From a virus, in UHGV virus genome UHGV-0997613: a stretch of 13,529 nt of DNA; one strand, 5' to 3'. Positions 1 to 13,529 of the stretch are shown here, one piece after another. The translations under genes were made by a program, and so were the position numbers. The notes beneath the pieces were generated by a model that had not been told where the DNA came from, did not search any database, and saw only the letters and a program-made list of their open reading frames with translations. Within the stretch, counting starts at the first letter, position 1; the number at the start of each line of letters is the position of its first letter.

Positions 1-53
1 GTGAGTATCTGCATATGATGTCTGACGCTGGCATTCGCATCAAAGGAGAGTGA
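1..53 (+). CDS. 3' end of an upstream early-left gene (partial; reads ...EYLHMMSDAGIRIKGE*)
   Basis: Frame open from the window edge to TGA at 51-53. Its last 26 nt, including an AAGGAG Shine-Dalgarno and the stop, are repeated exactly at 522-547. Confidence 0.35.
   Translation, partial: EYLHMMSDAGIRIKGE
28..53 (+). repeat. 26-bp direct repeat, copy 1 (CTGGCATTCGCATCAAAGGAGAGTGA)
   Basis: Exact match to 522-547. It encodes a GIRIKGE* C-terminus plus the ribosome-binding site for the next gene. Confidence 0.8.
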
Positions 54-55
54 GA

Positions 56-547
56 GTGCAGATTTCACCGATTACTCTTCGTGTTGCGAAGGCGTTTATA
101 TCCAGACATCACCGACACAATAAACCCCCGGTGGGGCATAAATTCAGCATTGGTCTGAGAAATGATGCCGGAGAATTGATAGGTGTGGCGACAGCCGGTC
201 GACCTGTTGCACGACATTTGGACGATGGATTAACGCTTGAAGTAAATCGCACATGTACCACAGGAGAACGCAACGCTAACAGCGCGCTTTATGGTGCTGT
301 CTGGCGGGCAGCAAAGGCTATGGGTTATCAACGTTGTATTACGTACACCCAGGCAGATGAATCAGGAGCATCTCTCCGCGCAGCTGGTTTTGTTCGTGTG
401 AAAGAGCTTCCTCCAAGAAAAAGCTGGGCGGAATCAAGCGTCGCCCTGCGGAGTAAACGCGATCCGGTCGGAAACGGTGGTGTTCCTCGTGTGCTCTGGG
501 AAATCAGGAGAATGAGTACCACTGGCATTCGCATCAAAGGAGAGTGA
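56..547 (+). CDS. Hypothetical early-left protein, about 163 aa (possibly the conserved XF1763-like prophage family; function unknown)
   Basis: ORF 50..547. GTG at 56 is the likelier start because AAGGAG at 44-48 sits 7 nt upstream, while GTG at 50 overlaps the Shine-Dalgarno. The C-terminus duplicates the preceding gene's end. The family assignment is from memory only. Confidence 0.55.
   Translation: MQISPITLRVAKAFISRHHRHNKPPVGHKFSIGLRNDAGELIGVATAGRPVARHLDDGLTLEVNRTCTTGERNANSALYGAVWRAAKAMGYQRCITYTQADESGASLRAAGFVRVKELPPRKSWAESSVALRSKRDPVGNGGVPRVLWEIRRMSTTGIRIKGE
522..547 (+). repeat. 26-bp direct repeat, copy 2
   Basis: Exact copy of 28-53. It supplies the Shine-Dalgarno for the ATG at 549. 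Confidence 0.8.
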
Positions 548-548
548 T

Positions 549-1421
549 ATGACCACTATTACCAAAGAGCGACTGCTGACAATCAAGCAGTGGCGCGAAA
601 CATACGGACCTGATAGCAACGTTGTACTGCCAGCAGAAGAAGCGGAAGAACTGGCACGAATTGCTCTGGCATCGCTGGAAGCAAAACCAATAGGTGCATT
701 CCACATTGCAGAACAGCAAGTTGACGGCACAAGTGACTACCTCAAGGATGGAGAATGGCCTATTGATAATGGAATTATTGAGGTCTACGCCGCTCCCCCC
801 GTTCCAGTAGTACCGGAAGAAAAACCAATGCCTAATCCTCTTAGCATGTACGCGGTTGATGCTGTTGCCGCTATTGCAGAGGTGAGAGGCTGGAACGCCT
901 GCCGCGCCGCCATGCTTCAGTCCGGAAACTTTCGGGAAAACAAGAATTCGTCAACCAATAATTTTCGGGAAATCGCGGAAACGTCAACCAACTATCCGGT
1001 AATTCCTAGTGAGGTGTTGTCCGCAATCCAGAAGGTTGCCAAGATTCGTGCCGATTTCGATGATTTTGACGGTGACAGGCGAGGTATCGGTGATTGTCTG
1101 GATGAGGCTGAGCAAGAGCTTATCGTTACCATTAACAAATATGCCAGTCAGTTGGCAGCAGAACCTATAGCGCCTAATGACGTTCGAGAGCAGACAGCCA
1201 TTCCGCAAGTTCCGGTAACTCCGGATAGTTGGATAAGCTGTAGTGAGCGAATGCCGGATGACGGGCAGGAAGTTGTTGTTCAAACTCATTCAGGGTGGCG
1301 TTACATCGCATTCTACGAATCCCACTCTGGATTGTTCTATGACAGTCCTGAGGGTGATGTCGAGTATGTTCTCGTAACCCACTGGATGCCGCTACCAGAA
1401 CCGCCGCAGGAGGTGAAGTGA
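549..1421 (+). CDS. DUF551-type phage protein (lambdoid early-left operon)
   Basis: 290-aa ORF with AAGGAG 6 nt upstream. The C-terminal segment (WISCSERMPDDGQEVVV ... HWMPLPEPP) has the character of the DUF551 domain seen at the ends of lambdoid early-left proteins. Stop overlaps the next start (GTGATGG). Confidence 0.7.
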   Translation: MTTITKERLLTIKQWRETYGPDSNVVLPAEEAEELARIALASLEAKPIGAFHIAEQQVDGTSDYLKDGEWPIDNGIIEVYAAPPVPVVPEEKPMPNPLSMYAVDAVAAIAEVRGWNACRAAMLQSGNFRENKNSSTNNFREIAETSTNYPVIPSEVLSAIQKVAKIRADFDDFDGDRRGIGDCLDEAEQELIVTINKYASQLAAEPIAPNDVREQTAIPQVPVTPDSWISCSERMPDDGQEVVVQTHSGWRYIAFYESHSGLFYDSPEGDVEYVLVTHWMPLPEPPQEVK

Positions 1422-1705
1422 TGGACTCCTTCGCGAAATATACGATTATTGACTGGATAGCCTTCCTTCAGGTTTTGCTCATCTGGTTTTATATGGCTTA
1501 CAGGAGTGGACAGTGGATTGTCAGTGTAGCCTGTAGCAAGGGATGGCGTTGGTGGAACCGAAAGAATAAAAAAGCACTGGCATTGGATTCATTTTACGAA
1601 GCATTCAATCTTAACAGCCTTCAGCCTGGTTCTGTCATTGTAGTCACCACTCAAAGCGGCATGACGATACAAATTCACAAGCCAAAGGAGGAAGGTCGTG
1701 GCTAA
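1418..1705 (+). CDS. Small hydrophobic protein, 95 aa, one predicted transmembrane helix
   Basis: ATG overlaps the upstream stop, suggesting translational coupling. Hydrophobic stretch IIDWIAFLQVLLIWFYMAY. No recognisable family. Confidence 0.45.
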   Translation: MMDSFAKYTIIDWIAFLQVLLIWFYMAYRSGQWIVSVACSKGWRWWNRKNKKALALDSFYEAFNLNSLQPGSVIVVTTQSGMTIQIHKPKEEGRG

Positions 1706-1864
1706 CCTGCAACTTGCCGTCAAAGGTGAATACTTCGCAGATAGTTTTCCCCAAATATGGGGAGAATCCCGAATGGCGCGGCTTACAGCAGGATAAAGGC
1801 TACATGATTTGACAAATCCGCCAGAGCTATCGCATACTGACCGCACTACAACGTCAGCGGTCAA

Positions 1865-1892
1865 CCGCACCCGATAGCTTTGCGGCTTTTTT
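1865..1892 (+). terminator. Candidate intrinsic terminator after the early-left genes
   Basis: CCGCA-N11-TGCGG stem followed by CTTTTTTAT. A second hairpin (TGACCGC-N13-GCGGTCA, 1838-1864) lies just upstream without a T-run. Confidence 0.35.
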
Positions 1893-2046
1893 ATGCCTGT
1901 TTACAGGTATCGCCATATCTATGGCGGGTCGAGAGAGCCTAATAGAACACCCTTTCGGGAAATAAGCTCCGCCGTCTGACGCGGTAGTTGAAGCCCGCCA
2001 CCCCACTAAGGTGGCAGTCAATACTAAAACGTCAGGAGTCATGATT

Positions 2047-2670
2047 ATGGCTATTCAACTCATCCCCGTATTCAACGGCACTATCGCCAACGAAACCACT
2101 CTTCTCGTTAATGCTCGCGATTTACATACTTTTCTTGGGGTAGGTAAACGCTTTGCATCGTGGATTACAGAACGCATTGCTGAATATGGTTTCGTTGAAA
2201 ATCAGGACTATATTTTGGTTTCCCCAAATCGGGAAATCAAAGGTCGAGGAGGCGATCGCCGTAGCAAAGACTATCACCTCACCCTCGATACGGCCAAAGA
2301 AACTGCGATGGTCGAGCGCAACGAAAAAGGCCGCCAGATACGCCGATACTTCATCGAGTGCGAAAAGAAACTTCGCAGCATGCAACCAGCGCAGCAATTC
2401 ACAGACGAGGAAATCATCCTCCTCTGCTACATGCAGGTACAGATGGAGAATGCACAGGACATCTGCAAACGCCTGTACCCGATAATGAAGGAACTTAACT
2501 CATCATACGCGAGTAAGCTGTATGACATTGCGTTTGAAACCTTCTATGCGGTGACGAAAAACAGAGATGTACTGCTCAGGGAGGCGACACGACTTGACCA
2601 GGCAAGCGCCGTTTTCGAACGGGCAAGACCAATGTTGAAAAGCCTTCGGGCGAGACAATTCGAATTTTAA
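2047..2670 (+). CDS. AntA-like antirepressor-domain protein (N-terminal AntA-type domain, uncharacterised C-terminal half)
   Basis: ORF 2011..2670. ATG at 2047 is the likely start, with AGGAG at 2034-2038. The N-terminus (LIPVFNG...LVNARDLHTFLGVGKRFASWITERIAEYGFVENQDYILV...DYHLTLDTAKETAMVE...RRYFIECEKKL) resembles the AntA/AntB N-terminal domain as I remember it. Confidence 0.6.
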   Translation: MAIQLIPVFNGTIANETTLLVNARDLHTFLGVGKRFASWITERIAEYGFVENQDYILVSPNREIKGRGGDRRSKDYHLTLDTAKETAMVERNEKGRQIRRYFIECEKKLRSMQPAQQFTDEEIILLCYMQVQMENAQDICKRLYPIMKELNSSYASKLYDIAFETFYAVTKNRDVLLREATRLDQASAVFERARPMLKSLRARQFEF

Positions 2671-2675
2671 TCATC

Positions 2676-2700
2676 AAAGGAGCTTCGGCTCCTTTTTTGT
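2676..2700 (+). terminator. Rho-independent terminator
   Basis: AAAGGAGC-TTCG-GCTCCTTT stem-loop followed by TTTTGT, immediately after the stop at 2670. Confidence 0.7.
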
Positions 2701-2729
2701 TGGAGAAAAATCAACCACTACTCGTTCCC

Positions 2730-2765
2730 TTGCGAGTAATTGCGGAGACTTTGCGATGTACTTGA
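2730..2765 (+). promoter_or_regulatory. pI-like int promoter with a cII-type activator site (TTGC-N6-TTGC)
   Basis: TTGCgagtaaTTGC at 2730-2743, directly upstream of and overlapping the xis start. This matches the lambda pI arrangement, where the cII-dependent transcript begins inside xis so that Int is made without Xis. Confidence 0.5.
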
Positions 2766-2974
2766 CACTTCAGGAGTGGAACGCTCGCCAGCGACGCCCA
2801 AGAAGCCTTGAAACAGTTCGTCGATGGGTGCGCGAATGCAGGATATTCCCTCCTCCGGTTAAGGATGGAAGAGAGTATCTGTTCCACGAATCAGCGGTAA
2901 AGGTTGACTTAAATCGACCAGTAACAGGTGGCCTTTTGAAGAGGATCAGAAATGGGAAGAAGGCGAAGTCATGA
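2756..2974 (+). CDS. xis: Excisionase Xis (lambda/HK022 type)
   Basis: 72-aa protein MYLTLQEWNARQRRPRSLETVRRWVRECRIFPPPVKDGREYLFHESAVKVDLNRPVTGGLLKRIRNGKKAKS, matching my recollection of lambda Xis. It overlaps the int start by 23 nt, as in lambda. Confidence 0.9.
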   Translation: MYLTLQEWNARQRRPRSLETVRRWVRECRIFPPPVKDGREYLFHESAVKVDLNRPVTGGLLKRIRNGKKAKS

Positions 2975-4025
2975 GCGCCGGGATTTACCCCCTAACCTTT
3001 ATATAAGAAACAATGGATATTACTGCTACAGGGACCCAAGGACGGGTAAAGAGTTTGGATTAGGCCGAGACAGGAGGATAGCAATCACTGAAGCAATACA
3101 GGCCAATATTGAGTTACTCTCAAACAGCGGACGCAAATCACTGATAGACAGAATTAAAGGCGGTGACGCAATCACTCTTCATGTGTGGCTTGACCGATAT
3201 GAAAGAATCCTCACCGAAAGGGGGATCAGGCCGAAAACTCTACTCGACTACGCCAGCAAAATCAGGGCAATCCGAAGAAAATTGCCGGACAAACCGCTCA
3301 CTGACATATCAACGAAAGATGTGGCAGCAATGCTAAACACCTACGTAGCGGAAGGTAAAGCAGCTTCCGCAAAATTAATCAGGTCAACCCTTGTTGACGT
3401 TTTTCGTGAAGCAATAGCCGAGGGGCATGTGGCAACGAATCCGGTAACAGCAACCCGTACAGCAAAGTCAGAAGTAAGGCGCTCAAGGCTGACAGCTAAT
3501 GAGTATGTCGAGATTTACCATGCAGCCGAACCTCTCCCTATCTGGCTAAGGCTGGCGATGGATTTGGCCGTCGTTACAGGGCAGAGAGTCGGCGATTTGT
3601 GCAGAATGAAATGGTCAGACATAAACGACAACCATCTTCACATTGAACAGAGTAAAACAGGGGCTAAACTCGCCATTCCGCTAACGCTAACGATTGACGC
3701 GCTCAATATCTCATTGGCTGATACACTACAGAAATGCAGGGAGGCCAGCAGCAGTGAAACTATAATCGCATCAAAGCATCACGATCCGCTTTCCCCGAAA
3801 ACAGTATCAAAGTATTTTACAAAGGCGAGAAATGCATCTGGACTCTCATTTGATGGAAACCCGCCAACATTCCATGAACTGCGTAGCCTGTCAGCGAGGC
3901 TATACCGGAACCAGATTGGCGATAAGTTTGCTCAACGTCTTCTCGGGCATAAATCAGATTCAATGGCGGCGCGGTATAGGGACAGCCGTGGACGGGAATG
4001 GGACAAAATTGAAATCGACAAATGA
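2952..4025 (+). CDS. int: Tyrosine integrase, lambda family with HK022-type core specificity
   Basis: 357 aa, collinear with lambda Int (MGRRRSHERRDLPPNLYIRNNGYYCYRDPRTGKEFGLGRDRRIAITEAIQANIEL..., ends REWDKIEIDK). The catalytic region includes HELRSLSARLY and LLGHKSD. Residues at the lambda/HK022 specificity positions read P-K...K and R (PLSPKTVSKYF; ARLYRNQ), which is HK022-like from memory. Confidence 0.95.
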   Translation: MGRRRSHERRDLPPNLYIRNNGYYCYRDPRTGKEFGLGRDRRIAITEAIQANIELLSNSGRKSLIDRIKGGDAITLHVWLDRYERILTERGIRPKTLLDYASKIRAIRRKLPDKPLTDISTKDVAAMLNTYVAEGKAASAKLIRSTLVDVFREAIAEGHVATNPVTATRTAKSEVRRSRLTANEYVEIYHAAEPLPIWLRLAMDLAVVTGQRVGDLCRMKWSDINDNHLHIEQSKTGAKLAIPLTLTIDALNISLADTLQKCREASSSETIIASKHHDPLSPKTVSKYFTKARNASGLSFDGNPPTFHELRSLSARLYRNQIGDKFAQRLLGHKSDSMAARYRDSRGREWDKIEIDK

Positions 4026-4026
4026 T

Positions 4027-4255
4027 TTTATTTTGACTAATAATGACCTGCTTACATTAATTCATTGATAACAAAAGATATTTTAAATATACAACTTATT
4101 CACCTAAAGGATGACAAAATCACATAAATAATTTAAAAATCATAGCATTAGATTACTTAATGATTAAATAATAGACTGCAAAACGCGACAAAACACAACA
4201 TATCCAGTCACTATGAATCAACCACTTAGATAGTATTAGTGACCTGTAACAGAGC
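4027..4255. other. attP: Phage attachment site attP (intact P'-core-P): lambda-like arm sites, HK022-like core
   Basis: Directly after the int stop, TTTTATTTTGACTAATAATGACCTG matches the lambda P' arm sites and ATTGATAAC is an IHF-like site. The core region ACAACTTATTCACCTAAAGG (about 4092-4113) contains the reverse complement of AGGTGAA. The P arm at 4190-4252 (AAAACACAACATATCCAGTCACTATGAATCAACCACTTAGATAGTATTAGTGACCTGTAACAG) is near-identical to the reverse complement of the lambda P arm as I remember it. Confidence 0.75.
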
Positions 4256-4297
4256 ATTAGCGCAAGGTGATTTTTTGTCTTCTTGCGCTAATTTTTT
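4256..4297 (+). terminator. sib/tI-like hairpin distal to attP (candidate int retroregulation site and terminator)
   Basis: Perfect 11-bp inverted repeat ATTAGCGCAAG (4256-4266) and CTTGCGCTAAT (4282-4292), followed by TTTTT (4293-4297), on the int-sense strand just beyond the P arm. Confidence 0.5.
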
Positions 4298-4457
4298 GTC
4301 ATCAAAACCTGTCGCACTCCAGAGACGCACAAAGCCTTGCAATCCAGTGCAAAGATTTGTGTGTTTAAATTTTGTCTAAGCATTCTAGTGAAAACATAGT
4401 AAAATCAGTAACGGCTGGAAATCATTCAATACTCGCACTATCGAAAGTTAACCAGCC

Positions 4458-4500
4458 AGCCGCAGTATCCTATCATGACAAGTTACTGCGGCTTTTTATA
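4458..4500 (+). terminator. Intrinsic terminator-like hairpin in the attP-tailspike spacer
   Basis: 10-bp stem AGCCGCAGTA (4458-4467) with TACTGCGGCT (4484-4493), then TTTTATATTT. The T-run is on the + strand. It lies 120 nt below the tailspike stop, so it may also act on the convergent late transcript. Confidence 0.45.
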
Positions 4501-4616
4501 TTTAACGGCTCAACAGCCAGATCAGCGGGCACACCACCAACGGCATAGAAAAATCCATCAGGCTTGCCATATCCCACGCACGTGCTGACATCCTCCATAC
4601 CATGCAGAACGGGGTT

Positions 4617-6767
4617 TTACGGCGCACTGGATAAAATAGACTTCGTCTTCGTAACAATAACATCTACAAAATCACCTGCAGATATAGCTGATGGTACTGT
4701 ATCTGCAAGAGTAATCTTTCCTGAAGAGATGCTTTGCACATCCAATAATTTATTTTCAATCCCATCCGTATATACCAATTTGATATCACTGAATGGAGGG
4801 TAATAAGTAATGGCCCCTTGGTATACATATATTTCACTGCCTGAAATTGATTTCACTACATACCTTCCCCTTACAAGATTAATTTTGAGTTCAGATAAAT
4901 CTGTTTTATAACAGGTAATTCCTGAACCAATGTTAGCAATACTAATATCAGTATCACTATGATAAGTAATTGCTTTACCTTGCTTTAAAGTAAAAGTATT
5001 TTTACTTTTCCTTGGTAAGGATGTGCTATTTTTGTAATATCTACCAGTTAAGCATAGCCATGAAAATGCAGTATTCACTACATTACCACCAGAATACACA
5101 GCTAAACGAATTGCACTAACTGGAACTCCTTCATTATTAATCCTGATCTTAATGGAAGAAATATTAGTAGCAGTTCCATATCTATGGTTAGCAGAATCCC
5201 ATTGCATCGAAGAAGTTATGGCTTCTGTTTGTGAGGTTATGACATTCCCGTCTCCATCTAATGCATACAGGTAAATGCGAAACGATGCCGTATCTGCTGA
5301 GAATGTAAACATATCACCATTTCTTACTGGTATATCTCCCGATTCCCATAAAAGCCCAAAATCCCTCATAAAAGCAAACTTAGAAGAAACCAGGTGACGG
5401 ATATTATATAAACCATCTACATCTGTTTGATATGCTAATACACCAACTTCTCCATTGTTAGCACTGGATATAAATGGGGTGTTAGCATTTAAAGAAAACA
5501 ATGTTACTTCATCGGATATATTTTCCTGAATATGAAATACTGCATTCCCCTTGCCATTATCAGTTACCTCGACATAAGTGTAAGGTGATGGATTGTATGG
5601 CTCATTTGTATACGCAGGAGATGAAAGCCATGTAGCTTCAATTGAGTTATTCCACGTATATTCACCAAAGTTAATTATCAACTGTTGGTTAGTTGGGGAT
5701 GATGGATATCGTTCAAAACGAAACCCGTAGAAGTAATTGTTATCACCTCTTTGAATATCAATTTTACCTGCCCCCTCCATAGTTCCACCATAAAACTTAT
5801 TGTGGTTATGATGATATGGATTATCAGCGAAAATGATATTATTCGTACGATTCAGATAAAAATAGTTTTCATTTATCCATCCTTTCTCAACTCCAAGAAA
5901 ATGAATTGTATCGACCTTTTTCAGGTTAAAGGTTGAGTATGCTATTGAATAATCCGTCGATGCCACCGAAGCATTATAATTTGCATATAACTGTAAGTAG
6001 TCGCAACGCTCAATGTTTATATGCTGCCCTTTTGCCCCGATAATACGAATATCCGGTGTCGTTTCAGATGAAATACCAGAATTTCTGATAATCGTTCCGA
6101 AGTTTTGTCTTGGGTTGTTAGGGTTTGATGCATTCCCGCCAAGCAATACCCCTATTCCTGAGTGGGATATGGTAAAAACAGCATTGGTCATTTCGAGGCT
6201 GACATTACGAAGATTTAATGTCTCCGTAATAATAAAATTACCTTCCGCTCGTAATGTTCTGGATGATTCTCGTGCATATTCTGCAGCCAGGATCAATGCA
6301 GATGTATCATCTGTTATACCATCTCCTTTTGCCCCCCACCCTCTTACATCACAATCGTCCCTCCACCGAGATATCTGCAATTCAGGGTATTTTTTAGCTC
6401 CATCCTGGTCTTCTAATTGCTGCCGTAGTTGATCAGGGTCATACTTCAGCACATTAGGAAAATAGAACTGCTGCACACCATACGCATCGTATACAGCCAT
6501 CGAATGGCCTTGCACAGTTACGAATTTGGCAATCTGTCCATTATATACAGGGTAACCAGCAGCGTTAATGATGATTGGTTGCGATACAGGAACGTGAGAG
6601 CCGTCTTCGTTCTCCACATAAACCTGCACTTGATTCTGTGGGAGCGTGGGATCGGAATCTATCTTACCAATGAATATCTTGCCATTGCTTGCTGCCTGGA
6701 ATTTTCTGGCTAACGTAAATAGTTGACTTGGCATTGAAATTATAACATTTGGCACAATATTTGACAT
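4617..6767 (-). CDS. Tailspike protein: P22-type head-binding N-terminal domain fused to a right-handed beta-helix receptor-binding domain (pectate-lyase-like)
   Basis: 716 aa. The first ~115 residues (SMPSQLFT...[72 protein letters not shown]...NVLKYDPDQ) match the P22 gp9 head-binding domain pattern. The remainder begins [16 protein letters not shown], typical of pectate-lyase-3-like beta-helix domains, and is markedly AT-rich. Confidence 0.9.
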
Positions 6768-6793
6768 AGTGAATCTCTATTTAAGGAATGAAT

Positions 6794-7282
6794 ATGATTA
6801 CTCATAAAGAATTAACCTCTTCACTCAACTACAACCCAGAAACAGGCGTCTTCACTTGGAAGATAGCTTCTGGTAGCTCCAGTATCGGAAAGGTTGCTGG
6901 ATTTAAGACGAACTCACAGGCCGACTACTTATCAATACGGATTAATGGAAAATCGTATCTTTGCCACCGACTTGCTTGGTTTTATATGAAAGGATGCTGG
7001 CCTAAAGGGTTAATTGACCATATTAACGGGGTTAAAAATGACAATAGAATTTCAAACCTAAGAGAAGTAACCAGAGGTCAGAATAAAACCAACAGCGTTT
7101 CATCATCCAATACAGGTATAAAAGGAGTTCACCTTCTTAAAGGGAAAAACACATATAAAGTTATGTTCAAACTAAAAGGTAAGTCTATTTGCCTTGGGTA
7201 TACCGATGATATTGAGCTGGCCGAATTAATGTCTATTGCATTCAGGGAAAAATATCATGGCGAGTTTGCTTGTTTTAGATAA
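6794..7282 (+). CDS. HNH homing endonuclease with a C-terminal AP2-type DNA-binding domain
   Basis: ORF 6788..7282; ATG at 6794 is the likely start, with AAGGAA at 6783-6788. HNH_3-type motif CHRLAWFYMKGCWPKGLIDHINGVKNDNRISNLREVTRGQN and AP2-like GIKGVHLLKGKNTYKVMFKLKGKSICLGYTDDIELAELMSIAFREKYHGEFA. AT-rich, and divergent from the tailspike with only about 26 bp between the start codons. Confidence 0.85.
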   Translation: MITHKELTSSLNYNPETGVFTWKIASGSSSIGKVAGFKTNSQADYLSIRINGKSYLCHRLAWFYMKGCWPKGLIDHINGVKNDNRISNLREVTRGQNKTNSVSSSNTGIKGVHLLKGKNTYKVMFKLKGKSICLGYTDDIELAELMSIAFREKYHGEFACFR

Positions 7283-7350
7283 TGTCTGTCATTTAATTTG
7301 CTCCAGATGCAAGGAATCGCCGCAGCGTGGCTACGGTGAATTTTGGGCAT

Positions 7351-7374
7351 AAAAAAACCCAGCCGAAGCTGGGT
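7351..7374 (-). terminator. Rho-independent terminator downstream of ant (T_ant equivalent)
   Basis: ACCCAGC-CGAA-GCTGGGT stem. On the minus strand it is followed by TTTTTTT (the A7 tract at 7351-7357). It may also act weakly on the + strand for the HNH gene. Confidence 0.7.
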
Positions 7375-7392
7375 CGTTGCGTTGGTTATCTG

Positions 7393-8322
7393 TCAGTAGT
7401 TATGTACTGAAGGAGGTAATTCTTTATTCTTAAGTCTTATCCATGCAGAAAGATTCGTTGGTCCGTCTGGCTCATTGATATCAACATCTCGTGTGTGATT
7501 AATTAAAACATCTCTCGCCATTCCGATAACATACGAGAACTCATGACCGTAGTCGTAGCATCTGCCGGAATAGTTCGATTGAATTTGTTTTAGCGCCGGA
7601 TACAGTTCGCGGAATAATGCCTGTGAGCGGTTGGCATAATCCCATAACCATACAAGGCTGTTTGCTTCTTTTGCAGAAAGCTCGTTGGTTTTCTTCTCTT
7701 GTTTGCCAATGAACTCACCTTCAAGTGGAACTCGAGCTGCAAGTGACAGTGCTTCTGTAAACTGCTCCTCACTGATTTCTTTGTACGAACATCCAAAATG
7801 GGATTTCAGTGACGACCACATGGTAATCATTGCCTTCGCCTGTTTTTCTTTTGGCAGAGACTGACCGCGACTCATGACGAGTTGTTTAATGGCTTCCTGC
7901 TGTTCAGTGGTGATTTTACCCGGCAACGCTTTTTTAGCTTTGCGTGGGTTAACTACATGGCCTTTAGTCCAGTACTCGTAGAGTACATCGTCACACTCTT
8001 CCTGATACTGGATTACCTTGTCGCGGATTTCAGGGCGGACTTTGTTAGGGCTGATGGTTTGCAGCCAACCTGCAAGTTTGCGTAAAGCAAGACAGATAAC
8101 CAGACGACGCTGAGTATCGCCGGGGAGCTGAATCATCATTTCGATGATGCAGGTCTTAAATCTCTCCATCAACTTGCGGTGTTGAGACTGCCAAGTCATG
8201 CCCATTCCCTCAACGATAGGTTTCATTGGGGTGTACGGTTCGCCGTTGTGATTGACAACATAAAGCTCTGCGCCGTGGAATGGCACATTGATAGTAGATA
8301 CTGCTGTTGCTATACTTTTCAT
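7393..8322 (-). CDS. ant: Antirepressor Ant (P22 immI type)
   Basis: Large ORF in the P22 immI position after arc. ATG at 8322 ([30 protein letters not shown]...) has AGGAA 8 nt upstream. The ORF track extends to a GTG at 8388, which overlaps the stop of the 73-codon ORF and is a possible alternative start. Confidence 0.85.
8288..8316 (+). promoter_or_regulatory. Psar-like promoter inside the 5' end of ant, antisense orientation
   Basis: TTGATA (8288-8293), 17-bp spacer, TATACT (8311-8316). The predicted start near 8323 points across the ant ribosome-binding site. Confidence 0.5.
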
Positions 8323-8395
8323 GTCAATATTTCCTAAGACGATTTGTTGATACCGAAGCCCTGACTGTTCCAGCAGTTGGGGCTTCACTGTTTTT
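8323..8395 (+). ncRNA. sar: sar-like small antisense RNA (about 70 nt) complementary to the ant translation-initiation region
   Basis: The Psar-like promoter is followed about 32 nt later by an intrinsic terminator: stem GAAGCCCT (8355-8362) with GGGGCTTC (8379-8386), then ACTGTTTTTGT. The length and position agree with what is described for P22 sar RNA. Confidence 0.5.
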
Positions 8396-8606
8396 GTAAG
8401 TCACTGTAGTTATAAAGCCACTGACCACTCATTCTTGCTTTGATTGACTCTACTGAATCACGGCAAGGAATGATTCCACCTGACATCATTCTGATCTCCG
8501 TAAATTCACCGCTCCTTATCGACTCAATGCCATTAACGTTAACTAAAGATTTACCTCTACCAAGTGCATTCTCATAGCCAATCTCATCAACCTCGATAAA
8601 CTTCAT
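8385..8606 (-). CDS. Hypothetical 73-aa protein between arc and ant, translationally coupled to arc
   Basis: ATG overlaps the arc stop (ATGA), with GAGGGG 8 nt upstream. Its stop overlaps the GTG at 8388. No recognisable family. It sits where I recall P22 having only a short arc-ant intercistronic region. Confidence 0.4.
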
Positions 8607-8761
8607 ACCGTTATCCCCTCTCTCTTCAGGCTGTCCAGCACCCGCTTGTAAATCTCAGAGTTAACAGATCGCCCGTTCTCTTCAGCTACCTTGCGCACCA
8701 AATCCAATACTTCTTTAGGCCACCGCAAATTGAACTGCGGCATTTTGCTCATTCCTTTCAT
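8603..8761 (-). CDS. arc: Arc repressor (ribbon-helix-helix)
   Basis: [52 protein letters not shown] closely matches my recollection of P22 Arc. The start is the internal ATG at 8761, not the 73-aa ORF-track start at 8824. Confidence 0.9.
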   Translation of the reverse strand: MKGMSKMPQFNLRWPKEVLDLVRKVAEENGRSVNSEIYKRVLDSLKREGITV

Positions 8762-8777
8762 GTTCACCTCACAATAT

Positions 8778-8794
8778 AGGTCCACCGTGGACCT
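8778..8794. promoter_or_regulatory. Mnt operator (17-bp palindrome AGGTCCACCGTGGACCT; extended 21-bp palindrome 8776-8796)
   Basis: Read on the ant-sense strand this is AGGTCCACGGTGGACCT, identical to my recollection of the P22 Omnt. It lies just downstream of the Pant -10. Confidence 0.8.
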
Positions 8795-8800
8795 ATTGAG

Positions 8801-8829
8801 AATATAGTAGAGTGCTTCTATCATGTCAA
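8801..8829 (-). promoter_or_regulatory. Pant promoter with the Arc operator in its spacer
   Basis: On the minus strand: TTGACA (8829-8824), 17-bp spacer, TATATT (8806-8801). The 21-bp Arc operator ATAGTAGAGTGCTTCTATCAT occupies 8804-8824, matching the known P22 sequence as remembered. Confidence 0.75.
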
Positions 8830-8851
8830 TACACTAACTTGGAGTGATGGC

Positions 8852-9100
8852 ATGGCTAGAGATGATCCGCACTTTAACTTCCGTATGCCTTTGGAAGTAA
8901 GAGAAAAATTGAAATTAAGAGCCGAGGCTAACGGAAGGTCAATGAACTCTGAGTTATTACAAATCGTTCAGGATGCTCTCTCCAAACCATCACCTGTAAG
9001 CGGGTATCGTGATGAAGAAGAGAGACTGGCCTCATTAATCTCGGAACGAGTAAAAGAAGTTGCGGCTGAAATTCTAAGGAAAGAAAAAACCCGCGATTAA
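8852..9100 (+). CDS. mnt: Mnt repressor (ribbon-helix-helix, maintenance of lysogeny)
   Basis: MARDDPHFNFRMPLEVREKLKLRAEANGRSMNSELLQIVQDALSKPSPVSGY... matches P22 Mnt as remembered. GGAG lies 7 nt upstream of the ATG. It is divergent from arc-ant, as in P22. Confidence 0.9.
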   Translation: MARDDPHFNFRMPLEVREKLKLRAEANGRSMNSELLQIVQDALSKPSPVSGYRDEEERLASLISERVKEVAAEILRKEKTRD

Positions 9101-9107
9101 GCGGGTT
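9088..9107. terminator. Bidirectional terminator shared by convergent mnt and the toxin operon
   Basis: AACCCGC-GATTAA-GCGGGTT stem flanked by an A6 tract on one side. This gives TTTTTTCTTT on the minus strand and TTT on the + strand. The mnt stop codon lies in the loop and the toxin gene stop abuts the stem. Confidence 0.6.
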
Positions 9108-9556
9108 TAGTCAAACATAGTGTTTCTAAAGTCTCTCGCATACCCTGCTAACACTCTCATTCTATTATGATTGTTAGCAGACATGTGAGCTACAGGGTGA
9201 AAAAGAGCAATCAATGAATACCTGTTCTCATCAAAAAGATTTTGTGCATAAACGAGAGCGGTATTGGATGTTTTATGCCACTGCAACTTTTGCGGTGTGC
9301 TGATATCTGTGCCATTTTTTATTGGCTCAAATTTATTTTCACCAATTGCTAAATGAAGGTGCATAAGACCTGCATCTTCAATATCAGGAGGCCGATGATA
9401 AGAGGTGTCTCTGCCAAAATAGCTGGGCAACGTTCCCGTAGACTTGTAGATGATAAAATCATCTACAAGTGTTTGTTTTAAATCAGGAAACTCAACAAAA
9501 ACCGGGGAGAAAAAATAGTCAAAACTATCCTGATTATATTCCACGGTTACTTGCAT
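9107..9556 (-). CDS. YafO-family toxin homologue (putative ribosome-dependent mRNA interferase)
   Basis: 149 aa. Segments FIIYKSTGTLPSYFGRD, MHLHLAIGENKFEP and LVYAQNLFDENRYSLIALFHPVAHMSANNHNRMRVLAGYARDFR align with E. coli YafO (FISYKRDGVLPDIFGRD; HIHLANENNPFP; LVYCQGAFDEQAWLLIAILKPEPHKLARDNNQMHKIGKMAEAFR) as I remember it. GAGGT lies 5 nt upstream of the ATG and overlaps the upstream gene's TGA. Confidence 0.65.
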   Translation of the reverse strand: MQVTVEYNQDSFDYFFSPVFVEFPDLKQTLVDDFIIYKSTGTLPSYFGRDTSYHRPPDIEDAGLMHLHLAIGENKFEPIKNGTDISTPQKLQWHKTSNTALVYAQNLFDENRYSLIALFHPVAHMSANNHNRMRVLAGYARDFRNTMFD

Positions 9557-9564
9557 GTTTTACC

Positions 9565-10131
9565 TCAGTGGAAGTTACCAGAGTGAAACACACGAGTCCC
9601 GTGCTCAGCAAGCGCACGCAAACCAGCCATATCTACGGAACTATCAAAAACAACCGGAACACATGAGCGTTGTTTAATAAGACTATTCAGGTTAGTTACG
9701 GCAGATCTAGCATCAGCAACAACGATATAGATATCTCTTGCGATCTCTTTAAAATCAGCAGAAGCTTCTTTGAATACCGATTTCATTGCCCCTTCAAGTC
9801 CTCTCAATTGATGCTCTATCAATCGAGACTTTTCTGGTTCAATGATAGACAACACATTGTCTACATTCTCATCGGTAGCGTTTGCAAGAACACGATAAGC
9901 GTATTTCAGCATTCGAGACAATTCTTTAATCGAAGACACCGCCTCATGAAGCTCATCATTAGCCCGTTCACTGCTGAATGAGGATTGATGGTAAGCGTGC
10001 TGAACGTTATCAGTAACAACCACCTCACAACTGAACGCAGAAGCTTGCTGTAATAGCAAACCTATTGCGACTCCAGCTTTGGCAGCGTTCAAGCTAAACA
10101 TTTCATCAATCCCATTAGTCTCATTGCTCAT
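9565..10131 (-). CDS. Hypothetical 188-aa protein, first gene of the toxin operon (candidate non-canonical antitoxin or partner)
   Basis: ATG at 10131 (MSNETNGIDEMF...) has AAGGAGG 5 nt upstream; the ORF-track start at 10161 lacks a Shine-Dalgarno. Predicted mostly helical. No similarity to YafN, RelB or Phd-type antitoxins that I can see. Confidence 0.6.
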   Translation of the reverse strand: MSNETNGIDEMFSLNAAKAGVAIGLLLQQASAFSCEVVVTDNVQHAYHQSSFSSERANDELHEAVSSIKELSRMLKYAYRVLANATDENVDNVLSIIEPEKSRLIEHQLRGLEGAMKSVFKEASADFKEIARDIYIVVADARSAVTNLNSLIKQRSCVPVVFDSSVDMAGLRALAEHGTRVFHSGNFH

Positions 10132-10198
10132 ACAAACCTCCTTCTTATCGGAGATTATCAATAGCTATGTATCCATTGAATACACGCTATGCGCAGTA

Positions 10199-10227
10199 AT
10201 TCTACGTCACGTGATATCATTATGCAA
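10199..10227 (-). promoter_or_regulatory. Candidate promoter of the toxin operon with a palindrome in the spacer
   Basis: On the minus strand: TTGCAT (10227-10222), 17-bp spacer, TAGAAT (10204-10199). The spacer contains the 8-bp palindrome TCACGTGA (10207-10214) overlapping GATATC. Confidence 0.35.
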
Positions 10228-10310
10228 CCACCGTTCTATCACCGACTAACTTTACTCCCACTCCTATACATCATCTGGTATCCTGCTCAAAACTAAGGAG
10301 TGGCTACTCA

Positions 10311-10949
10311 ATGAAAAAAATAGATATATATAGCGATACATCAGCCTATGTCATAGGCTCATTGGGTTTTTTAATTTTTTTTGTTTGGCAGTACCAGTCA
10401 CTATCTCCAGGATGGCGATTTTTGGGGATGTCTTTGATATCACTTGGTGCAGGAATAGCAACGCAGGTGTTGATGTATCTCTTTAATGGATGGCTCTCAA
10501 AAAGAGTTGAGAAAAAAAGAGCTACTTCAATATGTAGAAGCCTAGCTATTCCAGAAGACTCTACAGATCAGGATGATATTGCAAAATGTTGGCGGTATAT
10601 GATTGCAAGATACTCAAATGAGTTACTGGCAAACAGACTGTCCGACTTAATCGGGATCGTAGTTACCTCTGTTGGAACAATCATCAGTATAGGGATATCA
10701 ATTTGGTATGTCGGGATGATTGTCTATTTTGTTTGGAATAGAGACTTCAATGAACCTTCCCTTCTTTTTATACCTTTATTTTTCAGGGTATTAGCATTCA
10801 TATGTGAGTTATTGCTCTCTTTTTTCTGCAATGTTTTGTTCAACAGATACCCAGGTGAAGCAAGAAAGTTTAATAAAAACTATGATGAGTTAAGGAGAAC
10901 AGATCCTTTTCTATCAAGCAAAGAGTTCCGCGATTCCATTCGCAATTAA
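10311..10949 (+). CDS. AT-rich integral membrane protein, about 4 transmembrane helices (candidate superinfection-exclusion or abortive-infection protein)
   Basis: 212 aa with four hydrophobic segments (AYVIGSLGFLIFFVW; FLGMSLISLGAGIATQVLMYLF; LIGIVVTSVGTIISIGISIWYVGMIVYFVW; LLFIPLFFRVLAFICELLLSFFCNVLF). Strongly AT-rich relative to neighbours. AAGGAG lies upstream. It is divergent from the toxin operon and convergent with the ejection-protein gene. Confidence 0.65.
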   Translation: MKKIDIYSDTSAYVIGSLGFLIFFVWQYQSLSPGWRFLGMSLISLGAGIATQVLMYLFNGWLSKRVEKKRATSICRSLAIPEDSTDQDDIAKCWRYMIARYSNELLANRLSDLIGIVVTSVGTIISIGISIWYVGMIVYFVWNRDFNEPSLLFIPLFFRVLAFICELLLSFFCNVLFNRYPGEARKFNKNYDELRRTDPFLSSKEFRDSIRN

Positions 10950-10970
10950 CAACATCCATGACATCAACCC

Positions 10971-12884
10971 TTAGCGATCAGTTGCATCATTGGCAAGTAT
11001 TGGTCTGATGGCATTTGCGGCGTTATTCAGCGCTCTTTCATAAGCTGGCGTTCCAGCTTTAGTGTTTGCCAGACGTAAGAGCGCATTCCTAGCCATAGGG
11101 CTTTCATAAACCCTCGACATAAGGCCAATCCCTGTTTCCCCAGCCAATAGCGCGCCTCCGGTTTTTAGGTTACCAATAACCCTTACCAAAGGCGCGAGTG
11201 TCATGCCAGTCTTCGTCACAACATTAGCCTCAGATGCTCTTTTGGTAGCATCGAGAATAGATAACATCCCCTCTATCTCTTTTCCGTTCTTCCCACCAAA
11301 TACAGTTTTAAACACCTGACCATTTGCTTGTTTTTGCAGCTTGCCAAGCTCGGTCATCATTTTCTGAGGGCTGTCACCTACCTTGTCAGCTATTTTGCTG
11401 ATATATGCCGCCCTTAGCATGTCTTTACCTTTTTGATCGAGTTTCCCGTACAATCGAGCTATATCTGACCCATATTGTCCATACACAATGGTATTTACAG
11501 CCTCGGGAGTTAAATCTCCTTTGTTTAGAACGTTTTTAAGGCGCGTTTGAGTTACATGTGTTGCCATTTTTGCATAATCAGCTTTTCCCGCTCTCCATGC
11601 TGAAGCATCTTTTGGGCTAAGTCCTTTCGCTATAGATTTACTAAGGCTATTGGTTAGCGAGTTATAGACCCTGTCGACCATTGTTTGCGACATTGATGGC
11701 AGAACTGTACGATCGCCTTTTACGTCAATGCGGAACTGAGTTCTCAGCTTATCAAGTAACTCAAAGGCATCATCTCCATTTGTTATCTCCTGAATGGCAT
11801 TCTTATAATCATTAAGCGCAGAAATGGTCTGGGTGTCAGAAACACCTTTAAGTTTCCCAAGTTCGTTTACTGCTCCGTCGATAGCTCTTATGGCGCCACT
11901 TGTATCAACTGGCTTTCCAACCATTCTTCCTGACAGGCTGTTTAGTTTTGACTTGGCTAACGATTTTTCCCTTGCAACGCCTGACTTTAGACTATCAACG
12001 ACTACAGATGGATCGTAGTCGCCGTATTTTTCGGTGAAGCGATTAACAAGCTTGGTTCTGGCATCCTGCTGTGCGGCTCTCATTGGTCCAGTACCAGCTA
12101 TGACTCCTTCTGAGTAACCCTGCAGTTGATTGCCAAGTTTTGTTTTTGGAGGAACTACATCCGATGTCATAACTGGTACATCTGCCGCAGCGGCACGCTT
12201 GAGCAATTGCTGATCTGCTGGTGATATTTCGCCACGAACAGCAGTAATTCCACGCCCTATTCCCTTTGCTGCTGCGGAAAGAACCCCCTGAGCGGCAAGG
12301 TTAACTCCGGCATTTTTAGCTGCATTTTGTGCGAAATCGCCTTTCTGATTTGCAGCATCAGCAAGAGAACCTGCAATCATGTTTCCTGCGGAACCGATAT
12401 CTCCAGCGAGCTTTGCTGTCGCTCCAGCAGCTTTTGCCGCTGTGCCAATTGGCAGGAGATACCCACCAATTGTTTCACCGGCTTGCGCGTAAGGGTCTGT
12501 CGGTCGCTCGACAGGGCGATAAACATCATCCAAAACCTTGGGGCCACCAAGCCCCTGGCTGATTGCATTAATCAGACTTGCGCCACCCTGCAATACGTCA
12601 AATGGTATGTTTACCAGACCACGACCAGCCTGTTCTGCAATTTGCCCTGCACTTTGACCACCAGTGAGCCAATCGCCAGCTTGTTGCATCAATGATGGTT
12701 CTTCTTTCTGCTGCTGAGGCGGAGGGTATGCTGCATAAAACTGATCTCTTGCTTCAGCCCATTTGTCACCAGCCTTAGGGGCAACAACCTCATCAAAATA
12801 TTGCGCTTGAGCCTGTGCTTTCTGTTCTTCAGTTAACGCCTGATACTGTGGAGAAGCGATAACATCTTTCCATGCTTTAGCCAT
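10971..12884 (-). CDS. Internal virion / DNA-ejection protein (P22 gp16 position)
   Basis: 637 aa, Ala/Gly/Gln-rich, last gene of the structural block before the accessory island, as gp16 is in P22. The start overlaps the upstream stop (TAATG). Assigned by position and composition, not by a remembered sequence. Confidence 0.55.
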   Translation of the reverse strand: MAKAWKDVIASPQYQALTEEQKAQAQAQYFDEVVAPKAGDKWAEARDQFYAAYPPPQQQKEEPSLMQQAGDWLTGGQSAGQIAEQAGRGLVNIPFDVLQGGASLINAISQGLGGPKVLDDVYRPVERPTDPYAQAGETIGGYLLPIGTAAKAAGATAKLAGDIGSAGNMIAGSLADAANQKGDFAQNAAKNAGVNLAAQGVLSAAAKGIGRGITAVRGEISPADQQLLKRAAAADVPVMTSDVVPPKTKLGNQLQGYSEGVIAGTGPMRAAQQDARTKLVNRFTEKYGDYDPSVVVDSLKSGVAREKSLAKSKLNSLSGRMVGKPVDTSGAIRAIDGAVNELGKLKGVSDTQTISALNDYKNAIQEITNGDDAFELLDKLRTQFRIDVKGDRTVLPSMSQTMVDRVYNSLTNSLSKSIAKGLSPKDASAWRAGKADYAKMATHVTQTRLKNVLNKGDLTPEAVNTIVYGQYGSDIARLYGKLDQKGKDMLRAAYISKIADKVGDSPQKMMTELGKLQKQANGQVFKTVFGGKNGKEIEGMLSILDATKRASEANVVTKTGMTLAPLVRVIGNLKTGGALLAGETGIGLMSRVYESPMARNALLRLANTKAGTPAYERALNNAANAIRPILANDATDR

Positions 12885-13459
12885 TAATCACCCCATAAAG
12901 ACGAGAAACCGGACTTATTGCTGTCGCTTCCTGATTTTCGCTCACTAACATATGTGTCATAACCTGATGAACTGTATCCCATTGATTCAGCCTCCCTTGC
13001 TGCAACCTTTTGAAATACAGAATATTGAGATCGTATTTCAGATAACTGTTTTCTGACGACCTCTTCAGGCTGTGTTATATCGAGTTTCGCGATCAGGTTT
13101 TCCAGTTTTTGGCCTTCAGCATTGGAGAGGCTACCCATACCTCGCATAGTCTGCACGTTCTGGACAAACGCACCCGACTTTAATTCTTCTATCGCATTAC
13201 GGTTTGCAAGCCCTTCAGCACTTGTGAAGCCATCTATATTTCTTCCTTCGAAGCGACCGATACCTTCAAGCTCCTTCTTACCAAGCAAAGAATCTATTTT
13301 CTCTATCCCTCGCTCACCAGTAATCAACGCATTGTTGTAATTATTGTTGCCATCAAGCCATCTCTTAGCCTGAGACATTCTGGCTGACGTTGCAGCTTTA
13401 CCGGTTAGAGGATCAATTCCCGTCGCTGCTATCTGTGAGTTAAGAGACAAAACATCCAT
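12884..13459 (-). CDS. Putative ejection protein, 191 aa (gp7/gp20 position)
   Basis: Translationally coupled to the downstream gene. An in-frame stop at 13484-13486 bounds the ORF, so it is not a truncated larger gene in this frame. Confidence 0.45.
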   Translation of the reverse strand: MDVLSLNSQIAATGIDPLTGKAATSARMSQAKRWLDGNNNYNNALITGERGIEKIDSLLGKKELEGIGRFEGRNIDGFTSAEGLANRNAIEELKSGAFVQNVQTMRGMGSLSNAEGQKLENLIAKLDITQPEEVVRKQLSEIRSQYSVFQKVAAREAESMGYSSSGYDTYVSERKSGSDSNKSGFSSLWGD

Positions 13460-13529
13460 ATCCTGAAGTTGTCCCGCTCTTTCTCAGGGACCGGAAGCCT
13501 ACAGTAAATTCATTACTGACAACAAGGAC
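13440..13529 (-). CDS. 3' end of an upstream structural gene (partial; continues beyond the window)
   Basis: A different frame is open from the window edge to TAA at 13442-13440 (...VLVVSNEFTVGFRSLRKSGTTSGYGCFVS*), overlapping the next gene's start by about 20 nt. Confidence 0.3.
   Translation of the reverse strand, partial: VLVVSNEFTVGFRSLRKSGTTSGYGCFVS

Follow-up and report, generated by a model that had tools for sequence, protein, structure and literature searches.

A 26-bp junction sequence bracketing a Mom-like gene of a P22-like phage is a probable linker for the exchange of early-left accessory genes

The window analysed here, a stretch of 13,529 nucleotides from virus genome UHGV-0997613, represents part of a P22-like temperate phage and includes accessory genes from its exo-xis (early-left, pL) region. 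It starts with the 3' end of a lambda-type gene of the Ead/Ea22 family, which is cut by the window edge (positions 1–53, plus strand), followed on the same strand by a cassette gene (56–547) and an EaA-type gene for a protein of 290 amino acids with a C-terminal DUF551 domain (549–1421; 56.5 bits with Pfam DUF551). Further downstream are a DUF4752 gene, an AntA-like gene, xis (2756–2974) and a lambda-type int gene coding for an integrase with an arm-binding domain (2952–4025), while a gene for a tailspike with a P22 head-binding domain and, behind it, antirepressor genes are encoded on the opposite strand. A preliminary description of the sequence had placed the locus in the early-left region, which is correct. 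Neither the phage records nor the complete E. coli genomes included one that covered at least 80% of window positions 1–1500, and the exact pattern of left junction plus cassette gave no matches in IMG/VR and none in the species-representative genomes.

The cassette gene is bracketed by two copies of an exact 26-bp direct repeat, CTGGCATTCGCATCAAAGGAGAGTGA, at positions 28–53 and 522–547 of the plus strand, which confirms the earlier observation. A third copy with up to three mismatches is absent from the window, none of 200 dinucleotide-preserving shuffles gave a single match, and a repeat finder recovered the same pair of 26-mers (family D3) with a spacing of 494. As had been proposed, each copy reads in frame as G-I-R-I-K-G-E followed by a stop codon and includes a Shine-Dalgarno sequence, and the translations of the upstream partial gene (...EYLHMMSDAGIRIKGE-stop) and of the cassette gene (...WEIRRMSTTGIRIKGE-stop) both close in GIRIKGE. 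The first, resident copy consists of the last seven codons of ea22 with the Shine-Dalgarno sequence AAAGGAGAG at 42–50 (GGAG at 45–48) and the TGA stop codon at 51–53, and is followed by a GTG start codon at 56. The second copy, which travels with the cassette, contains GGAG at 539–542 and TGA at 545–547 and serves the ATG start codon of the EaA-type gene at 549, whose Shine-Dalgarno sequence is thus located inside the repeat. Regarding the size of the cassette gene, the previously given value of 165 amino acids needs to be revised: an open reading frame from GTG 50 does exist, but the true gene is likely to extend from 56 to 547 and to code for 163 amino acids, because the GGAG at 45–48 is only 1 nt away from GTG 50 and related genes have an ATG at the position equivalent to 56. 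The repeat period of 494 bp is unaffected by this correction, and the unit at 54–547 retains its reported length; its removal by recombination between the two copies would leave an ea22-junction-eaA arrangement.

The product of the cassette gene was assigned to the XF1762 family (NCBIfam XF1762_fam, NF045478) with 205 bits at a cut-off of 50, the profile spanning only residues 3–136. It also matched PHROG 1384, annotated as "Mom-like DNA modification protein", over residues 1–128 (E = 1.8e-42). With Pfam Mom (PF25680) it scored 23 bits, which is under the gathering cut-off of 27.1, and several of its close homologues carry a precomputed PF25680 match. A single-sequence AlphaFold model reached a pLDDT of 35, and an AF2 model based on an alignment of 52 homologues (pLDDT 86) was used instead. 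The best fold match of this model in the PDB was Mom of phage Mu (8bv8; E = 6.8e-8, TM 0.69), followed by GNAT acetyltransferases. The cassette protein therefore has the GNAT-like fold in common with Mu Mom, but the two proteins share only 11% sequence identity and the Pfam score remains below the cut-off. Mom enzymes modify adenine in DNA and afford protection from restriction, and we regard the XF1762/Mom-like gene as a candidate DNA-modification gene. A sequence search of the PDB and a PADLOC analysis with the cassette protein gave no match, and a literature search on XF1762 returned no paper. The body of the cassette was found in 144 complete E. coli genomes and is much rarer than the junction sequence at its ends.

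The left copy of the junction could be traced to its gene of origin. Positions 1–53 of the window, including the 26-mer, are identical to the 3' end of ea22 of phage lambda, which makes the left copy the native terminus of a lambda-type ea22 gene. Only 17 codons of this gene lie in the window; a full-length homologue from phage SJ46 scored 132 bits with the Pfam family Ead_Ea22. In a sample of Ea22-family genes that was not chosen by junction sequence, the exact core of the junction terminated 51 of 79 genes. A single lambda-type ea22 allele, represented by 37 loci with identical last 33 nt, was continued by 18 different downstream sequences. Downstream of the junction, lambda and its close relatives have only an open reading frame of seven codons instead of a real gene, or an 11-nt deletion which removes even this frame. 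The sequence can thus also be kept through inheritance together with ea22, without any need for a role in ribosome binding.

The right copy was examined by comparison with homologues of the cassette gene. XF1762 genes from IMG/VR with 83–88% identity code for proteins of 153–154 amino acids that end in ...VLWEIRR plus one or two further residues (MK, GV, R or AV), and the homology of the window with these tail-less genes stops directly after CAGGAGAATGA (505–515). A search of 5.8 billion proteins yielded 5,662 matches; among the best 120 cluster representatives, the conserved domain ends at LWEI(R/K), and a GIRIKGE-type tail is present in five, all of them from close Escherichia relatives. In the AF2 model, the last strand is formed by residues 145–151 (RVLWEIR), and the pLDDT of the following tail (152–163) falls from 63 to 41, a low value to which the mostly tail-less alignment itself contributes. 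Because the close homologues and most of the family lack the tail, we conclude that it was acquired secondarily and is not part of a shared domain. The acquired segment corresponds to STTGIRIKGE-stop (516–547), and the right copy is present at the 3' end of the cassette in all full-length close relatives, regardless of the DNA that follows.

These data also bear on whether the two proteins are paralogues and the repeat is simply the conserved end of a real common C-terminal domain, the case which the preliminary description had named as incompatible with its interpretation. Both proteins end in GIRIKGE and have an M-S pair at an equal offset upstream, as would be expected of paralogues. However, the serine codons of the M-S pairs differ (TCT vs. 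AGT), so this match does not reflect homology of the DNA. Moreover, a BLASTP comparison of the Ea22-type protein of SJ46 with the cassette protein aligned only the last 14 residues, 9 of which were identical, the XF1762_fam profile is limited to residues 3–136, and homologues of the cassette protein at 83–88% identity exist without the tail. The folds differ as well, with a GNAT/Mom-like fold on the one side and the alpha-beta C-terminal domain of Ea22 on the other (PMC10834534). A longer common C-terminal domain was absent, and on the grounds of the BLASTP result, the profile coverage and the tail-less homologues we rejected this explanation, which retains hardly any probability. We also considered whether the residues MSTT are a remnant of the beginning of an EaA-type gene located downstream, but discarded this because the nucleotides match only weakly.

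Alternatively, the junction may be a functional C-terminal peptide motif, such as a binding or degradation tag, which is selected at the protein level and was gained by the cassette gene for its function. All Ea22 proteins end in K/R-G-E, a "+GE" motif "of unknown significance" (PMC7093339), and diverged junctions keep the pattern AAGI...GE or ...E, as in AAGIKEESE, AAGIKVEAE and AAGIGVKGE. To distinguish selection on the peptide from selection on the DNA, we evaluated the substitutions in loci fetched by protein homology only, with 18 sequence variants from 108 different contexts. Synonymous substitutions numbered 5 and non-synonymous ones 16, which corresponds to the random expectation of 15:48, the three codon positions were equally affected (6, 8 and 7 substitutions), and the invariant bases were those of the Shine-Dalgarno sequence at junction positions 11–19 (CAAAGGAGA). 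A random substitution ratio together with an invariant Shine-Dalgarno sequence indicates that the constraint acts on the DNA or the ribosome-binding site rather than on the peptide. Furthermore, the variants G>D, R>C, R>G, I>T, I>F and E>D occur naturally, most XF1762 proteins do without the tail, and the tail is predicted to be unstructured, although the mostly tail-less alignment lowers the confidence of that prediction. A peptide motif therefore appears quite unlikely as the reason for the conservation. Written in codons, the ribosome-binding site of the following gene reads AAA GGA GAG TGA, which at the same time accounts for the "+GE" motif of the Ea22 proteins.

Alignment with related phages revealed genomes with a single junction and no cassette. 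The P1-like phage SJ46 has the same ea22 end and one junction, directly followed by an EaA-type gene, and two further loci (L285 and L286) likewise show the ea22 end, one junction and the EaA-type gene directly behind it, with no cassette. Deleting the 494-bp unit in silico gave a predicted product whose junction reads ...GGCATTCGCATCAAAGGAGAGTGATATGACC... and whose first 69 nt match L285 and L286, both of them natural loci, at 100% identity; a search for its exact counterpart found only lambda-type ea22 and junction together with a different EaA allele. Recombination between the repeats would thus cleanly delete the gene, as had been suggested previously: this follows from the logic of the sequence, and the 69-nt product junction occurs naturally.

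Other phages contain the cassette or its neighbours in different combinations. In the P2-like phage PhiR44_2, the cassette (99% identity) lies between a shorter left junction (AACATTGGCATCAAAGGAGAGTGA) and a full right junction and has other neighbours on either side, and in P2-like contexts the left copy (AACATTGGCATC...) is unlike the right copy (ACTGGCATTCGCATC...). The Stx2a phage 981509 contains an unrelated Ea22 allele ending in GCTGGCATTTGCATCAAAGGAGAGTGA, which is joined through the same junction to the downstream EaA-type gene of the window. The window therefore appears as a three-way mosaic with its breaks at the junction copies, matching PhiR44_2 at 32–551 (99%), Stx2a phage 981509 at 522–1500 and SJ46 from position 1. 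The empty sites, the swapped flanks and the restriction of the similarity to the tail all support the earlier proposal that the cassette was probably exchanged by recombination at a conserved junction.

Direct repeats around a single promoterless gene are superficially cassette-like and may also represent the footprint of a mobile element, either as an integron-like attC site or as a target-site duplication from transposition. Integron cassettes are characterised by attC sites, which form imperfect inverted-repeat hairpins, and by an adjacent IntI integrase. The locus resembles them in the single promoterless gene between repeats, the upstream promoter and the combinatorial shuffling, but differs in the missing attC-like hairpin and IntI and in an exchange that would proceed via general or phage homologous recombination. 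Folded as single-stranded DNA, the two copies showed no secondary structure on either strand (z from 0.15 to −0.83), the ends of the unit carry no inverted repeats, and apart from the lambda-type phage Int there is no integrase nearby; a structured recombination site was rejected on the basis of the folding values and the absent flanking inverted repeats. Target-site duplications of transposons are identical within a site and differ between sites, and they accompany terminal inverted repeats and a transposase. Here, inverted repeats are absent and the cassette contains neither a transposase nor a recombinase. In addition, left and right copies differ in the P2-like phages; because the right copy is constant everywhere and the left copy is that of the resident gene, a target-site duplication is ruled out. 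To our knowledge, 26 bp also far exceeds the known lengths of target-site duplications. Taken as a whole, we consider an origin of the repeats from a mobile element very improbable.

To assess how widely the junction is shared, IMG/VR was scanned with its 17-nt core, GCATCAAAGGAGAGTGA, which gave at least 120 occurrences; these loci are thus chosen by the core sequence. Among the matches listed, this junction was seen to connect the ends and starts of many unrelated genes. Ungapped clustering sorted the upstream flanks into 18 classes and the downstream flanks into 27, which formed 68 pairings in the 125 occurrences listed. For the 120 listed loci of the core scan, the same 18 and 27 classes formed 65 pairings, compared to 85.1 ± 2.8 expected for free assortment and about 27 for full linkage. 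Because of an 11-nt indel adjoining the junction, the ungapped procedure had divided one downstream class or more into two; gap-tolerant single linkage of these loci gave 10 upstream and 22 downstream classes with 45 pairings, where free assortment would give 55.3 ± 2.2 and full linkage about 22. The IMG/VR set includes near-duplicate prophages. Conservation of the alignment columns was high between about −10 and +20 of the core and dropped to background level outside this range, and the next start codon follows 1–3 nt past the stop codon in nearly all classes.

Several observations count against a role of the junction as a linker. The main caveat is that most of the upstream classes are Ea22-family genes, so that part of the sharing may reflect vertical retention of the ea22 tail next to varied downstream DNA. 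Assortment is not fully free, with 45 pairings vs. 55 expected and an AMI of 0.22, the loci were chosen by the core and include near-duplicates, and in lambda the junction persists with no real gene to serve. Among EaA-type genes sampled independently of the junction, just 5 of 68 have it upstream and the remaining ones show other recurrent junctions, e.g. TTAAGGA(G/C)TAACA(C/A)ATG, which makes the junction studied here one among several types. XF1762 genes have this junction on their left side or related ones such as GCCGCTGGCATCAAGGAGGAGTCTGAGTGATG (AAGIKEESE-stop), and other cassettes bracketed by two copies form units of 217, 514 and 843 nt. The XF1762 gene, a P2-type gene for 104 amino acids and these other bracketed cassettes indicate that the junction also occurs on genes which are not members of the Ea22 family or do not have its conserved N-terminal domain.

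Of the 5,426 complete E. coli genomes, 2,943 contain the junction, with a median of 2 and a maximum of 10 places per genome; the places total 6,103, of which 316 are on plasmids. It was also detected in 330 of 50,697 phage records and reaches lambda-, P22-, P1- and P2-like phages. Potential exchange partners therefore often coexist in one cell. A genome scan for the taxonomic range returned mostly apparent contamination with phage lambda and was hence little informative.

This distribution also needs to be weighed against illegitimate recombination followed by selection for intact genes (Hendrix model), in which the junctions would be convergent signals for translational coupling. Strong Shine-Dalgarno sequences with a stop and a start codon do recur in the operon, as in GGAGGTGAAGTGATG at 1405–1420, and other junction types exist. 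Yet convergence leaves unexplained why 12–14 bases outside the Shine-Dalgarno sequence (CTGGCATTCGCATC) are identical and why one and the same 24–31-mer is found in the 330 phage records and 2,943 E. coli genomes mentioned above, and the boundaries of homology coincide with the junction. We therefore regard this explanation as unlikely.

The most probable reading in our opinion is that the 26-mer serves as a Botstein-type linker of the early-left accessory region of enterobacterial temperate phages, at which genes are swapped by homologous recombination. The junction provides the last seven codons of the upstream gene, with the K-G-E codons (AAA GGA GAG) doubling as Shine-Dalgarno sequence of the next gene, followed by the TGA stop codon, one spacer base and the next start codon. 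Since many unrelated genes end in it, a patch of 17–33 bp of identity is available amid non-homologous DNA, and homologous recombination within this patch would swap, insert or delete whole genes while reading frames and translation signals stay intact. The XF1762/Mom-like gene gained its tail secondarily and thus became a cassette which carries the right copy and is bracketed by direct repeats. The exchange is probably catalysed by single-strand-annealing recombinases of phages (Red-beta, Erf or RecT types). The minimal efficient pairing segment is 23–27 bp for Red-beta and 31–34 bp for RecA (PMC3945230), and the identity between junctions amounts to 26 bp in the window and up to 31 bp between many pairs. 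The 26 bp lie within the range of Red-beta and below that of RecA. The recombinase genes of this phage are located outside the window, which counts against the linker reading.

Entry of the bracketed cassette into a genome with one junction copy would most simply involve a circle, formed by recombination between the copies and integrated again through one crossover, or else two exchanges in succession. Conversely, positions 54–547 would be lost if the two copies recombined or if replication slipped from one to the other, which would restore an ea22-eaA joint with frame and ribosome-binding site, and the repeats would be expected to delete the cassette at a measurable rate. A more far-reaching version, which we put forward only as a speculative possibility, would treat the junction as the attachment sequence of an integrase-free cassette system. 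Red-, Erf- or RecT-promoted excision of circles at the 26-bp copies would then be followed by reinsertion elsewhere, conceivably at any of the 2–10 copies in co-resident prophages or phage-plasmids (P1-, P2-, P22- or lambda-like), and the half outside the Shine-Dalgarno sequence (GGCATTCGCATC) might be kept to reach the minimal pairing length of the recombinase.

That conserved linkers mark the boundaries of modules is an idea of Susskind, Botstein and Campbell, as summarised in PMC2839356, and lambdoid phages have been described to exchange modules via "flanking, short and conserved sequences" (Clark et al. 2001 on HK620, as cited in PMC2327257). The junction shares with these linkers that it is a short sequence conserved between unrelated modules at lambdoid gene boundaries, joins different modules in each phage, and preserves placement and expression after an exchange. 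Correspondingly, it was found to be conserved amid non-homologous flanks, to lie at a gene boundary, to contain expression signals and to connect different modules. It differs from the known linkers in being located inside a coding sequence, in doubling as a ribosome-binding site, and in extending to P1-, P2- and P22-like phages.

Two other types of accessory elements are comparable. The PeSL cassettes of T4-type phages also consist of non-essential genes flanked by short repeated regulatory sequences in a hyperplastic region; recombination at PeSL inserts, deletes and replaces genes, and excised mini-circles were detected (Arbiol et al. 2010, PMC2839356). These mini-circles set a precedent that makes a circle a plausible intermediate for the junction described here. 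However, a PeSL is an intergenic element with a sigma-70 promoter and a stem-loop terminator, whereas the junction is a translational signal within an operon; it lies inside a coding sequence and shows no structure beyond that of shuffled controls. Morons (Hendrix et al. 2000) are likewise non-essential accessory genes added between conserved genes of temperate phages. According to the discussion in PMC2839356, each moron comes with a promoter and terminator of its own, and illegitimate recombination is the presumed route of entry, whereas the present cassette has neither a promoter nor a terminator, is co-oriented with the operon and is joined via a shared junction.

We did not find this junction, its association with XF1762 genes or the Shine-Dalgarno basis of the +GE motif described in the literature, in which the work of Clark et al. 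2001 was accessible to us through PMC2327257 only. Because it follows the established Botstein/HK620 linker type, the junction is a new example of a known principle and represents an incremental advance that would not surprise a specialist. It provides, however, a countable case for the old question whether mosaicism in phages involves conserved linkers or arises solely by illegitimate recombination: one junction of 24–31 nt, which roughly every second complete E. coli genome contains, connects dozens of accessory genes that are not related to each other. It marks sites where accessory genes can be gained or lost while the operon remains undisturbed, and its arrangement offers a simple experimental system for studying linker exchange.

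The junction that brackets the XF1762-family cassette in the window (28-53 and 522-547) belongs to a wider set, as further recurrent junction families were found at the gene boundaries of the same exo-xis region, both in the XF1762 loci (L164-L201, at about 1460-1500 of each locus) and in the EaA-type loci (L204-L283, at about 1455-1500). They include the type GCCGCTGGCATCAAGGAGGAGTCTGAGTGATG, which encodes AAGIKEESE followed by a stop codon, a type ending in ...GGCATCAAGGTGGAGGCTGAGTGATG, the type GCCGCTGGCATTGGCGTGAAGGGGGAGTGAATG, and the type TTAAGGA(G/C)TAACA(C/A)ATG. The junction of the window looks like a GCTGGCATC-AAGGAG type carrying an extra GCATTC unit, which would represent a 6-nt tandem duplication adding Ile-Arg to the encoded peptide.

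A comparable coupling, with the Shine-Dalgarno sequence contained in codons in the same style as in the junction, is present at the end of the downstream EaA/DUF551 gene (1405-1421, ...CAGGAGGTGAAGTGATGG), where the stop codon overlaps the start of the next gene (GTG at 1418 or ATG at 1421). Some XF1762 genes (L200) have a similar end, GGAGGTGAAATAG. Within the EaA/DUF551 gene, positions 927-991 contain an imperfect 33-nt tandem duplication, AACTTTCGGGAAAACAAGAATTCGTCAACCAA / AATTTTCGGGAAATCGCGGAAACGTCAACCAA, which is translated to NFRENKNSSTN / NFREIAETSTN. Elsewhere in the window, an HNH endonuclease gene (HNH_3, 6788-7282) adjoins the tailspike gene of this P22-like phage, among whose antirepressor-region genes there is also a YafO-toxin-like gene (9107-9556).

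Accessory genes of the exo-xis type and their junctions were also found in P2-like phages, where they are flanked by the replication gene gpA and the portal gene, as in PhiR44_2 (L001, 2208-3281), and in P1-like phage-plasmids such as SJ46 (L002). The 104-aa upstream protein of the P2-type setting corresponds to the C-terminal portion of Ea22-type PHROGs. Among the cassette places in E. coli, 20 of 151 are on plasmids. A genome scan additionally retrieved the exact junction 24-mer from assemblies assigned to such implausible taxa as Streptomyces, Streptococcus equinus, Prevotella, Bacillus, Shewanella and Pseudomonas (L287-L324). The contigs concerned are for the most part tiny or of low coverage, those of Shewanella and Pseudomonas measure about 48.4-48.5 kb, and ea22 also occurs in the 48,361-bp "Campylobacter phage CJLB-4" and in a "Xanthomonas phage" record (MW057783.1, OQ055246.1). 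These assemblies and records look like contamination with phage lambda or chimeric assemblies rather than real hosts.

Decayed versions of the junction or the cassette were present among four of the compared loci (L346, L390, L360 and L183). Where the stop codon of the junction is lost, the reading frame continues as GIRIKGDAGEQNDEKP-stop or as GIRIKGEE...; one ea22 gene, shifted in frame, continues through the junction, and one XF1762 gene has become a pseudogene by a 1-nt deletion, with a spacing of 493 between the copies. In another locus with a lambda-type ea22 (L026, near 2980), ...GACATCATTAC is joined directly to GCATCAAAGGAGAGTGA, an arrangement suggestive of a deletion running from ATTACGCATC within the CTD to ATTCGCATC of the junction. 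Because stop codons are encountered upstream when the sequence is read in the frame of the junction, this ea22 probably runs through it in a different frame.

In phage lambda itself, the spacer between ea22 and ea8.5 (L284, 2650-2850, minus strand) is the same module as in other phages and, compared with locus L022, differs only by an 11-nt indel immediately after the junction. Since the longer form of the spacer contains only a 7-codon open reading frame (MSRNTGL-stop), the Shine-Dalgarno sequence of the junction serves no real gene in this lineage.

Follow-up and report, generated by a model that had tools for sequence, protein, structure and literature searches.

The attP, Int and Xis of the siphovirus HK022 were reportedly described by Yagil and colleagues in 1989. 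HK022 integrates between torS and torT, a site occupied in around 5% of E. coli genomes (PMC6814406), and its attB is 21 bp long and shares an identical 7-bp overlap with attP (PMC7736782). HK022 attB oligonucleotides carry the sequence GCACTTTAGGTGAAAAAGGTT (PMC5512741). The same attachment system is already known from a P22-like phage, namely Gally, a prophage of E. coli LF82 that lies between torS and torT and has been published with the arrangement described below (PMC9928086). The lambdoid siphovirus mEp235 (JQ182731), which is not P22-like, carries the same HK022-type module.

We have analysed a 13,529-nt stretch of the viral genome UHGV-0997613 (the window) that contains an attachment site of this kind. 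Compared with HK022 (X51962, AF069308), the window has the same 21-bp core, the same 40 nt around it, the same five arm sites and spacing, the same sib, torS-torT attB and module boundaries (2729-4301), and a 96% identical Int whose specificity residues agree. However, HK022 is a siphovirus whereas the window is P22-like, and 17 of the 92 positions of the proximal P arm and 13 Int amino acids differ. Gally has the gene order of the window, with xis-int-attP-sib followed by a convergent tailspike gene, and its attP is 97.4% identical overall and 100% identical in the proximal P arm. It differs in its Int (94% identical) and in the DNA between sib and the tailspike gene, the tailspike itself and most flanking genes, which are unlike those of the window, such that its best place covers just 20% of the 13.5 kb. 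The mEp235 module is 94.8% identical over 2729-4301. Lambda shares the P1-H1-P2-X/F-H2-C-O-C'-H'-P'1-P'2-P'3 architecture without indels, the same pI/cII control, and identical or nearly identical P1, P2, Xis and sib, but differs in the core and overlap (12 of 21 positions shared), in Int (75% identical, with other core-specificity residues) and in its chromosomal target.

Taken together, we are highly confident that positions 4019-4246 (minus strand) form the complete, functional attP of the HK022 integration system and, together with pI, xis, int and sib, make up one portable module (2729-4301). The sequence identity, the site architecture, the Int specificity residues, the attB location and the natural attL and attR of near-identical prophages are direct observations; protein binding and recombination by this attP allele are predicted.

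Architecture of the attachment site

The attP feature of the HK022 record X51962 maps to approximately 4019-4246 of the window, which reads canonically on the minus strand as a whole attP (P-C-O-C'-P') with the P' arm adjoining int. A BLAST search with the 311 bp from 3990 to 4300 against 50,697 phage records gave full-length matches to Gally (OV696608, a Lederbergvirus; 96.5%), HK022 (X51962, AF069308 and NC_002166; 91.3%), mEp235 (91.3%) and lambda (78.4%). X51962 annotates the matched stretch as 'attP site' followed by 'sib transcription processing site', and mEp235 labels it 'prophage attachment site (type HK022)'. The match to HK022 is far beyond chance, because its E-value is 4e-120 across the 311 bp, the 40 nt around the core (TTTTGTCATCCTTTAGGTGAATAAGTTGTATATTTAAAAT) are identical in the window, HK022 and Gally, and the 11-mer CTTTAGGTGAA occurs only once in the window. 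A four-way alignment of the window's minus strand with HK022, Gally and lambda contains zero indels between P1 and P'3, and therefore all spacings are those of lambda and HK022 (Table 1).

Table 1. Features of the attachment site and its module, in window coordinates. Percentages are identities to the window.
Feature	Position	Strand	Sequence	Remarks
Putative pI promoter region	2730-2755	+	cII repeat TTGC-N6-TTGC (2730-2733, 2740-2743)	directly upstream of, and running into, xis
xis, excisionase	2756-2974	+		72 aa; Pfam Exc PF07825, E=1.2e-41
int, heterobivalent tyrosine integrase, HK022 core specificity	2952-4025	+		357 aa; Pfam PF09003 (arm-DNA-binding) and PF00589 (catalytic)
Whole attP	4019-4246	-		Gally 97.4%, HK022 89.5%, lambda 70.2%; ungapped
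P' arm				HK022 92%, Gally 93%, lambda 67%
P'3	~4020-4029	-	AAAATCATTT	identical to HK022; overlaps int stop codon
P'2	4030-4039	-	TAGTCAAAAT	1 change vs lambda; identical to HK022
P'1	4040-4049	-	AGGTCATTAT	1 change vs lambda; identical to HK022
H' (IHF)	4058-4070	-	TATCAATGAATTA	exact match to WATCAANNNNTTR; position of lambda H'
Core, 21 bp	4092-4112	-	ATCCTTTAGGTGAATAAGTTG	21/21 to HK022 and Gally (100%), 12/21 to lambda (57%)
C' site	4092-4098	-	TAAGTTG	
Overlap O	4099-4105	-	AGGTGAA	
C site	4106-4112	-	ATCCTTT	
Proximal P arm	4113-4204			HK022 81.5%, Gally 100%, lambda 64%
H2 (IHF)	4138-4150	+	AATCATAGCATTA	one mismatch to consensus; position of lambda H2 in ungapped alignment
Putative Xis and Fis sites, aligned with lambda X1/X1.5/X2/F	4154-4182	-		100% Gally-type, 81.5% to HK022
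P2	4205-4214	+	CAGTCACTAT	identical to lambda and HK022
H1 (IHF)	4216-4228	+	AATCAACCACTTA	exact match to consensus WATCAANNNNTTR
P1	4236-4245	-	AGGTCACTAA	identical to lambda and HK022
Distal P arm (4205-4245)				HK022 98%, Gally 98%, lambda 95%
sib / tI hairpin, int retroregulation site	4249-4299	+		aligns with X51962 sib; 98% identical to lambda

Five arm-type Int sites lie at lambda-like positions and orientations, and P1 and P'1 were also picked up as direct repeats in a repeat search (family D2). The run of three P' sites (AGGTCATTAT-TAGTCAAAAT-AAAATCATTT) is the same as in HK022 throughout and one to two bases per site away from lambda. All three IHF sites (H1, H2 and H') are present; a pattern scan for WATCAANNNNTTR gave three exact matches in the 13.5-kb window, two of them inside attP. 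At the centre, two inverted core-type Int sites flank a 7-bp overlap equal to that of the MG1655 attB, and the lambda core GCTTTTTTATACTAA is absent. Judged by its segments, the attP as a whole reads as a natural HK022-family allele, closest to that of Gally, because its P' arm and proximal P arm are far from lambda and 92-100% identical to HK022 or Gally.

A preliminary description of this DNA had reported an intact attP with lambda-type arm sites and an HK022-type core, and our alignments and pattern scans recovered every element it described, with small coordinate corrections. The site is intact as stated, but alignment to X51962 shifts its extent from 4027-4255 to approximately 4019-4246, with P'3 falling just outside 4027. 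The arm sites were said to be near-identical to those of lambda, which is true of P1 and P2 (identical) and of the P' sites (one to two bases off), whereas the arms overall are of HK022/Gally type. The suggested alignment with the lambda and HK022 attP bore out the view that the core is not that of lambda and holds the reverse complement of the HK022 overlap AGGTGAA (21 of 21 positions match HK022 against 12 of 21 for lambda), and the crossover seen in E. coli 100117 (see below) agrees with it. Its TTCACCT segment was right, but the division of the core had doubled a 'TT' and added a G; the plus-strand division is CAACTTA / TTCACCT / AAAGGAT. Its reading of the locus as attP, not attL or attR, also holds, with phage DNA on both sides of an unsplit site.

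In the proximal P arm (4113-4204, the Xis/Fis/H2 region), 17 of 92 positions are changed relative to HK022. Its X1 equivalent, TTTGCAGTCTATT, agrees at 10 of 13 positions with TATGTAGTCTGTT, which we take to be the lambda X1 sequence, and the X2 equivalent agrees at 7 of 13 in register with what is presumably lambda X2. In the ungapped alignment, equivalents of X2 and F are not recognisable in register with lambda, and excision control is therefore less certain than integration. One might suppose that a Gally-type proximal P arm together with a lambda-identical Xis makes a distinct excision-control variant, for example with an altered frequency of spontaneous excision, and that an outward promoter in the P' arm rewires torS after integration; we regard this as quite doubtful. 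Gally, whose Xis/Fis region is identical to that of the window, is spontaneously induced and its virions are released (PMC9928086).

A perfect 10-nt inverted repeat has one half at the C-side edge of the core (GATGACAAAA, 4110-4119) and the other directly past the sib hairpin (TTTTGTCATC, 4294-4303), and a 9/10 copy lies at 4273-4282. The inverted repeat may be due to chance in AT-rich DNA.

The integrase and the mosaic module

Homology to HK022, mEp235, Gally and a prophage of E. coli EC5931 begins at 2729 and ends at 4301 in every case. Because these edges are the same in each compared genome, pI-xis-int-attP-sib behaves as a single mosaic cassette. Between the first TTGC of the cII repeat and the xis ATG, alignment to lambda and HK022 reveals one substitution, and by analogy with established lambda biology this region would provide pI/cII control. 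Xis is 100% identical to that of lambda and 99% identical to that of HK022.

The adjacent int encodes an arm-binding domain, the catalytic RKHRH-Y set (R212, K235, H308, R311, H333 and Y342 are all present) and the core-specificity residues of HK022. Lambda numbering is valid for this Int because there is no alignment gap before residue 356. Residues 99, 282, 283, 287, 319 and 329 are D, P, K, K, R and R in the window and in HK022, as against N, S, G, R, E and H in lambda, and the P-K...K and R pattern that the preliminary description had read as HK022-like is thus P282, K283, K287 and R319 in our alignment. Dorgai and colleagues are said to have defined N99D, S282P, G283K, R287K and E319R as the HK022 specificity set in 1995. 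N99D and H329R are given as HK022 specificity changes (PMC10863862), and E319 of lambda is R in HK022 Int (PMC7736782). The 13 amino acid changes relative to HK022 Int fall mostly within residues 58-137.

Past the end of int at 4025 come an AT-rich stretch and, just beyond P1, the strong sib hairpin. Its RNA fold has a free energy of -24.2 kcal/mol (z=-3.8; none of 200 shuffles was as stable), and the hairpin was also recovered as an inverted repeat (I1), though a simple terminator scan made no call at sib/tI.

A promoter-like match was noted at 4015-4044 on the plus strand (TCGACA, an 18-nt spacer and AATAAT; 10/12). It points from the int terminus across the P' arm to the core, a placement similar to that of the prophage promoter from which HK022 lysogens transcribe torS (PMC6814406). 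We make no claim of a torS promoter here and treat the match as a lead only, because the HK022 promoter directed at torS is described as being without a clear -10 or -35 (PMC6814406).

Chromosomal target, natural junctions and rival readings

A search for attB, as had been suggested, placed GCACTTTAGGTGAAAAAGGTT (GCACTTT-AGGTGAA-AAAGGTT) in the 82-bp spacer between the divergent torS and torT genes of MG1655, with the same AGGTGAA overlap as the window. Among 5426 complete E. coli genomes, 5217 have the region of a 140-bp attB probe uninterrupted; of the 5417 in which the probe found a match, approximately 200 lack any one place that spans 80% of it. These broken regions are consistent with occupied sites (one example was inspected), and their number is close to the published occupancy of ~5% (PMC6814406).

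E. coli 100117 carries a prophage with a P22-type tailspike at torS-torT. Its sequence corresponding to the window from 4092 rightwards (P arm, sib and tailspike end) is 99.6% identical and adjoins torT, and its Int, which adjoins torS around 40 kb from the P-arm end, agrees with that of the window at 355 of 358 aligned positions, the stop codon counted among them. At the predicted attB both recombination products are found, attL beside torS (bacterial ...ACTTA-AGGTGAA-TAAGTTG phage) and attR beside torT (phage ...TCCTTT-AGGTGAA-AAAGGTT bacterial). The attB allele of this lineage, seen empty in FORC_043 and 2018-05-2CC, has A for T directly 5' of the overlap. The flanking polymorphisms in attL and attR therefore confine the exchange to exactly AGGTGAA. 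The proposal that this P22-like podovirus uses the HK022 chromosomal site is hence sustained, with attB at torS-torT and near-identical prophages there in 100117; for the phage copy in the window itself, integration at torS-torT is the probable outcome by comparison with those prophages.

The steps of integration are modelled on the lambda/HK022 paradigm. After infection and circularisation, the N-terminal domain of Int would occupy the five arm-type sites and its core-binding and catalytic domains the C and C' core sites, while IHF would bend the DNA at H1, H2 and H' to give an intasome. This would capture the 21-bp attB GCACTTTAGGTGAAAAAGGTT in the torS-torT intergenic region, and strand exchange across the identical 7-bp AGGTGAA would leave attL on the torS side and attR on the torT side. 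The lambda-identical Xis, acting on the P arm, would direct excision, and the sib hairpin downstream of attP would allow retroregulation of int only while attP is intact.

Where the DNA of the window came from is a separate matter, since tandem lysogens regenerate attP and an intact copy of the site therefore does not prove that a phage genome was free. The preliminary description had offered a free or circular genome, or a prophage integrated through a different site; a third option is a junction between tandem prophages. E. coli EC5931 (NZ_CP104592.1) provides an example, with two identical P22-like prophages head to tail at torS-torT and an intact attP at their junction: attR-side genes lie around 2,975,000, the intact int-attP-tailspike junction at 3,015,000 and attL beside torS at 3,055,800. 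The stretch that was read covers attL and the internal attP, the attR junction of the first copy lying just outside it. The junction segment (int-attP-sib-tailspike) is 97.7% identical to the window over 2729-4301. HK022 lysogens likewise looked like tandem polylysogens by PCR, a result for which the authors could not exclude contaminating virion DNA (PMC6814406). However, just one of the matches listed from the 5426 complete E. coli genomes extends at high identity across an intact HK022-type attP, most phage database records with an HK022-type module are single genomes, and the window consists of phage DNA only, with nothing that favours a chromosomal origin. We therefore think it unlikely that the window derives from a tandem polylysogen at torS-torT and represents its internal prophage-prophage junction, with attP regenerated between the copies; this reading touches provenance only, and the functional attP is the same either way.

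Two further readings would change the identity of the site. It could be a decayed relic beside a dead integrase, mosaic filler in a phage that integrates by another system, for which there is a precedent in E. coli O26:H11 11368, where a frameshifted lambda-family int pseudogene is followed by attP-like and sib sequences near nleA, nleH and nleF. In the window, by contrast, the int reading frame runs its full 357 codons and keeps the whole catalytic set, the arm, IHF and core sites are all intact and conserved in their spacing, and the matching attB is occupied by near-identical prophages whose attL and attR are clean; a relic is very improbable. Neither a tRNA gene anywhere in the window nor a second integrase among the ten ORFs scanned against Pfam was found, and a tRNA-type second attP was rejected on the former ground. 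Still more improbable, to the point that we give it almost no weight, is an attP of lambda specificity (for attB-lambda at gal-bio) or a laboratory-style hybrid of lambda arms and an HK022 core. The identity of P1 and P2 with lambda, the 98% identical sib and the 100% lambda Xis could suggest it, but the core shares just 12 of 21 positions with lambda, GCTTTTTTATACTAA is missing, and Int carries all of the HK022 specificity residues. Moreover, the P' arm and the proximal P arm are only 67% and 64% identical to lambda, as against 92-100% to HK022 or Gally. A lambda/HK022 chimera was rejected on these per-segment identities, as the lambda-type arm sites belong to HK022 itself.

The O26:H11 11368 relic (NC_013361.1, ~1,764,800-1,766,100) has an attP-like/sib stretch around 85% identical to the window and a core of a third type (…CCTCCTTCTGACATGGAAGTTG…), with the effector genes nleA, nleH1-2 and nleF around it. 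Many EHEC genomes of O157, O26, O103 and O121 are listed as having this relic too. As to attB, the position beside the overlap is polymorphic (GCACTTA-AGGTGAA in FORC_043, 2018-05-2CC and 100117 vs GCACTTT-AGGTGAA), and one strain also has AAATGTT in B'. The A allele is still used for integration, with just 7 bp of identity between attP and attB.

The carrier phage and neighbouring genes

The carrier is a P22-like podovirus in which the tailspike and int genes converge on attP, because its neighbouring genes include a tailspike with the P22 head-binding domain (4617-6767, minus strand; Pfam Head_binding, E=2e-64), P22-type antirepressor domains (Ant; ORF 7393-8388, by Pfam) and DNA-transfer proteins. 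In the records that match, the annotated products include the tailspike, Ant, Arc and the DNA-transfer proteins gp16 and gp20, in line with an immI (ant/arc/mnt) region and ejection proteins, as well as the tailspike, beside attP. The convergent tailspike gene is separated from attP by ~370 bp and from the end of the sib module by ~315 bp.

As a whole the window has no close counterpart covering most of its length in the two collections that were searched: its best place covers 30% among the 50,697 phage records (megablast) and 45% among the 5,426 complete E. coli genomes. In IMG/VR, scans with exact 40-mers returned only HK022 and mEp235, and a JGI metagenome scan gave a single contig, SKEH01001317.1, whose int-attP part is 94.8% identical to that of the window.

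For annotation, the value of the locus is that it places a P22-like phage between torS and torT, and it has little importance beyond this. By analogy with HK022, insertion there may alter the regulation of TMAO respiration in the host (PMC6814406). The locus also adds one more case in which the int-xis-attP-sib cassette (2729-4301) has moved whole between lambdoid backbones of the siphovirus and podovirus kinds.

From sib to the tailspike stop codon, the intervening DNA (4302-4616) is a patchwork. Positions 4296-4465 are similar to the DNA just past sib in HK106, phi80 and HK542, and for 4399-4584 the similarity is to a region annotated 'hypothetical protein' in other lambdoid phages. By eye, a GC-rich stem followed by TTTTT is seen at 4459-4497, a stretch for which the simple terminator scan gave no report. 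Just past sib, each of the two EC5931 prophage copies has a short pseudogene fragment annotated 'integrase, missing N-terminus', which may be the leftover of a replaced int module. Elsewhere in the window, an HNH endonuclease ORF (PF13392; 6788-7282, plus strand) lies between the tailspike gene and ant, and a second antirepressor-like ORF of the AntA/P22AR type (2011-2670, plus strand) is found in the early-left region upstream of xis.

What the first reader, a model, noticed from the sequence alone, without database searches (positions are those of the whole stretch)
4617..6767. Chimeric tailspike: conserved P22-type head-binding domain joined to a compositionally foreign beta-helix receptor-binding domain
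The first ~115 residues follow the P22 gp9 N-terminal domain closely. From about residue 125 ([16 protein letters not shown]) the sequence switches to a pectate-lyase-like beta-helix, and the DNA becomes much more AT-rich (roughly 4800-6100). This marks a host-range module swap. The receptor specificity (an O-antigen or capsule depolymerase) cannot be read from the sequence.
Basis: partly seen in the sequence, partly recalled or inferred. Interest (0 to 1): 0.4.

Follow-up and report, generated by a model that had tools for sequence, protein, structure and literature searches.

The report
Mosaic P22-type tailspike, likely K4-capsule depolymerase
This is an ordinary modular phage tailspike (a conserved P22-type virion-attachment domain fused to a swapped-in beta-helix receptor domain), but the swapped domain is uncharacterised, and it occurs almost only in E. 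coli that carry a K4-type (chondroitin-like) capsule locus, which suggests what it targets.

Summary
The ORF at 4617-6767 lies on the minus strand and encodes 716 aa. Residues 1-113 are a P22 head-binding domain (Pfam E 2e-64). The rest has no Pfam hit, models confidently as a right-handed beta-helix plus C-terminal beta domains, and matches no characterised P22-like receptor domain.

The module swap is shown directly. The same receptor domain is joined to at least three other N-terminal adaptors, and the same head-binding domain is joined to other receptor domains.

Two corrections:
- The sequence junction is a conserved linker (residues ~114-157, including [16 protein letters not shown]) shared with CUS-3 endosialidase and K5-lyase tailspikes.
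- The AT-rich shift is modest (GC 0.43 to 0.35, p about 0.02). It starts near residue 270, not at the junction.

New findings:
- The closest characterised relative is Pasteurella phage PHB02 Dep-ORF8, a hyaluronan-capsule depolymerase (31% identity, all invariant polar residues kept).
- Of 15 complete E. coli genomes carrying this domain, 14 have a K4-type capsule locus found in only 2% of genomes (p ~1e-23), while their O-types differ.

The likely target is therefore a chondroitin-type group 2 capsule. This is inferred, not shown. It is a new member of a known kind, of moderate interest.

The parts
4617..6767 (-). Tailspike gene, 716 aa plus stop. It sits in the gene 9 position of a P22-like phage.
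   Evidence: ORF list and translation. It lies between ant/arc/mnt and DNA-transfer genes on one side and attP-int-xis on the other. E. coli prophage homologues are annotated 'phage head-binding domain-containing protein'.
6429..6767 (-). Head-binding (virion attachment) domain, residues 1-113.
   Evidence: PF09008 E 2.2e-64, full length 1-113/113. Sf6 gp14 E 2.4e-58 and P22 gp9 E 1e-42.
6627..6767 (-). First 141 nt of the gene: a distinct allele ([11 protein letters not shown]...) that travels with the upstream HNH gene.
   Evidence: The closest full-length relatives match only from nt 142. The ET490 prophage shares window 6420-7725, which covers the ant end, HNH and the first 348 nt, at 97.6%.
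6297..6428 (-). Conserved linker and first rung of the helix, residues ~114-157 ([46 protein letters not shown]). This is the zone where modules are joined.
   Evidence: The CUS-3 endosialidase tailspike is 83% identical over residues 1-158 and then unrelated. The K5-lyase-type tailspike 9vvr_A shares the segment YPELQ..RWRD..[14 protein letters not shown]. Homology with the 771-aa protein starts at residues ~134-145. Homology with ET490 ends at residue ~117.
5568..6296 (-). Right-handed parallel beta-helix, residues ~158-400, the presumed catalytic and binding body. It holds conserved motifs GWINEN (296-301), YHHNHN (318-323), MEG (330-332) and RFER (349-352).
4617..5567 (-). C-terminal beta-rich domains, residues 401-716, the most AT-rich part (GC3 0.24). 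They are more variable between relatives than the helix.
   Evidence: AF2 secondary structure and pLDDT. The 20AR0300 variant is 85% identical over residues 158-400 but 47% over 401-716.
6788..7282 (+). HNH endonuclease gene inserted between ant and the tailspike start, reading divergently. It is not part of the tailspike but is linked to its 5' allele.
   Evidence: PF13392 E 4e-15 and phrog_99 E 1e-60. Present in ET490 and absent in the 100117 prophage.
4026..4616 (.). Non-coding attP region between the tailspike stop and int. Homology to prophage right ends stops at about 4095.
   Evidence: The 100117 prophage matches window 4095-6626 and then abuts torT. No tRNA was found. The int/xis genes at 2756-4025 are lambda/HK022-type.

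Best explanation
The gene encodes the tailspike of a P22-like temperate podovirus and is assembled from exchangeable modules.

Residues 1-113 dock the spike onto the tail (P22 gp9 head-binding domain). A conserved linker, residues ~114-157, acts as the joint where modules are exchanged by recombination. Residues ~158-716 form a beta-helix with C-terminal domains and are a receptor-binding depolymerase acquired horizontally.

That receptor module belongs to the family of Pasteurella phage PHB02 Dep-ORF8, a depolymerase of the hyaluronan capsule.

In E. coli the module most likely recognises and cleaves a K4-type group 2 capsule. This capsule has a chondroitin-like backbone of GlcA-GalNAc, made by a K4CP-type polymerase. 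Cleaving it would let the phage tunnel through the capsule to the outer membrane, as CUS-3 does with the K1 capsule.

Shown here: the domain architecture, the fold class, the mosaic joints, the homology to Dep-ORF8, and the statistical co-occurrence with K4-type loci.

Inferred: that the capsule is the receptor, that the domain is enzymatically active, and the chemistry (lyase or hydrolase), which remains undecided.
For: Architecture and fold.

Module exchange:
- The same receptor module is found behind four kinds of N-terminus.
- The same N-terminus is found in front of other receptor domains.

Family:
- PHROG 18162 covers the module at E 3e-298.
- PHB02 gp17 aligns over 97% of the module at 31% identity, E 1e-69.
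- gp17 is the tail fibre called Dep-ORF8. The purified protein cleared lawns of all 31 capsular type A P. multocida strains but not capsule-minus mutants (PMC6090149).
- 16 invariant polar or aromatic residues are identical in Dep-ORF8: K246, Y277, W297, N299, E300, Y318, H320, N321, N323, E331, R350, E352, W380, N408, R497 and D504.

Target:
- 15 of 5426 complete E. coli genomes carry the module at >=95.9% nt identity.
- 14 of those 15 carry a kfoF-kfoG-like capsule segment that is present in only 110 of 5426 genomes. Fisher p = 1.3e-23, or 3e-20 after collapsing obvious clones.
- The loci are group 2 kps loci at pheV with a K4CP-type polymerase.
  - In strain 23CRST013 the polymerase matches PDB 2z86 with no mismatch in the printed alignment, and the gene order is the canonical K4 order.
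  - In types A and B it scores about 1128 bits against 2z86 (roughly 80% identity, read off the printed alignments).
  - In S87 it scores 825 bits.
- The carriers span at least four O-antigen clusters: O166, O120, an rml+wecB type, and others.
- They also span two unrelated prophage backbones.
- Both genomes with diverged variants of the module (20AR0300 and N1131) also carry a K4-type locus.
- Hyaluronan and chondroitin differ only in the C4 epimer of the hexosamine (established chemistry), so the Pasteurella relative fits this target.
Against: - No biochemical data exist for this protein. The capsule link is a correlation across lysogens.
- One carrier, W46, has a K2-like glycerol-phosphate capsule locus instead.
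- The carriers' K4-type loci differ in decoration genes: fructosylation genes in K4 proper, a pyruvyl transferase in type B, none in type A, and no epimerase in S87. One domain would therefore have to tolerate several side-chain states or recognise the backbone.
- Vectreviruses PDP21_P3/P5/P6 carry a 48%-identical homologue next to a K5 lyase. They plaque on K5 strain ECOR-11 but not on three K4-typed strains. The family is therefore not uniformly K4-specific.
- O166 is also enriched among carriers, 3 of 15, p 1e-5.
Confidence: 0.6

Rival explanations
1. The domain is an O-antigen-specific endoglycosidase, as in P22, Sf6 and HK620. The capsule association would then be a by-product.
For: This is the default function of P22-like tailspikes (established knowledge). 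O166 is enriched among carriers: 3 of 15 against 18 of 5426, p 1.4e-5. The same holds for the rml+wecB O-type, 3 of 15 against 13 genomes.
Against: Carriers of a 96-99% identical domain have at least four different O-antigen clusters with unrelated sugar-pathway genes. The K-locus association is far stronger, 14 of 15. The window has no gtr or O-antigen conversion genes next to the spike. The only characterised relative acts on a capsule.
Confidence: 0.12
2. The co-occurrence with K4-type loci reflects shared ecology or ancestry of hosts and prophages, not receptor use. The real receptor would be another glycan such as colanic acid, ECA or an unknown polysaccharide, or the domain binds without cleaving.
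For: Many carriers come from a few enteric sampling projects and some are clonal pairs (100117/100248 and AST20/AST240). W46 lacks the K4-type locus. The PDP21 homologue does not give K4 tropism.
Against: Carriers come from humans, a dog and a prawn on several continents. They have four K4-type locus variants, at least four O-types and two prophage backbones, and the K4-type locus is the one feature found shared by 14 of the 15. A ubiquitous receptor such as ECA or colanic acid would not give a 2% host subset.
Confidence: 0.18
3. The AT-rich composition marks a very recent import from a low-GC donor such as Pasteurellaceae or Vibrionaceae, with the composition boundary as the recombination joint.
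For: Relatives occur in Pasteurella, Vibrio and Aeromonas phages or genomes. GC falls to 0.35.
Against: The composition change point (~residue 270) coincides with none of the homology breakpoints (~117, ~134-158, ~440). The E. coli copies are only 31-48% identical to non-E. coli relatives, so any transfer is old. Other accessory genes in the window are just as AT-rich.
Confidence: 0.1

Closest known systems
P22 gp9, Sf6 gp14 and HK620 gp9 tailspikes (P22-like podoviruses)
   Different: There is no sequence similarity after residue ~120. Those spikes are O-antigen endoglycosidases, whereas this one associates with a capsule locus and not with an O-type.
CUS-3 endosialidase tailspike (K1-specific P22-like prophage of E. 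coli RS218)
   Same: 83% identical over residues 1-158, including the linker and the GWGA.GDG..DDTSAL motif. It is the precedent for a P22-like phage that uses a group 2 capsule as receptor.
   Different: The receptor domain is an endosialidase, unrelated in sequence after residue 158. Its target is polysialic acid.
Pasteurella phage PHB02 Dep-ORF8 (gp17 tail fibre), in PHROG 18162
   Same: Homologous over 97% of the receptor module (31% identity), with all invariant polar residues conserved. It is an experimentally active depolymerase of a GlcA-HexNAc capsule (hyaluronan, P. multocida type A).
   Different: It is a 968-aa protein with a T7-type N-terminal adaptor on a lytic Autographivirus. 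The host genus differs and the substrate has GlcNAc rather than GalNAc. Its catalytic mechanism was not determined either.
Second tailspike of Vectrevirus PDP21_P3/P6 (E. coli ST69 K5 host)
   Same: 48% identical over 96% of the module. It is a tailspike on a capsule-dependent type of phage.
   Different: It has a short N-terminus (598 aa) and sits directly after a KflA-type K5 lyase gene. The phages plaque on a K5 strain and not on three K4-typed strains, so its own target is unknown.
K5 lyase tailspikes (KflA 2x3h; 9vvr_A)
   Same: 9vvr_A shares the linker motif YPELQ.xRWRD..[14 protein letters not shown]. Both act on GlcA-containing group 2 capsules (for the window protein this is inferred).
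Beta-helix polysaccharide lyases and epimerases acting on uronic-acid polymers (RbmB 9ozd, alginate epimerase/lyase 8ja4, chondroitinase B 1dbg)
   Different: Identity is 12-16% and no shared catalytic motif was demonstrated, so membership in any PL family is not established.

Membership tests
P22-like tailspike (gp9 family) | N-terminal head-binding domain PF09008 | tested here: met
   E 2.2e-64, covering 1-113 of 113 profile positions. Solved Sf6 and P22 homologues match.
P22-like tailspike (gp9 family) | Gene located after the immI region (arc/mnt/ant) and DNA-transfer genes, next to att-int, in a P22-like genome | tested here: met
   ORFs and Pfam hits of the neighbours. Matching P22-like phages and prophages.
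P22-like tailspike (gp9 family) | Central right-handed parallel beta-helix | tested here: met
P22-like tailspike (gp9 family) | Homotrimer with interdigitated C-terminus | not tested
   Only a monomer was modelled.
P22-like tailspike (gp9 family) | O-antigen endoglycosidase activity | tested here: inconclusive
   Not testable directly. Carriers of the same domain have at least four O-antigen clusters, which argues against O-antigen specificity.
Characterised P22-like receptor domains (P22, Sf6, HK620, CUS-3) | Sequence homology of residues >160 to one of them | tested here: not met
   phmmer against PDB gives only N-terminal matches. megablast against phages matches only nt 142-470. CUS-3 homology ends at residue 158.
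Dep-ORF8-like capsule depolymerase (PHROG 18162) | Full-length homology of the receptor module to the family | tested here: met
   phrog_18162 E 2.8e-298 over residues 16-593 of the module. tblastn to PHB02 gp17 gives 31% identity over 97%, E 1e-69.
Dep-ORF8-like capsule depolymerase (PHROG 18162) | Conservation of the family's invariant polar residues | tested here: met
   25 columns are invariant in 33 sequences. 19 of these 25 positions, including the 16 polar or aromatic residues named in the For line, are identical in Dep-ORF8.
Dep-ORF8-like capsule depolymerase (PHROG 18162) | Capsule-dependent depolymerase activity | not testable with these tools
   Shown only for Dep-ORF8 (PMC6090149). 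For this protein there is only co-occurrence with K4-type loci.
Pectate lyase superfamily (Pfam PF12708 Pectate_lyase_3 / PF13229 Beta_helix) | Pfam profile match | tested here: not met
   No hit at E<=1. Only the GAKGDGxTDDT cap motif aligns to such proteins. The fold is nevertheless of this class.
K5 lyase (KflA) tailspikes | Sequence homology of the catalytic body | tested here: not met
   Only the linker matches 9vvr_A. 2x3h is not a sequence hit. In PDP21_P6 the KflA homologue is a separate, neighbouring gene.

The most novel reading that the evidence does not exclude
The receptor module would be the first identified phage depolymerase for the E. coli K4 / chondroitin-type capsule. Together with Pasteurella Dep-ORF8, it would define a beta-helix enzyme family specialised on glycosaminoglycan-like capsules, with a conserved Y-x-H-N-x-N / GWxNEN / RFER active-site signature that belongs to no described lyase or hydrolase family.
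Probability: 0.45. Interest if true: 0.55.

Novelty: new member of a known kind. Interest (0 to 1): 0.4.

Why it matters
Tailspike module swapping is textbook knowledge, so the chimera itself adds little.

The useful part is the candidate specificity. No K4-capsule phage depolymerase turned up in the searched literature. K4 and K4-like capsules occur in ExPEC and, as seen here, in ETEC lineages such as O166:H15. K4 polysaccharide is also an industrial source of chondroitin.

An enzyme that binds or cleaves this backbone would be useful in three ways:
- as a capsule-typing reagent;
- as a possible anti-virulence tool;
- as a tool for making chondroitin oligosaccharides.

The case also shows that a tailspike's likely receptor can be inferred from which surface-polysaccharide loci its lysogens share.

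Tried and rejected
- Pfam on the receptor module gave no family.
- Sequence and profile searches of PDB matched only the N-terminal domain and the GAKGDG cap motif.
- megablast against phage records found no phage with the module at DNA level.
- O-antigen as receptor was tested by locating the O clusters of three carriers and searching them against all genomes. O166, an rml+wecB type and O120 each explain only 1-3 of the 15 carriers. A single O-type was therefore rejected.
- Host-range data of the Vectrevirus homologue (Gaborieau et al. preprint supplements) showed plaques on a K5 strain and none on three K4 strains. This gives no support for K4 tropism of that 48% homologue. Only 3 of the 11 K4 strains were looked up.
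- The idea that the homologue in PDP21_P6 is itself the K5 lyase was rejected. A separate KflA-type ORF sits upstream.
- tRNA scan of the window found none.
- The promoter and terminator scan around the gene found nothing above shuffled expectation.
- The composition boundary as the recombination joint was rejected, because the breakpoints and the change point do not coincide.
- A literature search for a K4-specific phage depolymerase found none in the held library.
- The C-terminal domains (residues 401-716) were not searched separately for fold.

Full report
WHAT IS THERE

The window is part of a P22-like temperate phage in its excised (attP) form. The genes, in window order, are:
- xis (2756-2974, +) and a lambda/HK022-type int (2952-4025, +);
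- a 590-nt non-coding stretch;
- the 716-aa ORF at 4617-6767 on the minus strand;
- an HNH endonuclease gene (6788-7282, +);
- ant (7393-8388, -);
- two Arc-family repressor genes, a YafO-type toxin gene and a membrane-protein gene;
- DNA-transfer genes.

The window is a mosaic of known E. coli and Salmonella P22-like phages and prophages, and no record covers more than 45% of it.

OBSERVATION CHECK

N-terminal domain:
- Residues 1-113 match Pfam Head_binding end to end, E 2.2e-64.
- They match solved tailspikes: Sf6 gp14 at E 2.4e-58 and P22 gp9 at E 1e-42.

Receptor module:
- The remaining 600 residues have no Pfam family.
- By sequence, only the cap motif GAKGDGxTDDT aligns to solved beta-helix enzymes.
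- An AlphaFold2 model built on 33 homologues has pLDDT mostly above 85 from residue 140 to the end.
- The model shows a helix to about residue 400, followed by about 300 residues of beta-rich C-terminal domains.

Composition:
- The shift exists but is smaller and located differently than described.
- GC is 0.425 for the head-binding domain, 0.46 for the linker, 0.41 for residues 158-272 and 0.35 for residues 273-716.
- The best change point is near codon 256-272. It is reached by 23 of 1000 codon shuffles.
- Other accessory genes in the window are equally AT-rich.

THE MOSAIC IS DEMONSTRABLE

Among 5426 complete E. coli genomes, 11 carry nt 142-2151 of the gene at 96-98% identity in P22-like prophages. 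Four more carry nt 433-2143 at 96-99% inside a 771-aa protein. That protein belongs to a different prophage type with a DUF919 protein and a GH19 endolysin, integrated near yfgI.

The protein database adds further combinations:
- 757-aa versions with a PF18668 N-terminus;
- a 46%-identical Aeromonas protein with a tail-collar N-terminus;
- 598-600-aa Vectrevirus spikes.

Conversely, the same head-binding domain is attached to other receptor domains:
- the E. coli ET490 prophage shares only residues 1-~117;
- the CUS-3 endosialidase tailspike shares residues 1-158 at 83% and is then unrelated.

A K5-lyase-type tailspike in PDB (9vvr_A) shares just the segment YPELQ..RWRD..[14 protein letters not shown]. 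Receptor domains are exchanged around it.

Two further internal boundaries exist:
- The first 141 nt are a separate allele. It travels with the upstream HNH gene. It is shared with ET490 and absent from the closest full-length relatives, which lack HNH.
- A diverged variant in strain 20AR0300 is 85% identical in the helix but 47% identical in the C-terminal domains.

WHAT THE RECEPTOR MODULE IS RELATED TO

PHROG 18162 ('tail fiber protein') covers the module at E 3e-298. In the 1.84-billion-representative library the family has 400 members at E<=1e-3 and 70 at E<=1e-30.

The only characterised relative found is gp17 of Pasteurella phage PHB02, at 31% identity over 97% of the module. It was published as Dep-ORF8. 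The purified protein gave translucent spots on all 31 capsular type A (hyaluronan) P. multocida strains tested. It gave none on capsule-deficient mutants (PMC6090149).

All 16 invariant polar or aromatic residues of the family are identical in Dep-ORF8. They include the motifs GWxNEN, YxHNHN, xEG and RFER. Whether the chemistry is beta-elimination or hydrolysis cannot be decided from these data.

WHAT IT PROBABLY TARGETS

I asked what the 15 lysogens have in common.

Their O-antigen clusters differ:
- O166 in 3 carriers;
- an rmlBDAC+wecB cluster in 3;
- O120 in 1;
- none of these three in the other 8.

Their capsule loci do not differ in the same way:
- S87 carries the module at 99.3% identity. 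It has a group 2 kps locus at pheV whose region 2 encodes a UDP-sugar dehydrogenase and a 446-aa GT2.
- That two-gene segment occurs in only 110 of 5426 genomes, and 14 of the 15 carriers are among them.
- Fisher p is 1.3e-23, or 3e-20 after collapsing clonal pairs.
- Both genomes with diverged variants of the module also have it.

The loci are K4-type:
- 23CRST013 has the canonical K4 gene order. Its polymerase matches the K4 chondroitin polymerase structure 2z86 with no mismatch in the printed alignment over 625 residues.
- 'Type A' covers 9 carriers, among them the O166 strains. It has kfoA-, B-, C-, F- and G-like genes but no kfoD/E-like genes.
- 'Type B' adds a pyruvyl transferase.
- The type A and type B polymerases score about 1128 bits against 2z86, roughly 80% identity judged from the printed alignments.
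- The S87 polymerase scores 825 bits.

The one exception, W46, has a K2-like glycerol-phosphate region 2.

Chondroitin and hyaluronan differ only at C4 of the hexosamine, so a relative of a hyaluronan-capsule depolymerase is a plausible chondroitin-capsule depolymerase. CUS-3 is the precedent for a P22-like phage that uses a group 2 capsule.

CAVEATS

- All of the target evidence is correlation across lysogens.
- One domain would have to cope with different decorations of the backbone.
- The 48%-identical second spike of Vectrevirus PDP21_P3/P5/P6 sits behind a genuine KflA-type K5 lyase. It gives no plaques on three K4-typed strains, while the phages do plaque on a K5 strain.

VERDICT

The finding is correct in substance and ordinary in kind: a new member of the well-known class of modular P22-like tailspikes. 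The added value is a specific and testable receptor hypothesis for an uncharacterised depolymerase family. No paper in the searchable library describes a K4-specific phage depolymerase.

Noticed in passing
window 6627-7282 (HNH 6788-7282 +; tailspike nt 1-141 = 6627-6767 -): An HNH endonuclease gene sits between ant and the tailspike start. Its presence goes with a divergent allele of the first 47 codons of the tailspike. The ET490 prophage shares both, while the 100117 prophage lacks HNH and has the other allele. This looks like a homing-endonuclease insertion with a co-conversion tract reaching into the head-binding domain.
   Followed up: partly
window 4026-4616, break at ~4095: The window is the excised attP form. 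Homology to prophage right ends stops at ~4095. In strains 100117 and PS_131_S11 the related prophage abuts torT. The int/xis region is 95% identical to HK022. This P22-like phage therefore carries an HK022-type integration module. From memory, the torS-torT region is the HK022 attB.
   Followed up: partly
window 6297-6428 (residues 114-157): The linker YPELQ.xRWRD..[19 protein letters not shown] is conserved in tailspikes with three unrelated receptor domains: this one, the CUS-3 endosialidase and the K5-lyase-type 9vvr_A. It is a candidate recombination hotspot for receptor-domain exchange.
   Followed up: partly
L004 9742-10026; L011 10742-11026; L012 8033-8320; L033 7033-7320; absent from window 4095-4616: In several other prophages a 94-95-aa predicted membrane protein gene directly follows the homologous tailspike. 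The window and the 100117 prophage lack it, and their tailspike instead ends four residues later (..SILSSAP). Its function is unknown.
   Followed up: no
L030 14124-22236 (100117), L031 9001-18247 (EC11), L029 24449-30993 (S87), L032 2193-15639 (23CRST013): E. coli has a small family of K4-related group 2 capsule loci: canonical K4, a type without the kfoD/E-like genes (18 genomes, including O166:H15 and other enteric isolates), a type with a pyruvyl transferase (about 27 genomes), and a singleton without the epimerase. All have K4CP-type polymerases. I did not check whether they correspond to named K antigens.
   Followed up: partly
L001 3870-7719 (Vectrevirus PDP21_P6): This K5-host Vectrevirus carries two consecutive spikes: a KflA-type K5 lyase (E=0 to 2x3h) and a 598-aa homologue of the window's receptor module. 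This mirrors the dual-spike layout of K1-5. The target of the second spike is unknown.
   Followed up: partly
L033 and L035 (E. coli W46): W46 is the only carrier of the module without a K4-type locus. Its kps region 2 is glycerol-phosphate type (K2-like), and its prophage lies next to intS/argW. Either the capsule locus was replaced after lysogeny or this is a true exception.
   Followed up: no
window 9107-9556 (-) and 9565-10161 (-): A YafO-type toxin gene (PF13957, E 3e-22), with an upstream 198-aa ORF of no known family, lies in the immI region. It may be a toxin-antitoxin or defence moron.
   Followed up: no
window 5445-5568 region (residues ~400-441): The 20AR0300 variant tailspike keeps DNA homology up to nt 1323. 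Its protein is 85% identical in the helix and 47% identical in the C-terminal domains. This indicates a further exchange boundary inside the receptor module.
   Followed up: partly

Follow-up and report, generated by a model that had tools for sequence, protein, structure and literature searches.

The DNA analysed here, hereafter the window, comprises 13,529 nucleotides and is a P22-like (Lederbergvirus-type) segment in the orientation reverse to the usual P22 reading (Table 1). The interval 6768-7392 extends exactly from the tailspike start to the ant stop and contains, as stated in the original prediction, an AT-rich gene (GC content of 0.376 as compared to 0.452 for ant and 0.438 for the whole window) which is located on the opposite strand between the ant terminator and the tailspike gene, with 26 nt between the two start codons. 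The ant terminator sequence is identical to the terminator annotated in P22 and epsilon34. Beyond ant, arc/mnt-like genes, a YafO-like ORF and ejection-protein genes are present: arc (8603-8824, minus strand) codes for an Arc domain with an N-terminal extension, and between arc and ant lies an extra 73-aa ORF (8385-8606, minus strand) without family match, which is also found in loci L027 and L028. The YafO-family toxin-like ORF of the ant moron (9107-9556, minus strand; Pfam YafO_toxin, 3e-22) reached 79 bits with NCBIfam, under the equivalog cut-off of 153 bits; for the adjoining ORF 9565-10161 there was no family match and an antitoxin was not identified. The early-left region additionally holds a Mom-like ORF (50-547, plus strand; Pfam Mom, 5e-5, under the cut-off) and a second antirepressor-like gene (2011-2670, plus strand; AntA and P22_AR_C).

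Table 1. Features of the window around the tailspike start and the ant gene (positions in the window).
Feature	Position	Strand	Remarks
Early-left genes, xis, int	50-4025	+	
Tailspike gene	4617-6767	-	716 aa; start CAT 6765-6767; Pfam Head_binding aa 1-113, 2e-64
Tailspike remainder (end of head-binding domain and receptor-binding module)	4617-6459	-	recipient-backbone part; 99.5% identical to AST20
Putatively co-converted head-binding part	6460-6623	-	intermediate divergence from the near-isogenic HNH-free allele
Cassette-borne replacement tailspike 5' end, codons 1-48	6624-6767	-	
Weak candidate HNH promoter	6734-6761	+	TTGAAA-16-AATATT; consensus scan, 9/12 matches; inside the replacement tailspike 5' end
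Divergent spacer, 26 nt	6768-6793		holds the ribosome-binding sites of both genes
HNH-AP2 endonuclease gene	6794-7282	+	162 aa; stop TAA 7280-7282 inside the relic
Relic mini-ORF MTDII*	7275-7292	-	5 codons
Ancestral tailspike start relic	7279-7292	-	ATGACAGACATTA(T/C)
'Boundary sequence'	7293-7355	-	conserved; with orphaned ribosome-binding site GGAG (complement of 7301-7304); annotated bsq1 in CUS-3
ant intrinsic terminator	7346-7375	-	hairpin 7375-7356 and T-run; terminator scan
Antirepressor gene ant	7393-8322	-	Pfam P22_AR_N and P22_AR_C; probable start ATG 8322-8320
sar antisense RNA	8324-8389	+	Rfam, 62 bits; immediately before the ant start; same arrangement in P22

For the endonuclease gene, ATG 6794 is the likelier start because AAGGA (6783-6787), 6 nt upstream, is well spaced and most NCBI records also start there; the alternative start at 6788 would yield 164 aa. 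On the minus strand, GAG located about 9 nt upstream of the tailspike ATG represents the tailspike-side ribosome-binding site. The encoded protein matched Pfam HNH_3 (PF13392) with E = 4e-15 and 55.5 bits as compared to a cut-off of 24.8 (residues 57-99) and PHROG 99 'HNH endonuclease' with 1e-60, and in an alignment of 47 sequences (the window protein and 46 homologues) the residues H58, D75, H76, N88 and N100 were invariant, with N84 and N97 at least 90% conserved. The catalytic motif is therefore intact and the HNH identity proposed originally is confirmed. Moreover, the DH...N...N residues line up with those of I-HmuI (PDB 1u3e; phmmer, 8e-4). The AF2 model of the protein, computed from an alignment in which the sequence of the homologue from phage Kapi1 had been left out, reached a pLDDT of 93.7, and its best PDB match in Foldseek was again 1u3e (prob 1.00, 102 columns, rmsd 3.5), so that the beta-beta-alpha-metal fold is present in the predicted structure. 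The C-terminal part was modelled as three strands (112-115, 120-127 and 130-137) followed by a helix (140-158), and Foldseek related this domain to AtERF1 (1gcc; TM by target 0.70, rmsd 1.6, prob 0.97) and TEM1 (7et5; rmsd 1.7), with weak E-values of 0.2-0.5 for these AP2 matches. Pfam AP2 (PF00847) did not match the window protein even at E <= 10, and the Kapi1 homologue reached 27.6 bits, under the cut-off of 33.3; a precomputed PF00847 match is present in about half of the full-length homologues. The AP2 domain as claimed in the original prediction is thus backed by the predicted fold and by AP2-bearing homologues, and not by a Pfam match of the protein itself, and on this basis the label HNH-AP2 is reasonable.

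The gene is under purifying selection: among 22 copies, 15 polymorphic sites were found, 10 synonymous and 5 non-synonymous (binomial P of about 8e-4), and neither these nor 12 further copies contained a stop codon. In the assembly collection, 541 indexed blocks contain the exact 162-aa protein, the members of its 90% cluster are annotated from E. coli, Salmonella, Shigella and Providencia, and the next relative is only about 50% identical. A scan of the collection with one genome per species revealed distant relatives only (33-48% identity), none of which is located beside a tailspike gene.

With respect to tailspike expression, it had been proposed originally that transcripts must read through the ant terminator and antisense across the endonuclease gene or, alternatively, that a tailspike promoter lies in the region. 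The first part stands: in P22, transcription of the tailspike gene by late-operon read-through is established, with antiterminated late transcripts passing the ant terminator, so no new tailspike promoter needs to be invoked. Promoter-like matches in the region did not exceed chance (6 as compared to a shuffled expectation of 3.3 ± 1.7), and the terminator scan detected no terminator-like site on the minus strand within the cassette. Late transcripts would accordingly pass the ant terminator and about 0.5 kb antisense to the nuclease gene and support tailspike expression as in P22. In the same scan, no terminator-like site was present on the plus strand after the HNH gene, and therefore HNH transcripts may run antisense into ant.

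In P22, epsilon34, CUS-3 and N7, no gene is located between ant and the tailspike gene. The E. coli prophage AST20 carries a near-isogenic HNH-free allele from which window positions 6768-7279 are absent, and the comparison of related phages suggested originally could hence be carried out for presence and absence as well as for the exact breakpoints. Relative to AST20, the window showed 23 mismatches in 740 nt at 7280-8019, which includes the 3' part of ant, and, on the tailspike side, 59 mismatches in 138 nt at 6630-6767, 25 in 170 nt at 6460-6629 and 9 in 1843 nt at 4617-6459, i.e., divergence declines along the tailspike gene away from the cassette from 43% to 15% and 0.5%. Judged from these alignments, 6768-7279 is an insertion. 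A sharp mosaic boundary is found inside ant at about 8020: identity with AST20 drops there from 96-98% (up to about 8016) to about 55%, which means that the N-terminal domain of ant has been exchanged.

The insertion point is marked by a relic of the interrupted gene. At the HNH stop codon, positions 7280-7304 consist of TAATGTCTGTCAT followed by TTAATTTGCTCC; read on the minus strand, this is the genuine tailspike start with its ribosome-binding site as HNH-free phages have it (GGAGCAAATTAA ATGACAGACATTA). In CUS-3, N7 and epsilon34, the tailspike gene actually starts with the relic sequence ATGACAGACATTA, and the relic is kept in 14 of 14 cassette loci; alignments to roughly 700 E. coli genomes begin exactly at 7280. 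Given this identity, the cassette interrupts the ancestral tailspike ORF behind its nt 13-14 and does not lie in the spacer: of the original proposal, the inserted gene is supported by the empty allele in AST20, whereas the intergenic position is not. The old ribosome-binding site and start codon are a dead relic beside the ant terminator, and the boundary sequence containing them shows a conservation of 0.9-1.0 in 104 distinct HNH-free loci. The insertion explains the orphan start codon and ribosome-binding site beside the ant terminator, which is useful for annotation, as well as the unusual N-terminal tailspike variants in cassette-bearing prophages.

The cassette consists of the HNH-AP2 gene oriented opposite to the late operon, the 26-nt spacer and its own complete tailspike 5' end. 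This replacement 5' end is about 57% identical on the DNA level to the HNH-free allele of AST20 and 50-70% identical to CUS-3 and N7, and in IMG/VR its sequence was found in 9 contigs only, all of which carry the HNH gene. A search for a donor of the replacement tract returned Salmonella phage MS2 LVA as the sole record (DNA identity of 74%), which is not the donor itself. MS2 LVA is HNH-free and its tailspike N-terminus is very similar to the replacement tract on the protein level; by this likeness, the tract seems to be part of a divergent tailspike lineage occurring in nature and to have moved along with the gene. For the HNH gene, a distant DNA search of isolated phages yielded two short matches of 72-75% only and no donor.

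The distribution of the gene was surveyed in 5426 complete E. coli genomes, in which a junction was counted as uninterrupted when at least 80% of it was present. An uninterrupted junction was found in about 579 genomes, the window-type HNH gene (99% identity) in 7, and two further cassette types, described below, in 15 genomes each; the three types together occupy about 6% of the junctions. Since the window-type gene is present in 7 of about 600 junction-bearing genomes, a long-standing conserved component is refuted. For the same reason a function in the phage life cycle, either in packaging as for the packaging-associated HNH protein gp74 of HK97 or as a factor for tailspike expression, is hardly credible: the gene does adjoin an essential virion gene, but it is absent from about 94% of the related prophages, including the near-isogenic AST20, and from P22, CUS-3, N7 and epsilon34, its neighbors are tailspike and ant and not the terminase genes, and it belongs to the HNH_3/AP2 family and not to the HK97 type.

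Among the 14 cassette loci, the region corresponding to window 6630-7305 was 97-100% identical, the head-binding region 6434-6634 was 84-96% identical, and everything beyond was unrelated. The 26-nt divergent spacer was 100% identical in these loci. On the tailspike side, the receptor-binding modules are of at least ten kinds, in tailspikes of 555-815 aa; the opposite flank holds one of several ant types, mnt alone or an ejection-protein gene. The uniform cassette with polymorphic flanks and the divergence gradient relative to AST20 are compatible with co-conversion, without thereby proving a dependence on the nuclease. L005 (E. coli YZ22PE165), L024, L026 and L031 are ant-less P22-like prophages in which cassette, relic and ribosome-binding site are all present; the cassette there lies beside an ejection-protein gene or mnt, which indicates linkage to the tailspike start and not to the ant terminator. 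The endonuclease ORF is also intact in decaying prophages: in L031 an identical endonuclease accompanies a tailspike gene truncated by IS-type transposase genes, and in L023, L029 and L030 an identical endonuclease is present where no tailspike gene was called.

The association of one cassette with many modules bears on the suggestion, made originally, that the endonuclease promotes exchange of the adjacent receptor-binding module. The association itself was observed, but promotion by the nuclease does not follow from it. Spread of the cassette via recombination in the conserved head-binding domain would give the observed pattern of one cassette beside many modules, and HNH-free alleles are equally mosaic at this position. 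Moreover, HNH-free phages likewise show a conservation of at least 90% in both flanks (head-binding domain and boundary sequence); ordinary homologous recombination could therefore spread even a passive cassette among backbones, and general recombination could account for much of the reassortment. In one alternative, the nuclease is inactive or irrelevant, and a single old illegitimate insertion has been shuffled among phages by nothing but general homologous recombination in these flanks. The high conservation of these flanks in all P22-like phages and the low frequency of about 6% speak for this alternative, but the catalytic residues are intact, the polymorphisms show a synonymous excess and stop codons are lacking throughout the 22 and 12 copies. 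The low total frequency also counts against an efficient homing element.

Pattern scans of IMG/VR for the relic followed by anything but its normal continuation returned the window type, a second type and a third HNH-AP2 type. The second is represented by Kapi1_066, the annotated HNH endonuclease of Escherichia phage vB_EcoP_Kapi1 (MT813197), which is found in the same place and is 42% identical to the window protein; the third, from an E. coli NRG 857C prophage and the IMG/VR loci L048, L052 and L190, shares 35% identity with the window protein and 42% with Kapi1_066. The junction, ATGACAGACATTAY directly followed by CTA, is common to all three types and lies after nt 14 of the ancestral tailspike ORF; all three genes are antisense to the tailspike gene and end with ...AGR-TAA, the TAA being supplied by the relic. 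Each type carries a tailspike start of its own, in which the tract diverged from the CUS-3/N7-type allele measures about 144 nt (window), 78 nt (Kapi1) and 36 nt (third type), and each is linked to many receptor-binding modules, some of which are common to different types. The common CTA and ...AGR-TAA ending would be expected from a single origin, as held by the passive-insertion alternative; one ancient insertion with subsequent divergence and repeated site-specific insertion account for it about equally well. By contrast, that a full-length ORF has been kept in all three lineages, which are only 35-42% identical, is at odds with an irrelevant nuclease. Furthermore, copies of the third cassette which are 98-99.8% identical to each other adjoin either of two 14-nt relics, ATGACAGACATTAC or ATGTCAGATATCAC, and the upstream contexts differ as well. 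Since crossovers in shared flanks cannot make a new relic, the position of the junction appears to be fixed and the relic to derive from the recipient; this two-relic joining is the best evidence for, and argues for, position-specific insertion. Passive spread without a working nuclease is thus regarded as quite improbable. A P22-type start relic (ATGACAGACATCAY followed by CTA) was also sought in IMG/VR, and no match was obtained.

Some observations on uninterrupted tailspike starts may be added. The third cassette bears the start allele ATGACAGATTCAATAAATGCC, coding for MTDSINANV (IMG/VR loci L183-L228), which also occurs in 40 HNH-free contigs directly after a normal ribosome-binding site; for this reason, the notion that the tailspike start of the third cassette had been recoded for immunity was dropped. 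As compared to a common HNH-free allele, the MTDSINANV allele differs only at nt 9-15, where CATTACA is replaced by TTCAATAAAT precisely at the insertion point; this allele could be resistant, or it could be a footprint left by the loss of an endonuclease. Across 111 HNH-free IMG/VR loci, conservation was at least 90% throughout the first 340 nt of the tailspike gene except for one patch at nt +20 to +36 (window positions of about 6732-6748), just downstream of the insertion point, with the allele classes GTGATCGTATCG and GTTGTAGTGAGT. Additionally, the ant-tailspike spacer is longer by 77-110 nt in some phages including P22 (L007, 3037-3204; L181, i.e., EC581), the extra segment being bounded by the direct repeat AAAATTCACCGTAGCCA and containing a second hairpin. 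The extra 77 bp seen in some uninterrupted junctions (E. coli EC581) had been considered as a scar of endonuclease loss, which was rejected as they represent the P22-type duplicated spacer with its second hairpin.

Overall, we consider it probable that window 6624-7279 is a free-standing homing-endonuclease cassette targeting the conserved tailspike start. Following this, we propose that the nuclease is made from its own promoter and meets an HNH-free relative in the same cell, be it upon co-infection or when a superinfecting or induced phage encounters a prophage. The nuclease would recognize the highly conserved tailspike start region of the relative and cut or nick it near nt 14 of the HNH-free tailspike ORF, the cut site inferred from the position of the junctions. 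Recombinational repair with the cassette-bearing genome as template would then copy the cassette and, by co-conversion, a variable part of the conserved head-binding domain, while the recipient would retain its own receptor-binding module. The carrier itself would be immune, as the cassette divides its site and the tailspike start in use there is altered in sequence (59 of 138 nt). Under such homing, the occurrence of one cassette with many modules reflects spread into phages which keep their own module and need not mean that the nuclease moves modules.

A domesticated prophage weapon, expressed by the lysogen, that cleaves HNH-free relatives, whether incoming or co-resident, at their tailspike start and is kept for exclusion or competition instead of for its own spread would be compatible with homing, and we regard it as unlikely. 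The purifying selection on the ORF, its orientation against the late operon and its location in the ant moron, a region with independently expressed accessory genes (PMC2629481), would suit such a role, as would the fact that Kapi1_066, which is not discussed in the Kapi1 papers, is not among the genes reported as undetected by RNA-seq of the Kapi1 lysogen. However, among the PADLOC defence models the protein matched only the generic model 'HEase homing endonuclease' (7e-7, 27 bits), and the relic, the replacement 5' end and the common junction are features of insertion and mobility and not those of a defence gene.

Going beyond the homing cassette itself, it may tentatively be suggested, with doubts prevailing, that the translation start of the P22-like tailspike gene is a dedicated homing site for which at least three deeply diverged HNH-AP2 endonucleases with the same cut position compete, each with its own replacement start. 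If so, the breaks would make the boundary between the ant moron and the head-binding domain a recombination hotspot, which would help to reassort receptor-binding modules with virion and immunity modules; prophages would be able to damage superinfecting relatives, and the MTDSINANV allele with its TTCAATAAAT change would represent a stage of a homing cycle that is resistant and free of the endonuclease. For the study of mosaic genome evolution and tailspike module exchange, P22-like phages serve as a classic model, and the ant-tailspike boundary sequence has so far been treated as a passive site of homologous recombination; endonuclease cassettes aimed at this boundary would add an active and testable source of breaks there. 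As Kapi1 is both cultivable and cassette-bearing, direct cleavage assays and crosses are possible.

In a literature search, no paper on an endonuclease at the tailspike start of P22-like phages was found. HNH-AP2 homing endonucleases with an N-terminal HNH and a C-terminal AP2 domain were described as a family by Magnani et al. (2004), as cited in PMC10448857. The 'IPA-HNH' genes of ICP1-like phages are free-standing and located beside essential genes at genetic-exchange boundaries, and the window gene shares with them the HNH-AP2 architecture and the free-standing position beside an essential gene (PMC10448857). By contrast, the IPA-HNH domains are too divergent for Pfam HNH_3, which the window protein matches directly, and they were described in lytic phages, whereas the host of the window gene is a temperate P22-like phage and its site the tailspike start. 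The closest parallels in position are the Kapi1 and third-type cassettes, which agree with the window in junction, antisense orientation, AGR-TAA end, possession of an own 5' end and association with many modules, and differ from it by protein identities of only 42% and 35% and by shorter diverged tracts. With I-HmuI of phage SPO1, the HNH motif and the N-terminal sheet align. I-HmuI is intron-encoded, possesses a helix-turn-helix C-terminal domain and nicks one strand, whereas the window gene is free-standing and its product has a predicted AP2-like C-terminal domain. The free-standing endonucleases SegF, SegG and MobE of T4 perform 'intronless homing' and cause marker exclusion with co-conversion, as shown experimentally; the Seg proteins belong to the GIY-YIG family, and the T4 genes are intergenic and lack a replacement gene start. 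Similar to these, the window carries a free-standing gene between or within conserved genes, with an altered presumed target in the carrier and flanks that appear to be co-inherited in a gradient; unlike these, the window nuclease belongs to a different nuclease family, its gene is inserted inside an ORF and brings a replacement gene start, and its homing activity is proposed from sequence. In Aeromonas phage Aeh1, MobE splits nrdA into 'genes in pieces', both of which are expressed and assemble. As in Aeh1, the endonuclease gene of the window lies inside an essential ORF that still functions; contrarily to Aeh1, a relic of 4 codons only is left and the whole new 5' end is provided by the cassette. 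Thus, the architecture is that of the known HNH-AP2 homing family, and what is noteworthy at the tailspike start is the insertion inside an ORF with a replacement start and the presence of three diverged lineages at one site.

Follow-up and report, generated by a model that had tools for sequence, protein, structure and literature searches.

The immI region of bacteriophage P22 is a textbook circuit in which two repressors, an antisense RNA, and an antirepressor are combined. In immunity regions of the P22 type, mnt and arc-ant are divergently transcribed from overlapping promoters (Pmnt and Pant), and the repressors belong to the Arc and Mnt families. These regions also contain the sar antisense RNA, which is transcribed from within ant and ends in the spacer upstream of ant. 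In P22 itself, arc is followed directly by the ant leader, and the arc stop codon is separated from the ant ATG by 68 non-coding nucleotides.

Most of the characterized relatives of the small fold considered below (RemA, LytTR domains, and ComK) bind DNA. The LytTR domain contains approximately 100 residues and ten β-strands. Crystal structures of SwrD, a member of the FlbD family, were described in a 2026 preprint as hexameric rings with the topology strand-strand-3_10-strand-strand-strand-helix, and the center of the ring is formed by a conserved Asn-x3-Leu/Ile motif (PMC13232269). The fold of SwrD resembles that of RemA, ComK, and one-half of a LytTR domain, but the DNA-binding elements of these proteins are missing (PMC13232269). 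The DNA-binding feature of RemA is composed of Arg50, Arg51, and Arg53, located between β3 and β4 (PMC8481266, PMC13232269).

Here we describe a P22-type immI region from the viral genome UHGV-0997613, the whole analyzed stretch of which (13,529 nucleotides) is referred to as the window. An additional gene, orf73, is located between arc and ant. It is not new as an ORF, since it has been in the public annotation since the 2012 record of Salmonella phage vB_SemP_Emek (AFM54340.1), in which the same 73-residue protein is encoded between arc and ant. The same gene is present in Escherichia phage vB_EcoP-611R6 (URC09203.1), at the same position and with the same 4-nt overlap with arc, and in RefSeq as WP_021572780.1 and WP_001210981.1, which are named “hypothetical protein” by PGAP. 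The protein from the window is 92–96% identical to the known copies, including those of Emek and 611R6. Nothing material differs among the copies from Emek, 611R6, RefSeq, and the PHROG family phrog_11805, all of which are labeled “hypothetical protein” or “unknown function”. The preliminary description of this locus went too far in this respect, as the gene is uncharacterized but not undescribed. No paper mentioning orf73 was found in a literature search.

Results

Organization of the immI Region

The order of the genes on the minus strand is gene 16 (10971..12884), cargo genes, mnt (on the plus strand), arc, orf73, and ant, and beyond ant there is an HNH gene on the other strand followed by the gene for the tailspike. 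The mnt gene (8852..9100, plus strand) is homologous to mnt of P22 and encodes a Pfam Arc domain (E = 7e-28); arc (8603..8761, minus strand) was identified with Pfam Arc PF03869 (E = 2e-26). A promoter scan located Pant (TTGACA-17-TATATT, 11/12 matches) at 8801..8829 on the minus strand, ahead of arc-orf73-ant, and the divergent, overlapping Pmnt (10/12 matches) at 8796..8824 on the plus strand. The ant gene (7393..8322, minus strand) encodes P22_AR_N and P22_AR_C domains (Pfam E = 1e-45 and 6e-30), and its product also matches the PHROG profile for the anti-repressor Ant. An intrinsic terminator, which is annotated equivalently in Emek, was found 3′ of ant by a terminator scan (7356..7375, minus strand). 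The gene for the sar antisense RNA (Rfam RF00262) is at 8324..8389 on the plus strand, with a score of 62.1 bits (gathering threshold of 43) and an E-value of 4.4e-11. Its promoter, Psar (TTGATA-17-TATACT, 10/12 matches in the promoter scan), lies within the first codons of ant at 8288..8316 on the plus strand. This position corresponds to that of Psar in P22 (Liao et al. 1987, cited in PMC2629481).

The ORF reported in the preliminary description is present in the ORF list and in translation as 73 codons with an ATG start, at 8385..8606 on the minus strand. Its product matches phrog_11805 over its full length (residues 1–73 on positions 1–73 of the 73-position profile, E = 4.5e-52) and is an acidic protein of 8.2 kDa with a pI of 5.3.

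Several features of the surroundings are of separate interest. The HNH endonuclease gene between ant and the tailspike gene (6788..7282, plus strand) was recognized by Pfam (HNH_3), PHROG (99), and PADLOC (homing endonuclease), and none of the related loci examined has an annotated gene in this slot. The neighbors of mnt are a YafO-family toxin-like gene and an upstream partner of 198 amino acids (9107..9556 and 9565..10161, both on the minus strand). The same slot is occupied by HicA/DUF1902, PIN domain, SocA_Panacea, Rap1a/Tai immunity, or P63C genes in related loci, and this differing cargo marks the slot as a hotspot for toxin-antitoxin and defense-like genes. A second antirepressor-like gene, with an AntA domain and P22_AR_C, was found at 2011..2670 on the plus strand near the integrase gene, and the phage therefore encodes two antirepressor-type proteins. 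The integrase (2952..4025, plus strand) and tailspike (4617..6767, minus strand) genes are adjacent and convergent, which is the order of a free or circular phage genome and not that of an integrated prophage.

Comparison with P22

In an alignment of P22, the window, Emek, and 611R6, the collinearity between P22 and the window extends across mnt and the promoters and as far as codon 49 of arc. After this codon, approximately 205 nt found in the window, Emek, and 611R6 are missing from P22, and collinearity with P22 is regained at TGAAGCCCC, the foot of the hairpin. The additional bases replace the last codons of arc and add orf73. The part of the window containing mnt, Pant, and arc is 93.5% identical to P22. 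The distance from the stop codon of orf73 to the ATG of ant is 62 nt, and this segment therefore corresponds to the P22 arc-ant spacer of 68 nt. The comparison bears out the earlier statement that the ORF is extra relative to P22, since the P22 spacer and the interval between arc and ant in the window differ in length.

The two regions share mnt, the divergent overlapping promoters, arc, the sar gene (with a terminator hairpin, and with Psar inside ant), the ant leader, and ant, and the order of these elements is identical. Unlike in P22, arc in the window is not followed directly by the ant leader, since the 222-nt gene intervenes; the last residues of Arc are ITV in the window and RIGA in P22; and the tail of the sar terminator is within coding sequence. 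orf73 is either wholly present or wholly missing, as a clean cassette whose limits are the last codons of arc and the base of the hairpin of the sar terminator. All other elements of the P22 circuit are intact on either side of it, namely mnt, Pmnt/Pant, arc, sar (together with Psar and the terminator), and ant, which has a ribosome-binding site of its own.

Junctions of orf73 with arc and ant

The preliminary description had proposed that orf73 is translationally coupled on both sides, and only the arc side of this proposal is retained. The ATG of orf73 (8606..8604) shares bases with the TGA of arc (8605..8603) in an ATGA overlap at 8603..8606 on the minus strand, and a Shine-Dalgarno sequence, GAGGGG, is found within arc 8 nt upstream (8615..8620, minus strand), as had been described. 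The 4-nt overlap is conserved in every upstream variant, either as ATGA or as GTGA in the divergent homologue at locus L004, and GAGGGG is conserved in five of the five distinct upstream variants. The last codons of arc, encoding KREGITV*, thus hold both the ribosome-binding site and the start codon of orf73. In the 13 loci compared (window 8603..8650, minus strand; loci L001–L021), the tail of Arc matches the orf73 status perfectly. The tail is DSLKREG[IV][TA]V in every orf73-bearing locus, across at least four Arc N-terminal types, and SFKKEGRIGA in P22 and in two E. coli loci that are without orf73. We count the end of arc in the cassette because it contains the orf73 ribosome-binding site and start codon, and the simplest reading of the aligned loci would be that the last arc codons belong to the cassette.

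At the other end, the stop codon of orf73 (TGA, 8387..8385) is overlapped by a GTG (8388..8386, minus strand) that provides an in-frame extension of ant in the window, as first reported. In 5 of the 9 distinct spacers, however, the frame from the GTG or TTG at the orf73 stop codon is either shifted relative to ant or closed by a stop codon, and these spacers include Salmonella loci with the same ant type as the window. The ATG of ant and the upstream AGGA/GAGG (AGGA at 8332..8335, minus strand, in the window) are invariant in all nine spacer variants. Since the GTG frame is variable and the ATG and its Shine-Dalgarno sequence are invariant, ant starts at the ATG at 8322, in agreement with three independent annotations (Emek, 611R6, and PGAP). 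The GTG at 8388 was rejected as a start for ant and as evidence of coupling because its frame is not conserved. The sar-target leader thus lies between orf73 and ant, just as it lies between arc and ant in P22.

The sar RNA and Its Terminator

The 3′ end of sar overlaps the stop codon of orf73 and the codon before it. The intrinsic terminator of sar, identified with the terminator scan, is composed of a 14-bp stem at 8355..8386 and the tail ACTGTTTTTG at 8387..8396 (plus strand), which is antisense to codons 70–73 of orf73 plus the stop codon. The last four codons of the ORF are thus encoded opposite the sar terminator region, as the preliminary description had it. Both stem-loops of sar are maintained across 12 loci, with compensatory changes at five pairs, and the terminator stem is nearly invariant in these loci. 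Compensatory changes between loci occur in stem-loop I (alignment A7, window 8318..8396, plus strand), and a compensated change is also found in the stem of the terminator at locus L005.

The tail that follows the stem differs with the presence of orf73. It is CACTGTTTTTG in loci with orf73, CAACATTTTGA in the divergent copy at L004, and CAACTTTACGCGCC in loci without orf73, and the run of T residues is longer in all of the orf73-bearing loci than in those of the P22 type or otherwise lacking orf73. The segment containing the sar terminator and ant leader, taken alone, matches approximately 848 of 5426 E. coli genomes. Some of these matches are at ant genes with no annotated Arc-family gene under the match, as in O157:H7 EDL933, and the leader therefore appears to be more widespread than the full immI circuit.

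orf73 as a Protein-Coding Gene

The longer T-run is what would be expected if the insertion acted in cis, either by spacing arc from the ant leader or by giving the sar terminator a better U-tract (TGTTTTTG versus AACTTTA in P22). The protein would then be irrelevant, as it would be if the ORF were a chance or decaying frame, and the small size of the family could be read in the same way. A word-indexed search of 5.8 billion proteins returned only 8 clusters. Distant homologues were sought with an HMMER profile among 1.84 billion representatives, and this exhaustive search returned the family only, plus spurious matches to repeats in long proteins. The substitution pattern argues against this explanation. 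Among nine distinct 222-nt alleles of orf73, 14 of the 27 variable sites are third positions, and the pairwise dN/dS values are mostly 0.1–0.4. A metagenomic homologue (P0006, from locus L004), which is 60% identical in protein sequence and carries an insertion of 11 residues, retains the mnt-arc-ORF arrangement together with the start overlap and Shine-Dalgarno sequence. For orf73 versus this homologue, dS is 1.20, dN is 0.22, and ω is 0.19, with third positions accounting for 30 of the 60 differences (p = 0.006).

A six-frame control of the same comparison gave a pN/pS of 0.32 for the annotated frame and values of 1.0–1.4 for four of the five others. The remaining antisense frame shares its wobble positions with the sense frame and contains four stops. 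The annotated frame alone is both free of stops and constrained. The preliminary description had named the substitution pattern among homologues as one check, and the pattern found is of the coding type. A 45-residue antisense ORF with a TTG start (8440..8577, plus strand) was rejected as coding because the antisense frames either give a pN/pS above 1 or contain stops. In addition, the terminator tail overlaps only the last three to four codons, yet invariant residues are found throughout orf73.

orf73 is carried by 51 of 5426 complete E. coli genomes and is intact in 51 of the 51, with no disrupted copy. These copies are all full-length, are 94.6–99.5% identical, and are annotated as a CDS beside an Arc-family gene. 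The gene is also found in many Salmonella assemblies, where the context is identical, and in two isolated phages, Emek (Salmonella) and 611R6 (E. coli). The E. coli and Salmonella copies are at least 89% identical in sequence. With all 51 E. coli copies intact and a dN/dS of 0.19 versus the divergent copy, the conservation of orf73 is far more than chance, and the gene is conserved, intact, and under purifying selection. We are virtually certain that orf73 is a real gene, and an insertion that acts only in cis, or a chance frame, is very improbable.

The stop codon is lost in three sequences represented by P0004 (90 amino acids), which reads on through the region of the sar hairpin. An intact orf73 is found in the decaying prophage at locus L017 (NZ_CP025913.1, 1785..2063), in which ant is a truncated Bro-N pseudogene, and in the prophage remnant at L014 (NZ_CP091756.1), which is flanked by IS3/IS2 elements. 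In every locus seen, orf73 directly follows arc and precedes ant, and it was never found outside of this context in the loci examined. No orf73 locus was confirmed among the GTDB species representatives, and none was found on plasmids in a plasmid search. There was no match to orf73 in NCBIfam or in PADLOC, the library of which models defense proteins and not anti-defense proteins. The sole match in a sequence search of the PDB, FAIM1 (E = 0.1), was treated as noise.

Predicted Fold

An AlphaFold2 model of the orf73 product, calculated with an alignment of 7 sequences, has a pLDDT of 79.6 and a pTM of 0.67; two of the five models score only 57–60. The predicted structure contains β-strands at residues 2–8, 18–23, 27–32, 36–40, and 45–48, a turn at 24–26 between the second and third strands, and a helix at 52–59. 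A Foldseek search of predicted viral structures (BFVD) matched dozens of phage proteins of 60–80 residues. Several of these are named “Flagellar and swarming motility protein” (best E = 6.9e-4, TM = 0.70/0.79), and the matches to FlbD-named phage proteins have TM values of 0.6–0.7. The best viral structural matches of the model are thus phage proteins annotated as FlbD. The corresponding search of the PDB gave nothing significant, with no match below an E-value of 0.4.

The sequence profiles point in the same direction. The only Pfam signal is FlbD (PF06289), at 12.7 bits and E = 0.096, which is under the gathering threshold of 24.7 bits. All seven members of the orf73 family match FlbD weakly (best E = 0.007). 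Comparison by hhalign with an alignment of 24 FlbD proteins gave a P-value of 0.006 and a probability of 6% over 40 columns, and it aligned N23, I27, E28, and T36 with residues that do not vary in FlbD. The N23-x3-I27 motif, which is invariant among the orf73 family members, corresponds to the Asn-x3-Leu/Ile motif of SwrD. The Pro-Asp-Thr motif of the β3-β4 loop is aligned with E34-F35-T36, in which Thr alone is retained.

The orf73 product resembles SwrD/FlbD (PF06289) in its similar size, its conserved Asn-x3-Ile motif with the following Glu, and its weak but consistent profile matches. It may also share the SwrD topology, as the order of the predicted elements in the model is exactly that of SwrD. 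The C-terminal tail is conserved and aromatic in orf73, whereas it is variable and charged in SwrD/FlbD. SwrD/FlbD proteins are encoded in flagellar operons, whereas orf73 is found in the phage immunity operon of Enterobacteriaceae, hosts without SwrD; no flagellar (fla-che) operon setting was found, and orf73 is in a phage immI region at every locus examined. SwrD forms a hexameric ring, and orf73 is known here from a single-chain prediction. The AlphaFold2 model of the divergent homologue P0006 is poor (pLDDT of 40), and for this reason we hold with moderate confidence that the orf73 product probably has a SwrD/FlbD-like fold.

The DNA-binding relatives of this fold suggest that orf73 could be a third nucleic acid-binding regulator of immI, an oligomer like RemA, LytTR, or ComK whose ligand would be DNA or the ant/sar RNA and which would tune Pant, Pmnt, Psar, or the late read-through into the tailspike gene. 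The comparisons with these proteins make such a role unlikely. The hhalign comparison with RemA (PF04025/DUF370) is not significant (probability of 0.4%, 23 columns). There is no Pfam match to RemA or to LytTR (PF04397), and the orf73 product is half the size of the LytTR domains of AgrA and ComE. RemA has the helical insertion with Arg50/Arg51/Arg53 between β3 and β4, but the model of orf73 has a loop of 3–4 residues (S32–F35) that is without an arginine cluster. Homology with RemA was thus rejected, and given the hhalign result we treat RemA as a structural analogue only. SwrD, the closest relative in sequence, is itself without DNA-binding motifs, and P22-type loci that share arc, the operators, sar, and ant function in the absence of orf73.

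Discussion

The explanation that we propose for the locus is that orf73 is an accessory gene of a Pant-arc-orf73-ant immI operon and encodes an early trans-acting factor. Taken as a whole, this explanation could equally well prove right or wrong, and an accessory trans-acting role for the protein, considered by itself, is quite possible but somewhat short of probable. In our view, orf73 does not belong to the core of the Arc/Mnt/sar/Ant switch.

In this explanation, ribosomes that terminate at the end of arc would reinitiate at the overlapping ATGA, aided by the GAGGGG within arc. Because orf73 is in the Pant transcript, which is controlled by Arc and Mnt, the protein would be made together with Arc in a short burst from Pant after DNA entry or the loss of Mnt and would be silent in lysogens in which Pant is repressed by Mnt. 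The immI region sits inside the late operon, and Plate is a further source of arc and ant transcripts in P22-like phages (PMC12111858); orf73 may thus be made again from late-operon read-through. The pairing of sar is limited to the leader of ant and the final codons of orf73; sar would therefore block the translation of ant and not that of orf73, and with this limited coverage orf73 could also be translated late, while ant is blocked.

The product would be an 8.2-kDa acidic protein with the predicted topology β1-β2-3_10-β3-β4-β5-helix, equivalent to one-half of a LytTR domain, and without the arginine-rich insertion that is used by RemA for DNA. It has the Asn-x3-Ile motif that is found at the center of the SwrD ring and would therefore probably form a ring or another homo-oligomer. 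The target is speculative, and it may be a conserved component of the host or of a resident prophage during the first minutes of infection. Binding would use the conserved acidic N-terminal strand and the aromatic C-terminal tail, SGQWxYxYxDL.

The preliminary description suggested a modulator of the antirepressor or an anti-defense factor. It is conceivable that orf73 modulates the antirepressor pathway, as a chaperone, inhibitor, or specificity factor of Ant or as a second antirepressor directed at c2-type repressors. In its favor, orf73 is immediately upstream of ant on the same Mnt/Arc-controlled transcript in every locus seen and was never found apart from arc and ant. A partner-specific modulator of Ant is nevertheless doubtful, since the Arc proteins encoded beside orf73 are of at least four N-terminal types and the neighboring ant genes are of at least four 5′ types, one of which is the truncated Bro-N ant. 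The ant 5′ ends and N-terminal types that accompany orf73 are unrelated, there is no co-variation with Ant, and orf73 is intact even where ant is the Bro-N pseudogene. Many immI regions with the same ant as the window also have no orf73 (L020). We consider a modulator of the antirepressor pathway to be as improbable as a third nucleic acid-binding regulator.

Some immI regions have orf73, and others that are very similar in all other respects do not. This patchy presence, the varied Arc and ant partners, and the high identity of orf73 itself between E. coli and Salmonella favor a small, oligomeric, early protein-binding factor, and across the loci compared an accessory cassette that acts on a conserved target would fit better than a partner-specific part of the switch. 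The protein may nonetheless bind conserved parts of Ant or Arc, or the c2 repressor, despite its independence of type. A further reading is that orf73 is a previously unrecognized, ring-forming, half-LytTR component of secondary immunity that is fired from Pant together with Arc at the very start of infection and either disarms a defense or exclusion function or re-tunes the antirepressor switch. In the first version it would disarm a function of the host or of a resident prophage, and in the second its target would be a c2-type repressor, Ant, or the ant/sar RNA duplex, one end of which falls within the last codons of orf73. We offer this reading tentatively and regard it as being on the unlikely side.

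What is new here is the evidence for selected coding, the boundaries of the cassette, the coupling on the arc side only, the overlap with sar, and, with moderate confidence, a probable link of orf73 to the fold group of SwrD/FlbD, RemA, and half-LytTR. If orf73 is merely a dispensable moron, the gain is a modest one for annotation, consisting of the fold assignment, the correct start of ant, and the sar overlap. Approximately 1% of the complete E. coli genomes (51/5426) and many Salmonella genomes carry a version of immI in which this additional and tightly conserved gene occupies the middle of the operon. The genetics are straightforward since the isolated phages Emek and 611R6 carry it. If orf73 modulates the switch or counters host defense, it would be a new component for a classic system. 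Should a functional role prove true, orf73 would be the first handle on the many small SwrD/FlbD-fold proteins of phage genomes, and as a ring-forming component of immunity it would provide the first function for small phage proteins of the FlbD/SwrD-like type.

Follow-up and report, generated by a model that had tools for sequence, protein, structure and literature searches.

In a P22-like prophage, the accessory region flanked by mnt and gene 16 carries a gene related to the Escherichia coli toxin YafO, and the gene directly upstream of it codes for a 188-aa protein which is not YafN. The locus was analysed in UHGV virus genome UHGV-0997613, and the window is the whole stretch of 13,529 nucleotides. 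The question which it raises is whether the upstream protein, hereafter called the partner, serves as the antitoxin of the YafO homologue. As judged from sequence comparison, the most likely reading is that the partner is an antitoxin of a new kind within a mobile toxin-antitoxin module. A probability of about 0.68 is given to the reading that the cassette is a type II-like toxin-antitoxin moron, with the partner representing a new antitoxin family which lacks a DNA-binding domain. The coordinates of all the features are collected in the table.

Features of the YafO cassette, with positions numbered from the first nucleotide of the window
Feature	Position	Strand	Content or basis
Whole mobile cassette	~9101..10300	-	1.2 kb, two genes; blastn against L001, L002 and L025
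Intrinsic terminator closing the cassette	9087..9108	-	Terminator scan: 8-bp stem AAACCCGC/GCGGGTTT, then T-run TTTCTTTCCT
YafO-family toxin gene, 149 aa	9107..9556	-	Pfam PF13957, NCBIfam, alignment with K-12 YafO
Translational-coupling junction	9557..9570	-	cacTGAGGTAAAAC, then toxin ATG (9556-9554)
Partner gene (putative antitoxin), 188 aa	9565..10131	-	phrog_8416, family alignment, AlphaFold2 model
Leader hairpin	10135..10156	-	AAUCUCC-GAUAAGAA-GGAGGUU; RNA fold centroid, z=-2.2
Candidate sigma-70 promoter	10199..10227	-	TTGCAT (10227-10222), N17, TAGAAT (10204-10199); read from sequence

RefSeq, PHROGs and all other sources consulted list the partner gene as 'hypothetical', and the YafO toxins of phages and plasmids are at present annotated as orphan toxins. 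In a survey of prophages, two Pseudomonas phages are listed with 'YafO toxin' alone (PMC10449497). No description of this toxin-partner pair or of an anti-phage role for it was found in the literature searched, including Vassallo et al. If the upstream gene is the dedicated partner, it would define a new putative antitoxin family, which would complete the YafO modules in toxin-antitoxin and defence-finder tools. Phage PhiR40_1 carries the label 'YafM antitoxin', and the source paper for this label was not found.

By its sequence, the 149-aa protein is a YafO-family toxin. The profile search which the sequence-only reading had proposed gave the expected match, with Pfam PF13957 YafO_toxin (78.9 bits, E=3.4e-22; gathering score 25 bits) aligned over model positions 3-101 of 101. 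Its pairwise alignment with K-12 YafO showed 38% identity over 120 residues (E=7e-20), a similarity well above chance level, with an N-terminal extension of roughly 14 aa in the phage protein. The cut-off of the K-12 YafO equivalog model, NCBIfam NF007377, was missed (79 vs 153 bits), so the protein is a member of the YafO family and not an equivalog or ortholog of the K-12 toxin. In a set of 18 diverse toxins including K-12 YafO, the residues D33, F34, Y37, F47, G48, Y53, H66, Q92, L101, Y103, P121, H124 and M133 were found to be invariant, while H68, D50 and E110 were at least 90% conserved. The H66-x-H68 pair and H124 are retained in the toxin described here, and its pI is near neutral. The AlphaFold2 model of the toxin reached a pLDDT of 67 and a pTM of 0.61. 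The top Foldseek matches of this model in PDB were YoeB, HP0894, YafQ, HigB and RelE, all RelE-superfamily toxins, with TM(target) values of 0.54-0.63 at non-significant E-values of at least 0.15. Toxicity and RNA cleavage may be expected of the 149-aa protein on the basis of this family membership.

The partner belongs to phrog_8416, whose function label in PHROGs is unknown. Its family is small and gammaproteobacterial, with 23 representatives among 1.84 billion clustered proteins. According to AlphaFold2 and the family alignment, the protein consists of an N-terminal hydrophobic segment (approximately residues 11-33), a disordered linker (36-53), a helical bundle (54-156) and a conserved C-terminal tail (157-188), and the fold is predicted to be all-helical. 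The tail is highly conserved as ...HGTxVFxSGxFH, with FH as its last residues, and is modelled at low confidence in the monomer. The N-terminal G24-L25-L26-x-Q28 is also among the best conserved motifs. The sequence-only reading had described the partner as a helical protein unrelated to YafN and with no evident antitoxin fold, and this description was upheld. No similarity to YafN was detected by BLASTP (E=36) or hhalign (probability 0.4%), and neither a well-characterised antitoxin family nor any other family was matched in Pfam, NCBIfam or PADLOC. Pfam gave no match for any of 27 family members either, and the helical-bundle model found no significant neighbour in PDB or BFVD. RHH, HTH, AbrB and Phd DNA-binding domains were also not detected by Pfam and NCBIfam, which means that the classical mechanism of autoregulation is missing. 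A PADLOC match to a ZorA tail (14 bits, E=0.0039) and Pfam matches at E>0.04 (DUF745, COPI_C and others) were set aside as noise from coiled coils or low scores. Two other starts of the partner were considered and set aside: TTG at 10161, to which the open frame reaches, as the ATG at 10131 is preceded, at a distance of 5 nt, by a perfect AAGGAGG, and the nearly invariant Met11, as a strong Shine-Dalgarno sequence precedes Met1 in all clade members.

The two genes are tightly coupled, as the sequence-only reading had proposed. At their junction (TGAGGTAAAACATG on the minus strand), the TGA of the partner overlaps the GAGG Shine-Dalgarno sequence of the toxin and the distance from stop to ATG is 8 nt. 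The same gap was found in 28 of 35 distinct partner-YafO pairs, and the TGA/GAGG overlap is conserved. Toxin start codons are often TTG, which fits a lower synthesis of toxin than of partner. Upstream of the partner gene, a leader hairpin is predicted to pair its Shine-Dalgarno sequence (AAGGAGG, 10143-10137) with a CUCC element further upstream, and the CUCC...GGAG pairing is retained in all five diverged relatives compared. The leaders of the relatives contain a terminator-like hairpin along with a hairpin sequestering the Shine-Dalgarno sequence. All these leader elements are located 5' of the partner gene, with no overlap with the toxin gene. Two signals claimed in the sequence-only reading could be maintained in part. 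The cassette plausibly has its own promoter, as judged from a candidate element whose analogue TTGCTC-N18-TAGAAT is conserved before the diverged relatives. The element is nevertheless weaker than claimed, with 8 of 12 consensus positions and a score below the threshold of the promoter scan; its spacer holds the palindrome TCACGTGA (10214-10207). The terminator, which was said to be shared with mnt, is called on the minus strand and overlaps the last mnt codons together with the toxin stop codon, but its T-run on the plus strand is poor, and the sharing is therefore only partly true.

The association of the two genes was examined across the partner family. In each of the 47 partner loci retrieved, which came from several phage modules, Pseudomonas phages and Klebsiella IncFIB plasmids, a YafO gene is positioned directly 3' of the partner gene. 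The pairwise identities of partner and toxin were correlated with r=0.90 over 32 distinct pairs, a statistic which ignores shared phylogeny. The occurrence of the partner family only with YafO, along with this co-divergence, gives strong support to a cognate two-gene module, a non-canonical toxin-antitoxin pair of the kind put forward in the sequence-only reading. In 97.8% of comparisons, conservation was lower in the partner than in the toxin. A faster divergence of the antitoxin than of the toxin is the usual pattern. Both ORFs are under purifying selection (partner dN/dS ~0.11, with dS near saturation), and their full length is kept across identities from 22% to 99%. Only two possible disruptions were observed, in L020 and in SF-088 (449 of 450 nt), and both are in the toxin with the partner intact. 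Traits of type II systems are thus represented by the bicistronic operon, adjacency, co-occurrence and co-divergence of the two genes, while the size of the partner, about twice that of a usual antitoxin, speaks against the antitoxin reading.

As a self-contained module of two genes which moves horizontally, the cassette is a 'moron'. It forms a 99%-identical mosaic block in P22-like prophages with different or diverged flanks. In the present genome it was placed, as earlier proposed, in the accessory slot that separates mnt from gene 16, within the mnt-sieA-gene 16 region, where it adjoins a gene for a SieA-like inner-membrane exclusion protein. The cassette is not confined to this slot, as it is also situated in tail modules, late regions, integrase-proximal sites and plasmids. 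Its phage carriers include P22-like, lambdoid (HK639) and other siphovirus genomes as well as Pseudomonas phages, while on Klebsiella IncFIB plasmids it lies on IS5-flanked segments. Most carriers of partner-YafO modules are integrated prophages. No conserved third gene was found in any phage or plasmid context compared.

Comparison with known systems showed that the cassette combines features of several of them. Like E. coli K-12 yafNO, it has a toxin of family PF13957, sharing conserved His, Tyr and Asp positions with the K-12 protein, and an upstream gene followed by the toxin within a few nucleotides. YafN, however, is a Phd/YefM-type protein of 97 aa to which the larger all-helical partner is unrelated, and the phage-type toxin has its extra N-terminal segment. 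The K-12 pair is part of the chromosomal dinB operon (dinB-yafN-yafO-yafP), whereas the pair described here forms a cassette which is carried by phages and plasmids and has its own candidate promoter. The dinB operon of K-12 is SOS-regulated, and K-12 YafO is a ribosome-associated mRNA interferase. In the prophage-linked paaR2-paaA2-parE2 system of E. coli O157, a BECR/RelE-type toxin is neutralised by an antitoxin without RHH, HTH or AbrB domain; PaaA2 is small and intrinsically disordered, and regulation is provided by the third gene product, PaaR2. The cassette shares with it a toxin of putative RelE type, the lack of a DNA-binding domain in the putative antitoxin and the prophage link, but its partner is predicted to be a folded bundle and no third gene is conserved. 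With phd-doc of phage P1 and other addiction modules, it has in common the occurrence on temperate phages and plasmids of a two-gene toxin-antitoxin module, a putative one in the present case, while the toxin and antitoxin families are different. P1 is an extrachromosomal prophage, for which post-segregational killing makes obvious sense, unlike the integrated prophages that are the main carriers here.

Among defence systems, the TAC systems HigBAC, MqsRAC and CmdTAC (PMC9519451) were compared with the cassette. They resemble it in having a toxin assigned, tentatively in the case of the cassette, to the RelE superfamily, a location on mobile elements, an antitoxin with a hydrophobic extension possibly engaging the Sec-chaperone machinery, and abortive infection as the proposed output. 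The hydrophobic segment of the partner is N-terminal and not a C-terminal ChAD, and no gene for a SecB-like chaperone, the third gene of TAC systems, was found in the contexts compared. The PADLOC-DB v2 defence models gave no match for the toxin, and for the partner only the noise mentioned above. The superinfection-exclusion morons of P22, of the sieA/sieB type, occupy the same slot between gene 16 and mnt, and the cassette likewise appears as an independently transcribed accessory unit beside a SieA-like gene. SieA, however, is a single membrane protein which blocks DNA entry, in place of a two-gene module with a putative ribonuclease toxin.

The N-terminus of the partner, a signal-peptide-like feature missed in the sequence-only reading, is the sole one which does not fit a plain cytosolic antitoxin. 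It is moderately hydrophobic and non-amphipathic, with a hydrophobic moment of 0.1-0.2 against 0.5-0.7 in the bundle helices, and is followed by small-x-small motifs. Nearly all members of the family possess the hydrophobic segment. A 10-aa Kyte-Doolittle window of at least 1.8 was reached in 27 of 49 partners and 1 of 32 toxins, and small-x-small sites follow the segment in 45 of the 49. Heuristic assessment of Sec signals (n-region charge, h-region, AxA or lipobox) suggests a resemblance of the N-terminus to a Sec signal peptide, which is clear in distant members with P at -5 along with AxA (...QPAALA|EAF, ...PAAMA|QEF). A lipoprotein processed at the conserved Cys35 was considered and rejected, as the residues at -1 to -3 depart from a lipobox in most members. 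An exported partner could not be a simple cytosolic antitoxin. If it has a real Sec signal peptide or signal anchor, the pair would serve exclusion or abortive infection as a membrane-coupled device, with YafO restrained solely by the cytosolic precursor or by the membrane-bound form of the partner, and would not be a soluble toxin-antitoxin pair of the ordinary type. Besides the features of the segment itself, the disordered linker behind it and the adjoining SieA-like gene are in line with such a device, which is nonetheless unlikely. A negatively charged n-region disfavours Sec targeting by the established rules for signal peptides. In the partner described here this region has a net charge of -2 (E4, D9 and E10 against K18), and Sec targeting is disfavoured in this case. 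The hydrophobic stretch of the main clade is short, contains QQ and scores 1.2-1.9; a canonical lipobox is absent from the partner; G24-L25-L26-x-Q28 is more strongly conserved than is typical for signal peptides; and the tight translational coupling to a cytosolic toxin points to an interaction in the cytosol.

Gene order, coupling, the 8-nt gap, the faster evolution of the partner and the toxin-only disruptions follow the pattern of an antitoxin-toxin pair, and they make it quite improbable that the partner is an accessory factor (a sensor, specificity factor or activator) with YafO held in check by something else, such as an RNA, a host factor or low expression owing to the structured leader. 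A bundle larger than neutralisation alone would need, the lack of a recognisable antitoxin fold and the structured leaders of the relatives are compatible with such a factor, but the leader elements are clear of the toxin gene and the contexts compared contain no conserved third gene. Similarly, the NF007377 score below cut-off, the medium confidence of the toxin model and the near-neutral pI of the toxin could be read as signs of a remnant, decayed or domesticated, with an inactive YafO homologue and no toxin-antitoxin activity. This is very improbable, given the invariance of the candidate catalytic residues shared with K-12 YafO, the full length of both ORFs under purifying selection and the active exchange of the cassette between phages and plasmids.

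On the toxin-antitoxin reading, transcription would start from the TTGCAT-N17-TAGAAT promoter, and the leader would mask the ribosome-binding site of the first gene. The partner would be translated first, followed through translational coupling by the YafO-family endoribonuclease, and the hairpin terminator would end the unit. Neutralisation would most likely occur by direct binding through a protein whose helical-bundle body has no DNA-binding domain. Tail 157-188 is the favoured candidate for the binding element, possibly along with the conserved N-terminal G-L-L-x-Q helix. Loss of the partner through degradation, a block of synthesis or sequestration would leave free YafO to cleave mRNA, and translation would stop. 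The absence of a DNA-binding domain and the odd N-terminus together suggest that regulation or triggering may be unlike the textbook type II model. For the role in the lysogen, the genomic context hints, at somewhat less than even odds, at abortive infection or phage exclusion; the main, less likely alternative is that the module stabilises the element which carries it. It is improbable that the partner represents an envelope-tied class of antitoxins, being a Sec/SecB client or membrane-associated through its putative signal-peptide-like N-terminus. Neutralisation of YafO would then depend on export or membrane state, and the prophage would use an injection- or membrane-sensing abortive switch beside sieA.

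Of 5,426 complete E. coli genomes, 55 carry copies of the cassette, all at 99% identity or more, and copies of the toxin and partner genes at this level occur together at 58 places in these 55 genomes. The compact 1.2-kb cassette in clinically important E. coli is open to direct tests for phage exclusion. The carriers include strains S88 and APEC O1, of the K1/ST95 lineage.

The window is part of a P22-like E. coli prophage, comprising its immI and accessory region; the sar antisense RNA to be expected of this phage type was found in it. The cassette in its mnt-gp16 slot pairs a toxin of known family with a partner whose family is new and unannotated. The finding of the sequence-only reading is confirmed, its structural interpretation is right and has strong comparative evidence behind it, and the cassette may function in toxin-antitoxin neutralisation, phage exclusion or addiction. 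The neighbouring SieA-like gene is transcribed divergently from the cassette. Between tailspike and ant lies the inserted HNH_3 endonuclease ORF, probably an HNH gene of homing or AP2-like type. The place of the small ORF between arc and ant is taken by different ORFs in relatives, of 270 nt in the strain 19SZHZ803Rt prophage (L001) and 174 nt in the E. coli S88 prophage (L002).

Positions of features in the window, in the partner protein (residues) and in retrieved loci (L numbers)
Feature	Position	Strand	Remark
Integrase	2952-4025	+	
Tailspike	4617-6767	-	
HNH_3 ORF, 164 aa	6788-7282	+	PF13392, E=4e-15
Antirepressor Ant	7393-8388	-	P22_AR_N and P22_AR_C domains
sar antisense RNA of P22 immI region	8324-8389	+	Rfam RF00262, 62.1 bits
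Small ORF, 73 aa	8385-8606	-	between arc and ant
Arc	8603-8824	-	
Mnt	8852-9100	+	
Operon terminator	9108..9087	-	
Toxin and partner genes			between Mnt and SieA-like gene
Partner ORF, 188 aa	9565-10131	-	AAGGAGG-N5 precedes ATG
Leader hairpin	10156-10135		
Candidate promoter	10227-10199	-	TTGCAT-N17-TAGAAT
Palindrome	10207-10214	-	8 bp, perfect
SieA-like membrane protein, 212 aa	10311-10949	+	phrog_7745 'superinfection exclusion SieA-like', E=1.6e-20
Genes 16 and 20	10971-13459	-	
Partner helix	residues 16-38		AlphaFold2, medium confidence
Partner disordered linker	residues 36-53		AlphaFold2
Partner helical bundle	residues 54-156		AlphaFold2, confident, pLDDT ~90
Partner C-terminal tail	residues 157-188		AlphaFold2, low confidence
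Structured 5' leader region of partner gene	L003 3290-3420; L005 3290-3419; L006 3290-3420; L007 3335-3420; L016 (HK639) 2790-2920		
Diverged cassette	L003, L005, HK639		siphovirus tail modules
Diverged cassette	L006		between Q antiterminator and holin
Diverged cassette	L007, L010		adjoining other arc/mnt/ant regions
Diverged cassette	L011, L014, L019		near integrases
Diverged cassette	L017		near cI
Diverged cassette	L048		plasmid, between IS5 copies

The 149-aa ORF at 9107-9556 (-), earlier read as YafO-like, matched Pfam PF13957 (YafO_toxin) in an HMM search with 78.9 bits (E=3.4e-22; gathering score 25) and shares 38% identity with K-12 YafO across 120 residues. As its NCBIfam YafO score (79 bits) lies below the equivalog cut-off of 153, it belongs to the YafO family but is not an ortholog. 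The RefSeq label of the identical gene is 'type II toxin-antitoxin system YafO family toxin'. Residues D33, F34, Y37, F47, G48, Y53, H66, Q92, L101, Y103, P121, H124 and M133 are invariant in 18 diverse toxins including K-12 YafO, and H68, D50 and E110 are at least 90% conserved among them; K-12 YafO differs in lacking the N-terminal extension that phage-type toxins carry. The best PDB neighbours of the medium-confidence AlphaFold2 model (pLDDT 67) are all RelE-superfamily toxins (YoeB, HP0894, YafQ, HigB and RelE), though at non-significant E-values of at least 0.15.

The partner had no match in Pfam, NCBIfam or PADLOC, PADLOC matching neither protein of the cassette, and was assigned to phrog_8416, 'unknown function'. 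Its family was represented by only 6 clusters in a word-indexed search, by 23 representatives, all of about 165-190 aa, among the 1.84 billion covered in a full profile search, and by 26 clusters from E. coli, Salmonella and Pseudomonas in a search with a 27-member profile, called 'hypothetical protein' wherever the source gives a name. None of the 27 members matched Pfam at E ≤0.01. Direct comparison found partner and YafN unrelated, and Foldseek of the AlphaFold2 model (pLDDT 73, pTM 0.65) found no significant neighbour in PDB and BFVD. Searches and model agree with the earlier description of a helical protein, unrelated to YafN and with no evident antitoxin fold. The most conserved motifs are G24-L25-L26-x-Q28, L109-R110-G-L-E113, A141-R142 and Q154. 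The tail is also conserved (F-x-S164-x-[ID]-x3-L171-x2-L174-A-x-H-G-T, final residues F-H) yet disordered in the monomer model, as would be expected for a toxin-binding segment, since other type II antitoxins work so. Literature searches found no description of the partner family; 'YafO toxin' is listed alone in prophage surveys (PMC10449497), and 'yafO and ydaS' were proposed as a toxin-antitoxin pair in a Salmonella prophage (PMC9836087). The only name other than 'hypothetical' met for the family is 'YafM antitoxin', the depositors' label in Escherichia phage PhiR40_1 (PV340560.1, L018 222-761), whose publication source was not traced.

Genomic contexts were retrieved for nine diverged toxins or partners, together with 28 IMG/VR loci and one Klebsiella IncFIB plasmid, and four phage records were inspected (HK639, the Pseudomonas phages YMC11/02/R656 and vB_PaeS-D14L, and E. 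coli PhiR40_1). In the loci examined, the partner family was found only alongside YafO. The HMM scan placed a YafO ORF directly 3' of the partner in 46/46 phage or prophage loci, the plasmid locus has the identical layout, and the K-12 yafO locus holds no member of the partner family. Across the 32 distinct pairs compared, the identities of partner and toxin correlated with r=0.90 (uncorrected for phylogeny), and in 97.8% of comparisons the partner was the less conserved of the two. Partner dN/dS was about 0.11 where calculable, with dS near saturation, and between the window and locus L030 partner dN was three times toxin dN. Of 5,426 complete E. coli genomes, the 55 that hold a copy of one gene with at least 99% identity also hold the other, at the same 58 places; four further E. 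coli genomes carry a toxin gene at ~70% identity, a count covering that gene alone. Two possible toxin disruptions were seen beside an intact partner gene: in L020 (3576-4026) the toxin frame begins ~40 nt late, and in strain SF-088 (NZ_CP012635.1 1487075-1487523) a match of 449/450 nt suggests a 1-nt deletion. Both could be real inactivation or sequencing errors.

[quoted passage not shown] It does not qualify as a yafNO-type module, since the YafN-type antitoxin feature was tested and is absent from the partner, nor as a TAC system, because a SecB-like third gene is lacking. The signal-like N-terminus of the partner sits poorly with a plain cytosolic antitoxin. This segment is moderately hydrophobic and non-amphipathic (hydrophobic moment 0.1-0.2 vs 0.5-0.7 in bundle helices), small-x-small motifs follow it in 45/49 members, and the N-termini of distant members resemble textbook Sec signal peptides. 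Judged from these sequence features, the partner might instead be a membrane- or export-coupled protein, a minority reading. However, the window partner has an n-region of net -2, a QQ within the hydrophobic stretch and no lipobox, the stretch is strongly conserved in sequence, and the gene is tightly coupled to that of a cytosolic toxin. As toxin-antitoxin systems commonly exchange partners, a new one for YafO is only moderately surprising to a specialist; some extra interest comes from the lack of a DNA-binding domain and from the signal-like N-terminus.

The tight coupling proposed earlier, with TGA overlapping the toxin's Shine-Dalgarno, is visible in the junction TGAGGTAAAACATG, where the stop codon lies within that site. 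The 'TGA GG' overlap recurs across pairs, 28 of the 35 distinct pairs have a gap of exactly 8 nt, and TTG is a frequent toxin start codon. The promoter claimed for the operon is present as a candidate but is weaker than implied, matching at 8/12 positions and not called by the promoter scan; diverged relatives keep an equivalent TTGCTC-N18-TAGAAT in front of the cassette. The 17-nt spacer of the window's candidate promoter contains the palindrome TCACGTGA, a possible operator for some regulator, which would be other than the partner, as the latter has no DNA-binding domain. The leader hairpin of the window pairs the partner's Shine-Dalgarno (z=-2.2). This CUCC...GGAG pairing is retained in 5/5 diverged relatives, in which a GC hairpin resembling a terminator, with compensatory changes, additionally lies between promoter and Shine-Dalgarno; an Rfam search of the leaders matched no family. 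In the tabulated leaders the promoter-like site is followed by structured RNA, comprising a small ACAAC/GTTGT hairpin, the terminator-like hairpin, which is GC-rich, has a T-run and shows compensatory changes in L006, and the hairpin masking the Shine-Dalgarno, while the window retains only the first and last of these elements, the promoter-like site and the masking hairpin. The structured leader of the relatives could be an attenuator or small RNA.

The block ~9101-10300 is 99% identical among P22-like prophages with differing neighbour genes. The otherwise similar prophage of strain 19SZHZ803Rt has no SieA-like gene, and that of S88 has a ClpP-like gene between mnt and toxin. Together with the diverged cassettes, these varied positions show it behaving as morons or toxin-antitoxin cassettes do. 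The S88 gene (L002 6420-6956), annotated 'ATP-dependent Clp protease proteolytic subunit', is convergent with the cassette in an intS/gene 16-flanked region, and is of note because Lon or Clp proteases usually degrade antitoxins. In two unrelated siphovirus-type contigs (L007 4488-6123 and L010 1343-2849) the diverged cassette adjoins an immI-like arc/mnt/antirepressor region; the two modules either tend to move jointly or have an insertion hotspot in common.

Follow-up and report, generated by a model that had tools for sequence, protein, structure and literature searches.

A type B sieA superinfection-exclusion gene in a new mosaic neighbourhood of a P22-like Escherichia coli phage

An open reading frame lying between a gene 16 homologue and a divergent toxin operon, in the 13,529-nucleotide stretch of viral DNA analysed here (the window), raises the question of whether a small membrane protein encoded where phage P22 carries sieA is itself an exclusion protein, and whether it stands alone or belongs to a larger defence island with its toxin-encoding neighbours. 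The reading frame is exactly as originally predicted, with an ATG at 10311 and a TAA ending at 10949 (plus strand; 212 codons, 639 bp), and it encodes the superinfection-exclusion protein SieA of P22-like prophages, in its type B form.

The protein matches the profile phrog_7745, 'superinfection exclusion SieA-like' (E = 1.6e-20, aa 45-191), and among about 50,000 phage records searched with tblastn the only matches are to P22-type sieA (27% identity, E = 3e-11); at a threshold of E 1e-5, all 38 matches are type A at 27% identity, and no type B sieA is found among these deposited phage genomes. Compared directly, it is 27-28% identical to P22 SieA (BLASTP E = 5.6e-23, elsewhere given as ~1e-23), and an identical protein bears the precomputed Pfam label PF26849 SIEA. 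Of the 212 residues, 211 (99.5%) are shared with HS1 SieA (WP_000717773.1), a type B protein of demonstrated activity, and the sole change is L62 here for I62 in HS1. The gene for the latter is at NC_009800 325462-326100, between gene 16 and the tailspike gene of a P22-like prophage that lies next to thrW in strain HS; we equated EcHS_A0321 with ECHS_RS01600 because it is the only sieA-like gene between those two genes in that prophage. The original prediction of an exclusion-type inner-membrane protein is therefore borne out by the profile, the P22 match, the family label and the HS1 identity, and the homology search returns a characterised exclusion protein. Its remark that the sequence is not a recognisable one does not hold, as this is a described, curated and tested type (HS1 type B SieA, PF26849); the unfamiliarity is explained by the distance of type B from P22 SieA (27% identity).

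Copies of the gene are also widespread. When the 5,426 complete E. coli genomes were searched by blastn, its DNA was found at 99.3-100% identity in 21, E. coli HS included. WP_021575669.1 and the products of genes in eight further E. coli chromosomes match the protein at 100% identity, and nearly 2,000 blocks of an assembly collection contain it in exactly this form. Each of eight inspected loci encoding the identical protein adjoins a PF26808 Phage_P22_gp16 gene, and all eight are labelled PF26849 SIEA. Homologues are found in Salmonella, Yersinia and Serratia, the same genera that are listed for the type B group (Table S2 of PMC10883804). Annotation has not kept pace: of the complete E. coli genomes inspected in RefSeq (NZ_CP185286.1, NC_009800.1, NZ_CP148579.1 and others), none gives type B sieA a label other than 'hypothetical protein', and our own Pfam, NCBIfam and PADLOC scans of the reading frame returned nothing significant. 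Neither PADLOC nor NCBIfam has any model for the SieA family, and the Pfam copy that was scanned lacks PF26849 and is evidently older than that model. A megablast search of 9000-11100 against the phage records gave matches in the flanks alone.

The window covers the right arm, immI and int of a P22-like E. coli phage, and the features around sieA are as follows.

10311-10949, plus strand: sieA type B, 212 aa, a predicted inner-membrane superinfection-exclusion protein (phrog_7745; HS1 identity).
10971-12884, minus strand: gene 16 homologue, 637 aa, of the ejection/DNA-transfer class targeted by SieA (phrog_770, E = 3.8e-245).
12884-13459, minus strand: C-terminal part of a gene 20-type ejection protein, 191 codons listed (phrog_2534, positions 250-420 of 435).
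9565-10131, minus strand: 188-aa partner upstream of yafO, a presumed antitoxin (phrog_8416, E = 2.6e-96).
9107-9556, minus strand: YafO-family toxin, 149 aa (PF13957 YafO_toxin, E = 3.4e-22).
8852-9100, plus strand: mnt-like Arc-family repressor, the immI marker (PF03869 Arc, E = 6.9e-28; relative position of P22 mnt).
4617-6767, minus strand: tailspike.

Beyond mnt (plus strand) come arc and ant (minus), an HNH endonuclease gene (plus), the tailspike gene (minus), an AT-rich gap, and then int, xis and early genes (plus). In P22 the order is 16 (minus), sieA (plus), orf59a, mnt (plus), arc and ant (minus) and 9 (minus), and the order and strands of the window match it. Placement of sieA between gene 16 and the tailspike gene (gene 9), opposite to the late operon, is equally the layout of P22 and of 10 E. 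coli prophages, in agreement with the original prediction that this is the position P22 uses for sieA. The adjacent gp16 is 52% identical to P22 gp16 and 95% identical to that of E. coli 19SZHZ803Rt. It keeps P22 G532, a glycine conserved among the gp16 proteins of five P22-like phages compared (PMC10883804), as G560, and has K574 at the position of P22 P546.

Several other features of the window merit description in their own right. Gene 20 is interrupted near 13488, its collinearity with the intact, 99.5%-identical gene 20 of E. coli TW14425 extending no further than about 13488-13493, after which in-frame stops follow; the last ~55 bases (13475-13529) are an inverted match to a conserved part of gene 20 (nucleotides ~396-450 of P22 gene 20). 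This points either to an inversion that truncated gene 20, as in a defective prophage, or to a chimeric source contig. At the other end, a perfect 26-bp direct repeat, CTGGCATTCGCATCAAAGGAGAGTGA, at 28-53 and 522-547 brackets a Mom-like reading frame (50-547), and the reading frame before it, truncated at the window start, terminates in the same ...GIRIKGE* codons; the repeat suggests that a cassette was inserted or duplicated where a gene end and ribosome-binding site recur. The HNH endonuclease gene (6788-7282, plus strand; 164 aa, AT-rich; phrog_99, E = 1.3e-60) lies between the tailspike gene and ant, and a 45%-identical HNH gene of the same size occupies another site, after gene 10, in other prophages with type B sieA (L012 and L013); these genes resemble free-standing homing endonucleases that move between genomes of the P22-like group. 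The region at 2952-4616 encodes a lambda-type integrase with xis upstream and is 98% identical to the int region of phage H19J. Some 590 bp separate the ends of the integrase and tailspike genes, and because neither a tRNA nor host DNA lies between them, the window represents a circular or virion (attP) form of the genome, not an integrated prophage.

The architecture of the protein provides the basis for its type assignment. Kyte-Doolittle hydrophobicity peaks at about aa 11-25, 37-55, 113-131 and 151-169, and these four segments are enclosed by helices at 6-25, 33-78, 105-143 and 149-177 in an AlphaFold2 model, which was built on an alignment of 11 sequences and is of moderate confidence (pLDDT 74.8, pTM 0.56). 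The coincidence of peaks and long helices supports the four hydrophobic helices of the original prediction, as does the makeup of the C-terminal tail its description as charged (9 K/R and 6 D/E among the 36 residues of aa 177-212). Lysines and arginines cluster in the loop at aa 60-113 and in the tail, that is, following helices 2 and 4, so that by the positive-inside rule both termini are predicted to be cytoplasmic, together with the 54-residue loop (aa 60-113), and only ~5 and ~11 residues are predicted to reach the periplasm. This topology agrees with the TMHMM description of SieA in PMC10883804. Relative to P22 SieA, there is an N-terminal extension of 31 aa that holds an extra hydrophobic helix (6-25) and a C-terminal extension of 16 aa. 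Type B is defined by an N-terminal extension of ~30 aa with an additional transmembrane segment, and is ~25% identical to type A (PMC10883804); the protein is of type B because of its 31-aa extension with the extra helix, its 99.5% identity to HS1 SieA and its 27-28% identity to P22 SieA. The tail begins with the family motif.

10839-10877, plus strand: SieA motif FxRYPxEAxxFNK, here FNRYPGEARKFNK, aa 177-189, read directly from the translation and predicted to be on the cytoplasmic side.

This cytoplasmic motif is common to all three SieA types (PMC10883804); it is present in every homologue that we aligned, and its residues F, R, Y, P, E, A, F, N and K are invariant across the aligned types A and B. 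A Foldseek search of the model against the PDB gave no match with E < 2 or TM > 0.31, and therefore yields no structural lead to the SieA mechanism.

Base composition is less distinctive than was first thought. The sieA reading frame has a GC content of 36.6%, compared with 47.0% in gene 16, 42.5% in the adjacent divergent 188/198-aa gene and 43.8% over the window as a whole. The lower GC content than gene 16 thus stands, but the difference from the flanks is neither unique nor sharp, because yafO (38.0%), the tailspike gene (38.0%) and the HNH gene (37.4%) are similarly AT-rich, and ~6% of all 639-bp windows of the stretch are at or below the value for sieA. The composition is moron-like and forms no singular dip. 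Homopolymer runs near the start comprise an A7 at 10314-10320, a T6 at 10367-10372 and a T8 at 10375-10382; the two T runs are where they had been reported, and the A run is one base downstream of the reported 10313-10319. With three runs of at least six bases inside the first 72 nucleotides of the gene, phase variation of sieA through slipped-strand mispairing is conceivable in principle. However, the A7 codes for Lys-Lys, and the T runs are merely the Phe, Leu and Ile codons of the Phe-rich first helix. Moreover, the runs show no insertions or deletions in 10 other copies of the gene, their lengths changing only in one copy, where a base substitution turns the T6 into a T5. All 10 copies retain the 639-bp reading frame, and eight of them translate exactly to the window protein. 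As the runs are without length variation in these ten copies, we regard the probability of phase variation as negligible.

We next consider the toxin pair, which had been proposed to form a compact accessory island with sieA. The YafO module is present in ~290 of the 5,426 complete E. coli genomes at 80-99% identity, inside P22-like prophages and between mnt and gene 16, and RefSeq names E. coli copies of 99% identity 'type II toxin-antitoxin system YafO family toxin'. The toxin matches PF13957 (E = 3.4e-22) but at only 79 bits, against a cut-off of 153 for the NCBIfam equivalog; being so far below that value, it probably belongs to a distinct subfamily, and its partner is large and unusual. 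This 188-aa partner has no Pfam or NCBIfam match, no assignment to an antitoxin family, and only phrog_8416 as a profile match. RefSeq gives it a 567-bp coding sequence, and the listing of reading frames has a longer version that starts at a TTG at 10161; the ATG at 10131 is immediately preceded by GAAGGAGG.

The genome comparisons separate the two modules. Among the 5,426 complete E. coli genomes, ~290 carry the YafO module and 21 carry type B sieA, yet they are side by side in none; no place covering at least 80% of 9000-11100 is found in those genomes, and the exact junction of YafO and type B sieA gave nothing in IMG/VR viral genomes or GTDB species-representative genomes. Type B sieA also has many different upstream neighbours across loci. 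A linked sieA/toxin island is rejected on account of the zero co-occurrence in those complete genomes and these varied neighbours, and the YafO pair is an independent mosaic module and no part of sieA. The two modules are physically adjacent in the window and divergently oriented, and both are AT-rich and moron-like, which would fit a two-layer defence island, in which an entry block and abortive infection are co-regulated from the 179-bp intergenic region. We consider this extremely unlikely, given that the combination is absent from the complete genomes and the junction searches are empty, that HS1 sieA alone suffices for exclusion (PMC10883804), and that PADLOC has no convincing model match for either toxin-antitoxin protein.

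The boundary between these independent modules is defined by a short conserved block immediately upstream of sieA.

10270-10300, plus strand: conserved block ATCATCTGGTATCCTGCTCAAAACTAAGGAG, 31 bp, with a Shine-Dalgarno sequence AAGGAG at 10295-10300, 10 nt before the ATG (from locus comparison).

Homology to YafO-carrying prophages runs to 10300, and homology to the loci with type B sieA starts at 10270. The block is common to the window, nine other loci with type B sieA, P22 sieA (where it is slightly diverged) and a locus in a YafO-type E. coli prophage in which a 62-aa, two-helix reading frame (phrog_21338, unannotated) fills the sieA slot, with the block upstream; the corresponding regions of two other loci are at ~4215-4433 (L001) and 3932-3961 (L005). 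Upstream of the block there are at least four unrelated sequence versions. It resembles a mosaic boundary that is annotated as 'boundary sequence' in phage CUS-3, and is probably both a mosaic boundary and a shared signal for sieA expression. In the 179-bp intergenic region (10132-10310), a scan for consensus sites detected no sigma-70-like promoter, and a possible extended -10 element, TGGTATCCT, lies at 10277-10285 inside the block.

The DNA upstream of -41 is derived from the YafO module, unlike the 106 bp of native upstream DNA in the HS1 construct. Expression of SieA in the context of the window is thus only presumed, as no consensus promoter was found and the upstream DNA differs beyond -41, and it is the one real source of doubt about function here. 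A possible concern is that recombination at the block exchanged the native upstream region for the control region of the YafO operon, leaving an intact sieA silent or misregulated, a passenger with no exclusion phenotype; the positions at which the two homologies end and begin (10300 and 10270), together with the promoter scan, are in keeping with this. Nonetheless, the block and its Shine-Dalgarno sequence are retained, and in four or more unrelated upstream contexts, P22 included, it stands before sieA, as it does before a different reading frame in a YafO-type prophage. Because it is kept across these contexts, we argue that the block or its vicinity holds the needed signals, or that these are readily provided. 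The reading frame is, in addition, intact and identical to widespread copies, and we regard a silent gene as very unlikely. Somewhat less improbable, while still doubtful, is that the block is a portable boundary of an expression and recombination cassette for swapping small membrane proteins, with the 62-aa protein as a further exclusion factor; a separate proposal, that type B sieA and YafO are co-regulated, we hold at the same low level.

The reading that we favour is of a functional exclusion gene. With a high degree of confidence, the gene is a type B sieA from a P22-like phage or prophage of E. coli, and its product would be a four-helix inner-membrane blocker of DNA injection by P22-like phages that leaves unrelated tailed phages unaffected. 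The function is assigned because of the identity with the tested HS1 protein. In that work, EcHS_A0321, the type B gene of HS1, was cloned into Salmonella together with the 106 bp upstream of it (Leavitt et al. 2024, PMC10883804), where it fully excluded P22, L, MG40, MG178 and LP7; P22 hybrids carrying the ejection proteins of L, Sf6 or CUS-3 were also excluded, and a hybrid with those of HK620 leaked at ~10% (PMC10883804). The pattern is indistinguishable from that of P22 SieA, and SieA exclusion is specific to P22-like phages, other phage types being unaffected (PMC10883804). P22 SieA is located exclusively in the inner membrane and abolishes the K+ efflux that accompanies DNA entry, and mutations that escape it map to the C-terminal regions of gp16 and gp20; these three observations pertain to P22 SieA only, not to type B (PMC10883804).

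On this reading, a low level of SieA made from the prophage would sit in the inner membrane and prevent superinfecting P22-like phages from delivering DNA; the likeliest means is interference with the gp20/gp16 conduit that carries DNA across the envelope, whose assembly or function at that membrane would be disturbed. Direct contact of SieA with gp16 and gp20 may be involved, and is a model even for P22; because only ~5 and ~11 residues of SieA are predicted to be periplasmic, such contact would presumably occur within or at the membrane. Unrelated tailed phages would not be affected. Given the established features of the window protein (its identity with a tested protein, its motif, its position and its helices), we infer by analogy with HS1 that the window allele would exclude P22-like phages in its own upstream context.

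The gene itself is already known, and the sole local peculiarity is its new mosaic neighbourhood. The practical value of the assignment is to correct an annotation, from 'hypothetical protein' to sieA (type B), and it predicts resistance to P22-like phages in hosts carrying the element, a point that bears on transduction, phage typing and therapy with podoviruses of this group. The means by which a single small membrane protein can block conduits made of very divergent gp16 and gp20 proteins is a question for the whole family, and is not advanced by this copy.

Comparison with known SieA proteins places the window gene close to that of HS1 (CP000802), the products having equal length, start, motif and four predicted helices in addition to the 211 shared residues, and the genes having gene 16 adjacent, equal orientation and 41 conserved bp before the ATG. 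The two differ in the upstream neighbour, which is the YafO toxin pair here and a gene with an HTH domain in HS1, the DNA beyond -41 being unrelated; identity between the neighbouring gp16 proteins is only 53%, and the substitution at residue 62 (L here, I in HS1) is conservative. P22 SieA (type A; DAA00996.1) belongs to the same phrog_7745/PF26849 family and shares the FxRYPxEAxxFNK motif, its three transmembrane helices aligning with the C-terminal three of the window protein; its gene has the same genome slot and orientation, with the block GGTATCCTGCnCAAAACTAAGGAG upstream. It differs in being 162-164 aa long, in lacking the first ~31 aa with the extra helix and the last 16 aa, and in its 27-28% identity. 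HK97 gp15, Sie2009 of Lactococcus phage Tuc2009 and Ltp of Streptococcus phage TP-J34 have no detected sequence relationship to the window SieA and are analogues, not family members. They are likewise prophage-encoded membrane proteins that block DNA entry by related phages, and escape from them likewise maps to DNA-conduit proteins, but they differ from SieA in targeting long-tailed phages, through tape-measure or tail-tube proteins (PMC10883804).
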